Shown: in pieces, positions 1 to 64,000 of the stretch
How the letters are laid out: each line of letters begins with the position of its first letter
Position numbering within the stretch: position 1 is the stretch's first letter
Assembly: GCA_051294905.1 (NCBI GenBank)
Contig: CM119380.1
Location: 19,778,001-19,842,000, forward strand
Length of the DNA: 64,000 nt
DNA from: Botryllus schlosseri
Taxonomy: Eukaryota
Direction: 5' to 3'
Position numbers and translations under genes: made by a program
The notes under the pieces: generated by a model
Database searches by the model: none
The model's input: the letters and a program-made list of their open reading frames with translations, nothing else
Told to the model about the DNA's origin: nothing

Positions 1-2888
1 ATCTCAAAAACCTGCCCGGAATTCGGCATTTGCCGTTCGTTGAATTGATCCCGATACAATGCCCGGCAGCGCAATGCTATGCATTTTTGGCAGTCTTATT
101 TCTAATTAACCTGGCCGATGTTGAAAATGAAAATGGGTTTTTATTGAAGTACTTTGCAAGCCCTTTCCGATGATGTGTTCATTATAGGAATTGCAAGTGA
201 GGTACAATTTCAAAAACCCGCCTGAAATTTGGCATTTGCAGTTCATTGAATTGATCCCGATACAATGCCCGGCAGCGCAATACGATGCATTTTTGGCAGT
301 CTTATTTCTAATTAACCTGGCCGATGTTGAAAATGAAAATGGGTTTTTATTGAAGTACTTTTGCAAGACCTTTCCGATGATGTGTTCATTATAGGAATTG
401 CAAGTGAGGTACAATCTCAAAAACCCGCCTGAAATTCGGCATTTGCCGTTCGTTGAATTGATCCCGATACAATGCCCGGCAGCGCAATGCAATGCATTTT
501 TTGGCAGTCTTATTTCTAATTAACCTGGCCGATGTTGAAAATGAAAATGAGTTATTATTGAAGTACTTTGCAAGACCTTTCCGATGATGTGTTCATTATA
601 GGAATTGCAAGTGAGGTACAATCTCAAAAACCTGCCCGGAATTCGGCATTTGCCGTTCGTTGAATTGATCCCGATACAATGCCCGGCAGCGCAATGCGAT
701 GCATTTTTGGCACTGTTATTTCTAATTAACCTGGCCGATGTTGAAAATGAAAATGGGTTTTTATTGAAGTACTTTGCAAGCCCTTTCCGATGATGTGTTC
801 ATTATAGGAATTGCAAGTGGGGCACAATCTCAAAAACCCGCCTGAAATTTGGCATTTGCCGTTCATTGAATTGATCCCGATACAATGCCCGGCAGCGCAA
901 TACGATGCATTTTTGGCAGTCTTATTTCTAATTAACCTGGCCGATGTTGAAAATGAAAATGGGTTTTTATTGAAATACTTTGCAAGCCCTTTCCGATGAT
1001 GTGTTCATTATAGGAATTGCAAGTGAGGTACAATCTCAAAAACCCGCCTGAAATTCGGCATTTGCCGTTCGTTGAATTGATCCCGATACAATGCCCGGCA
1101 GCGCAATGCAATGCATTTTTTGGCAGTCTTATTTCTAATTAACCTGGCCGATGTTGAAAATGAAAATGGGTTTTTATTGAAGTACTTTGCAAGCCCTTTC
1201 CGATGATGTGTTCATTATAGGAATTGCAAGTGAGGTACAATCTCAAAAACCCGCCTGAAATTTGGCATTTGCCGTTCATTGAATTGATCCCGATACAATG
1301 CCCGGTAGCGCAATACGATGGATTTTTGGCACTGTTATTTCTAATTAACCTGGCCGATGTTGAAAATGAAAATGGGTTTTTATTGAAGTACTTTGCAAGC
1401 CCTTTCCGATGATGTGTCCATTATAGGAATTGCAAGTGAGGTACAATCTCAAAAACCCGCCTGAAATTCGGCATTTGCCGTTCGTTGAATTGATCCCGAT
1501 ACAATGCCCGGCAGCGCAATGCAATGCATTTTTTGGCAGTCTTATTTCTAATTAACCTGGCCGATGTTGAAAATGAAAATGAGTTATTATTGAAGTACTT
1601 TGCAAGACCTTTCCGATGATGTGTTTATTATAGGAATTGCAAGTGAGGTACAATCTCAAAAACCTGCCCGGAATTCGGCATTTGCCGTTCGTTGAATTGA
1701 TCCCGATACAATGCCCGGCAGCGCAATGTGATGCATTTTTGGCAGTCTTATTTCTAATTAACCTGGACGATGTTGAAAATGAAAATGGGTTTTTATTGAA
1801 GTACTTTGCAAGCCCTTTCCGATGATGTGTTCATTATAGGAATTGCAAGTGAGGTACAATCTCAAAAACCCGCCTGAAATTTGGCATTTGCCGTTCATTG
1901 AATTGATCCCGATACAATGCCCGGCAGCGCAATACGATGGATTTTTGGCACTGTTATTTCTAATTAACCTGGCCGATGTTGAAAATGAAAATGGGTTTTT
2001 ATTGAAGTACTTTGCAAGCCCTTTCCGATGATGTGTTCATTATAGGAATTGCAAGTGAGGTACAATCTCAAAAACCCGCCTGAAATTTGGCATTTGCCGT
2101 TCATTGAATTGATCCCGATACAATGCCCGGCAGCGCAATACGATGCATTTTTGGCAGTCTTATTTCTAATTAACCTGGCCGATGTTGAAAATGAAAATGG
2201 GTTTTTATTGAAGTACTTTGCAAGCCCTTTCCGATGATGTGTTCATTATAGGAATTGCAAGTGAGGTACAATCTCAAAAACCCGCCTGAAATTTGGCATT
2301 TGCCGTTCATTGAATTGATCCCGATACAATGCCCGGCAGCGCAATACGATGCATTTTTGGCAGTCTTATTTCTAATTAACCTGGCCGATGTTGAAAATGA
2401 AAATGGGTTTTTATTGAAGTACTTTGCAAGCCCTTTCCGATGATGTGTTCATTATAGGAATTGCAAGTGAGGTACAATCTCAAAAACCTGCCCGGAATTC
2501 GGCATTTGCCGTTCGTTGAATTGATCCCGATACAATGCCCGGCAGCGCAATGCGATGTATTTTTGGCAGTCTTATTTCTAATTAACCTGGCCGATGTTGA
2601 AAACGAAAATGGGTTTTTATTGAAGTACTTTGCAAGCCCTTTCCAATGATGTGTTCATTATAGGAATCGCAGGTCAGGCACAATCTCAAAAACCTGCCCG
2701 GAATTCGGCATTTTCCGTTCGTTGAAACTGATTCCGACGCAATGGTCGACAGCGTAATGAAATGCTTCATTGGTACTCGTAATCGTACTTAACCAGGACG
2801 AAGTTGAAAATGAAAATGGATTTTTAATAAAGCACTTTGCAAGCTCTTTCCGATGATGTGTCCATTGGCGGAATTGTATGTCAGGTAC
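1..2888. repeat. Tandem satellite, 206-207 bp monomer, 13 homogeneous copies plus one divergent terminal copy; array continues off the left edge
   Basis: The motif atctcaaaaa(c/ccc) recurs at 1, 207, 414, 621, 827, 1033, 1240, 1446, 1653, 1859, 2065, 2271, 2477 and 2683. The unit at 2683-2888 keeps the register but is heavily substituted, and a weak remnant starts at 2889. Confidence 0.97.
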
Positions 2889-4038
2889 ACTCTCAAATCC
2901 AGTGTGAAAATAGACATTTGCTGTACATCGGCAGTTCGGTACTCAAACAAGAGCGAAATATAGCGTAAAAGTTGCTAATCTTATTCAAAATTAAGCAGGA
3001 CAGTATGCCCGAATGTGTATTTAGTGAAAATCGGAATATTTCGACACAGGATAGATCCGTTTCAATGGAGCAATCGGCGAATCGTCAAGTTGAGGGTTAA
3101 TATTTCGTCATGTCAAAAATCGTGTTTCACATGATCACAAAGATTTCGCCGAAATTTCGCCAGGACGACTTGAGTGTTTTCAACATAGCATTGATGGGCT
3201 GGCATGATGGCCAAGATCACATGACACTCAGTATGTTATCTTGTTTAGTACGGAAACACAGGTAAAGAGAAAAATGTTAAAGTTTTCTCTTGGTAAATTT
3301 TACTGCGCAATAAAGATCAGGCAACTCGATTGCCAACTCTATTGTTGCTATAGTGAGTTATGGGTCCAGACTATTGTGATAGTGTCAGTCGAAAATTGGT
3401 CTATTGGACGTCAATAATATTGCAATTGAACAGTATAGCAGTGAAGTATCTGAAAGATCAACAGTATGGAAAGGGTGGACCGATATGATTTGGTCTTGGA
3501 AGCTGCTACCACCCTTCACAAAACACGATTAAACAGATAATATTGTTAATATCCAATAATAATAAGTAGAAATAACAAAATGGGAAAATGAAAAAAAATC
3601 AACTTCCGGTTCTAACTGGATGTATTAGTTCGAAATAACGTGGCAAGTTTAGTCATATAATGAAATAACAGTGTCCTTTGTTCTATATGTTTAGCATATA
3701 CCTATACATGATACCCCCTATGGAATTTCGATTCATTTTTTGAAATAGATACTGCGCGATGAAAGCTTTTCCGCCTAAAATAATCAAGTAATTAGCCTAA
3801 ACAGAAAGTTCTTCAAGACGTTGCCACCAATTCCACTCTGGCGTAATACACTGTATAGTATTATAGTAAAAAACAAACAAGTTCAATGACCTGTGCAAGA
3901 AGACTTGCACCTATACTACTTGAGCACTGCATGGTAGTTTGAATGAATGCCAGTGAAGTCGGTTCTTGACGAATTTCGGATTAGTAACATAGCAATTGTT
4001 TCCCATGAACACTTGAAAATTTATTGCTTTGAGAGAGA

Positions 4039-4450
4039 GGGTAGGGACGTTAGGGTTGGGGGTGAGTTAGGGTTGCTTTACTTTTCATTCAGTGTGCGTA
4101 CTTCTTCTCTACTTAGTCTATGTCAAGGTGGGTGTCTGATTCAAAGACTACTCCAAGTCGTTTCGCCACCTTCCTATCTTTTCATTGTATCACAGTTTTG
4201 TGGCGTTTTGAAATGATGAAATTGTTGATAAACTGATATAGGCTACTCCTATACTGATACTGTATCCATAACCAATACCGCCAACCCTAACAAAGTTCAT
4301 AACTCCTAGCTGTACCCTAATGTCCCTCACTCAACCCTAATATCCCTCGCCCAAATCCTAATGTCGCTATCCCAACCTAACCATAAAATCCCTAACCCCA
4401 ATGATAACCTCACCCTAATGTCCCTAACGCGTCTCACACCGTAACCCTAG
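4039..4450. repeat. Degenerate telomere-like minisatellite: TTAGGG arm on the left, CCCTAA arm on the right, with a dispersed repeat in between
   Basis: TTAGGG at 4050 and 4067. CCCTAA at 4285, 4315, 4335, 4390, 4413 and 4422, embedded in a ~20-nt accctaa(t/c)gtccct motif that also occurs inverted in the left arm. Confidence 0.7.
4081..4240 (+). repeat. Dispersed repeat family R1 (ttcattcagtgtg...gggtgtctgatt...ttcctatcttt...ttttgaaatgatgaaa)
   Basis: Homologous copies at ~22370-22455 (+, partial), ~45270-45390 (-), ~49610-50130 (+, split by a SINE) and ~51110-51180 (-). Confidence 0.8.
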
Positions 4451-4601
4451 TATTCCCCCCCCCAAAACCAAGCCTTTGACCATCCCTATACAGCCAGGTC
4501 TCCCTACTAATTTCAGATTGACAATTTCTTTTCTTTGTTAGGTTAGGAAGTGAGCAGGACTGCATTTAGTTTATTTTTAGTTTTTTTAGCCACATCTTGC
4601 A

Positions 4602-7600
4602 ATGTCCTTTTTGGACGAGCAGAAACTCTACGATGACCACAAGTACCGCAGCTACGCAAGCCAAATCGAGAAAGCCTTGAAGAATTTCGAGTATTCGACA
4701 GAGTGGGCCGATTTGATCTCTGCTCTCGTCAAATTGAACAAAGTACTACTGTCGAACACGTCTTACAAGATTCTCCCCAAACGAATCACCATAGGAAAAA
4801 GACTTGCACAATGCCTCCATCCTGCTTTACCAGGCGGCGTCCACATAAAAGGACTTGAAGTATACGACACTATTTTTAAGATAATTGGTCAGAGACAATT
4901 GGAAATGAATCTTCACATATTTGGTGCGGGGCTATTCTCTCTTCTTGCAAATGCATCTATGCAAGTGAGACCGGTTTTGCTGAATGTGTATGAAACCCAT
5001 TTACTGCAGCTTGGAGAGAGATTACGTCCAAGCTTGGATGGTATGCTTCTTGGATTATTATCGGGTCTTGAGGAAGGGTCTGAGCATTTCGATAGGATCA
5101 CACTGCTGCTGAATACGATATCGAAAAATGTCGGTCCGCAATATTTCTACAGCAGCTTGTGGCGGTGTGTCCTATGCTCTCCGACTGGATCTATTGTTCG
5201 TCTAGCAGCTGCCCAGCTGGTTTTGAGGTAAGTTATCTATCGAATGTTCTAATAGATGCCATGTTATAGAGGACTCAGCAATGGCGGGTTTGCTAAAAAA
5301 CAATATTCGTTATTTTATGCATCAAGCTTGATATTGATGCTTAAGTTTCTCCATATATCTTATCGGAATTCCACATCAATGGAGCTATCAATTGTTATAA
5401 TTATTTAAAAATTGGCGGAAGCCTCAAAAAATTATTCATTTTTAGCATTTAGACCCGCTGATAAAGACATTGAAGTAGGCAGTATATCATAACATGATGA
5501 AATAATTTAGTATTGAATTCGAAACTTGTTACGATTTAACTCCCAGTCACAATGTTGATGTCGTGCTCAAAGCTCCAAGTGCATTAATAGGGTACGGTAC
5601 ATACAATATACATCTCATAGATAGATTATCATCATGAGCCTCCGCTGGCTGCTAGCCATCCGAATTCACCGCCTTGTTGTCTCAGCTACAATATGATACG
5701 TCGCTCCTGAGGTATGAGGAAAATGTATTTACAACACTGTGTGGCAGATTTTATACCCTCGTTCATCTTGCAGACGGCCCATATAGTCATTTCTAAGGTA
5801 TTTCTGGTTTCCAATTGAAACCATTGCACTCGGTCTATATTTAAATATTCTGGTAGGATGTTGAGGAAGGATTGTGGAATATGTTTGGGCCTTACAGGCT
5901 GAGGAGAATACCATTTTTGATTTTTCCACTCATAGGCACATGTCGGAGCATATCTGTCAGTAGGTAATCGACAGCGATGTAATTGGAAAATTTTCATTTC
6001 AGACAATTTGACAAAAAGAAAATGACAGACGACCAGCTCCATCTCATCGGGCTCGACGTCGATATAATGATTCACGCTCTATGCGAAGCGCTACAAGACG
6101 AGAACGTACTAACGCAGAGAGCCACTCTCGATGTTCTAATCTTCTGCCTCCCCCTGTCGTCGCTACCAGTTTCAAAATCCGACGCCCAGCAAGTTATGTC
6201 TTGCGCGGTAAATATATTACTGCGCAGGGACATGTCTCTGAACCGCAGACTTTATTCGTGGCTGATGTGCATAGACCTGACAAAGTCTAGCAGCAGCACT
6301 ACAAGTGCGTCGTCCGAGTATTTCGAAAAATATGCGCAAGAAATTTTGACCAACGCGTTACGCGACGGAATTTCGACGGGCATAACTGAGTTTCGGGGTG
6401 CCTGTTGCGTCAAGACCGCGAATTCGTTGATCGGTACGGAAGTAAGATTGCTACGTATCTTCACTAGTCTTCTTGATAAATCAGATATCGGACCGGTTGT
6501 GCTGAACGATATAATGCCGGGATTAATTCGTTTGATTGAAACCGTAGATAACACTTATAGAAAAGTTCTATCCGCTGATCATCGGTGTAAAAAGTGCGTT
6601 ACGACACAGTCTTCGCACGATCGTTGCGGCCGGGCTTTGTCAGAATTCGTTAAACTAGTCAACCTGTTTGTGAACTCTTTCGAGAGCGACTATATCTGGA
6701 ATGTACTCGGGGAATATTTTGTGCAATCGTGCGTCGCGTCGACCGACCGTTTGGAACCGGACGAATCCGTCTTTGCTGTGTCGGAGATTTGCGATGTGAT
6801 AAAGTCCGTTCTCGACATCGTGTCGATAGAGACAATCGTAGACATTCAGACGTTGTACCTTCCCGAGTTACTCAACAAATTGTTTGTGCAATTGACGGTC
6901 AGCTGCGGTACCATGTCCGAGGAAGACGTCGCCAATTGTCTGCGTATCTCCACCGCGATGTTGAACCGCATTCAGCCCGTTCGCAACGAACGTGAATCCG
7001 ACGACTCGGCGATGAAGTCGCCTATTTTGTCTTGCGTCAAATCATTTCAGGATTTTATCGCCAATTTCGTATCTTCTAAAATCATCAGCGACGTAGATGG
7101 TATGTCGCGGTTTATTGAAACCATAAAGAAACCTTTGCCTTCCCCTATCTCGGATAACGCGTGTCGAATCGAATTCAAATCGTGTGGCAGCTCAAATTCA
7201 GTGCTGTTGGAAGCTTTCCAAGATTCCTGCCGGCTTTTAATAGACATCAGTTGCTTCCCCACGTTGTCTACGCCGAATGCTGTTCGTTCGTCTAACGAAA
7301 CTCGTTCCGACGCTGTCCCTCAATGGCTACTTTGCCTTATGGCGTGCTCCTGCCATAAAGAAATCAAGTCTACGCCGCCTGGCTCCACCGAGGAGTCCGA
7401 TTACTTTTACGAGATTAGGAAATCCGCGTGTTCCGCCGTGCTGGAATTGCTGGCGGCGTCGCGGGCGCATCACGGCAACAACGGTAGCGCTGCGGCTGCC
7501 GTTATTTCCGTAGTAGTGCCGGCACCGTTGACGGCGAACGAAATCGCATTTGTGTTTGAACAAACTGACTTTGTCGAAAAGGCCGGAGCAATTCTTTGGA

Positions 7601-10600
7601 ACGAACTAGCGGATGAGCCTACAGGCCGCAACAGGTCTGCACTGCAGCGCTGGTCACTGTCTCGAAATCTTGTCGAGTTGCATGAACTCTGCCCATCGGA
7701 CGCTGTGGAACGTCTGTTGCTAGGCGACTTGCTAGACTTAGATCAGGCTAAGCGGGTGGCGGCAATTGAAAAGTTTGCAAAGCTCTGGCGTCACATGCGA
7801 GCGGGCTCGCGGAATCGCGGCAAGGACAAGTGTCTGAGCCGGTGCCTTTTCGCGGTGCTAGACCAGCTTGACGCAGGCCGGTGCGCTCCGTTTCCATGTC
7901 GGCCTGGTCCGAAGGACCAAGGAAATGCGCTAGCGTCTACAACGGTATCGGTTTGGTTACGGCAAGCTTTGGAGGAGGGAGACTTACCTCGCGTTTTAGA
8001 GCCTTATTTTTTGATCACGCTCGAGCAAAACACAAATCGCAAGTCGCTGCAATACGTTCTCCGCGACGCGAACTCTACTGCGCCCGACGAAGACAGGATA
8101 GACGACTTTGTTCGACGTCACGAAGAAAACACACAGGGCGCCGCCTGCCAGACTTGCATCGACTCCGAGGGCGAATTCGACGAGGCGCCTTTTTCGTGGG
8201 CCGACTACCGGGGCTTGTCGGCCGAGTCTGCGATTTCAACCGGACTGTGCGAGGTACATCGTCAGATAGACAGAGAGAAACGCCGGTACGACCGTCTTGT
8301 AGCTTTACTCACGCTTTCGGATGATCTCGAAAATGCTGACGCGTTCGCAAGTTCCGAGGAAGAAGACTTGAATTCATGGGCGGCCGGGTTTGTGAGCCTG
8401 GTTATCGCGCAAGCGATGCGGCATTACGAGGCTGGTTTAGGCGATAATGACGATAAAAACAACAATGCAGATGACAATTCTTCCGCCGGTTCTTCGCTCG
8501 CGACAGAAGCTATTGAACTCAATACGTCTTTCGTGACCAACGAAAACCCCTTGTTCAGTCATGTTTTGATTTATCAAGAACAGTTCGACGCCGGTCGCGT
8601 GCTGTATGGCTTGCGGGCTGTTCTCACTATCGCTTCTGCGCATCCATCTGTATTTATATACTCGGCATGCACCACTTCGTTGTCGTCGAGCGAAAGTTCT
8701 TATTCGAACCTCGTGCAGGAACTCCTGGTTAGGCACGAGAGGTCGATCGAACAGGGCAGGTCTTTTTATGAGGCGACGCCGGCCAGTTTGAAAGGCGCCA
8801 TGAAAAACCGAATGCTGATCGAGGCGCTGATCTCCGTGTGTCTGTACTATTTGAGATCGGCGTTTCGGCACGATGCCAAATCGAACGGCGCCGATTCGAA
8901 CCACGAGATACACACTGTCGCCGCCAGGCTGTTGAAATTTATAGTGAGAGAGCTTAGGAATTTAGCGCGAGAAGACGTGGCCCGTGCAAAAGGGCCGAAA
9001 TCGTCTTCAGCGAAGCAGTTCTCTGCGTACGTCGTACTGGTTTTGCAGCGGCAGCAAGTGCAGAGCGTGGCGTTAACGTGCCTCTTGACGACGATTTTCG
9101 CTCTAAAAAACCACGGGCGCCTGGCCGAAGACGAATACAGCCTGTCGAACTACTCGGGGCACGATGCGAACTTGAATTTTGACGAGGAAGCCGCGCGTTT
9201 CGGCCGTAGCGATAATTTAGTGGAGAGGTACCTCGGCAACGACGTGGCGCACATTGCCGCCATGTTTTCACACTTTTTGGAACTCGTTTTCGAGCTGGTG
9301 ATGCTCGAGAGGTACGCGTTCTCGAAAGACCGCAAGCCTCACAGTACAAATAATGATGAACCTGCGGGCAGCCCTGGCGTGGTCATGAACAAGAAACGCG
9401 GCAGTCTCGTCAAGCCCACATTGAAGAGATCACACAGGCTGTTCAGTCATCTGCTGTCCGCTTCGCACCAGTATGACTCTGACCTGCCTTTAGCCTCACA
9501 AAAAGTCTTTGTGTCTACCGTTTTAGAAGTTTACCGCTTGGAACACCACCCCTCGCTTCACCAGGAATGCTCGATCGGCCTACACTCGGTTTTGGACTGC
9601 CTGGGATCTGCTCTTTCCGGCACGGTGCTACCAGTCTTGCTCCAACAGTGTTTAAATCTAGAGAACGCAACCAAAATGATATTGAAAGGATCACGACCGT
9701 CGCTGCCTCCGTGCTATCTCGAAAATACGATCGGCAGTATCGTGAGACTGTGTCATTACTGCTTGTTGACAGAATCCAGTAACGGGAATGAAAAAATATC
9801 TGCTGACAACCTACAGGCTGACTCGATATCGCTGGTGTCCTCCAAAACCACACAATCCACTGGGAATTACAGTCTCGGATGGTTCAATTTGCTGAACGTT
9901 TTCAGCATGTCCAACGGGAACAAGTCCACGTCCGTTTCTAATGACGTGGACTGTTCGGACGGCGTGCGGTCCGCCAAGATTTCAATTCTCAATAACTTGG
10001 CGAGGATAGTGTCTTGTGTGTGTTTCCTATGGAAAGACATCGTCATGGCAAATGCGGACAGGCTAGTATCTGGTGACGAAGTCAAAGGCGTTTCTTATGC
10101 TATACTACAGCTTTTGGGCCCGATGGCTTTTCGCTACGGCGAGTATTTGCTGGTGGCTTTCTCACTGGTGTGGCAGGACCGCGAAGTAGACAAGACCCCG
10201 TCTGATTTCACAAAATCGATGCTAACCTCGTCCCTGGCGAAGCCTAATCCGAGCTTGGATCATATTATTGATCTCTTGATGGCTGTCAAACTGCTATCTG
10301 CAGAAATGTTCTTCTCCCTCGTGAAACAAGTCATCAGAAACCCACCGCCAACGGCCAATGAACGAAAGGACACTAGCCTACACGAAAGCCTGTTGCAAAT
10401 GCTGCTGTTTTACATGAGAAGGCTGAAGCCCGGAGCCCTGCTGGAAAACTGGAGCGGATTTCTTCCGATAATGCAAGAAACTCTGGCGATAGGACCGGTT
10501 CAAAACAACCAATGCTATTTCACGGCGGACAACCCCGTCACCGCAAACTGCTACTTTCTGCTCATGTATGTAGTGGCGGAGTATGTAAAGCGCGCGGTCG

Positions 10601-12303
10601 CTTTTACTGGGAAGAAAGAGCAGAAGGAACTGCAGGACATTGTGGCGAAATGTGTGGAGGCTTGTAACGTAATCGCCGGGTCTTCTCTCGAGCAAGGCAC
10701 GTGGATTAGAAGAACAGTTTCGGTGCTGCCAGGTCCGCAAGCACCCGAAACTTCTGTGAAGACGCACAGAAAAACGGAATCGCAATCGTCTCTCGACTTG
10801 ACCGATGCTAACGCGGAAACGCAAAACGAGCCGCAACTGCACGCGTCTTCCTCCGACACTATGGTCGCGGTTTTGGGGCAGAAATCAGAGGAGAATAAGA
10901 ACCGGGCGGAATCCGAGGGGCTCGCGAGGCCCACGTCGCTACACCAGATCGCTCAGCCCGCGATAAGCTCTGTGAATCTGCGGAATAGCGTGAAAGCGCT
11001 GAGTGTTCTCGCGGAGGTAGTCGCTAATTTGCTTGACGTTGTCTACAGCAGTGAAGAGAAGGAAAAGATTGTCCCGATCCTAGTGCCGATCATGACTAAT
11101 GTAACACCGTATTTACGAAATCACAATAAAGACAACAGCCCCAGTTACGGCGCCTGTGTGTCGCTGCTGTCTAGCGTAAGCGGGTTTCAGTACACGCGGC
11201 GCGCCTGGCGTAAAGAAGTGATCGAGCTGTTCATGGACGGCGCGTTTTTTCACATGCCGCCCGGGTGTGCGGACGATTGGAGAAACATAGTCGACAACCT
11301 GATGACTCACGACAAGCTCACATTCAAGGATATTATGTCGAGAACTACGCTTTCTAAAACCGGTGGTTCCACGCCGACGCTAAGTTTGTTTTCAAACAAA
11401 GAGCAAGAGCTGGAGTTGCGTGCGTTGCACATCAAACGGCTGGCTTTCATCGTGTTTAGCAGCGAGGTGGATCAATATCAGAGGCAGTTGCCGGAAATTC
11501 AGGAACGCCTCGCCGAAAGCTTGAGGCTGAACAACATCCCTGGGGTACAGTGCAGGGTGTTTTTGTGTCTCAGGGTTCTGCTAGTACGTATTTCCCCACA
11601 CAGCCTGACGTCTCTGTGGCCAACGATATTCACAGAGCTTGTCCACGCGATGACGCAGCTCGAGCAAGCCCTGCAGCCGGCCGTTAATACTGAAAGCAAA
11701 AGGTCTCGGTTTAGGGCTAAGCTCGGAAAGGCTACGTCGCAGAGTAGCGTCGATCGCAAAACTGTGATGACTTGTTGGGACGATATGTATTTAGCGGCTT
11801 GCAAATTGTTGGACTTGATCTTGTGCTTGCCTTCTCGGTGTGTGCCGCAATTTCAGTTGTTCAAATGGAGCTTTGTTGGCGATGTCACAGTCGATGCGAC
11901 ACAAAGTGACTCTATGACTAATCATTACCATCCTATCGACAAAAATCAGCCTAGCGGCGCTGGTACTCCGGTCGACATCGATCCTGATAAAATCGAAACC
12001 GGCTTTATACCGCACTGCGTGCGTATACACAAATTGTTTTGCGAACTATATCCAAGCCGGCGAGAAAGACGATTGACGGTCGTACCGCAAAAACCACTTC
12101 TTAACGTGACCAAGCTTCGGTGTTTGGAGCAGCTTCACCCGTTTTTTAACACCATCACCTCGCCTGACTATTTACTGAAAATGCAGCGTTCCCAGGCGTC
12201 GTCTCAGCAAGACTACAAGTCGCAGATTGTGCCCAACTCGCAATTGCCGCTGCCGTTAGTTGAGCGGACTTTGGAGAGAGATTTCGTGAGGAACATGCTG
12301 TGA
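4602..12303 (+). CDS. DOP1: Dopey family protein (DOP1A/DOP1B-like, endosome-Golgi trafficking scaffold), ~2308 aa; exons 4602-5227 and 6003-12303
   Basis: Dopey N-terminal motifs (KYRSYASQIEKALKNFEYSTEWADLISAL, KRLAQCLHPALPGGVH, LLRRDMSLNRRLYSWL) and C-terminal motifs (IVDNLMTHDK, KRLAFIVFSSEVDQYQ). The donor AG|GTAAGT at 5228 and acceptor TTTCAG| at 6002 join in phase 2 to give ...QLVLR/QFDKKKM... Confidence 0.95.
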
Positions 12304-13242
12304 TATTTCAAAAGAGTAAAACCAATCTGATCTAATAGCTATTGATGATGTATGTTCAATGATATGTCAGTAGAATTTTACACTATTTATCCGTTATAAC
12401 GCTTTTTCAATGATTATATTTCTTAGCAAAGTTATGAAATCCTTTTCATTTGATTCATCAACTAGACATATTCGGTGAAGTATCATTCTTTGCACATATC
12501 CAGTTATATTTTGCGACACTGGTACACAGACTGCTTTCACAAAAATCGTAAGCAATGCTGGTTGATAGCCCGTACGTGTGTAAAATTATATTTATGTTAC
12601 GAATTATCGAAATAAGTTTCCGATTTATTGATTGCAATCTGTGTGTGTCTAATGTTTACTACCAGTTCCTCTGCATTTCACTAAACGTACCGATGATATC
12701 ACATAACAGCAATATTTCCTCACTGTGTACGTGACCAATGTCTATCATTTCCATATTCCTCTTGAATATATCATAAACAGAAGCGCCTAAACCTTTGTTG
12801 TCTGTATTTTGCGAGTCTTTAGTTTGAGGTCAAGATATTGATTGTTTGAATTTGAGTTCAGCTCCATAGCAAACTACTGCTCAGTTCAATGGACCACTGT
12901 CTGCCAATGCTTAGTTGATAGGCTTCCAAATTTATCATCAAGGAGATCTAACCTTCATCAATGTTCTGTGATTTTCATATGCTACTGGCATCTCGGAAAG
13001 TTCAATACGTGTAGGTTATCTCCGCATCCGAATCACCGAGTATACCGCTTGGGATCTAGGGTCTTACGTCATATGCATTATCCCCTGGTTGTAGCCAGTG
13101 ATGATCCACATTTTCTGCGTGAAGCAGTCTGAAACTGGTGTTGAAGCATCAAAGCCTGCTACTAGAATACCACCATGTCTTCATAACAACACACCGGTTC
13201 ATGCCAAACCCAGACAGATCGATATTTCAGATACACATATAT

Positions 13243-13587
13243 TAGGGTTACCATACGTCCTATTTTAAGACTATTTGTCCTCTTTTTTTTCACAAAATTG
13301 AAAGTGTCATCGGAGTACGCCTAAATGTCCTATTTTTTTAGAAAAAGTTGACTGGAAGGTAGAATTGGTAACCAGAACTGTAAAAAAGTGGGTAATGCGG
13401 GAGTCGATCAGAGTGACCTTTTTTTTTCAATACCTCAAAAGTATCGTAAAAACGGGGTTTTAGGGAGTCACGACAAAGTGATGACCTTTTTTATAGTCAA
13501 CACAGAAGTTTTGGTAGAAAATTTGCAAATTTACCACTTTTCTTATAAGTGTCCTCTTTTTTCGGATCTTAAAATATGGTAATCCTA
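13243..13587. mobile_element. hAT-type MITE
   Basis: TIR tagggttaccata / tatggtaatccta; 8-bp TSD ACATATAT at 13235-13242 and 13588-13595. Confidence 0.9.
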
Positions 13588-13872
13588 ACATATATGAGAT
13601 AATAGGATCAATTAAGCATATAGCTACAATTAAGCATATAGTTAAAGTTCCATTTTAGATATTAGTGGAGGTAGATCCCACCCCATACCGCATCATTCAA
13701 TCTGTTACCCTAACCCCAATGAAATGTCGCTCGAAAACAACATTTCCCATTAAGATCTTGCGTACGAAAGGCACGAAATTTAATAAATCAACACTGAAGA
13801 TATCTTGTGTAACAAAAGTAATATAATTTTAAACAAGACAAGACTGCATAATTCCAACACAAAGAAACCACG

Positions 13873-16800
13873 TCACTTATACTTTAACACCCGGTACCTG
13901 TCCTTCAAGTTGACCGCGGTGCGATTTTCGAAGCGAAACCTCTCGAGGATACTTTTCCACATGCCATCGCCGAACAGCGTGACGCCGGCCAACAAATTAT
14001 CATCCTCGTCGGCAGTCCATTTTTTTCTGCTACTCTGCCGACGCCTGTCGCCACTCGCAAACGAGGCGGGGTCGAGTTTTTTAGGGGCGTCATCAAACAG
14101 TTTTGCATCATCTTTCGACATCTTCACGGGGACTCCCGGCGCGTCGTACAGCCTTCTTTTTCGGAGATATTTCGACGGCCCGTTTAAATCTGCTTCTTCG
14201 GACGATCGGTTACCTGCACTTGCTGTAGATCGCGTCAAGTAGGGTAGTGTTCGTTTTCCCGTACCCTTGTTATCGTCAACGACAGGCTCCTGCGATACCC
14301 GAGGCTGGGGTTTATCGTCCTGTATCTGTGGACTTGAAGACATGTTTTCACAAGCAGGCGACTTGGAAGTAGGCCGCTTTCGTACAGTACCCGAGTTTGC
14401 GACCGGTTGCAACTCGTGTGAACTAGTCCTACGTCGTCTCACATTTCTAAAAGAATACTTCCTAGGGGTAGGCTTGCGTTTTTCGGCTGAACTTTCTTTC
14501 GCGACATTGCTGGAACTTTCAAGATCTCCACCGGAAATAGGCGACTTCTCGGCGCTTGGTGTCTGTTGCATGTTTTCTGTGTCATCTACCGGTTCTATTG
14601 GAGTTGACGTCAGGACAGGCGAAGATGTTTCGCCGCCCGTCTCGGTATTGTCGGCAGACACACTTTTGCCGCAATCCAGTGCCTCGAGAAGTTCTTGGGT
14701 GGATTTCGGCTTCGACGTTGACGGTACGCCTTCCGCGGACATATCGCCACATTCCGTCGTCTGCTTGTCTGGCAGGTCGGGTGCCTAGAAGGAATTCAGT
14801 TCATTTCCCTATGCACCATCAAGTAAGAGCTCTAAAATGTCGTGGACATTGTAAAGAGAATTAGACAGTAGCCTATGTGGTGATCGAAGTAGTTCGGGTT
14901 ACTGACAGGTGTGGTCAAGTAATTCATTATTGTAACATCATTACTCGTGTATTTCTAATCAAGTACGAGTACCAGTAGGTATTCGGTAGGTATTTCGGTA
15001 AGTATTCTTAGCCTAGTTTTTGAAAACTATAGAAGTCGTCTAAAATCCGAACTGTTTAAGCAAGTGGTAAGTACTTCAAGCCCAAGTAACATGATTAGCA
15101 GCACTACAAATATGTACAATGTACAATAGGGTGGAGTGAAAATAACTTTTTTTCAAATCGAAAAAAGGGGGTTCTTAAATCTCGACAAATGACCTAAAAC
15201 CGCAATAAAATTGATTTTAGGGGATTGCCCCTATTTTCCAGCCGGCGATCCCCCAATTTCTGGGCGCGAGGGGGGGGGGGGTAAAATTGACCATCTCGAC
15301 AACCACTGGTCGTGCAGTCATGATATAGCTCAAAAGCTGCCAAAACACCATGTTTCTGTCTGTCTCAAGAAGAAAGGTTTCTCTATTGTGAACACAAAAC
15401 GAGTTACAGCCAAAAAACACTGAAATTTTGAAGCGGGTGAATGGCGGGAGTAACTAATAGGGTGGAGTGAAAAAAAGAAAAATTTGAATTTCAAAAAGTG
15501 CATTGATATTTGGTCTCAAATCTCGAATGAATTACTTCTATCATAATTTCAGGTTCCTGCACCCTCTAGTGGCCGTGCAATTTCACCGAACGAGCCGAAA
15601 ATAGCCAATTTTGCCATATCGAGATACCCGCTTATGCTAGAAAGCTAGTTTTGGGCTCAAAAGCTGCGGAAGCAACATGTTTCTATCTCACTTCCATAGA
15701 ACTTTGTCTTGAAAATGTAGAGAAAAAAGTTACAAGCAAATTATTGACTTTTAGATGGCCATTAAAATGTCGGTTGGTTTTACCAAGTTTGCAATGCCAA
15801 TTTGCATGTTACAATTTGTTACATTGCTGCTTTAACAACAAAATCTTGTTTGGCGGACCCACAAGTTGATTATGTGTAAGGCTGTGGCATCTAGGTATGG
15901 TGTGAACGTGAGGTTCACGTTCGCGTTGTGTGTGTGAACCTCAGAAATTTACAGGTTCACGTTCACAAACGAACCTTGGTAGGTTCTGCACTGTGAACCT
16001 TTTTCATATATTACAATTTTCACTTCATTATAACATCTTTGGTTGAAATTTGTTTTGAGGTATCATGTACATTAATATAGGCTATCACTTCGCTGAAATA
16101 TTGGGTTGGAATTAGCAATGTGACGTCACGAGATTCATGATAGCGTTCACACAGAACCTTTCAAAATGGTTCGCAATCACACGAACCTGAACCTTTCAGA
16201 GGTTCACACCATCCCTAGTGGCATCCCATCCCCCTAGGGCTTGATTATTCCTTGAACTATGAAGCGTACAAGGGTACGTACAAGTGTGTCAGCTATCCCA
16301 CCAACGTTTCGTGTGTTATTAATATGTCAATGCGTATCCCATTTACTTTTAGCTTTCATTTCAATGAAGGGGTGCATGAAGTAAAGTATGGCTAGTTAAG
16401 CGGGGAACAGAAGAAAGAAGTAGGCCTGCTTTAGCTAGCTGTTGGCATTTTCACTTGAAAGAGCTACTTCAGTTCATCTCAGTTAATTAGCAATGTCACT
16501 TCAAAACACCAGAAAGATTGCTTGGAAAATCTTGCACCGATGACAACTTGGATCACCTCTGACATAAAAGCATACTGCGTTCCACGCAATGTCCCTTGCG
16601 ATAGTCCTACTCACCGCCAGAGGTTCCTGAACCGTAACATCTCGACAGTCGCCCGATACGTCCTCAGTTTCGCTGAAAACGCTTTCCGTATCCTCGTTTG
16701 CAGTTAAATACGCTGACGACGCCGGCGACACCGATTCGGAAGTACCTGTCACCGTCAAAATATCGCTGAAAAATTCCGTAAACACAGTTGCGGCCAGCCA

Positions 16801-19800
16801 GAGATTCCAAATTAGATTTGAATCAGAATTATACCTACATCGTTTTTTTTTTTCCAAATTAGACTGGAATTCGAATTACAGATGCACGGCATTTTTCCAA
16901 ATCAGATTAGAATGACTGAATTCACGAACACTCGAAAATTGAATCAATTTCAGTTCATATCAAATCAGAGTTCATCCTCAAAAGCCCGAGAATGGCAAAT
17001 GTCTGCACAGAGCATCGCGCCATTTGTTCACAACCGCCGGTCAGTGGCAAGTTACCCGTCAGATATGTCAGGATTTTATATCTCAATTCCAAAATGCAAG
17101 AAGTTGGACGCTTTTCTAGTGAAGGGGCTCCAGAGGTGGTCAAAGTAGTCAAGAAAGCTACTCAAGTACGAGTAGAAGTACTCCTTCCACGAGCCACCTA
17201 AAACTGAAGTAGAAGTAGAATTTTGACCACCTCTGTTCGATATAATTTTCACTGTTGAAGCCTTGGAACCTTGATTGGCGGTATCGTAGCATACGAAACA
17301 TATGGTACAAAGCTGCGATTGTTAATCGACGGTGGACGTAGCACATTTCCAAAGTCATTATTATCCCACAACCTTATCACTAAGTGGAATGAAATCGGTA
17401 TGGTCGAAAAAATACTCAAGTATCTTTTATGATCTGGATAACTGGCATTATATTCTTTTTGGTGGCATACTCGGCACATGTTTGAGCTTTGACGTATTAC
17501 ATTCTGCTATGACCAGAGGTGGTCAAAGTAGTCAAGAAAGCTACTCAAGTAGAAGTAGCGACGAAAAAATATACTCAAGTACAAGTAGAAGTACTTTTTC
17601 AACAAGGCACCGAAAACTACTTGAAGTAGAAGTAGAATTGACTGACTTTAAATCTACTCAAGTAAGTAAGTAGATTTTAAAACAGTCTTAATTCGTTCGC
17701 ATGGACTGTCAAAAGCTGCAAATTGAGCTATGCGAAAGGAGCAGAGAGCTTGATTCGTATTGATGCATCCCAGGAGGTATCAATTTTCGACAGAATAAGC
17801 ATTCTTTCGCATCGTGGGATGCGAATTATAGTATTGATATGAAAATACGATACTATCCCCATGTTTACTAGAAGACCCCGTTTTAGAGAATATCATGGCA
17901 TGGCGCCCTACCCCATATTATAAGGCCCCAAGTTTAGGCAAAGAGCAATACGGAGAAGTTGTATCGGATACGGTTTCAACACTTTGCGCGATTAGTATAC
18001 GTTAATAACAAATATTGTGGATCATAAAAGTTATATTTAATCTAGCTTCATTTTCGGAAAGAATTGCTTTTATGCTTCAACATGTATGTTCTGCAGACAA
18101 AAGAACTGGGAGTAATTAGTACTCAAAGTATGATACTCGGAATTGAAAGCGAAATACAAATACCCCTTTACCTAAATTATATTCACTGATACTTTCGTGA
18201 AAACATATTTGTCACTCAGAGATCGAACTTTATATAGTTGTCAGCCGATGTGATGAAAGAAATATGTCGTACACGACAGAAATAGAATACACTAGGCCCG
18301 ATTTTGACATAAATCTTCTGACTGAACGTCTTCCGTTGAACGCGGTATCTGAACCACCTTGGCGTGTACGACATATTTCCTTCATAACATCGGCTGACAA
18401 CTGTATAAAGTTCGATCTCTGCGTGACTGCTGGAGCGTGAAGTTGCTGTGGAAATTTCAATATATTGCAGCTCCATTACGGCAGCGTTCAGACGGAACGG
18501 CTGCGGCCAAAATTTTTTTTTCATTTTGCCATTCAATTTGAGACCACGTCATTTTTAGAGTGCAGTGCCCCTTTAATTAGAGAAAGTAAACATCAAATTT
18601 TAAACGTATGTAGAAGTTTAAAACGCATTTATTTGTGTGGTGTCACAATTGAGAGTTCATGGTCTACTTTGGGCGTACGCCACAATAGTGCAAGTGCTAT
18701 AAGAAATTGCTCGGACAAGCTATATGCGAAAGCTACTGAGACTTTTACACAAACTTCGTTGAATTCCGACACTGCAATTAAGCGACAGTTGGCAGTACGA
18801 TAGAGGCTGTTGTAAATAGCAATGCCCGATTTCTTTCAAGGATGCCGAACAATCACAATCAGGTTAGTGTGCTTCAACAGGACTTCGCCTAGCAGAATCT
18901 TCGACAGAACCACGTATAAATATCTAGCATCAAAAAGACACCATTAAATTTACCAATATTACATTCAAGTTGGAAGCGTTTGTCGTAAACTCGCAATTAA
19001 ATTCAATCAAAGTCAATTTTGGTTTAGAAAGTCCGGCGGTCTGCAAAGTTTTTTTTTCAAAGTTTTACCGGTCTGCGCGGTCAAAAAGGTTGAGAACCAC
19101 TGCATTATACTGTTCTCCAGTAGTATTTTCAGCAAAACAAGATTAATATATTGGAATTAAAATTAATGTGCATAGAAAATTTCACGAACCAGATCAAAAT
19201 TAGATTACAGGCTAGCTAGGGAATCATCTAGTTGTACAAGTATAGCAGCAGCATATCAAACACCTACTTGCACGCAATTCCAGACGATTTCCGGGCGAGT
19301 CGGGCGCAGTAAAAAATTGCGCGCTACCGCACGCCGGCAGATCGTCGCAGGCTTTCACGTTATCTTCAAACGGCTTTCGAGCGACGCCGGAATTATCGCC
19401 GGACGAAGTTTCGCTGGAAAATGAAATTTCGGACTCCGGCAAGAGCTCGAGGTGGATCGAACCTTCGGTGATTTTAAACAGTTCGGCCGACATGGACGCG
19501 GCAGACTCGCTACTCTGACTGCCCTCGACCGGAGTGGATTCTTGATTCGACAAGCTCCCGATGACCTGTTCTGGCGACGCGCGCTTTTCACGGACACCGA
19601 TGTCTCGGTCCAAACCATCTCCTGGGTTACTTTGGTTCGAAATTCGACCAGACAGATTTTTACACGAGTCTTTCTCCGCCCCCGAATCCGGTACTTCCAA
19701 ATCGGGAGTCTCCTCGATTTCGGATTGCCTCGTGGATCCTGAACTCGCGTTTGAAATTTTAGAGGCTCGAGAACTAGCTTCGACTATCTTGTTCTCCCGC

Positions 19801-21701
19801 GATGCGACTCGGGTTAAATCGTTTGTATTTAACGACGGATTAGGTTTCGTTTTATTTGAAGCGCTTTCCTCTTTTGCATTTTGTGTGGACAGGTTGGAAG
19901 ACGCTCTGCTACGACCGTTTGGTAGCAGCTTTCCGTTTGCGTTCTCAACATATTCGGGTTCTGTAGATCTGCGTCGTAAACCGTGTATCGAGGGTAGACT
20001 TTCGTCGTCCGAAACGACAATGGCGGCTCCGGATGTTTGCGGTATATCTTTTTCTACTGGCGCAGGCGTCGTGTCGCGAGTCGGCGATGCATTGCTTTTA
20101 TTATTCAACCAGTCCAGAACAGTCTTGCGTTTTGAAGTTGTTTCATGACCGTCATCCGATAGATCGTCTATGTCAAACGTGCCTGCAGGCGACGCGTTCT
20201 TACTGCGATTCGGTTGTAAATTCGAATTTCCGGTCGACTGACGATCTTCCATAGTGCGATAAACATGAGTTAATATCGCCTCGTATTTATCAGAAGCCAC
20301 GATGTTCCCATCTTCGATTTCAACATCGCCCCTTCTACACAGTGTGCGCCAGCGATCCTTCAAATGGGTAGGCGTTCGGTAATCGGGAAACGGATACTTT
20401 CGGCATATATCGAGCCATCTTCTCCCGAATGCCCGCACCCCCATGATAATGTACGCGTCTTGCAAAGTGGTGAAGGTGTGCCTGGTACGCGAGGAGTACG
20501 CCGTACTTGTAGTAATGATCGACTGGTTTAGTGCGTTGTTAACTTTTCGGAATTGGATCGGAATTTTTAAGAGCTTGGAACTAGCCGTATGCAAACGCTC
20601 TTTTCCGATTTTTGTGCGAGACGGTGACGGAACCCCGGGTTTTGTATTATCATAGAACAAAGGAGGAGGCATGGCTTTGGGACTTGAAGTGACATTCCTG
20701 CTAGGATGAGAACTGACGCCTTTTAACGGTTGCAACCCGCTGTTTACTTCAGGCGTGAAGTATTTCGAGGTCACATCCGAAGCTCTGGCGGTACCCGGTT
20801 TGGAAACGTCACTGTCGCTATCTGAAATTACCTCGTTCTCTCGGTTTGTATTTGGCGGGACGTGTTTGGTGACCGATTCTGACGGTGCCATCGATTTAAC
20901 GTTCGTAATTTGGATCAATGTGATTTCGTCACTCGACGATCTCACTGCGTTTTTCTCTCTTTCTTTTAACTTGCTTCGATTTTTGACTGATCGCGGCTCC
21001 TCGGAAACTTCAGCCGACGATGCGGCCCCGTTCTCCGCCACAGAGTCTTGCTGTTTCATTGATTTTGTTTTGCGACTGTTTTTCTTCGAGTGGTTATCCA
21101 ACTTGTCTACTATTTTCTCTAAAAATGTACTCGGACATAGGAGCATGAACTTTTTAACGAGCTCTTTTATTCCTTCCGCATATTTGGTGTTGGACTTCAA
21201 CCATTTATCTGCAGGTAACAATCCCTTTAGAACACACTCACAGGCATGCTGTTGCGGCGAAGTCATCTTGTGTTTGTATCGTTTATAAAGAACTCTAGAC
21301 TCTGCTATGTTTTCCGACGATGCGATCACAGTTCGGGCTGACACTTTGTCAATCAACTTCTTCAGTATTTCTTTAGCTTCGCTATTGCTGCTCGCAGGTA
21401 ACTCGTCGACCGATTGCGAAGCGAGTTCCAGTTGGGAGATACCCTGCACCATAAATTGGTATCTCTCTTTGTACGTGACCTCTTCCTTTTGCTTGTGAGC
21501 TTGCTCGAAGCAGGTGAGAAACTCCAGAATATATTCCCGAATGTCCGATTGTCGTACCGACTGTGGTAGCATATGATGTGAATGATCCTTGATCACATTG
21601 TGGTAGTAATCAATGTCGACTTGGCCGGCCAAATACATTTGAATTGCATTGCAGACATGTTGCGTGTAGAGCCATTCAATAGGCTTTGCAAAGTCTTCCA
21701 T
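13873..21701 (-). CDS. TERF1/TERF2-like: Telomeric repeat-binding factor (TRF) family protein, ~1166 aa; TRFH-like domain plus two telobox Myb domains; exons 21701-19264, 16765-16615, 14784-13873
   Basis: The N-terminal ~200 aa resemble TRFH helices (EYILEFLTCFEQ; KELVKKFMLLCPSTFLEKIVDKL, compare TRF1 ...EKSSTFLMKAA). Myb 1 at ~20335-20495 reads ...GVRAFGRRW...RTPTHLKDRWRTL. Myb 2 at ~13876-14040 reads KKWTADEDDNLLAGVTLFGDGMW...RTAVNLKDRYRVL. Junctions are phase-compatible: AG|GTGTTT to TTTTCAG| (phase 2) and GCG|GTGAGT to TTCTAG| (phase 0). Confidence 0.82.
15892..16217. mobile_element. hAT-type MITE in TRF intron 2
   Basis: TIR tagg(t/g)atggtgtgaac / gttcacaccatcccta; 8-bp TSD GTGGCATC at 15884-15891 and 16218-16225; internal gaacc/ggttc subrepeats. 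Confidence 0.9.
17131..17670. mobile_element. Two copies or fragments of a MITE family with cagaggtggtcaaa termini and aagtag subrepeats
   Basis: 17131-17235 has inverted termini cagaggtggtcaaa / tttgaccacctctg. A second copy starts at ~17514. Related fragments lie at ~44780-44830 and ~48610-48770 (-). Confidence 0.7.
18211..18427. repeat. Long inverted repeat (arms ~65 bp, loop ~87 nt), MITE-like hairpin in TRF intron 1
   Basis: gtcactcagagatcgaactttatatagttgtcagccgatgtgatgaaagaaatatgtcgtacacg (18211-18275) pairs with 18363-18427 with few mismatches. Confidence 0.85.
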
Positions 21702-23317
21702 CTCGTCAAGAATATGGCAGAGCAGCCAGCCAAATTTATTCCCGCACTCGCCAGGATTGAAAAATTTTCAGAGCTAGTGTATGTTTAGTCCATGAACTAA
21801 GCATGATAAGAGTATAAGTATGATTTTAGGTGAAAGGCTCTGCTCCAGTGACTATAGAACATTAGCGGGTCTAAAAACCTTCAAGATCAAGACAGACAAT
21901 AAAATGAGAGCTGCCTTCGCTGTTGTCTCAACATGCAAGTATAGCTTTACGTGTTTACATTTTTTAAACAAAGTGATTTGACTCGAGTCGAGTCACTTAC
22001 CTAAATTGACTTGCTTGGAAAATTATGAAACGATTTTGTAAAATTTCCGGGTCTATTTTTCAGTCATCATATTCTACTCCACAGAGCATTCTGAACGTCT
22101 CAGTCGAACAGATGACTAATGACCACGGTATTGATACTATATAATAATTTCTTTACTGGGTTTCATTTTGATTTGATTGATAAAGTATTCTGAAATGACT
22201 ACATACTTGAGTAAAAAATGTCAGTGCCTCAAAATTCAGGATAGACTTGACCACACCACAACACTGTTAATCGCCGTTATAACATGGGCAATAAATAGCC
22301 GCTTTGATAACTAAGCCTGAAGTTCATAATCATAATAAAATCAGATTTGTATTTATAAGCTCCGATTGAAATACTAAAGGCCCCATAGCAGGGCATTTCG
22401 ACTCCTTCCTATCTTTTCATTTTATCGCATTTTTGTAGTGTTAAAATGATGAAAAACAAGTATTCTAACATGTGGAATTATTACGGTATTATTGATTGGA
22501 ATACGGAATATAGATCTGTATTTTATGAGCCGATTGTCCTTGCCCACTGTCCGGACTCCAGGCAGCGACTTTCCTTATTCTGCATGCAATCGCACCAACC
22601 TTCCTTGCTGTCACCGACCTTATCTGATAACGCTTATCAATAACAAACGATTAGCCTATTGTTTTGCAAATTGCAAATCACGCGGGAATCAAATGGACGA
22701 ATTCTGCCAAGAGATCGAGACTGCTGTAGAGCCATAATTACGAATATAGAATGAGCCAAGTTTTACCTTCTTAAATGCGGGTTCGTACAACCCACTACGT
22801 TCTGGTCATAAATTGGATGCTTAGAGTTCATCTTCCGGCAGACAGGATATCATACTGCATTTATACATTCCAACAGAAAAGTCGGAACAAAATGTTCGGA
22901 ACGAAATCCGTGTCCAGTTCGGGGTTAAATTTCATTCATTTGTATATCTTGGGTACTGAAATTTCGAAAATTATTAATTTCAACGTGATTCTAATGGGAT
23001 ATGAGGAAGGTTCGAAGCAAAAACGCCATCCCGACTGCTCAGTGATGGACTTGGACTGTTGAGCATTATCACAGATGCGGTTTCCGGCGATCTCCGGTTT
23101 CATTCATACTGTAGTTTGTTGTTGTAGTTGCAGCCAGCCTGCCGGTATGCAGTGTGAGATTGCTACTCCCACAGGCTACTTGCAGTTGGACGGCGCAAGG
23201 CAATGACTAACTAAATTTCTTGTGCCTTACTGCACACATATGATGATTGTTCGATCATTGTGTGATGCTTGATTGCAGGTTAGCGATGGGTATACGTTGT
23301 TGCAGCCGTCATCTCGC

Positions 23318-26300
23318 ATGAGATTATTTATTCCACTGGCCATACTTGCTGTATGTCGTACTGTCTGCTCAGGGAACTATACTGATGTTGCCAAGTTTAC
23401 TCCTCAACTCGAAATGGAAAGTGACCCAAGCCCGAAGGAAGTGAGTTCATTCATTTCTGTATAACATTCTATATTCTTCTTGAAGTTGAAGATTAAACTT
23501 ATAGAAAAGCCTCAGCGCTATGGCGCAATCTAATGTCTGAGCCCAATTCAATATAGCTCTGAAACCGTGTCACATCTCGGTACGTTTTGCCTGATATATC
23601 TGGTGAGCAGCGATGATTCTCCAAGTTGGAAGTTGAAGTAATTTTATAAAAAATATTTGAAAAATTAAACTTAGTGTAAGCACAGTAGGACACCGATTCC
23701 ATACAATTCTTCCTGGTTTTCAGACTGGAAACCGTGCTTGTTTTCGGAAATGAGATTGAACGTGACAAGGGTTCTTGCATAGAATAAGTAGGTGATCCGT
23801 AATTAAACAAAAAGTTGCGTGTGACGTTGCCACCAATTCTGCTCTCGCCTGGTTACAGCAGACTCCAGACTGAACGTTTTCAGAAGTTGTTATTTCAATT
23901 CTTGACTAAATGTATCCCTTTTAACGTTTTCAGTGTCGCAGCTACCACTCCCTGACGAATTCAACCGAAATATGCCACTTCGTATCTTCAGCAGAAGACT
24001 GCCAGATGGATGAGGGCTTCGTCAATTACATAAAATTTGCCCTTTGCCATGTCAAGCCAGAGATGCTTCCTGGTGTCTATGTCCTTTATGTACGTTTCCA
24101 AGTCAGCCTTATGATAGGGTTACCATATGTCCTCTTTTTTGACTTTTTTGAAAGTGTCCTCGGAGGACGCCCAAATGTCGTATTTTTTGATATTTTGTCC
24201 TCTTTTTAGAGAATTTTTGTTGAACATAGGTCAAAATTCGACTGAGATACAGTAAATCAGCACTGAAGTAACGCTCCGACGGCTATTCGGGAGCTGATCC
24301 GGAAATTTGAAATTTTTTTTGCAAGTCTGAAAATTCTGAAAAAGTGTGCTATTTTCAGATTTCCAAAATATGGTAACCCTACCTTATGATCTCATTTCAT
24401 GTCGATGTCACGGTATGCTGTCTTCGGATCAGTCAAAGGAAATCAATAGGAACTTGTCCATTGCTAGCAACTTTAAGTTTTGCAATACTGCAAAACAGCT
24501 AATAATATATTACAGGCTTAGAACCATTATTGGTCTATTCTTTAAACAGTTCTATGTTATGTGAACTGAGTACGTTTCATTCCGTGTTCTTGATATCACT
24601 TACAATACTTTGTAGGCATATCGTCAACGTGTATTTTGTGAGTTTAGCTAGCTAGCCTATACAAAGTCGTCAGATTTGAATCCTACAATTATTGCCTTTT
24701 TGTGTTGCAAGCGAGATCTGGTCTGGACTGGGTTGCCATACATCAGGATTTGCCCGGGCTTTTAGTGTTATAGTCTGCATCTGCGATGTCTGGGATTCTT
24801 GCAAATTCTATCATATTCCTGCTTTTATCTGGGTTGTCACTTTTCCCTAAATTTTTAGAGGTTGTGAACATTTACAGCCCGTCTGCTGTTCATCAGTAAC
24901 TTATCTACGGCGCTTTGCTACTTATTGTAAACAAATGTTACTATATCTGTAACTGTAATCGTGGGAGGGGATGTTCCTGGTATTGGCCGAAAATATGGAT
25001 TTTTGGAGTTTGGTCAGGTTTATTTGACTTTCTTGGTCATTTGCAACGCCAATGCTTGGTCATTTGCCATCTTTCCTGGTAATTTACAATCCAAGAGCAC
25101 CAACACTATCAAGCAAACTAGCAACTGTTGGTAGACCTATGTTTGATTTTTTCAATTTAGCGTCTTCATTATCTGCATATTTGATCAGTAAATACCGTGA
25201 TGCAATGTGATCAAATATTGTGCGTGCTTATTTTTGCATTCTATTTTTTGCAGGGTACTTGGCTTATTTATTTGTTCATCGCACTAGGAACCACTGCGGA
25301 GAGCTTGTAAGTGAATAAATGACTTGCTATATTTAATCTTAGTTGTTTACAGGCGTATCTATTTTTGTTTCCAGTTTCTGTCCTGCACTGGAATTCATCG
25401 CTCACAACTTGAAATTAAGCCAGAACATCGCAATATCCTTTTCAACGATATAATAATAAGTGTCTCTGTTGAATACATCAGAAATTATCATGATTTTACT
25501 ACATCTGTTATTGATTGAGGTCTGCATCAACTTTTGTATGCTTTCTTAACCCAATCTCCAATCAACGGAATAACCGTTGTTGCATTTGGAAATGGTGCTC
25601 CGGATATCTTTAGTGCCGTCGCTGCATTTACTAACAGCAATCCAAGCTCGTCAGGTGTAGCCATTGGAGCTCTATTAGGTAAATTATTGTACACGTTATA
25701 AAATATCTCCATGGTATGCTACTGTGATTGCATTCAGGGGCTGGAGTATTTGTCACTACCATAGTGGCAGGATCGGTTGCGATAACCACACCTTTCTCCT
25801 TGGCGCAGAGACCCTTCTTGAGAGATGTGATTTTTTATCTTGCCGCTGTTTTTTGGACATACTGTCTCCTTTATAAGGGACAGATCGATTTGAAAAACTC
25901 TTTGGGTAAGTGTTGCTGTACTCATGATACTCGCGAGTCTGGTCAGGACATGACGGCTCTGAAATATTCTGCGATCCATATAGATATAGTCACTTTTCCC
26001 GTTTATAACTTGGCAGCGCAATAATAATATATAAGAAGATATAAAGAGCAAAAGCTGTTCGGTGACTAAAAAATTCTAGTGTGAGCAGATGTACCAGTCT
26101 CGATGTCTGGGGCTGTCAGGTAGATTTGAAAAGCTGGTTTGGGACACTGCTTCAAAAATATTTGCTTGGCAACAAGCTTCTTAACACCTGAACACAACTT
26201 CATAATTAATTTGGTATCCCCGTCTGTGCCACAAATATTTGAGGTTCAAAAGTATATTTACCATTCTTAAAAGAGTACCATTGATTTCATATGACTGGAA

Positions 26301-29300
26301 ATTCACATTTCAAATATCGGTGCGCATTAAATAAATTAAATTACGGTGTCGTGTTGAATTTTCCTTTCTTCGTGACAGGTTTTCTTGCGTTTTATGTCGT
26401 GTATGTGGTTGTGGTACTGTTAGGACGGTACGTTAATCAAAAAATACGGAAATGGCAAAGCCATGAAGGTAGGCATTGCCAGCTAGTCATGTTATGTGTC
26501 GATTTTGATGGCGGTTTACTTTTCAGAGGGAACGGAGGATCCAAATGAAACAACTGGGCTACTAAGTAATCGTGAAAACACTAATCAAAGATCATCACAG
26601 TGAGTATCCTCCATATCGTATTGTTTAACAAATTTGAAAGTTTACTTTGTCTCTAAGAGGTAGCATTGAGCTTATTTTTGACTTGCAATTCAATAACACA
26701 TTGATTTATGGTCATTTATGTAGTAGCGTAGAGCAGTGCTGAATGCATACAACTCCAATGTAATATATATGCTACTTTTACACAGTGTTATATAACACTT
26801 GCACCATTGTGACGTGCGACCGACGTCGATCATGAACTCTATATTGCGACACCAGACAAAAATATATATTTTACCTATTATATATATTGAAAAATTTGAT
26901 GTTTTATTTCTCTAATTAATGGAAAAGCGTCCAACTTCTTCCATTTTGGAATTGAGATATCAAATTGTAATATATATGGCAGGCCGGCATGAAACTAGCC
27001 ACCGATCGGCACCGGTCCGCGGACCAGTAGTTTAGAACATATGGCATAGAGCAGAAGTTACACAAACCAACACAAAGTGTCGTAGAATATATTTTGAGTT
27101 TTGACGCATACATTGTGCAGTTTGAAGTTCGATGGATTCGTGAGCAAAAGTCAAGAGTAGCTGTTGAATTGATTTGCCAATAATATCACTTCTGAATTTT
27201 TGGCCCCTCTTCAAATTGAAGTTGTGTAATATCCAGCCCGTTTGACAGAGATTCCTCGCAAGAAGATTGGATCGCGCAACCTATTCGGGCATCGCATGAA
27301 CACAACAGAGAAATGCGGGATAGAGGCATCAACTCGGATGAAATTGACTCCGTACACAGTGATGGTAAAATGTCCTATTACATACATTGAATGTGCATCT
27401 ATCTTACGGCATATGATCCCGTTGACTTTGATGTTTCTATACACATCAGAATCTTTTATATGCGAAATTTCACCATTGAACTTTCATGTTGTGAATTAAA
27501 CTAGTTATCATGTCCCAACTACTTGTAAGTTATGTATGCTTGCTATTGTTTGTAACAGGCGCCCAGGCGGAATCTGTTCAATTAGTTGCTGATATTATAT
27601 GTAAAGGGGTAGTGGTGGTATCAATATGGACATCGCTAGACACAATGATCCCAAGTATCAATTGTAATGATTCGTGTTGAGTCTTGAGAGACAACATTTT
27701 TTAGCACTGAAATTCTAGTTTCTACTCTTCCTTCCCGTCATGCGGTAGCCTGAAACATCGACCGACTGTATCACAGCATCCAAAACACATAACGGAATGC
27801 GACACATGTTAGTAGAAACCGGTGTTGGGATGACTCGGGTCACTTTCCGTCGTCGTAAACTGGTAGTAAAGTAATATAATAGTAAGGTACCTCAGTTCTA
27901 TAGACTGCTCACGGTGCTCAGCACTCATCTTGACCAACCACCATGTATTGAACAAATGTTGTTTATATCGCTCGTTAATAATTAGAGCTAGTGGATGTGT
28001 AGGCTTACTAGACTATTATATCAATTTGTTTCAACTTGAGGGAGGCTTCATATTCTATCCTCTATTTCGGCTGATGAATTAATGATTGAGGCTAGAGAGT
28101 TACTTACGCAGTACAGAAGCTCCATGTCTGCGTGAGCGCCACATAGCCGTTTTGCCTCTATATGTCACTCTCTATTCGTTCCTCGATTCTGAATAAACGT
28201 TGACTCATTTTTGTTCCAATCAGCTAGCAAAACGCAACGACTTTGAATCATGCCTCTTGCTTTGAAAATTTAACTTGACTTGACTTGAGTCAACTTTGAA
28301 AATCGAGTGACTTGGCTTGACTCCAGTCAAAATGTGCAATGTCTTGTAATGACTCGTTCCCAACACGGGCAGAAATAAAATTTCTGTGACACAGTGATCA
28401 ACCTACAGCATTGTATCGAAGCGCAATGAAATTGGTACAGTCTAAAAAATGATATCTAATTATCGGTAACATAATGTATAACTGGCATCAATTTTGTGCT
28501 CATATTTGAACTTTCCAAATCATTCATGCTGCCCTGACGTCGCATGCGCAGGATCCACCGTTGTGTACTCGGCATCTTCCAAAGTCTGGTCGCTCATCAA
28601 CCCGCTCGCCGGCACCGATTGGAAAGAGATGTCGTTCCCGTTCAAAGCAATCGAAGTCCTGCAGGTTTGTAGAGTGCTTTTGCGTTTGGCGATCAATTTG
28701 ATATACTCGCTGTAATCTGCCAGGCCCCGATCAAGTTCTTATGCAAACTGACGGTACCCGTGGTCAGCGCCGACCCAGATGTTAATGACTGGAGCAGAAC
28801 GTTGACCTGTTGCCATTGTGTGTTGTCGCCGATGTTTTGCGTATTCGCTGCCAAAGGTGAGATCATTCCTTTCATTTCGATGCTAACCTGCGAGCGACGT
28901 TTTAAAACTAGATATTGAGGCAAAAAATGTGTAGCAATATGAGGAATTGCTATCAACTCTACCGTATAGAAGCGGAACTTCTCGTCTCTGCGGTACTCAG
29001 AACAGCTATGAGTGGATTTGAGATTCAAATCCAAGTCCAAATCCTGCAGTGACTAAAATCTGTGGTACTAAATTGAAAATGATCGGAATTTCCATCTCCC
29101 TATCCAAACCGTTATCCAGCTTGAAAATAAAGTCCATAATCTATCCAAATCCAGCCTAGATCTTGAATATGTTTTCAGTCAAATCCAAAGCCATAATCAT
29201 CTCGGTCTCAAATATGTTTTGTCTACTTGAGCTTGTTTCTCCAGTGGTTATGTTATGTCACTTCAACAGTTTTTGAATCTTTTTACATTATAGATTTCCA

Positions 29301-31283
29301 ATATACAGTTAAATGGCAACTAGTAGGGAATTTGAAAGAACATTGTATATCAACAATTGTATCACAAAATACGCCGTCACCGGCATGTAATTAGAATAAT
29401 CAGGGCAAAGAGAGAGAGCTTAAGCTTAATGTAGGCTACTATTTTTAGATGGTATACGAACTCCTTCTGTAGGCACAGACTTGGCTGGCGTATTTAGATT
29501 TTGTGAAGTAGAAAGTGTTATGTGGATAGATTTTGAGTAATAAAATTGTCGTGAAATGCAGCGGTTTACGCACTGTAGCGCAATAACCGAATAAAACTTT
29601 GACAAAGGCACCTACGTTGTAGTATAAGTAGTCATTTTGGGAGATTGGCGAGTATACGTCTTCAGTCTACTTTTTCAAACTACTTACAGGGAAATTTTCA
29701 GTCCTCTGGTTTTCTAATTAAAGCGGTTTTGACATGTCTTGAAAATCTCTACTTCTTGCAAGTGAGTAGAAATCACCTGAATATTATTCACATTTTTCAT
29801 CAATTAGTATTAGTGAAACGGCAGACGATGATCGGCAGGCTTGACAGGTATTGAATATGTAGCGTGGCCACTTTCTACGTGCTACGAGTCTAGTATCAGG
29901 TGTGTGACTGCACATGTGTTGTGAAAATAGTATGTGTCATGGCGTGTGCGACACTGAAGCTTTAATCTTTGCATGCATGATGTGTTACCGGTCAGTCGGT
30001 TTCAGTTGCACTGGTACTTTTTTGTTTATTTCTGATATGCTTCGTTGTGGCTGATGAATGTAAAATTCTTGTTGCGATGAGTATGATGAATTATTATCCA
30101 TCATTCCCAAATCATGTGCTCATGTAATATATTCTTGCAGTTGCGTTCGTTAAAGTCGGTGTGATGCCGCTATGGTCTATATTTCTGATTGCCGGCGCCA
30201 CGTTTGCAACATTAGTTTGGTTAACTTCCTCGGAATTGAGAAGACCAAAGTATTACTGGGTATGGCAAAGAAGATATATCGTGGGCTTTTGGTGACATAC
30301 CATCTTCTCTCTTAGGTTTTCGCATATGTCGGATTTGTGGCTTCCGTACTGTGGACCTACTGCGTGGCGAATGAAATAGTTAATTTGCTGCAAACATTCG
30401 GCGCCTTGATCAATGTCTCGAACGTTATCATGGGCCTTACTTTTCTGGCTTGGGGAAACTCTATCGGCGACACGGTGGCGGATGTTACACTCGCTAAGCA
30501 GGGATTGGCGAGGATGGCTATTTCGGCATGCTTTGGAGGGCCGTTTTTCAGTATCCTTTTCCTAATGCATCAACTGGTTTTGACGGTATTGTGAGAATCA
30601 CAAAACGATGGTGTCCACTAATAGTGGAATCGCCCGAATGTAATTTTATCTGTAGTACACATTTCTATTGTCGCAATAATCACAACCTGATACTATGGCA
30701 TACCATCATTGTTGAACATTGGTCCCTAAACTGTGGTACACAAGTAACATCAGTTAATGATGTAACCCCTACTGGTTCATACAACAGTTCATACCCATAA
30801 CGCTGCTGATCACAGTATTATTTACCTGCCTCATAGAGATCTATACTTTGTAACATAGGATTATCACCAATCCACAATCTTTATGCTTTTGTGTATGAGA
30901 CTTAACGATCTCTTATTAAGATCTAATTATAGGCATCGGACTCCCGTGTACCATCGCTATTATTACTAACAAAGGCAACCCAATTGAGGTAAGTGCTCTT
31001 CCATGGAAAATTTGCTAGTTGATATGTATCCCGGTGCGGAGATGGCCAGGAAATTCTTTTTGTGGTCTGTTGTAACATACTGGTTATGTCTGTTCAGATT
31101 CAGTTCACCGCTGTGGAGCAGATTCTGGTCAGCAGTCTCCTCTTCAGTCTGGCATTTTCCTTCGTTGTGGTGCCGTTGCGGAAATTTCAAATGACCAAGT
31201 CCTATGGTGTCTTGCTAATCTTACTCTATGTGGTATATCTTCCAATTGTCATTCTGGCAGGCATTCATATTATAGATTGGTGA
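23318..31283 (+). CDS. SLC8B1: Mitochondrial Na+/Li+/Ca2+ exchanger NCLX (CaCA family); exons 23318-23440, 23934-24089, 25254-25306, 25375-25432, 25567-25678, 25738-25905, 26379-26468, 26527-26599, 27222-27358 (tentative), 28552-28664, 28724-28856, 30141-30259, 30316-30550, 30921-30988, 31098-31283
   Basis: Alpha-1 repeat NIA/GITVVAFGNGAPDIFSAV, alpha-2 repeat MGLTFLAWGNSIGDTVAD, N-terminal Cys-rich CQMDEGFVNY, and the RPFLRDVIFY and LINPL...TVPVV motifs. All junctions are in frame once two U12 introns are allowed. Confidence 0.93.
24115..24381. mobile_element. hAT-type MITE (same family as 13243-13587) in SLC8B1 intron 2
   Basis: TIR tagggttaccata / tatggtaacccta; 8-bp TSD CCTTATGA at 24107-24114 and 24382-24389. 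Confidence 0.92.
25433..25566 (+). other. U12-type (minor spliceosome) AT-AC intron of SLC8B1, 134 nt
   Basis: 5' site |ATATCCTTTT, branch site TTCTTAAC at 25543-25550, 3' end ...CAAC|. Removing it gives the in-frame alpha-1 motif SQNIA/GITVVAFGNG. Confidence 0.92.
27820..28368. mobile_element. hAT-type MITE with c(a/g)gtgttggga termini and gactc/gagtc subrepeats
   Basis: cggtgttgggatgactc ... gactcgttcccaacacgg; degraded TSD gtagaaac / gcagaaat. Another left end starts at ~63965. Confidence 0.7.
30551..30920 (+). other. U12-type GT-AG intron of SLC8B1, 370 nt
   Basis: 5' site |GTATCCTTTT, branch-like GACTTAAC at 30899-30906 close to the 3' AG at 30919-30920, no polypyrimidine tract. Removing it gives ACFGGPFF/NLIIGIG, matching the family motif after alpha-2. 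Confidence 0.85.
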
Positions 31284-31437
31284 TATTTCTCTAAATTTTT
31301 CCAATTCCATATCCATGATATAATACTAATTTTACGTGCAATATTGGAACAGCAATATGCTTTAATGAATACACACCGAATTACCTATGCAATTTTGATC
31401 CCTTAGTTCCGTTCAGTGTGCCTTGTTGTAATTTTTC

Positions 31438-31443
31438 AATAAA
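31438..31443 (+). promoter_or_regulatory. Candidate polyadenylation signal of SLC8B1
   Basis: AATAAA 155 nt after the stop codon. Confidence 0.5.
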
Positions 31444-31871
31444 TCTCTCAGCTAACGTTCATCCTTACTGGTACCCCAAGATTTATACTGGCACATTTTC
31501 GGTGCTAATTATTTTTCATCACAATTATTTCAATATATTGGTATCGAAATGCAGTCACTGATTTGGCTCGGCGTGCAATTGTGCAATGTGCATTTATGAT
31601 TTCAAAATATCATATTCGGCTCGCTACATTTTATTCAATGATTTTATTGGTTGTTATGAATGAATTTTCCTATATAATGCGTTAATATCTTCAGCATATG
31701 GAGGGTGTAGGGTGGGTAGATCTGGTTATCATAGAAAACAATGATTGCTGTGTTGATATCTTCAGTAATGTGGAGGGTACGGGGTGGGTGGATCCAGTTA
31801 CAGAAATAGCGTTTCTATCACAACTTTAGACTAACCCGTGTACGTGGACTGAAGTAGCTTTGACATTGGTA

Positions 31872-32342
31872 CAGGGTTGTAACCAAGGCTCCGAGTCACA
31901 AGTCAATCTCTCTTATAGTTTTGACTCAAGTCATTTTCAATTCACCACTGAGTACAAGTCAGCGAGCAGAGGTCCGAGTCGTGGTATTGACTTGAGTCCA
32001 AGTCATTGTGTTGATTGCCCAGTTTCCAGTTGTAATCACTTTTTAAAATTCTTTTTGGTGATATCGAATGGTTCGCATGTATAATATACTGATTTTCCTC
32101 ATTTTAGCAGTTTTTGGTCGCATTTTTAAGTGCCAGTACCAATAGACGAAATCCCAATAGCGTGGTTAGTTTACTGTTCTTCGCAATTACAATAATGTCG
32201 GTCTTGGCCGTCTGAGTCTCGAGTCATGCGCAAAGACTCGAGTCCAAGTCGAGTCAATACACAGATTGACTCGAGTCATTTCCTAATTTTGAGAAAATGA
32301 CTCGAATCAAGTCGAGTCATGGCTTGAGTCATTACAACCCTG
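31872..32342. mobile_element. hAT-type MITE with gactcgagtc subrepeats
   Basis: TIR cagggttgtaa / ttacaaccctg; 8-bp TSD CATTGGTA at 31864-31871 and 32343-32350. An inverted left-end fragment lies at ~43690-43822. Confidence 0.9.
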
Positions 32343-32828
32343 CATTGGTATGGGTGGGGGCATTGCCGAGTAGAAGGGTGCATTTTCAACTCGGCTGTGA
32401 TGTCATACCATACTATTTCACTGCGTTAGCACTTCGCGTCCTTGATGCAATTTTTCCATCCTTAGTTATCATGCCTATGGCCACAGCGAATAGTTGGGAA
32501 TTCTCATTACATGACCGACTGACAGTTACCACTAGCACGGTACGGTTATCAAGCTACCGTATGGAAGTTCCGCTTGCTAATATCGAATAAAACAACGAGT
32601 TATGAACATTGCTGCATGGTTTTATTTGTTAGAAACAAATACGTGACGCATTACTACAGCCTACTCGAGTTGTCCGGCTATGATATCTGGGCTCGTGAGG
32701 CTATGGCTGCCGAGGGGGGTGAATCCAACCAGAGACGTCGGGGTTAAAAAGCTTATAAGTCGTCCATTAAGAGCTGAAATATGGGTCACCGTACGGTTTG
32801 CGCATCATTGTGATAACTGTGTTTTAGC

Positions 32829-33249
32829 CTAGTTGTAGCCCTTCCAAGCGAAGCTGTTGACTATTCCCATATTTCGTATCCTTCCCTTCGGAACTCGGTT
32901 AGCGTCTGTCGCTTTACTGGCTGAGTTGGCGTATAGGCGATCCACTATTTTGGATATTTCAGCTTCTTCCGCTCGCCTGTGCTTATGCTCAGCTGGCCAC
33001 CATCGTCTAAAAAAACGTAAATTATCACAACTGGTGCCGGTGATCGTTACAAAACGTGATGTAGTGAAATTTGTAATGGCCCGGATATTCGCACGAAAGC
33101 TGTCTCTATTAGTCCACTTACTTCACTTTCTGAGAAGTCGGTCTTCGCAATCGTTCCACTGATTGTTCTATTTCATATTCGGTTAACTTCTGGTGGCCCA
33201 ACTTGAGCCGGCTCTTGGGAATCGTCCCGAATGATCGTCCTGGGGGCAT
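32829..33249 (-). CDS. Small uncharacterised basic protein, 101 aa, two exons 33249-33122 and 33006-32829 (absent from the ORF track)
   Basis: ATG in the context gcatcATG. A donor AA|GTAAGT and an acceptor TTTTTTTAG| join in phase 2 across a 115-nt intron, giving MPPGRSFGTIPKSRLKLGHQKLTEYEIEQSVERLRRPTSQKVKRWWPAEHKHRRAEEAEISKIVDRLYANSASKATDANRVPKGRIRNMGIVNSFAWKGYN. AATAAA lies on the minus strand at 32626-32621. Confidence 0.7.
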
Positions 33250-34192
33250 GATGCCAATCTACCTAACAGGCCCACAACGACGATCTTAATCGCCAGATTC
33301 CTTATAATCGATTGTTGAGAGACGAAACAATGGTATTGTGGTACTCAATGCTCGCGTTCGCTTACCGTCTGAATTCTTTTGTGCGATTGTGCAATGAAAG
33401 AACGGCTACAGGCTGGATTTCGTTACGGCTTTACAGGAGTGGTTTAGCGTATCGTGATAATGTCACATTAAAATTGAGAGACTACCGTCATATTGATTTG
33501 TCGCAAGAACTCGCTAAATAGTAACTAGCGTTCGAACTACCTGATCACATTTTTCAGCATTCGATTTGGCCTATGCCTTAGCGTATAGCACAGCATTTGG
33601 ATTTCTCGTTCCTATTTCATACTTGTCATTGAGTGCGCTTGCGCATGTGTCTTATCCCGTCCGCAGCAGTTTCAAATCATTTTGTTTATTTGATCTGGTA
33701 CACCCATCCAGCTGTACTCAACTCACGGAACCTCAGTTAACGTGACTTGGTGGTACAGCTAACAGGCTGATATACCGCTACCTATTCTACTAGGCCGAAC
33801 AACATGGTAAACTGCCATCTTCATTAGTAGACTTAATCCCTTTCACTGGTGCTGCATCTTGCAATCACTAATACTAAGCCTACATAGTACATAATAAGGG
33901 CATATCTCAAATAATATCAATGCCCTCAACGATCCGCATGCAGTTAATCATTTGCGACATGTAGAAGGTGAATTCCATGTTTGAATTTTTCGAGTTAACA
34001 AATGAATTCTCTCGCACCTACAGTCCCACACCTATGCTAGATGACTGTCCAATGTTCAACCCTGCCTGAGTAGTCCCTATCCGAGAACACAAAAATCAAC
34101 CGTCTCAAGAGAATAAAGGAATAATTTTGACATTAACAGAAATAAGTTCTTCGGACTGTTCACTTTTCAGAGTAAATGCAACTAATCGAGGT

Positions 34193-44243
<10,051 letters not shown>

Positions 44244-45460
44244 TCTAGCCAGGCACTACAAATATACGGTGCTACAAATATGAATTTCTGGAAATGAAAA
44301 TCAAGTTTAGACTATTTGGCATTGATGGCGAAATCACAAAATTTTCAAGCTAATCTTGGTATCAATTATTACGATTTGATTGACATATTTTTAGTTATCG
44401 AACCAATCTCAACGGTTTAATGCAGTATCGAGTATCCTATACACCTTCTACATATCTCTCATCGTCTTCAGTACTGGCCTATAATCCCGGGAAGAGTGAC
44501 ATGTCATCCGAAAAGAGAGGCACTCGTGGACAAAATCAAAGCTAAGAACTATAAAAATATTAGCCTATTCATCGCATGATGCTGTCGAATTATTTGCTAT
44601 TGAACGAACGCAGTTCTCTGCATCATCAGCTTATGTCGATTCCCAGCTTTTGACAGTCCATGAGAGTGTATTTATGACTGAATTTCACAACTACTTATAC
44701 CGGTTGGCGGTTCGGTTACTATGCCGTTATACTTGAGTAGAATTCAAAGCCAGATATTTCCACTCGCATTTGACTTTTGCATCGATACTTCTACTCGAAT
44801 GGAATTTTCGACAACTTTGACCACCTCTGATAGGTGTGCAGTACAGGTAATATAGCCAATACTCCAACAGTTCAAGTGTGCAAGCTATAATATATCATAA
44901 CCTCCTGAACCTGACACAAGCATAACACGGTAGCGCAACCTGCTGAACCTCAAATGATGTTGCTTTGCTTCTTTCATTTATATTATATTACAATAAAATG
45001 AGGTATAGTAGCGACAAGATCACCAAAAATTCACAGCATGTCCAAGCCTTCACGAACGACCTCCAAGTCGTTCCATCTAATCGGGACGACTTGGTGAAAA
45101 TGCAGTATCTAGATGGAGTCGATTTGTACGTTGCGTAACAATCGATGTTGTGTTGTGACACATGTATCGAGAACTACTACCTGAACGGAGTGCCTGGCCA
45201 CCCCGATGTCAATGACTCACAGTCATCATCATTGGTTTATTAGCAATTTTATCAGTTCAATACACCACAAAAAATGCGATACAATGAAAAGAAAGGAAGA
45301 TGTCGAAGCGACTAGGAGTTGTCTATGGAATCAGACACCCACCTTGGCCTAGGCGATGTAAAGAGGAGGCATGCACACTGAATGAAAGTAAAGAAGATAG
45401 AATAGAAAAAGGAAGCGACAAGAAATAGGGCGGCATGTCATGGGAAGCGAGATCGATAGG

Positions 45461-45760
45461 TCAGTCGTGGTCCGGTAATCTTGAGGATGGACTGTATTTA
45501 TTTAGTAGTAATTGCTTGTATTTCGACCTGAATGTGGACATGCTCGTCGACTGCCGGATGGCCGGCGGGATACTGTTCCACACATCAGGTCCGGCATATT
45601 TGATAGAGCGATGATCTTTTCGGCCGATCATATGATATTTGGACGGCGTGGACGCGCGTGTGTTGTACTTTTTCACTTTTGATTCATAGGTAAAGAAGTC
45701 ATTGAAATATTCGGGGCAACGATAGGGGGGCGATGGCGCGTTAAAACGGCTATTATTGGA
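45461..45760 (-). mobile_element. 3' end of a CR1/L2-like non-LTR retrotransposon ORF2 (fragment)
   Basis: CPEYFNDFF...YNTR...RSIKYAGPDVWNSIPPAIRQSTSMSTFRSKYKQLLL matches the typical C-terminal tail of CR1/L2-group ORF2 proteins. Confidence 0.75.
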
Positions 45761-46134
45761 GTCGGGACCGTAACTACCGCTCCCCAACCCCCCAATTGGG
45801 AGTTGAGGGCCCGAAATCGAAGGAAGCCCAATTTATTTCGTGAATTAACATGAATGATAGAGTATTTTTTTAGAAATTCATGAGACATTTTCAAAAGTTT
45901 GCGCGCTGCGCGCGATTTAATATTGTCATGTATCTTGATGTTGGAGTCCCCGTCAACCAACAAAAATACGCATGATTTATGGATATGGGAGACTTCGGCG
46001 TCGGCCATCGTCACGACACACCAAGACATATGAAGTTAGAGGCCATGTAACATGCGACTCCGAGAAGTGTGCCAGAAGGATCGGCAGCGAGAAGACCTAG
46101 TCCAAAAGGAATGCCCTTGTGCTGACCGAAAACT

Positions 46135-46551
46135 TCGATATATATACAATATATGTTTAATTGTCCATTGGCGCCTCAATGGCTGGCGTCGAATGTTCCT
46201 GTTCTGGCGACCTTAACCCTACAGGACAAATGCCATCCCGCAAGGAAAAAATTATTTGATAGTAAAGAAATACCAATATGAAATCATGTGCATCTTTTAG
46301 TTTGGTACGTCTTGACGATTTCCATATCTTCTGACATCGCAGATATAGGAGGTCACGAAATATTATCATGTAAAGAAGTCAATATAACAACGATTCCGCC
46401 GAAGATGTTTAGTTATTATTTAGGGGTCGTACCTTTTCCAACATACCACATCGACCATATATTGACCGATTCATACTTGAATTATATAAATTTGTGATCG
46501 GTGTGGAGCTTCAAAAGTGGGCGATGGGTCGAAAAAGGTTGGGAACCACTG
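46135..46551. mobile_element. Fragment of the Charlie-like hAT family seen at 55143-56992
   Basis: gaaaacttcga...tttaattgtccat(t/g)ggcgcc...ttttagttt is homologous to ~55330-55680. It ends in the terminus aaaaaggttgggaaccactg. Confidence 0.75.
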
Positions 46552-47130
46552 ACGTAGACCATAAAATTCTCATCTCAAAATTGGGGTCTTACGGATTTCG
46601 GGGCCCACAACTTGAGCTCATGAAAAGTTACCTCACTGGACGCCAACAAATGGTTGCAATCTCAAACACCTTGTCCTCTCCTCACCTGGTAACCTGACAA
46701 GATGGCGTAGTGGTTAAGCGTCTGGCTTCTTGATCGGTAGGTCGTCGGTTCGTTTCCCGGCCGGGTCAGACCAAAGACCTAATTAGTAACACTGGTATCC
46801 ATGGCTACCCTGCTTGGCGCTATTGCTCATGGGATAGCATGGAGGGGTGGTGAATGACTTAGAAAGCCATAAAGGCTATATCTGCACTTCCTTGTCCAGC
46901 GGCATATGCACATCATGCACTTATGGTATGCATATGCGCAGATCGTGTGTATGTGTATCATGAGTCGGTGTATATGGCGCAAAAACATCAAGGACAAAAA
47001 TTAAATTACGTCCTTTCCCTGTGGTGTACCCCAAGTCTCAGTACTTGGACCGGTCCTCTTCACCATATGTGTCAACGGCATATTTGAAACCTCCTCATTG
47101 AACACCAGCACATTGTTCGCTTATGATATA
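46552..47130 (+). mobile_element. Reverse transcriptase fragment of a CR1/L2-like LINE, split by a SINE
   Basis: VDHKILISKLGSYGFRGPQLELMKSYLTGRQQMV...VT (46552-46695) resumes at 47020 as CGVPQVSVLGPVLF...TLFAYD. These are the RT motifs GVPQGSVLGP and a degenerate YADD. Confidence 0.88.
46696..47012 (+). mobile_element. tRNA-derived SINE inserted into the LINE RT fragment
   Basis: A box TGGCGTAGTGG and B box GGTTCGTTTCC, a broken acceptor stem, ~240 nt of non-tRNA body and an A/T-rich tail. Confidence 0.82.
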
Positions 47131-48329
47131 CTCACCTCCTCTCTTCCGCATCTTCAACGGCAGAGCTGGATGCCCTGACTATAGCGACCAAATATGGCGA
47201 ACAAAACCACTTGCGTTATACTCATAATCGCCAATCAAATAATAATCAACAACAACAACATGCTGGAGACTATAGGCTATATGTTCTTATTTAAAACAAA
47301 ACAAACATTGCTGTGCTGATGATATCGTACACACGTCAGAAACATAGTGGCAAGATTTCATAGGCTGGTCGACCTCAATAACCAATTTGTCATAACTATA
47401 TAGAGATGAAAGTCGATTGTTCCGTCTCGATTCTTAGAACAGGATTGAAATTTAAATCTGTGAGCAGCGATCTGTTCATAGATTTTTCTAATTCCACTTT
47501 TGGTTCAGTTCCTAGGACACATAATGCTGACAGCATCACAACCATGTTAGAGCTCCAAGCACGCTTCTACGATGTGTAGATAAAATATGAATACCCCATT
47601 TCTACGCGTACAGAGAACGAATCTACCTAAGACGCGCGCAAATCGTTTGCATAAGCACATCATTGAAATAATTAAAACTGGATCGAGTGGCCAATATGAA
47701 ATCCCATCCGAATTACGTCAATCTCGTTTAGGATTTCTGTGATGTTTAGTAGTTGAAACCTTTCAAACTGCGTGGGCCTTGAGATCGCGGGCTGTCGCGC
47801 CTGAAATTAAACATAAAGTAAGGAAGTATTTAAGAACAGTGGTTCTCAAGCTTTTTAAGACACCCCCCCCCCCCTTATGATGGTGAAAGATTTCTCGCCA
47901 GCCTTATCGTCATATCACAAAACGCAGCCAGGGTGCTAGCAAACCTAACAGATAGCTTAATGGCACGGAAGGTTAGGACTGTGGATCAGGGATTTTTAAA
48001 TATGAAATTGAGACTAAATACAGAGCAATAATGATGAAGTGAAGGAGAAAATTTTTTCAGCGGAGGGGGCGCACCCCAGTTTTAGTACCACTGCCGTAGA
48101 ATTATCATGGTGAAATATACTGAGAACAAGTTTAATCAAGACCTGCATTATTCGATTTTTAGTGCGGATTTTATCAGTATTTTTTATAAAAAGTTTCTTC
48201 AGACTCTCGCGGGCCGCACAGAACGGGCCGTAGTTTGCTCACCCCTGCTCTAAATTATCATCGAAGTGCGGCCTGTCCTACATTTCATGCCGGCCTGGGT
48301 TCTTATACTCTTTAAATCCTTAATCCAAT

Positions 48330-48530
48330 CGAAGTTACTATGGCATCCTCTGTTGGAGGGCTGCTAGTAAAACTGCACTCGAGCCACTGCAAAAACTACA
48401 ACATGTACTCCGTATCATAGCTAGTGTCCCAAATGGGCCTGGTGGTCCATCCAACAAGTCGCTGCTGAAGAGATTCGGTGTTCTAAACATAGAAGATGCG
48501 CGGAAACTAGAAATCGCCAAGTTTATGCTG
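48330..48530 (+). mobile_element. Post-RT (thumb) region of a CR1/L2-like LINE ORF2 (fragment)
   Basis: YGILCWRAASKTALEPLQKLQHVLRII...LNIEDARKLEIAKFM matches the remembered family pattern YG...W....K..L..L..LQ...LRII...KFM. Confidence 0.75.
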
Positions 48531-49665
48531 TATCATGAAGGGTTACCAAACCATACGGCCTCTTTTTTACTTTTTTGAAAGTGTCCTCGGAGGAATTATG
48601 ATCGTATACAACTATTTACTTACTTGAGTAGATTTAAAGTCAGTCAATTCTACTTCAAGTCGTTTTAAAGGACGATATCTAGGCCAAATCGTACTTGAGT
48701 AGTTCTGCGTCGCTACTTCTACTCCTACTAGAATAGCTTAATTATTTCTTCACTACTTTGGCCACCTCTTCAAATATCAATAGTCTCTTGCAGCGGAACG
48801 TTTGTAAAGAGACTATATAGAGATATCAAATGAGCTAAGGAACACCTCTGAATTCCGGTCGCAACGGGTCATTGTTATGGCTATTGTGTTGCGGTTACCC
48901 GATTGTTCTAAACAATGCCGATGTTTCAGACTTGGAAGACAGATTCTAGGTGGATCAGTGACTGATCATTATTTTAATTTACATTTTCGGAATCGGTGCA
49001 ACAGTAGCTTTCGATCAAGACCGAATTCAGTAATTTCTGTGCTCGGGAAGATAGCTTTTGAATTGCCAGAAATCCTACAGTCGCTTACGCAAAACAATTC
49101 TCAACTCCAGCCTCGGCGAAGCGGAACGAAGCTGAAAAACCGGTCGTTTCAGTTCCATGTTTAATTTCTATAGTTAAACCATTTGTGTGACGTTTTAATA
49201 CCGGCCCTGCACTCATTAATATTAAACCATGCAGTCGAGTTATTTAATGGAATCTTAAAGCAGTACGATCATTCGTCCGACGATGATGTTCGATGCATTC
49301 CGTCCGACGGTCACATTCGATATAGTTACATATTCTATCTTCTATTTGACTGGTATAGCTCCCCAGTCCCCACGTAACAAAAGTTTTCAACTTTTTGAGT
49401 GGTGTTCAAAACTCATTTAGGTCTGAGGATATTATAATGATCTCTAGGACTCAAGTCAATGTTTCGTAGGTTACCATATCTTGAGATCCGAAAACGAGGA
49501 CACTTTTCAAAAATTCTGAAAGCCCTTTTAGTACCGGCTAAGAAAACTGGTGAATTTGAATAGTTTTCTTCTAAAACTTCTTTGCTGACTTTTATATTCT
49601 CTGCTTTACTTTTCATTCAGTGTGCAATGTGCAATTGTGCATGCCTCTTCTCTATATCACCTAGA

Positions 49666-49987
49666 TGCCCGGGGGAAGCGAGTGGCGCAGTTCGTTAAAC
49701 ACTGCAGGCATCACGACACCAATGGTTGCTGGTTCGAGTCTCGGCTCTGCCACTTTCTATGTGTTGGAGGTTTATCTGGGCTCCTCATCGCCGATCCCGC
49801 TGTAAATACAGCGCCTTGAAAAGCCCAGAAGAAGAGAGAGCCGAACTCTGGAAAGATGGCAGCTAAAGACCAGTAAAACGAAGCAAGAACGCAGAAGACC
49901 TTGTGATAATGCAATTAATGTGCTGGGCGCAAATAACCATAATTACAGGCGATAAGCGCCAATGTTGTAAATAAAACAAACAAACAA
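49666..49987 (+). mobile_element. tRNA-derived SINE with a (CAAA)n tail, inserted into an R1 repeat
   Basis: A box AGTGGCGCAGTT at ~49681, B box GGTTCGAGTC at 49731-49740, tail aaacaaacaaacaaac, and flanking direct repeat ACCTAGA at 49659-49665 and 49988-49994. Confidence 0.85.
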
Positions 49988-50512
49988 ACCTAGAGGCCCA
50001 GGGGGTGTCTGATTTCGAATACTACCCGTTTCGACATCTTCCTATCTTTTGATTGTATCGCAGTCTTGTGGTGTTTTGAAATGATGAAAATAATATTAAA
50101 CTGAAACTGATACTGAATAGTAGCCGACTCCACCGATAAACGATTTCGCCTGTACTCACTATACCCAGCCGGCAGGGAATTGGATTTGGATTTAGACATG
50201 AATTTGAAATTAGTTGGCTCATGTCTGATCCAGTGATCCTGATGTTTTCGGCTGATCGGCGTCGCCAAGTCGCTAGAACGCAAACGCCGTCGGCTGCGAA
50301 ACGGTGGTGGTGTTGGAGTTGGGAGTCTATTGTGAGTGTTTATAAGGTAGCGTATGGTTCTTCGTTTCACAAAAATTAATTTATGCGAAGAGTGTTAAAA
50401 TGTTATTGTTTTGCGCAAAGTTACGAACGCTGTTTTATACGCACGCATGGTTTTAGTTCATCATATCCATTTTACACATTTTGACAAAATTTACTTCATG
50501 TGAAGTTTTGAG

Positions 50513-51651
50513 GAGGGTTGGTGCGATGACATGCAAAATAAGGTCAATAACATGCAAAAATAAGGTCGGTCGCGACCTGCAAAATAAGGTCAGTCACATG
50601 CAAAATAAGGTCAGTCTACGTATAAATCCAAATCTATACTTCAATTACAAATCCAACTCTTTTTCTTATGAAAACTAGATTCAAAATATCGTTTCTATAT
50701 AGTAGCCTACTTTTACCTTGGAATTCATCCTCATCTATATCTCAAATCTTGAGATGTTTCAATCAAAAGATAATCATACGATAATTTCGATTACGAGGTC
50801 AGTCGCATGTGGAATAATATTATCATTCCGCACAAATTAATCGGAAGATATTTCAACAAAATATAATCAGACGATTATTACGATTACGAGGTGACTAGCG
50901 ACTGATTTTATTGTGCACATCAACACTGCTTATATTGAAACATCTTCAGATTTGAAATGTAAGTAAGCAGTCTTATTACTTTAATGTTGAAATCACTATA
51001 GGAAACATATTTGACATTACATTTGATTTTTCATAAGAAAACAGTTGAATTTAAAACTTGGATTTGTGGTAGTCCTACATATTTGGATCAAGCAATCAAT
51101 CAGGTTCATTAATAGTTTCATCGTTTCAAAACATCACAAGACTGCGATACAATGGAAAGATAGGAATGTGTCAAAACAACTTGAAGACCTTTCTTATACG
51201 ACTCATCTCGTAATCGTAATAATTGTCTGATTATATTTTGTTGTAACATCTTCATTATTAGCATATAGATGAAGAATGTCAATCATGAAAGTACTTGAAA
51301 GTAGAAAGGAAAGATATTTCAAATTTATTTTTGATAAGATAACGAGTTGGATTTGTAATTGAAGTATGGATTTGGATTTATGCGCGGACTGATAATAATA
51401 TTCTACATGCGACTGACTTGGTAATCGAGCTAATCATGATTATCTTTTGATTGAAGCATCTTAAGATTCAGCATATATATAAGGAATTTCAATGTTGGAA
51501 GTTGGCTACTACATAGGAAAGATATTTTGACTTAATTTTTCATAAGGAAAGAGTTGGAATTGTAATTGAAGAATAGATATGGATTTATGCGCAGACTGAA
51601 CTTATTTTGCAAATTATTGACCTCATTTTGCATGTCATCGCACCAACCCTA
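50513..51651. mobile_element. Foldback element with ~330-bp imperfect inverted arms, upstream of the TIR gene
   Basis: agggttggtgcgatgacatgcaaaat / attttgcatgtcatcgcaccaaccct; complementarity extends inward (~50513-50830 versus ~51340-51651). No clean TSD. Confidence 0.8.
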
Positions 51652-52244
51652 GTGGAAGTTTTCATTTTCCTTCGGAGATAACTTGGTCATGATTAACTCT
51701 GAAACAATGTGATAAACATAATAGGATATGTGACCATGTATCTAAATTCTTCAAACCGGTGTCAGTCCAATGCCGCTCGTCCGCTCGACAACGACGGTGC
51801 AGATAGCCTATTGCCTCGTAAGGCCTTTTGTCTTGGACCATCCCTCCATGCTATGCCAATTGCCGATAATGCTGAGCGCCAAGCCATGGATGCCAGTTTT
51901 ACTAATCAGGTCTTTGGTGTGTCCCGGCCTGGGATTGCACCTTCCGATCCAACAAGCTGGACGCTCTGCGTCCACCCCTACACTATCTGTCAGATACAGT
52001 ACCGTGATTGGATATATCCACTGGTATCTTAACACTACGACATGCTTGATGTTTAGGCAGCTTGTAACTAACCCAAGTCGCAATGTCGTTTTTATTGATT
52101 GTCTTCAATCTCGTATAACATAACTAGAAAGCCATTAATTATTTCCTTGGAAATTTTATTTTACCATTTTCCATATTTTGAGGGCACCTAAATTGACTTT
52201 GTGAGCCTAATATTGATGCAAAAGTAATCCGCAAACTGTGACAA

Positions 52245-55200
52245 ATGGGAAATTCTGCGGGAAAGCGTATGAACAAAGTTGAGAGCGCATCTGGAAGGAG
52301 TGGAAGCCATGCCACGTTGGCTCTGCCACCACATGTCCATGTCGGGGCTTCCACGCCTATGATGCGACGGGAAGGCTCGGCCAACATCGAAGGAAAAAAT
52401 GTTATGGTGAGTTACAGCCACCAAGATGCCGAAGTAATGAGAAGTATTAAAGGTAAGAAAACTCACTTCCTCAGTATTGCGTCTTGGACCCTTGTGATTG
52501 CTGCTGACACCGCTTCTTATGATTTCAAACACAAGATATTCTTTCGGCTACTTATTGACATACCGGTACACATGCACATTGTATCAATCATTAGGACGTG
52601 GTTTTTGATATATTCGTTCATTGTGATTGCTATAGCTATGATTTCTATTTTTTGTACCAGTGTAATAACGCAAGTATTTTGTTACAATGCGTGTATTCTA
52701 GTTTAGGACAATGTGAGTCAAACAATAGCAATGTGAGCACAATAATGTTTGATGCAATTTACCAATCTCAAACCATTAGATACTGTAGTAACATAAAACT
52801 TCGATCTGGCTTTCAGTTCAAGTTTTTATTTTGTATTGTTATTCTAATAGGCGCTTTGGAATCTGCTGGACTTACCGTATGGGTCGATGAAACAGGGCTG
52901 AACCCAGGAGCAGCGTACCTCAGAGAAATTGGTGCTGCCATAGTAGATTCATCAGTATTCCTTACCATTCTTAGCCAGGACTCTGTACAGTCCAAATATT
53001 GTCAGGTAAGGCATTCGACTAACTGAATACCTTCAGTATGACAACCATTTATCAAGGTTGGATTTAGTTCGTTCAATGACATTTAGCAAATGTAATGAAT
53101 GTTTGATGTCATCAGCTCCTAAGATATTCCACGACAACGACTTGACAGTTTTCGAACCATAGTATGACAGTAACTATCCAAAACTGACTCATTGAATGAA
53201 AGATTTTTTCAAGACATTTACAATCAAAACAAATCATTCTCTTTTGTAAGGAATGAATGAATCTATTATACAATCAAAACAATAATGATTCTCTTTCTGT
53301 CCCAGTTATTGTATAACCCAGGTTTACCAACGTCTTGGCAGCAACCAACCTAGTCGGTTTTAAAATTGATAACTTCATCACAGTTGGAATTTACTTTGCA
53401 ACATTTTTCAGTAGACTAATGGATAAATATATGCCTGCTGTATAAGTTAGGTGTAGTAGCTGGATCATCTGATTTTTAGAAATGAGAGATATAGCCTAAT
53501 TCGGCTAATTGTCTTCCGGTTTGGTCAAGCCTGGCACAATCCATGCAGGATAAAAGAGCCTGGGCATACTTTAGGATATAGCACAAAGCAATACACTTGT
53601 CATGGCATTATTTGTGAATGAATTGGATATTACATAATAATCGTTACTATAATGATTGGCATCGACTCCAGTTCCTTAGCTGAAGCTGACACATAGACAC
53701 TAGATGTAGGCTTGATAATGCCTTGAAAGTAAAAAACTTAGGGTAACGGGATTGGTTATGTAGCCTATATCCTTTAAAAATTGCAATAATGATTAAGTAG
53801 GCATAAGGTATATAAAATTATACTTATTCTTAGCTACAATTACGGCACTGCATTGATGACGTTATTGATCGTGATAGTCACGTGTTGATACTTTAGTATC
53901 ATGTTCATTCTTCCCATATACTTGTCATGTCGCAATATTTAGTGTCTTTGAAAATCAAGTATTCACAAACTCAAATGCCCTATATTTTTCCATAAATGAG
54001 TTTGTTACGACGGATAATCATCTCAATTACTTGCGGCCTGTGGGATTAGGTTCAACCAACAATCTCTTGCATTATTGATACTTCGCTAATCAGCACAATG
54101 TGTCTAGCCATTTGGCATTCATGACAGGTTTTACCATACCCGGCATTGTCATCTTTTGACGTCACTACTTCGGCTTGTAATTGAATAGAAATTTATGATG
54201 TTGTTTGTACCCCTACTTGAGTAGCATCATTGACTACTTCTGACAGCTGGTGGTGCGAAGATGAACATGAACATCTACTTGACTACTCATGAAAAGTATA
54301 ACTATTCTATTACTGACCTCCAAAGTTACATATGCACCATATATCCGTATATGTAATTTTCTGTTTTAAATTGCATTCAGGAAGAGTTGTTACAACGTAA
54401 GTCTTTTTTCAGGATGAGACGTCCCTGGCGTACATTTCCAATAAAAGTATTTTCGCAGTGTCCATAGCGCCGTACGAAGAAGTCTCGCAAGTCATGGACC
54501 TGGGGATGTGAGTTTTATTGATCAGGGTGTTTAAAATCCACCCGTGAAGGTAGCCAATGTGGATAATTATGTTCCTTTCCTGTTTGTTGTTTAGGAAGTT
54601 AACTTTGTCCACTGTCCAATGGCATTTCGTGACGCCTACGGCTATGGAAGAGGAACTGAAACCGCTAATCGAAAGTATCAAAGCTTCGTTGGCGGCCAAA
54701 ACGGAATTGGATCTGGAAGAACCCGGTAATCTACGTCAAACTCTTTCTTATGTAGAATATATACCTATATTATCATAAATATTATATATATATATTATGC
54801 TACATTTTGGAGTGTCCATACCCACTGTAAAATATTTACTCTCGATAGATGTATATCTCCTGCACTATGTTACATAATTTTTTCTGACTGCTGACCATGC
54901 CGCTTTGATTAATTAATTTTTTTTTTGTTCTAGAGGACGATCCGGAAGGAGCAAACACCAATTTCATTATTAACAAACAGGCTTTTCGGTTTCGGAAGAG
55001 ACTGACTAAAAGAGAGCTGTCGGTAGATTCAATCGACGCCGATGACGAGTCGGACGTTGCGGATCGGGAGTTTTGGGGAGCGAATTTCGGTAAAGACACC
55101 CAAGTGGAATGGAAAAGGTATTCAATTTTAGTTGCTTTAAAGCAGTGGTTCTTAACCTTGCCTTGGGGGGCGCTGGCGATTTTGAAGGGGGCGGAAACGT

Positions 55201-58200
55201 TCAGGGGGCAATATGGGGGGCGCTGGGCTCAGGGGGGCGGTATGGGGGGCGCTGGAGAAAAATGGCTTCGCAGTAGATGATGCGGTGGTAGGACATATCC
55301 CTAATGAGTATTCAGAGCAAATTAATACCGAAAACTTCGACATATAGGTTTAATTGTCCATGGGCGCCTAAATGACTGGCACCGAATGTTACTGTCTTGG
55401 CAATCTGAACCCCAGAAGACGAATTCCATCTGGCAAGGAAAAATTACATACCAGTGAAGAAATCCCAATTTGAAATCGTGTGCGTCTTTTAGTTTAGTAC
55501 GATTGGGCGACAGTCATATCTAAAGCTAGATATTCCTATTGGGCGATATGCCTGTTGGGGGATTCTATATTTTTTGATATAGCAGACAGGAGGTCACGAA
55601 ATAACATCATGCAACGAAGTCATACCAACGGGTTCGCCCGCCCGAATATGTTTAATTATTAGTTACGGGCCCTACAGTTTCCAAGACACCTCACAATGTT
55701 CGCTCTACATTTTGACGAGTCTGCGCACACTTAACAACTCACTGCGCAGACCCTTGGACAACAGTGCGTAACGACTAAAAAGAGGTCATAACTTCGGATT
55801 TGTTGTGCGCAACGTATAGATTTTCTGTGCGCAGAGACCGTGTCAGCACTGCGCACGTGCGCAGCTTAGAGGGAACATTGCACCTCACTCAGCTCTAACG
55901 GTAAATCTATGGTAACGTGAGCAGAGAGGACAAGAAATTGATTGCAATATATATGCAATTCCCGATCTTACTGACCGATTTTATCATGAATTATCGAAAG
56001 TTTTCGCGCCTCGCACTGGCTCGCTAAACAGCTGATTTCGTGGCTAGAGCGAACAACGTGATGGGGGGCGGTCGGTTTATCACCCTATGGGAGCCCAAGA
56101 CCCAAGATTTTTGGGGGGGCCTGACGAAGTGCCGTTTCGTTCCTGCCAACGGGTATACGCCCGAAGATGTATAATTATTATTGAGGGGTCCTACCTTTTC
56201 AATCACACATCACTCAGCTCTACCGGTAAATCTGTTTACGTGAGCAGAGAGAGGATAAAAATTGATATCAATATAAATGCAATTCCCGATCATATTGACC
56301 GATTCAATCATTAATTATTGAAATTTTTCGCGCTTTGCGCGTCTAGCCGAGAATTGTTGGATCAGTAAACGGACACCTAATGTAGATGACTAGTATCAGC
56401 AAATAGCGGATAGCCGAAGGAGGGTCTGGGGGCGAAGCCCCCCGGAAGTCTGGCTTATCACCCGATGAGGGGCCCAAGACCAACGTTTTTTTTGGGGGGG
56501 GGGGGCTGAGGAAGTGCTGTTACGGCCCTGGTAACGAATTAATTGTACCTACGGGCACGCCCGAATATGTTTAATTAATAATTACGTCCCCTTTATTTAC
56601 CCATACAACAGCTCACTCAGCGCTACTGGTAAATCTGATAACGTGGGCTGAGAGGATAAAAAGTTTATAGCGACTTATATATGTAATTACCACCTATTCA
56701 TTCATGCATTATAGAAAATTTTGGTACCTTAGGGCGACAAGGCCACACAAACTTTGCCTACCATCGAAATCACGCTATACGGCGTTCTTGGAGGCGAAGC
56801 CCTCAGAAGTTTGGTTTATCACGCTATGGGTGCGCAAGGCAATCGTTTTTAGGCGGGTTGACGAAGTGCTGTTACGGCACTCCCTCTTAGTCATTGTCTT
56901 TATTACATTCCTTACAATATGAGGTTGGGGGGCGCTGGAGCACGATAATTTTTGAAAGGGGGCGCTGGAGGAAAAAAGGTTAAGAACCACTGCTTTAAAG
57001 TTATAAGCTTGCTGTGTTTAGTATGAGATAGCTGTATATACATAACTTAGGTTGGGAACTATTTACTTTATGGTCAGTCCAAGGGCAGTCGACATCCATT
57101 GGTCAGTACTCGATGTGGCTTGTTATCTCTGAAAATCAATTGAAATGGTGTCTTGGTGAGATATGTCGGCAGGCTAGGTGTCTCCGCAGAAACTATTCTG
57201 TGCATCTTTTGGAGTAAGTGCCAAGCATGAGACGTTGATTGTGCGTCAACATAGGCAATGGCGTGTGCTTTTTTGTAGTACTAAATTAGGTTTTCCCTAC
57301 CTGCACTCCTTGGTGATTTACACTGCTTCCATTTCTTGCAAGTTTTTGAGACAAAAAAACTTAGTTTTTATGCTTTGGATTTTGTACAACGTAGTTGTTA
57401 GCAGACTTTTGGACAACTAGAAAATATTCAGCATTTCCAAATTTTATCACAATTAAAATTACCGGATTCGAGAAAACTTGGACATTCAATCAAGTTTCAT
57501 TAATATAAAATCATAAAATCACTCTTATGAGCGTGAAAATAGCAAATGTCTGTACAGCAAGCTTGCCTCATTTCGCACTATACAGTTCTCTTGTAGGATT
57601 TACAGGAAGTCCCGAAATTAAAATTAGAGCTAAGAAAAATTCAGGAAATTAGGTTAGAATTAGATTACTGGCAATTCGCTCTAATTACTCTAGTTAGACA
57701 AGTAGAATTATGTAGTTTTCCAAGTCTGGCTGTGGGATATGTTTGGGAGCGAAATTGTCACAATAAGTGGGCGAAGTAGCCCAGTGTCACAGTCACAGTA
57801 CCTTGTAACTGAATATATTTTTTAAAATTGCACCTATTTATAGTTTTGTTAGTCGTAAAGTGGTGCACCGCATTTTCAAGAACAGCCCACTCCGATTAAC
57901 CGAGCTGTAAGTATGCAACCCCCCGTGATCAAATGTTAATTTTTGAAGCTTCTTACTCACTCGAAGACAGCAATTTTTACACACACTGGTATTTGGGTAG
58001 AAATTCATGATACTACTCCCTAATTACAAGTAGAAGTAGCAATTTCTAAGACATGTTAAGATTAGAGCCCGACCGATATTGGATTTCTGAGCCGATACCG
58101 ATAACACCGATATCCAGTACCTCCACCGATAACCTCGATATATTCAGCCGATATTCAAAATGTATGGAATCTAGCTCAAGGCCCATATTTAACACCTCAG

Positions 58201-61200
58201 AGCATTTATTTCAACAACTTTACAGCCATTGATATGCTTGAACATGAAATAAATGATCTAGGGCAGGGGCGGGCAACTTCTCGAGTCGGCGGGCCGCATA
58301 TAGGAAAATTAAGTACTTGGCAGGCCGGATTGCTGAATCGATACAATATTCGCCCATTCATCCAAATTCCACATATACACGGAATAAATCGCATTTAATG
58401 AATACATTTTAACGACAGTAATGTCACTTCAAAGCCATTTCTCGCCGATAATGACGAAGACAATGTGGATTTGAGAATAGCATTGTCATACAGGCGCCGC
58501 CATGTCTGCTTCTATCTGATCAATCAACACACGGTGCCATCCTCAATTAAGATTTCAAGGAGTTCGATAACCCCGGTACCCCTAATTTACCAACACATAT
58601 ATTCGTTTGGATTGAGTAGGTGACGAGATAGCATCGTTGTTCAACTGTGTGGCCTGAGAAATCTCGATAATGAATTCATGCGGTCCGCGACCTCTACGAA
58701 ATTTGAAAAGTGGCCCGCGACCCGTTTTGAGTTGGCGACCCCTGGTATAAACAGTGTTTTCGTCTTACAAAAGCCTAGAAGTGTGCCGTGCTACAAGTCG
58801 GCGGTTACAGAATGAAAAATAAGAAATATCAGCCTGGTGTAATTGACCATTGTAGTCGACAAACACCATGATTACCACAAACGAAATTAGGGTTGAGTAC
58901 ATCGCAAATGCCGATAATGCAAGTCTTCTCGCTTCGACGAACTTACGCGTAAGCTCCACTCTAGCACGCTGCGCATATACGTATATAATAACATGCACAT
59001 GCAGTCACTAAAATTTGACGTTGTAAGCAAGTAGTGGGAAATCTCGGCAGACTAGGGCCGCGTGCCACATTATCATGTAAAACGGAAAACTGTCCGCGGG
59101 CCGGACAAAATCCCTTCGCGGGCCGTATGTTGCCCACCCCTGATCTAGGGGCTATAAAAATATATCAAAAGCACCAATCCAGCAGTTGCAGATTACAGTT
59201 CACGAAGCACAATTTCTCGGCGCTTTCTCCAAGGAGTGAACTTCTGTGGTCTTTCATAAATGATGTATATAGTACTAAACACAGTGAGCAGTCTTTCACT
59301 TGGTACCTAGTGGCACAGCAAGGATTGGAAATCTTTCTTCATTTCGGTTCCACCGCTCCCTTGCAGGGGATCTTTCCTTCAATGGTTTCACCAAATATTG
59401 ATATTCTTCTGGCAGAGCACCTGGAGCCTTCAGCACATCATCAACAAATAGCTGAAGAGAAAGTTGAAAACAACTCAAATTGTCCATGTCTGCAACTGCT
59501 CCACCCATCCCCCTTGGGCCTTGACCATGACCAGCATTTCAACAATCAATTGATCAATATTTTACGCTCTTTCGTCAGAATTGGCCAATGTCATCATGGA
59601 ATCAAAAATGTTCGGATCTGTTATTGGCTTTACTCCACCTTTGCTTGATTTTCTTGCCCTCTATGCTCGCATATTTCCTATCATGGTGGCCCCGCAGGTC
59701 TCAGCCCTCAGTCAGAGTGTCAGACGACTTCATACATTACTGGTATAATTAGCTCTGTTGGTACCGAACCAATAGCACTATCTTCAGAGAAACGTTTCGA
59801 CGCGACGCTTTTCTCTATCATCACGAGGGCCAGTCCAGCATGATTGAAGTTCTCATTTCTCTTACTGATTGAAATCTTCTGCAGACAACTATCCATCCAG
59901 GATCCAGCTGCTCTCTGTCTTTGGTGATCGATTGATTACTGCAGGGGGATTCCCACGAAGTCAGCGGGGCATAACGGTGATTAGTTATCTACAATATTTT
60001 TCAGATAGGAACGCCTACTGCCCGCTATGCAGCATGCACTATATGCAGCTTGGCCATTTATTTTTCTAATTTACCACCCTCACGTCTTCTATCGACTTCT
60101 CTGACTCCCTGCCACCATGTTGTGACGTCATGAAAAAGGCCGATATTTTTTTACCTTCAATGGCCGATACCGATATTTCTCTCCAAGCGTGATATCGACT
60201 CGATATTATCGGCGAGCCGATAATCGGTCGGGCTCTAGTTAAGATTACTCCGAGTGTAATTAGAATATGAAAGGGCCAAAACTACTGAAAAAGAAGTTTG
60301 AATAGCAGATTATGTCGAGGTCTATACTTGAGCGCCAGTGCTGACTAATATGACCATCTCTATTCCCGCTGATAAGCTCGCGTCAAGCTCACACTTTCAT
60401 ATGTGTGTATTGGAGTCGACCTTTATCAAAATACATCAGCTCAATATTTGTCTACAAAAGGAGTTTTGTGTACCATCGTTAAAATTGTACATTTAACGCT
60501 CTGTAATAAATTTGAGAGTTCATTCCATGCTGGTGACGTCATATTTTGTGATGCGATTGTTGATATACAATGTTCTTTCCAATTCTCTACTAGTTGCTGA
60601 CGATTACCCCTGACGAGTGTCAGCCGAAAATATTCAGGTTTATTTCAATATGGGTATAATATTCAATTGTATATTCAAGCTGTTGCATTGATGTTTCATT
60701 ATGTGCGATGTCACTCTTCACGCATCCGATGTCTCGTTGGCAGATTTGTCGAAGCCATGAACGACTCTTACCAGAAGCTGTGGGTGCAAATGACGGTTTC
60801 CGATCAACAGCGGCAGCTGCTGATCCACCTCATGAGCAGGGAAATGGCGGTGAAGAGAGGCGTCGTTACTTTCGCGCAATTCAAAAGTGAGGCGCCAATC
60901 AGCTCGCTCATTCTGGTTTCGGCCTGTTCCTAACCCCCGGCTACCTTTTCTATGCAGAGTTTTGCACCCGCGGACGAGAAGTGCTGCCGCTTTCGCAAGC
61001 CATTAGGCTGTATGCCGCTCAGACCTATGCTATGAAGGGAGTGTTTGACGTGAATTCAAGCGTTCGGCTTTCTGCTATCGATAATTTGAGTAAGTTTATG
61101 TGATCTGATCGGAGGCTCTCTTTCCGCTCTAAATTTTTTAGGTAAAACGAATTTTCATATTTTGTATAAGCGATTGTAGTTTTGGAACATGTTTGTATCA

Positions 61201-62646
61201 ATTTACAGGCAAAATTGTCATGATGTCCGAGTGTATTTTCGAAAATTGCACCTATCCATACTCCTGTAGTATCGTTTGTCATTTCCCAACCTGCAATTTC
61301 AAAAGTAACCACCTAAAATTAGTAAATTTATACCTAGTTTGTAGTTGGTTGACTAAAAAAAAAGGTCATTTTTCCGACTCGACTCCAGAAATATACACTT
61401 TTGTTGAATTCTCCGTTGGTTGACTAAAAAAATGGTCAACTTTCCGGCTCAAATCCTGAAATACCCCCCGGGACGTTACTTGAGTACTGATTTCCTATTT
61501 CTCAGTCGAATTTTAACATACATTTAACCAAAATTTTCAAAATAGAGGACATTTGGACGTCCTCCATGGACACTTCCAAAAAAGTACTTTATGTCTTTTT
61601 TCAAAGTACTGGGAGATCGCAGCGTTGTGGCAATCTCCAGTAAGCATTCCATCGTAATCATAATTAGCAGTTCTATTATTGTCGTCTGCTCAAGACGTGC
61701 ACTGCGGAACATAAGGCGCAATGCTATGTAATCAACAGATAGGAGGATGTCGAAACGACCAAGAACAGTCTATCAATCTAACATCCAACTCGGCCCACTG
61801 GTAGTAGGTGTATTAACCCACGACTCTTTCTTTTCATCCTTGGTCTTTTCACCCTCTTTCTTGTATTAGTCCTTTGTAGGGTCTAACTCTGGGCTTTTTA
61901 GAAAAGCGCCATTAGAACAGAGACAGCTATGGCTGGATTGGGTCTGACAACTCGAATTTGTATGCAGAAAAATACCAGTCGCGGGCCGTGATCGATTCCT
62001 TGCTGGACCTGCTGGAAGACGAGGAGGAAGACCCGGACGTACTGGTGGTGGCGGCTATGTCTTTGGCTCACGCCGCCAAAGGTATCAAAGTTTTTAAAGC
62101 CAGGGCGGAAGAGAGGTGAGCAATGAGCATTGTTAAAAGTAGATTCACTCAATTGCCCCAGTCCGCCATTAATTGATATTTTTATCAATTCAAAAACACC
62201 ACAAGATTGAGATATAATAAAAAGATGGTGGTTGTTGAAATCACTTGAGAATTGGGATAGTAATTATGGGGTATGCAGACTGAATGAAAAGTGGTAAAAG
62301 AAAATATGGAAGCGATGAAAATCAATGAAGAATATGTCTGTAGGAGTTCATGTCAGATCAAAGGCTGGCTAGTATTTATTGACGCACATATTTCAGTTTG
62401 GTGAAATGTCTGGCGCACCCCGACCGGCTGGTGCGCGAGAGCGGCTGCCTGGCGCTGGGTCGGTTGAAAAGCAAAAAGGCAGTCGCCAAGTTGGTGCAGA
62501 TCTGGCGCAACGACTACATATCCACAGTGCGGGAAGCCGCGCAGATCGCCATCAATCAGATCGGCGGGGATGACGCCGAGCAGGCCATGCACGTCACGAA
62601 GCTGCTGTCGGAGGAGATAACCGAAATCAAGAAGATGCCGCATTAG
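52245..62646 (+). CDS. TIR (TIR_2-like) domain + Cbl-type EF-hand-like + HEAT-repeat protein, 481 aa; exons 52245-52452, 52851-53005, 54413-54507, 54595-54725, 54934-55117, 60744-60886, 60958-61089, 61968-62115, 62397-62646
   Basis: TIR motifs VMVSYSHQD...LTVWVDETGL...LREIGAAIVDSSVFLTILSQDSVQSKYCQDE. The middle reads EFWGANFGKDTQVEWKRFVEA. The C-terminus has HEAT-like repeats (VRLSAIDNL; LLDLLED...DVLVVAAMSL; LAHPDRLVRESGCLALG; TVREAAQIAI). All 8 introns are GT-AG and phase-consistent, totalling 1446 nt. Confidence 0.85.
55143..56992. mobile_element. 1.85-kb non-autonomous Charlie-like hAT element with internal ~300-400 bp tandem units, in TIR-gene intron 5
   Basis: TIR cagtggttcttaacctt / aaggttaagaaccactg; 8-bp TSD CTTTAAAG at 55135-55142 and 56993-57000. 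The internal motif cactcagc(t/g)cta...ggtaaatct recurs at ~55885, 56212 and 56613. Confidence 0.92.
55694..55880 (-). mobile_element. caatgttccc-family MITE nested inside the Charlie-like element
   Basis: Reverse-complement copy of 35432-35625, flanked by a cacctca direct repeat. Confidence 0.85.
58264..59142. mobile_element. Charlie-like hAT element nested inside the 58063-60237 element
   Basis: TIR caggggcgggcaac / gttgcccacccctg; 8-bp TSD ATCTAGGG at 58256-58263 and 59143-59150. Confidence 0.9.
59190..59720 (-). pseudogene. Decayed hAT transposase, C-terminal dimerisation region
   Basis: Minus-strand frames give EYQYLVKPLKERSPARERWNRNEERFPILA, then after a frameshift PSERLLTVFSTIYIIYERPQKFTP. 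This matches the hAT dimerisation pattern YL..P...W..N..RFP.LA...SER.FS. Stops and frameshifts are present. Confidence 0.65.
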
Positions 62647-64000
62647 AGAGGGGTTTAACGTACAGTCCGTGATGTACTGAGGTGTACTGTCATTGTGCCT
62701 CTTGCATCTAGTAGCATATGTTCGCTTGATGTTGTAAGACAGTGGTTCCCAAATTTGTCTTTATCTCGCCATAAAATCTACAGGTCGGCAGTAACAAAGT
62801 ACTTCTACTTTTCTGTAGTACTCAAGTAGGTTTTATCTGCTTGTTTTGCTTAATCAGGTATTTTGTATGTACGCTACTTCTTCTTCATACTATTTTATAG
62901 TATATATATATATATATGTATAAGACAGCCTAATTAGCGCACTTTTCCCTTCCTAAATGCCTCTAAGCGCAACATATATCATATCTGAGTTGTAATATGA
63001 TATCAAATTAGGGAATGAAAACTTGAGTACTTGAAATTGATGATTTGTGGTGGCTATCATAGTTTGGTACCAAGATATCTTGTATCATGGATTTCTCAAG
63101 GAACCAAGAAATGATGCCTATTGCCTTTGTGAAGATTTTGGGAGATCACCCAAATACCAAATTCCTTCTGATGTTTCTTCTCTAATGAAAGGTACAGATT
63201 AGCTGCATGTGATCATTGTATAGCAGTGCTAGACTAGGCTGACATGCTCGTTCGTGCTTGTTTTGTTTGTGTTTCTTGGAGTGGTGGAGTTTGATGCACA
63301 GCTCGATAAAACTTAACTTTTTAGCGTTGGGATTGAGAATCTTGTTATCAATTGCGATTGCATGATATTTTTTTTGGTATTTACCTTTACACCATTTGTT
63401 CACTCCTCCGTCAATCTCAGCGATTTTGATTAACTGTGAGTCGCTTCAACTCCGGTTTATAGCTAATATGCTTGCTTAACACAAATACAGAACAATTCAA
63501 TTGCTCATGTTCACTTATCCGATACACATATTTTATTATTTGTGACATACAATTATGGACTATGCATTCATCTCACCAGTACTTCTTTGATACAGCATCA
63601 ATTGCCTGTAAATATTTTGTCTGGAATTTTCATATCATGCACCATGCACTCGAAACTATACCAGTCGTTGGTAGTAAGACTTTTGGGGTTTCTGCTTACC
63701 CAGTTGAGTAGAATTTCTTAAATTTTGTCATTTATGAAATATTATACTACATGAATTTTATAGCTACTGTGTTCATTTTTTCAGTGAAGAGTATTGTGTA
63801 TTTTGCTTCGAACAGAACCAATATTCAAATAAATATATAGAACCTAAAACCCTATGTTGTTGCTGGCAAACGAACCGGTCTTCAAAAATGTTCAACTGTT
63901 AAAATTGATCGTGGGACGTACACTATACGGTCACCAAACGCCGCACAGTAATGCAGGATCACACCAGTGTTGGGATGACTCGAGTCACCTTTTCCGTATG

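Follow-up and report, generated by a model that had tools for sequence, protein, structure and literature searches.

A three-exon gene of the ascidian Botryllus schlosseri encodes a TRF-family relative with two telobox Myb domains and a predicted TRFH fold

Do two well separated open reading frames (ORFs) on the minus strand of a Botryllus schlosseri contig, each with one Myb domain, belong to a single gene, and is the product of that gene a TRF? Tunicates are the closest living relatives of vertebrates, their telomeres consist of TTAGGG repeats, and colonial ascidians are models of regeneration, whole-body renewal and ageing, fields to which telomere maintenance is of direct interest. A single TRF-like telobox has been described in Ciona (Poulet et al., 2012; PMC3315331), and Myler et al. 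(2021; PMC8653790) found no TRF orthologue in tunicates, which left the timing of the TRF1/TRF2 duplication open. The literature on tunicate or ascidian TRFs yielded nothing beyond these two papers. The window analysed here, a 64,000-nt stretch of contig CM119380.1, contains an 825-aa ORF (21701-19224) and a 289-aa ORF (14742-13873), and both are present as a preliminary description of this DNA had given them, with the motifs LKDRWRT and LKDRYRV, respectively.

Assembled RNA contigs from three runs in three studies (X1, X3 and X6) skip nucleotides 14785-16614 and 16746-19267, in each case with GT..AG ends on the minus strand. A 2802-nt contig (X1, record 1) aligns to all three resulting exons with 0 mismatches and continues 146 nt beyond position 13860, into the 3′ UTR; since it is long enough to extend back across the internal Myb, both Myb domains lie on one contig. 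The spliced contigs bear out the earlier proposal that the two ORFs are linked as a single gene through a middle exon, and of the two junctions then proposed, 16615/14784 is seen in the contigs. The other, 19264/16765, is in frame, yet the contigs use 19268/16745 (CAA/gtaggt ... acag/G). The middle exon accordingly measures 131 nt (16745-16615) instead of the 151 nt (16765-16615) first suggested, and the corrected splice gives 1158 aa instead of about 1166. The joined frame is open for all 1158 codons (811 codons plus 1 nt, 131 nt, and 303 codons). At its start, the N-terminus encoded from the ATG at 21701 agrees with those of P0001 and P0002, and 20 codons ahead of that ATG the frame contains a stop. 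The splice evidence consists of assembled contigs; in the raw-read run X23, about 6% of which was read, exon depth was 1-2 with no junction reads. The locus is one expressed three-exon ascidian gene, and its product is a 1158-aa relative of the TRF-family double-stranded telomere-repeat binding proteins. Modest expression depth was seen in several unrelated RNA studies and is compatible with telomeric and promoter roles alike. Table 1 collects the features of the gene; repeat depth in intron 1 reaches about 10^3 at 17044-18635.

Table 1. Features of the gene and its product (positions are those of the window)
Feature	Positions	Strand	Residues or length	Remarks
Coding exon 1	19268..21701	-	811 codons + 1 nt	ATG at 21701; donor CAA/gtaggt at 19268/19267 used in X1, X3, X6 contigs; encodes TRFH domain, hinge, internal Myb with extension, and start of Ser/acidic spacer
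Intron 1	16746..19267	-	2522 nt	GT..AG; high-copy repeats; joint 16742->19265 (cut +3) in X1, X3, X6 contigs
Coding exon 2	16615..16745	-	131 nt	phase 1 to 0; X1, X3, X6 contigs cover 16614-16742 (+3) exactly
Intron 2	14785..16614	-	1830 nt	GT..AG; high-copy repeats; joint 14783->16614 (cut +1) in X1, X3, X6 contigs
Coding exon 3	13873..14784	-	303 codons + stop	TGA at 13875-13873; spacer end, iDDR-like motif, C-terminal Myb
TRFH-like domain (predicted)	21069..21683	-	aa 7-211	all-helical; AF2 model, structure matches and hhalign
Internal telobox Myb and conserved extension	20241..20483	-	Myb aa 407-458; extension aa 459-487	HLKDRWRTL; extension RGDVEIEDGNIVASDKYEAILTHVY
Short conserved motif, phospho-FFAT-like	16681..16719	-	aa 821-833	SSAYLTANEDTES; also in L001 model, Styela P0003, P0007 and paralogue P0005
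Basic-acidic iDDR-like motif	14089..14169	-	aa 1061-1087	YLRKRRLYDAPGVPVKMSKDDAKLFDD; about 35 aa upstream of C-terminal Myb
C-terminal telobox Myb	13876..14031	-	aa 1107-1158	NLKDRYRVLK; Pfam PF00249 E 2.2e-9

The N-terminus had been described as TRFH-like, and structural comparison upholds this. With the AlphaFold (AF2) model of the domain (pLDDT 82.9, pTM 0.81) as query, the top 34 Foldseek matches in the PDB were all TRFH domains of TRF1 or TRF2, and the top 6 in the Swiss-Prot AFDB structures were again TRF1/TRF2. Superposition with VIA-align on TRF1/TRF2 TRFH domains gave Z scores of 13-15.4 over 182-190 residues, compared with 10.6 for Poz1 and 9.6 for the best unrelated chain. A tunicate N-terminal HMM gave collinear matches to the TRF domains that Pfam defines in three vertebrate TRF2s, and the hhalign profile-profile comparison with the vertebrate TRF2 TRFH gave a probability of 77.6% (E 1.9e-5, collinear over 176 columns). 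The Pfam TRF model PF08558 had no match to the N-terminus at E<1, and a feature search of the ESM Atlas using the first 215 aa as query was uninformative, returning low-scoring bacterial clusters only (best 0.67). We predict a TRFH fold for the N-terminal 210 aa on the basis of a structure modelled from 8 sequences and a single profile-profile comparison whose probability was moderate, and we infer that the domain has drifted too far for BLAST and Pfam to recognise it. Neither a basic nor an acidic N-terminal domain precedes the TRFH in the window protein.

These results bear on whether the locus might hold two separate genes, or a TERB1-type meiotic adaptor (N-terminal ARM repeat plus C-terminal telobox Myb) wrongly read as a TRF. 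A genomic stop does end the 825-aa ORF, ORF callers list the parts separately, and TERB1 is likewise a long protein that ends in a TRF-like Myb (PMC7227075). However, spliced contigs from three studies join the exons and relatives have full-length orthologous ORFs, while the window N-terminus, unlike that of TERB1, matches TRFH structures and contains no ARM repeat detected by Pfam. Both readings are extremely improbable, and we regard them as ruled out by the spliced contigs and the TRFH structure match.

The best solved relatives of the C-terminal Myb are the Mybs of human TRF1 (E 4.8e-11) and TRF2 (E 1.6e-9), and in a domain tree of only 52 columns it joins the TRF2 Mybs of vertebrates with support 93/95. 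Upstream of it, YLRKRRLYDAPGVPVKMSKDDAKLFDD aligns with the same spacing to the acidic, W-containing segment that precedes the vertebrate TRF2 Myb (EEKEVWSDEEELF). The K(D/E)D..LF part is retained; the W is found in four of seven tunicate sequences and is M in the window protein. An iDDR feature upstream of the Myb has been reported in invertebrate TRFs (PMC8653790). The C-terminal Myb groups with TRF2 Mybs and follows an iDDR-like motif; the internal Myb is probably the one that was added. The claim that the first ~455 aa already form a normal-sized TRF does not hold in that form: a TRFH-like domain and a Myb are there, but the remainder is not an appendix to a complete TRF.

The internal Myb matches Pfam PF00249 at E 7.8e-5 with 23.1 bits, slightly below the curated cut-off of 24.4; among solved structures, the TRF2 Myb matches it best (E 2e-4). 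The sequence K-D-R-W/Y-R occurs in both Mybs of every orthologue and TRF1/TRF2 Mybs are the best solved matches, in agreement with the assignment of both as TRF-type teloboxes. In the AF2 model the internal module comprises three helices, a beta-hairpin and a fourth helix, with core pLDDT above 90, and VIA-align places the modelled core on the human TRF2 Myb-DNA complex with Z 8.9 (1.4 Å over 54 residues, 35% identity). Myb and extension are conserved together in the tunicate orthologues and in a paralogue family. A plant-type Myb-extension was considered as an account of the module, since plant TRFL, TBP1 and NgTRF1 (PDB 2ckx, 2qhb and 2juh) also have a conserved extension C-terminal to a telobox Myb, and phmmer aligns aa 403-487 with them. 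The plant extension, however, is a single fourth helix in proteins that have no TRFH, whereas the window model has a beta-hairpin and then a helix; superposition with NgTRF1 fails beyond the core (Foldseek rmsd above 8 Å over 80 columns, VIA-align covering the core only), and this account gains no support from it. Judged by its sequence, the internal Myb forms a tunicate lineage of its own and is probably a lineage-specific addition, with its own conserved beta-hairpin and helix extension.

Whether this module binds DNA determines how many contacts the protein could make. The C-terminal Myb could be the only one to bind telomeric DNA, with the internal module serving in protein interaction or in nucleosome or RNA binding, and no bridging by four Mybs. 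The Myb of human Rap1, for comparison, is not known to bind DNA in a sequence-specific manner. Across the orthologues, Phe takes the place of the first conserved Trp in the internal Myb, which along with the Pfam score below cut-off would fit such a role, as would the extension, for which TRF Myb-DNA structures have no counterpart. Set against this, no stretch of the protein is better conserved than the recognition helix H-L-K-D-R-W-R-T-L of the internal Myb, which resembles its vertebrate TRF equivalent more closely than the helix of the C-terminal Myb does. The core of the internal Myb fits the DNA-bound TRF2 Myb closely, and basic residues precede this Myb, comparable to the N-terminal arm of TRF. 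We consider binding by the C-terminal Myb alone rather unlikely.

The arrangement of TRFH followed by two Mybs is found in Styela, Clavelina, Phallusia and four further relatives, and in ascidians of all three orders. Annotated full-length orthologues with both Mybs include, as RefSeq models, Styela XP_039265388, Clavelina XP_076807020 and Phallusia CAB3261678, and full-length two-Myb ORFs also occur on cDNA-sized contigs (P0007, 1204 aa on 3857 nt; P0025, 1022 aa on 3569 nt). A word-indexed protein search with the 825-aa ORF returned two relatives only, P0001 being the closer; the nearest named relative of the window gene is that of Styela clava. The relative at L001 (33% identity) shares exon order, donor sequence, phases and the Dopey neighbour, and its equivalent middle exon, of 110 nt in the same phases, is modelled. 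None of the non-tunicate matches of the profile search had the TRFH plus two-Myb architecture. The view that this is a variant not recognised from animals holds in that we found no description of it in the literature, but among ascidians the architecture is routine, in genes annotated yet uncharacterised. As far as we found in the literature, this is the first TRF from an animal in which a TRFH domain shares its chain with two telobox Mybs.

In its predicted N-terminal TRFH fold, long hinge and acidic, partly conserved iDDR-like segment before a C-terminal telobox Myb, the window protein resembles vertebrate TRF2 and the single TRF2-like TRF of invertebrates (PMC8653790). It differs from these in the second telobox Myb, with its beta-hairpin and helix extension, inside the hinge; in a much longer hinge (about 900 aa from the TRFH to the last Myb); and in lacking a basic N-terminal domain and a detected Rap1-binding motif. 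For the latter, Pfam PF16772 (TERF2_RBM) had no match in the hinge, an HMM derived from six vertebrate motifs reached E 0.08 at best across 14 proteins, and scanning for docking motifs of the form [YFH]xLxP turned up no conserved instance. Fungal Tay1/Teb1 similarly have two TRF-like telobox Mybs per polypeptide (PMC7952879), but those of Tay1 are consecutive, near the N-terminus and without a TRFH, whereas the window Mybs start at aa 407 and 1107, after the TRFH, and in the family lie 215-829 aa apart.

Taken together, this tunicate gene is probably orthologous to the TRF2-like gene that invertebrates have as a single copy, with a second Myb peculiar to its lineage, and its product is predicted to bind duplex TTAGGG as a dimer. 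It looks like the tunicate TRF that Myler et al. 2021 (PMC8653790) missed. In the proposed sequence of events, a TRF2-like gene would have gained the extra DNA-binding module in the tunicate stem lineage. The protein, putatively dimerising through its TRFH, would bind double-stranded TTAGGG repeats at the ends of chromosomes, each dimer offering up to four Myb modules; this would raise avidity and could let it hold two DNA segments simultaneously. The family offers a candidate that combines a predicted TRFH fold with an iDDR-like motif and a terminal Myb resembling that of TRF2, and so makes the timing of the TRF1/TRF2 duplication testable. A second tunicate family (P0004 and others) has a TRFH-like N-terminus and Myb-extension modules, so the window gene may not be the sole duplex binder.

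Budding-yeast Tbf1 (TRFH-like domain plus Myb) and fission-yeast Teb1 act at promoters. By analogy, the protein might be a transcription or insulator factor acting at TTAGGG boxes instead of a chromosome-end protein. The undetected Rap1-binding motif would be in keeping with this, as would the modest expression, although the latter does not discriminate. We consider this reading improbable given that tunicate telomeres are themselves TTAGGG and that the C-terminal Myb and iDDR-like motif group with TRF2. Fungal TRFH-Myb proteins have indeed been recruited to non-telomeric roles (PMC7952879), but Ciona has a single TRF-like telobox (PMC3315331) and no other tunicate TRF candidate has been reported (PMC8653790). 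A telomeric TRF2-like protein remains our preferred reading.

Between the Mybs, aa 491-1095 form the Ser-rich, acidic spacer that had been noted before (S 16%, net charge -22). The core pattern of SSAYLTANEDTES within it was judged phospho-FFAT-like against PMC7705450. A bolder and doubtful extension of our reading is that tunicates rebuilt the duplex-binding arm of shelterin: the sole TRF would be a dimer with four modules, two of them of a new 'winged' telobox type (Myb, beta-hairpin and helix) that also founded a second tunicate-specific family, and its long disordered tether would carry, in stolidobranch-like species and one member of the paralogue family, a conserved phospho-FFAT-like motif that could dock telomeres to VAP proteins of the nuclear envelope. 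On this extended reading, were the window gene the sole orthologue, the TRF1/TRF2 duplication would be younger than the tunicate-vertebrate split. As the spacer varies about fourfold in length between species, we see in it a tether with short conserved motifs and not a fixed ruler. The family provides a natural experiment on how Myb number and tether length affect telomere binding, DNA compaction and looping. Wide separation of the Mybs does not hold throughout the family, the distance between the two recognition helices ranging from 215 aa in Clavelina to 829 aa in P0007.

The two minus-strand ORFs on which the preliminary description built its gene lie where it placed them, and the sequence from 13000 to 22500 is free of N runs. 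Fourteen sequencing runs from four studies of one organism, guessed to be RNA, contained between one twelfth and roughly half of the words sampled from 13873-21701; in the best five the fraction was 0.41-0.47, close to the exon share of the gene. Contigs from three runs in three studies, together with one raw-read run, were then mapped against 13860-19800. All three contig sets showed the joints 14783->16614 (cut +1) and 16742->19265 (cut +3), each with plus-strand ends CT..AC; the raw-read run, of which about 6% was sampled, gave zero junction reads. Because canonical introns have been removed in them, the contigs come from spliced RNA. The gene is genuine and expressed. The second junction, 16615|14784, is as originally proposed, and a middle exon does join the two ORFs, but the first junction had to be moved from 19264|16765 (151-nt exon, ~1166 aa) to 19268|16745, which gives a middle exon of 131 nt and a joined frame open over 1158 codons. 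The 19264|16765 alternative is also open, over 1166 codons, yet the contigs do not use it. A 2802-nt contig from run X1 matches 19800-19265, 16742-16614 and 14783-13860 with zero mismatches and has 1067 nt beyond 19800 and 146 nt beyond 13860. It therefore spans the internal Myb (20483-20328) and, since it also runs to 13860, places two Mybs on a single assembled transcript. We are nearly certain that this is a single gene with a TRFH plus two-Myb architecture.

Features of the TRF-family gene and its neighbour in the window
Feature	Positions	Strand	Remarks
First ORF, 825 aa	21701-19224	minus	
Second ORF, 289 aa	14742-13873	minus	
Intron	19267-16746	minus	GT..AG, RNA contigs
Intron	16614-14785	minus	GT..AG, RNA contigs
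Phospho-FFAT-like motif SSAYLTANEDTES, aa 821-833	16681-16719	minus	in the 131-nt middle exon
Dopey/DOP1 homologue	5983-12303	plus	single 2106-aa open frame, convergent with the TRF gene

The proposed TRFH-like N-terminus was approached by profile and by structure prediction. A Pfam scan of the ORFs recognised a Myb in each; at E<1 its TRF (TRFH) model gave no match. An HMM built from eight tunicate N-termini gave collinear matches to the TRFH of three vertebrate TRF2s (Xenopus 24-215, Pogona 44-232, Phrynosoma 100-216), ranges that coincide with the Pfam TRF domains of those proteins. When the tunicate alignment was compared, profile against profile, with the TRFH domains of six vertebrate TRF2s, the probability was 77.6% (E 1.9e-5, 176 columns). 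The AlphaFold2 model from the eight-sequence alignment is all-helical (pLDDT 82.9, pTM 0.81). In Foldseek against the PDB, ranks 1-34 are TRF1/TRF2 TRFH chains (TM 0.44-0.62 over ~210 columns, with weak E of 0.04-0.4), and a comparison with Swiss-Prot AlphaFold models puts TRF2 or TRF1 in each of the first six places, the probability dropping from 0.98 to 0.54 below them. VIA-align placed TRF2 TRFH 4rqi_A first (Z 15.4, 186/203 residues); its top 39 entries are all TRF1/TRF2 TRFH (Z 12.8-15.4), followed by Poz1, another TRFH-like fold, at Z 10.6 and by unrelated chains at 9.6 or less, with the caveats that helical folds inflate Z-scores and that the alignment behind the predicted structure is shallow. 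On this modelling we take the N-terminus to have the TRFH fold. The fold begins near residue 7, and neither a basic nor an acidic domain precedes it.

Both Mybs are TRF-type telobox domains with intact recognition motifs, as had been claimed. The C-terminal Myb (aa 239-286 of the second ORF) matches Pfam at E 2.2e-9 and has human TRF1 (E 4.8e-11) and TRF2 (1.6e-9) as its closest solved structures. The internal Myb (aa 410-453 of the first ORF) matches at E 7.8e-5 and 23.1 bits, slightly below the 24.4-bit cut-off, and among solved structures it lies closest to Myb chains of human TRF2 (E 2e-4). Modelled as a 110-aa piece with pLDDT >90 at residues 21 to 90, the internal module has three helices followed by a beta-hairpin and one more helix. 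When superposed, its core fits the human TRF2 Myb-DNA complex (Z 8.9, 1.4 A, 54 residues, 35% identity), and TRF1 and zebrafish TRF2 similarly, but the extension is not covered by any Myb structure in the comparison. Plant NgTRF1 likewise superposes on the core only, whereas winged-helix regulators cover the whole piece but loosely (Z <=6.5, 4.7 A). The internal recognition helix is strongly conserved, which is an argument for its still reading DNA.

The search for TRFH+Myb+Myb in related tunicates was productive. A word-indexed protein search returned only two relatives, P0001 (71% identity) and P0002 (33%), and a profile of aa 1-500 run against 1.84 billion representative proteins gave 64 matches, the best named of which are all ascidian and all annotated as uncharacterised. 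The full architecture is present in Styela clava (XP_039265388, 1162 aa), Clavelina lepadiformis (XP_076807020, 562 aa), Phallusia mammillata (CAB3261678, 708 aa, named after Ciona LOC100177249) and in two full-length ORFs from cDNA-sized contigs, P0007 (1204 aa) and P0025 (1022 aa); it is kept across ascidian orders. In these orthologues a helical N-terminal domain of 170-225 aa and a low-complexity hinge lead to an internal Myb whose helix 3 reads H-L-K-D-R-W-R-T-L and which carries a conserved extension of 30 aa. Beyond a Ser/acidic spacer come a basic-acidic motif, ~35 aa short of the end domain, and the C-terminal Myb (L-K-D-R/K-Y/F-R). From one recognition helix to the other there are 215 aa in Clavelina, 313 in Phallusia, 637 in P0025, 701 in the window protein, 752 in Styela and 829 in P0007. 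The wide separation of the Mybs thus holds for the window but is not a fixed property of the family.

The 15.5-kb contig that holds P0002 (L001) has the gene order of the window: an 824-aa ORF, a small ORF, a 306-aa ORF with a terminal Myb and then Dopey, a convergent single-ORF gene as in the window. A three-exon model, drawn from sequence without an RNA check, has the donor GAA|gtaggt and intron phases of the window gene, a 110-nt middle exon and an open frame of 1162 aa. The Dopey and TRF neighbourhood is kept in this far more compact genome along with Get2-like and LYR genes. Among named species the window Dopey protein is closest to the one in Styela clava, at 53% identity, and it shares 66% with the L001 protein; the window therefore derives from an ascidian, probably a stolidobranch. 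An intron-free stretch as large as the Dopey frame is unusual in animal DOP1.

The gene had been pictured as a complete TRF with an appended second Myb, and the evidence reverses that picture. In a maximum-likelihood tree of limited resolution (30 domains, 52 columns), tunicate C-terminal Mybs cluster with vertebrate TRF2 Mybs (ultrafast bootstrap 93, SH-aLRT 95), while the internal Mybs form a separate clade (95/85). The segment ahead of the C-terminal Myb (window PGVPVKMSKDDAKLF, Phallusia EGEVMTWDEPIL) can be aligned with an acidic stretch of vertebrate TRF2 that contains a Trp (EEKEVWSDEEELF), the window version being without the Trp; an iDDR-like feature of this kind was the basis for calling invertebrate TRFs TRF2-like (Myler et al., PMC8653790). 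Taken together, the TRFH fold, the Myb tree and this segment indicate an ancestral TRF2-like frame of TRFH, iDDR-like motif and terminal Myb, and an internal Myb-extension that is a tunicate addition. Neither a Pfam scan nor an HMM from six vertebrate motifs found a Rap1-binding motif, and a motif scan found no conserved [YFH]xLxP. We also observed a second tunicate gene family (P0004, which is Clavelina XP_076817274, and P0005, P0008, P0009, P0011 and P0015), with a helical N-terminus weakly matching the TRFH-like HMM and one to three internal-type Myb-plus-extension modules; in these six proteins the TRF2-type terminal Myb and the iDDR-like motif are absent. The internal-Myb clade joins the first Mybs of P0005, P0008 and P0011 (93/79), and the family could be a tunicate-specific TRF paralogue.

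TRF1 and TRF2 are TRFH homodimers whose Mybs bind TTAGGG duplex. By analogy, the window protein would dimerise and offer up to four flexibly tethered Myb modules, which would raise avidity and may allow one dimer to hold two DNA segments. It is probably the TRF orthologue of tunicates and active at telomeres; that four Mybs bridge distant tracts is a far more tentative proposal. The fourfold range of spacer lengths is an argument against selection for an exact tether reach.

Myler et al. (2021) described animal TRF as TRFH plus a C-terminal Myb, with one TRF2-like gene apiece in 16 invertebrates, and found no TRF orthologues in tunicates, so that the TRF1/TRF2 duplication stayed undated (PMC8653790). 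In Ciona genomes, Poulet et al. (2012) recorded a lone TRF-like telobox, the protein itself undescribed (PMC3315331). The literature searched, which leaves out most subscription journals, holds no other account of a tunicate or ascidian TRF, in keeping with the earlier impression of an arrangement unrecognised in animals. Whether it is routine in annotated invertebrate TRFs has a divided answer: it recurs among ascidians, in proteins annotated as uncharacterised, and is absent from the non-tunicate matches of the profile search. Fungal Tay1 differs in having two consecutive Mybs without TRFH (PMC7952879), and TERB1 in having ARM repeats (PMC7227075) where the window protein has a predicted TRFH fold. 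This is an apparently undescribed variant within the TRF family, kept across ascidians, with an added and structurally extended telobox.

Short motifs are also conserved. The middle-exon motif fits the phospho-FFAT core, in which S/T at position 4 is characteristic and which binds VAP MSP domains (PMC7705450), and on sequence grounds is a possible nuclear-envelope docking site. The L001 model, Styela P0003, P0007 and the paralogue P0005 retain its form Y-[LMIT]-T-A-x-[ED], set among Ser and acidic residues; the Phallusia and Clavelina orthologues lack it. Between the window protein and P0002, 33% identical overall, islands persist in disordered parts of exon 1 at aa 344-349 (MPPPLF), 380-386 (IPxxFRK), 528-532 (VLDWL) and 583-595 (EYVxNxxGKxxPN); these are candidate partner-docking motifs.

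Finally, both introns contain high-copy transcribed transposon-like repeats (15850-16247 and 17044-18635), where RNA-contig depth reaches hundreds to thousands, with numerous mismatching contigs and internal joints. Just past the exon-1 donor, 19034-19232 has a contig depth of 9-60 while 18835-19033 is empty, reflecting either a repeat or a retained start of intron 1; retention would yield an 825-aa form limited to TRFH and the internal Myb.

Follow-up and report, generated by a model that had tools for sequence, protein, structure and literature searches.

A Botryllus schlosseri gene predicted to join a TIR domain, a Cbl-type EF-hand pair and HEAT repeats in one protein

The window analysed here (a stretch of Botryllus schlosseri DNA of 64,000 nucleotides) holds a single-copy, transcribed gene of nine exons at positions 52245-62646 (+), which encodes a protein of 481 amino acids. 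From the N- to the C-terminus this protein consists of a Met-Gly myristoylation-type motif, a TIR domain, a variable acidic linker, a Cbl-type EF-hand pair, and four HEAT repeats (Table 1). The reading that best explains our findings as a whole, to which we assign a probability of about 0.55, is that of a nine-exon TIR/EF-hand/HEAT gene whose product would be a membrane-tethered TIR effector controlled from its C-terminal side. The N-terminal motif suggests that a myristate would tether the protein to the membrane. The TIR domain would be the signalling effector, most likely through self-association and NAD+ cleavage in the manner of SARM1 and of bacterial and plant TIRs, while the EF-hand and HEAT repeats, joined in a single rigid unit at the C-terminus, would bind a partner or ligand and control the TIR domain, much as the ARM domain does in SARM1.

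Innate immune signalling in animals, plants and bacteria is built around TIR proteins, many of which have proved to be NAD+-consuming enzymes. The family whose architecture is now defined is present in nearly every non-vertebrate, non-ecdysozoan animal phylum sampled and is without a reported function; the domain combination has been missed by standard annotation. This architecture places the Cbl-type EF-hand, hitherto known from the Cbl TKB platform alone, in a very different context, and adds a data point on the assembly history of the Cbl TKB region. For assays of NADase activity, myristoylation, and Ca2+ binding, the family offers a well-defined target, and Ciona and amphioxus are tractable chordates in which to run them.

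Table 1. Exons of the gene, its fifth intron and the repeats within that intron (window positions)
Feature	Position	Strand	Content	Basis
Exon 1	52245..52452	+	start codon, N-terminal MGNSAGK, low-complexity stretch; TIR start ~52395	tblastn to orthologues
Exon 2	52851..53005	+	TIR core, BB-loop region, ...SKYCQ	Pfam TIR_2; splice sites
Exon 3	54413..54507	+	TIR continued; codon 54416-54418 = Glu123	
Exon 4	54595..54725	+	TIR end (~54631), then start of long helix and acidic linker	
Exon 5	54934..55117	+	acidic linker, then first half of EF-hand 1, from ~55050: ..EFWGANFGKDTQVEWK	exon 5-6 joint in transcript contigs; profile match to Cbl residues
Intron 5	55118..60743	+	5626 nt, GT..AG, mostly interspersed repeats	
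Repeat A	~55167-57000		in intron 5	at least 14 genomic copies, 89-97% identity
Repeat B	58055-58263 and 59141-60245		in intron 5	at least 20 copies, ~99%
Repeat C	~58256-59128		inserted in repeat B, splitting it	copies at 97-99%
Exon 6	60744..60886	+	remainder of EF-hand 1 and EF-hand 2; degenerate second loop MAVKRGVVTFAQ	joints on both sides in transcript contigs; family HMM; loop analysis
Exon 7	60958..61089	+	fifth helix of EF-hand-like domain (to ~61046); HEAT repeat 1 starts ..VFDVNSSVRLSAIDNL	exon 6-7 joint in transcript contig; model helices
Exon 8	61968..62115	+	HEAT repeats 1-2	tblastn, 79-83% identity to P0208, P0206
Exon 9	62397..62646	+	HEAT repeats 3-4, C-terminal helix, TAG stop	Pfam HEAT_2; 87% identity to P0208

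The TIR domain, its family and their possible function

The TIR_2-like domain proposed in the initial annotation is borne out by Pfam: exon 2 alone matches TIR_2 (PF13676) with an E-value of 6.9e-10 and 39.9 bits, above the gathering cut-off of 28. Orthologues score 51-89 bits with TIR_2, against 15-34 bits with the TIR model PF01582. The closest solved sequences are the Cat1 NADase (5.6e-10), TLR15/2, and SARM1, with the TIR domains of TLR1 and TLR6 also among them, and the BB-loop region aligns well with that of SARM1. Glu123 falls at the catalytic-glutamate position of NAD-cleaving TIRs (aligned to ..WDEL.. of Cat1); this column carries Glu in 80 of the 85 family members (94%), and in 70 of the 85 an aromatic residue (Y/F) stands four positions before it. 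The signature of NAD+-cleaving TIRs, a catalytic Glu with an aromatic four residues ahead, is present here as Y119/E123. Its sequence thus assigns the domain to the TIR_2 (SARM1/bacterial) class, and the Glu at the catalytic position is kept. A Glu in this position also occurs in non-enzymatic TLR TIR domains and is therefore necessary, not sufficient. The N-terminal MGNSAGK fits the N-myristoylation pattern, which is found in 41 of the 85 members; 47 of the 85 start with MG. The linker (aa 166-236), earlier described as acidic, indeed counts 18 D/E against 10 K/R, and in the model of an orthologue the long helix that starts in exon 4 is at 164-191.

The family comprises about 80 clusters of database sequences at E <= 1e-74, with members in Corticium, Trichoplax, molluscs, annelids, Lingula, echinoderms, hemichordates, amphioxus, Ciona, Phallusia, and Styela; Aplysia, like Trichoplax, is represented. 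In the phyletic profile that had been suggested as a check, conservation reaches from sponges and placozoans to tunicates, and the window protein is the family's ascidian orthologue. The candidate had been put forward as undescribed; it is not an orphan, since a metazoan-wide family is already in the databases, but only as uncharacterised predictions named "uncharacterized" or "tirA-like". The middle 100 residues are without annotation in every orthologue listed, and our literature searches found no functional study of TIR plus HEAT or Cbl-like proteins.

We infer that the protein acts as an NAD+-cleaving enzyme or as an adaptor, and that the family has a role in immunity. An account that keeps the same architecture takes the TIR domain as a non-enzymatic scaffold: the protein, myristoylated, would then serve in Toll/IL-1-type signalling as an adaptor or a negative regulator, resembling TRAM/TICAM2, and its EF-hand/HEAT module would recruit downstream factors. 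We hold this possible, with odds clearly below even, as the TIR domains of TLR15/2, TLR1 and TLR6 among the closest solved sequences, the N-myristoylation used by the vertebrate adaptor TRAM, the regulation of MyD88 and TICAM signalling by other novel amphioxus TIR proteins, and surveys in which conserved TIR proteins of this sort from invertebrates count as putative adaptors or regulators all have to be set against a TIR_2 model that far outscores the TLR/MyD88-type one, a good BB-loop alignment with SARM1, and a catalytic-position Glu in 94% of the members over more than 600 Myr of divergence.

A bolder form of the preferred effector reading, which we consider unlikely, makes the whole family an ancient membrane-tethered TIR NAD+-cleaving enzyme, gated by a C-terminal Cbl-type EF-hand/HEAT-solenoid sensor and lost in vertebrates. 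The Cbl-type EF-hand would cap the HEAT solenoid as a sensor, following a SARM1-like logic with the domain order reversed; in lineages that keep the ligand residues, such as hemichordates, the signal would be Ca2+, and elsewhere it would be a partner or ligand. Were this true, the Cbl EF-hand would be a mobile module that early in the evolution of animals already had a place outside the TKB region.

The Cbl-type EF-hand segment and the HEAT repeats

The middle segment quoted in the initial annotation (DVADREFWGANFGKDTQVEWKR / FVEAM...VTFAQFKKF) had been read correctly, and its likeness to the Cbl EF-hand is supported by Pfam, by a profile against PDB sequences, by Foldseek, and by an independent aligner. 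The Pfam domain and fold tests of the spliced protein were run on orthologues (42-70% identity to the window protein). Pfam Cbl_N2 (PF02761) matches the middle segment in 11 of 16 orthologues at scores below the cut-off, with a best E-value of 2.6e-5, and one of ten full-length orthologues passes it (22.8 bits against 22). Exons 5 and 6 taken separately give no Cbl_N2 match, since they hold only short parts of a divided domain. The segment had been said to appear only when these two exons are joined: most of the signature FW..FG....V.W already lies within exon 5, but the domain as a whole runs on through exon 6 and two thirds of the way into exon 7. With PDB sequences the family profile reaches Cbl and Cbl-b chains at E-values of 6e-4 to 7e-3 and, in the second half of the segment, EF-hand proteins; the family HMM scores 87.3 bits on aa 236-335 of the window protein. 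Searched against 177,635 PDB sequences, the N-terminal half matches only Cbl-family chains, including a choanoflagellate Cbl, while the C-terminal half is closer to ordinary EF-hand proteins (EhCaBP1) than to Cbl. Across FW..FG..T.V.WK.F..A the window protein and c-Cbl have 11 of 24 residues in common.

The AlphaFold model of orthologue segment P0208:229-330, standing in for the window segment (pLDDT 87.4, pTM 0.79), presents an EF-hand-pair fold that can be superimposed on Cbl residues ~178-265, with short strands in both loops. In a Foldseek search of this model against the PDB, also among the checks suggested earlier, Cbl and Cbl-b TKB chains take all ranks from 1 to 45, ahead of every calmodulin-like protein, at E-values of only ~6e-3. 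VIA-align, which is independent of Foldseek, likewise puts Cbl first (Z 9.3 over residues 183-269; 85 residues superimposed, rmsd 3.2, 22% identity), the next fold being 2.4 Z units lower at 6.9. Cbl and SH2-type EF-hands are also among the AFDB cluster matches; the language-model features of the ESM Atlas return generic EF-hand clusters only, with low scores (~0.77). In hhalign, the family profile against the 57-aa Cbl exon of the genome itself, a single partial sequence and as such an inadequate template, reaches a probability of 11% with only V.W..F aligned. A scan of the genome with PF02761 yielded solely the genuine Cbl gene (C11:12.50 Mb), and not the locus at 52245-62646.

Support from sequence for homology with Cbl is marginal (E ~1e-3 to 1e-5), and the case rests on the consistent ranking. 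Sequence and model together describe the middle segment as an EF-hand pair of four helices plus one, with a signature and a fold that come closest to those of the EF-hand in the TKB region of Cbl. It is improbable that the segment is a generic degenerate EF-hand pair, its Cbl likeness being convergence or short-motif chance: the exclusively Cbl-family matches of the N-terminal half, the 45 leading Foldseek ranks, the distance in Z to the next fold and the residues common with c-Cbl argue against it, whereas the weak sequence E-values throughout, the C-terminal half preferring EhCaBP1-like proteins, the generic language-model clusters and the low hhalign probability would be in keeping with it.

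Loop 2 of the Cbl-type pair reads M-A-V-K-R-G-V-V-T-F-A-Q in the window. In the loop of a canonical Ca2+-binding EF-hand, positions 1, 3, and 5 supply oxygen ligands and position 12 is Glu or Asp; here these positions are M, V, R, and Q, which justifies the doubt raised earlier about Ca2+ binding. Gly6 and the hydrophobic position 8 are retained, and the Ca2+ ligands are lost. Because the ligand positions are hydrophobic or basic, the EF-hand of Botryllus schlosseri would be a structural element rather than a Ca2+ switch. Near-canonical loops occur in only a few lineages of the family, such as the hemichordates.

The C-terminus, initially assigned three to four HEAT-like repeats, carries four of the PBS/alphaRep type. 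The last exon matches Pfam HEAT_2 (PF13646) with an E-value of 1.8e-8 and 35 bits, over the gathering cut-off of 27.7; orthologues score 55-101 bits, and the C-terminal 135 residues align with alphaRep at 28-31% identity (rmsd 2.0 over 133 columns). The full-length model of an orthologue has a pTM of 0.75 and no transmembrane helix. As had been stated before, LRR, death and SAM domains are missing: Pfam matched none of them in 10 orthologues. The protein has neither the tandem SAM domains and N-terminal ARM domain of SARM1, its TIR domain being N-terminal, nor the death domain of MyD88 or the LRR ectodomain and transmembrane helix of a TLR. From the Cbl TKB region (four-helix bundle, EF-hand, and variant SH2, then linker and RING) it has the EF-hand part only.

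Gene model, transcription and the long intron

All nine exons have AG acceptors and GT donors, and the spliced coding sequence of 1446 nt, free of internal stops, reproduces exactly the length of the protein first spliced by hand. By tblastn the model is colinear over its full length with the ascidian orthologue P0208 (70% identity), and it is colinear with P0206 of Styela clava (53%). An extra short exon at ~61603-61635 was rejected, since its phases do not fit and the orthologues run directly from ..AI.NL to KKYQSRAV; exon 7 therefore joins exon 8 at 61968 directly, the phases allowing no other join. The predicted junction of exons 5 and 6 (55117/60744) bridges a GT..AG intron of 5626 nt. 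Runs X1 and X4, from two different studies, each contain one assembled transcript contig that carries this junction, and the X4 contig also bears the exon 6-7 joint 60886/60958. Raw bulk RNA-seq reads (X24, 6% sampled; X20) have zero depth on exons 5-6, and expression there is low in view of X24. Splicing by hand and the missing raw-read depth are all that would favour an artefact (a pseudogene or chance chain of ORF pieces), an explanation effectively refuted by the open frame through nine GT-AG exons, the spliced contigs from two studies, the colinear 53-70% identity to ascidian orthologues, and the 87 bits of the spliced middle segment with the family HMM.

The large intron had been called 5.6 kb long and transposon-filled; the length and the largely interspersed repeats stand, while a transposase was not found among the ORFs of intron 5. 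These ORFs are without any Pfam domain, and the repeats can therefore not be assigned to a particular transposon type. A first search of the intron for repeats gave 24,472 candidates. Contig depth in intron 5 is very high, and a joint 58253->59141 stems from copies of repeat B without C.

Comparison with known systems

Earlier surveys probably placed the family in the 'ecTIR-DC' class (2017 survey, via PMC6321704) or in the 'ARM-TIR' class of the Aplysia immunome (PMC9334734). Like our family, the TIR proteins of these classes are conserved among invertebrates and absent from vertebrates, carry additional domains, are functionally uncharacterised and have been put forward as adaptors or regulators. 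The class descriptions consulted do not mention a Cbl-type EF-hand.

With the EF-hand domain of the Cbl TKB region (PF02761; PDB 2CBL, 1B47, 6XAR), the predicted middle domain has in common a four-helix EF-hand pair with a trailing helix, the FW..FG....V.W..F at the first helix-loop-helix and probably a structural rather than a switching role. It differs in that no four-helix bundle precedes it and no SH2, linker, or RING follows, its neighbours being TIR and HEAT; in that M, V, R, and Q replace the Ca2+ ligands of Cbl; and in Cbl_N2 scores that are mostly under the cut-off across the family.

SARM1, an ARM-SAM-SAM-TIR NAD+ hydrolase, likewise has a TIR_2-class domain that carries Glu in the catalytic position and resembles the window protein in the BB-loop region, alpha-solenoid repeats in the same polypeptide that could regulate the TIR domain, and an association with membranes (for the window protein, a predicted one). 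The window protein is nevertheless not a SARM1 orthologue: its TIR comes first, so that the order is reversed, its repeats are HEAT/PBS-type and not ARM, and its anchor would be a myristoylation motif in place of a mitochondrial targeting sequence. SAM domains are absent, and there is therefore no evidence for an octamer ring. TRAM/TICAM2, the vertebrate myristoylated TIR adaptor, also starts with a Met-Gly myristoylation-type motif followed by a TIR domain; it is without EF-hand or HEAT, and its TIR is of the PF01582 type. The sequence kinship shown goes no further than the TIR fold. The C-terminal 135 residues, finally, match the alphaRep and PBS-lyase HEAT-like repeats (HEAT_2, HEAT_PBS), which elsewhere form a generic binding scaffold and in the window protein are fused to a TIR domain and an EF-hand.

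The nine-exon gene and its fifth intron

The gene was modelled from a translation in all six frames and from its splice sites, and the two closest orthologues were then aligned back onto the DNA. All its introns are of the GT..AG type, and the coding sequence of 1446 nt gives a protein of 481 amino acids, precisely the length stated in the initial annotation. A short exon near 61.6 kb, uncertain in the first model, is absent according to the orthologue alignments. The gene is single copy: its nine exons are the sole matches in the 495-Mb assembly.

Exons of the TIR gene (window positions) and segments of the full-length model of P0208, the closest ascidian orthologue (protein residues)
Feature	Position	Strand	Remarks
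Exon 1	52245-52452	+	GT..AG intron junctions, orthologue alignment
Exon 2	52851-53005	+	
Exon 3	54413-54507	+	
Exon 4	54595-54725	+	
Exon 5	54934-55117	+	
Exon 6	60744-60886	+	
Exon 7	60958-61089	+	
Exon 8	61968-62115	+	
Exon 9	62397-62646	+	
P0208, N-terminus			disordered
P0208, TIR domain	46-160		
P0208, after TIR			long helix, then poorly ordered acidic linker
P0208, middle domain	235-330		
P0208, four HEAT repeats	337-472		eight helices

The Cbl-like segment had been read by joining exons 5 and 6 across a 5.6-kb intron. Four runs were compared with positions 54990-60989 for transcript evidence, and the join (55117|60744; 5626 nt skipped, GT..AG ends) is present in one contig of 370 nt (set X1) and one of 896 nt (set X4), the two transcript sets being from different studies; the X4 contig also carries the exon 6-7 join (60886|60958). 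Since these contigs lack the 5.6-kb GT..AG intron, they must come from spliced RNA, and the junction is thus found in cDNA. In the raw reads of a bulk RNA-seq run, of which 6% were sampled, exons 5 and 6 have zero depth; expression there is therefore low.

Intron 5 is composed mostly of interspersed repeats. The first (1.83 kb, ca. 55167-57000) has at least 14 copies with 89-97% identity; it shows very high depth in transcript contigs and poly-G loose ends at 56505 in raw RNA reads, and its ORFs hold no recognisable protein domain. The second unit measures ca. 1.3 kb and lies at 58055-58263 and 59141-60245; its genomic copies, at least 20 in number, are ca. 99% identical, suggesting that it was recently active. 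In this intron it is split by a third repeat of ca. 0.87 kb (58256-59128), whose own copies are 97-99% identical. The RNA joint 58253->59141 seen inside the intron is explained by uninterrupted copies of the 1.3-kb unit elsewhere in the genome, which are hence transcribed. The description of the intron as "transposon-filled" therefore holds in the sense of mobile repeats; the intron ORFs contain no Pfam domain by which a transposon type could be assigned.

Family range, TIR domain and HEAT repeats

Searched against 1.8 billion representatives, the last exon retrieved full-length proteins colinear with the window protein, and a subsequent profile search gave about 80 clusters (E down to 1e-169). 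Represented are a sponge (Corticium), Trichoplax, many molluscs, annelids, Lingula, one nemertean, one orthonectid, echinoderms, hemichordates, amphioxus and the ascidians Ciona, Phallusia and Styela. The 8000 best candidates were scored, and vertebrates, arthropods and nematodes are absent from the matches. The window protein is 70% identical to P0208, 53% to the Styela, 45% to the Phallusia and 42% to the Ciona protein. In the databases every member goes under "uncharacterized", "TIR domain-containing" or "protein tirA-like". One of them, P0228 (eukprot, 561 aa), has protein-kinase Pfam domains ahead of the TIR, EF-hand-like and HEAT parts; this may reflect a fusion with a kinase or the merging of gene models.

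Pfam recognises TIR_2 on exon 2 alone (E 6.9e-10) and HEAT_2 on the last exon (E 1.8e-8), with 51-89 and 55-101 bits, respectively, in ten orthologues. The full-length P0208 model (pLDDT 83.9, pTM 0.75) has a HEAT part that can be superposed on alphaRep proteins (rmsd ca. 2 Å, ca. 30% identity). Among solved sequences, the TIR profile lies nearest to the CRISPR-associated NADase Cat1 (5.6e-10), followed by TLR15/2, SARM1, bacterial NADase TIRs and plant TIRs, and the BB-loop region aligns well with SARM1. Glu123 of the window protein occupies the catalytic-Glu position; 80 of 85 members have Glu in that column, and 70 of the 85 have Tyr or Phe four positions ahead of it. The window protein starts with MGNSAGK; an MG start is shared by 47/85 members, and the PROSITE myristoylation pattern fits 41/85.

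The middle segment and the loop of its second EF-hand

No other part of the protein is as family-specific as the middle segment, which has the consensus FW.r.FG....V.W..F...F ... WLl.iL..E..v......v....f..FC... and then a helix ending in VF directly before the first HEAT repeat. Its likeness to the Cbl EF-hand, proposed in the initial annotation, is supported by Pfam, PDB profiles, a structure model and fold searches. Among 16 isolated segments Pfam finds Cbl_N2 in 11, below the gathering cut-off (best E 2.6e-5), and no other recurrent family; a sea-cucumber protein reaches 22.8 bits against a cut-off of 22. In profile searches of the complete set of PDB sequences, positions 5-33, the N-terminal half, retrieve only Cbl, Cbl-b and a choanoflagellate Cbl (E 6e-4 to 7e-3), and the C-terminal half Entamoeba EF-hand calcium-binding proteins (E 3e-5). 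The AlphaFold model of P0208:229-330 (50-sequence alignment) is confident (pLDDT 87.4, pTM 0.79) and has two helix-loop-helix units, each loop with the short strand that is a hallmark of paired EF-hands, plus a fifth helix. In Foldseek against the PDB, Cbl/Cbl-b TKB chains take ranks 1-45 (TM by query 0.52-0.62, 20-26% identity), calcineurin B at rank 46 being the first ordinary EF-hand protein. VIA-align, independent of Foldseek, places Cbl first among 48,161 representatives (Z 9.3, 85 residues, rmsd 3.2, Cbl residues 183-269), followed by DCN1-type and calmodulin-type EF-hands (Z at most 6.9). Matching AFDB clusters contain Cbl proteins of many phyla as well as amoebozoan SH2 proteins; of the predicted copies of the domain, the closest lies in a second Lingula protein (A0A1S3I641, 357 aa; residues 243-334, TM 0.82, 30% identity). 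Residues 236-335 of the spliced window protein itself score 87 bits against the family HMM, so the orthologue-based results carry over to it. Taken one by one, the sequence E-values are weak; because four methods agree and the first half matches Cbl exclusively, specific kinship with the Cbl EF-hand is the better reading (probability about 0.8).

The 12-residue loop of the second EF-hand was anchored on a conserved Phe in 85 members. Position 8 is I, L or V in 80, 23 members have Gly6, and Asp3 and Asp/Asn5 are frequent; these residues are clear remnants of a canonical loop. At position 12, acidic residues are rare (14/85). Hemichordates (P0170, P0188, P0209) have a near-canonical loop, N.D.N......E/D, and they and a few others retain a plausible set of Ca2+ ligands. 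Echinoderms, among them the sea stars P0177, P0179 and P0183, have DEDGDG...H, with His at position 12; such lineage-specific patterns may mark retained or altered metal binding. In the window protein M, V, R and Q stand at the ligand positions; the B. schlosseri domain therefore almost certainly lacks canonical Ca2+ binding, as had been suspected. The genuine Cbl gene of the same genome lies on another contig (G000:C11:12497586-12498103); its Cbl_N2 is shared between two exons, the second of which scores 80 bits, and its loop is still of the D..N.Y.....E type, which the TIR protein no longer has.

Proposed working and comparison with known systems

The architecture and the homologies described so far are observed; as to mode of action, we infer that a myristate anchor would put the TIR at the membrane and that the TIR would signal through self-association. 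Signalling with NAD+ cleavage is the most likely course, at about even odds; that the TIR is instead an adaptor or regulator is less likely. The EF-hand and HEAT parts would form a C-terminal binding or regulatory module. In Cbl, the EF-hand acts as a structural wedge between the domains on either side; by analogy, that of the TIR protein may cap the HEAT solenoid.

Cbl_N2 is absent from the precomputed Pfam annotations of all ca. 80 family members, and a literature search found no paper linking TIR proteins with a Cbl-type EF-hand; for these reasons we hold the domain assignment, with the family-wide picture, to be new as far as checked, the gene itself being ordinary as a family member. Ten orthologues have no Pfam match to LRR, death or SAM domains, and the protein is neither SARM1 nor MyD88 nor a TLR, in keeping with the earlier view. 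It differs from Cbl in lacking the four-helix bundle, SH2 and RING, and is therefore not a Cbl. Rather, it belongs to an existing family, so far uncharacterised, that probably corresponds to one of the "ecTIR-DC" families or to the "ARM-TIR" class of earlier surveys.
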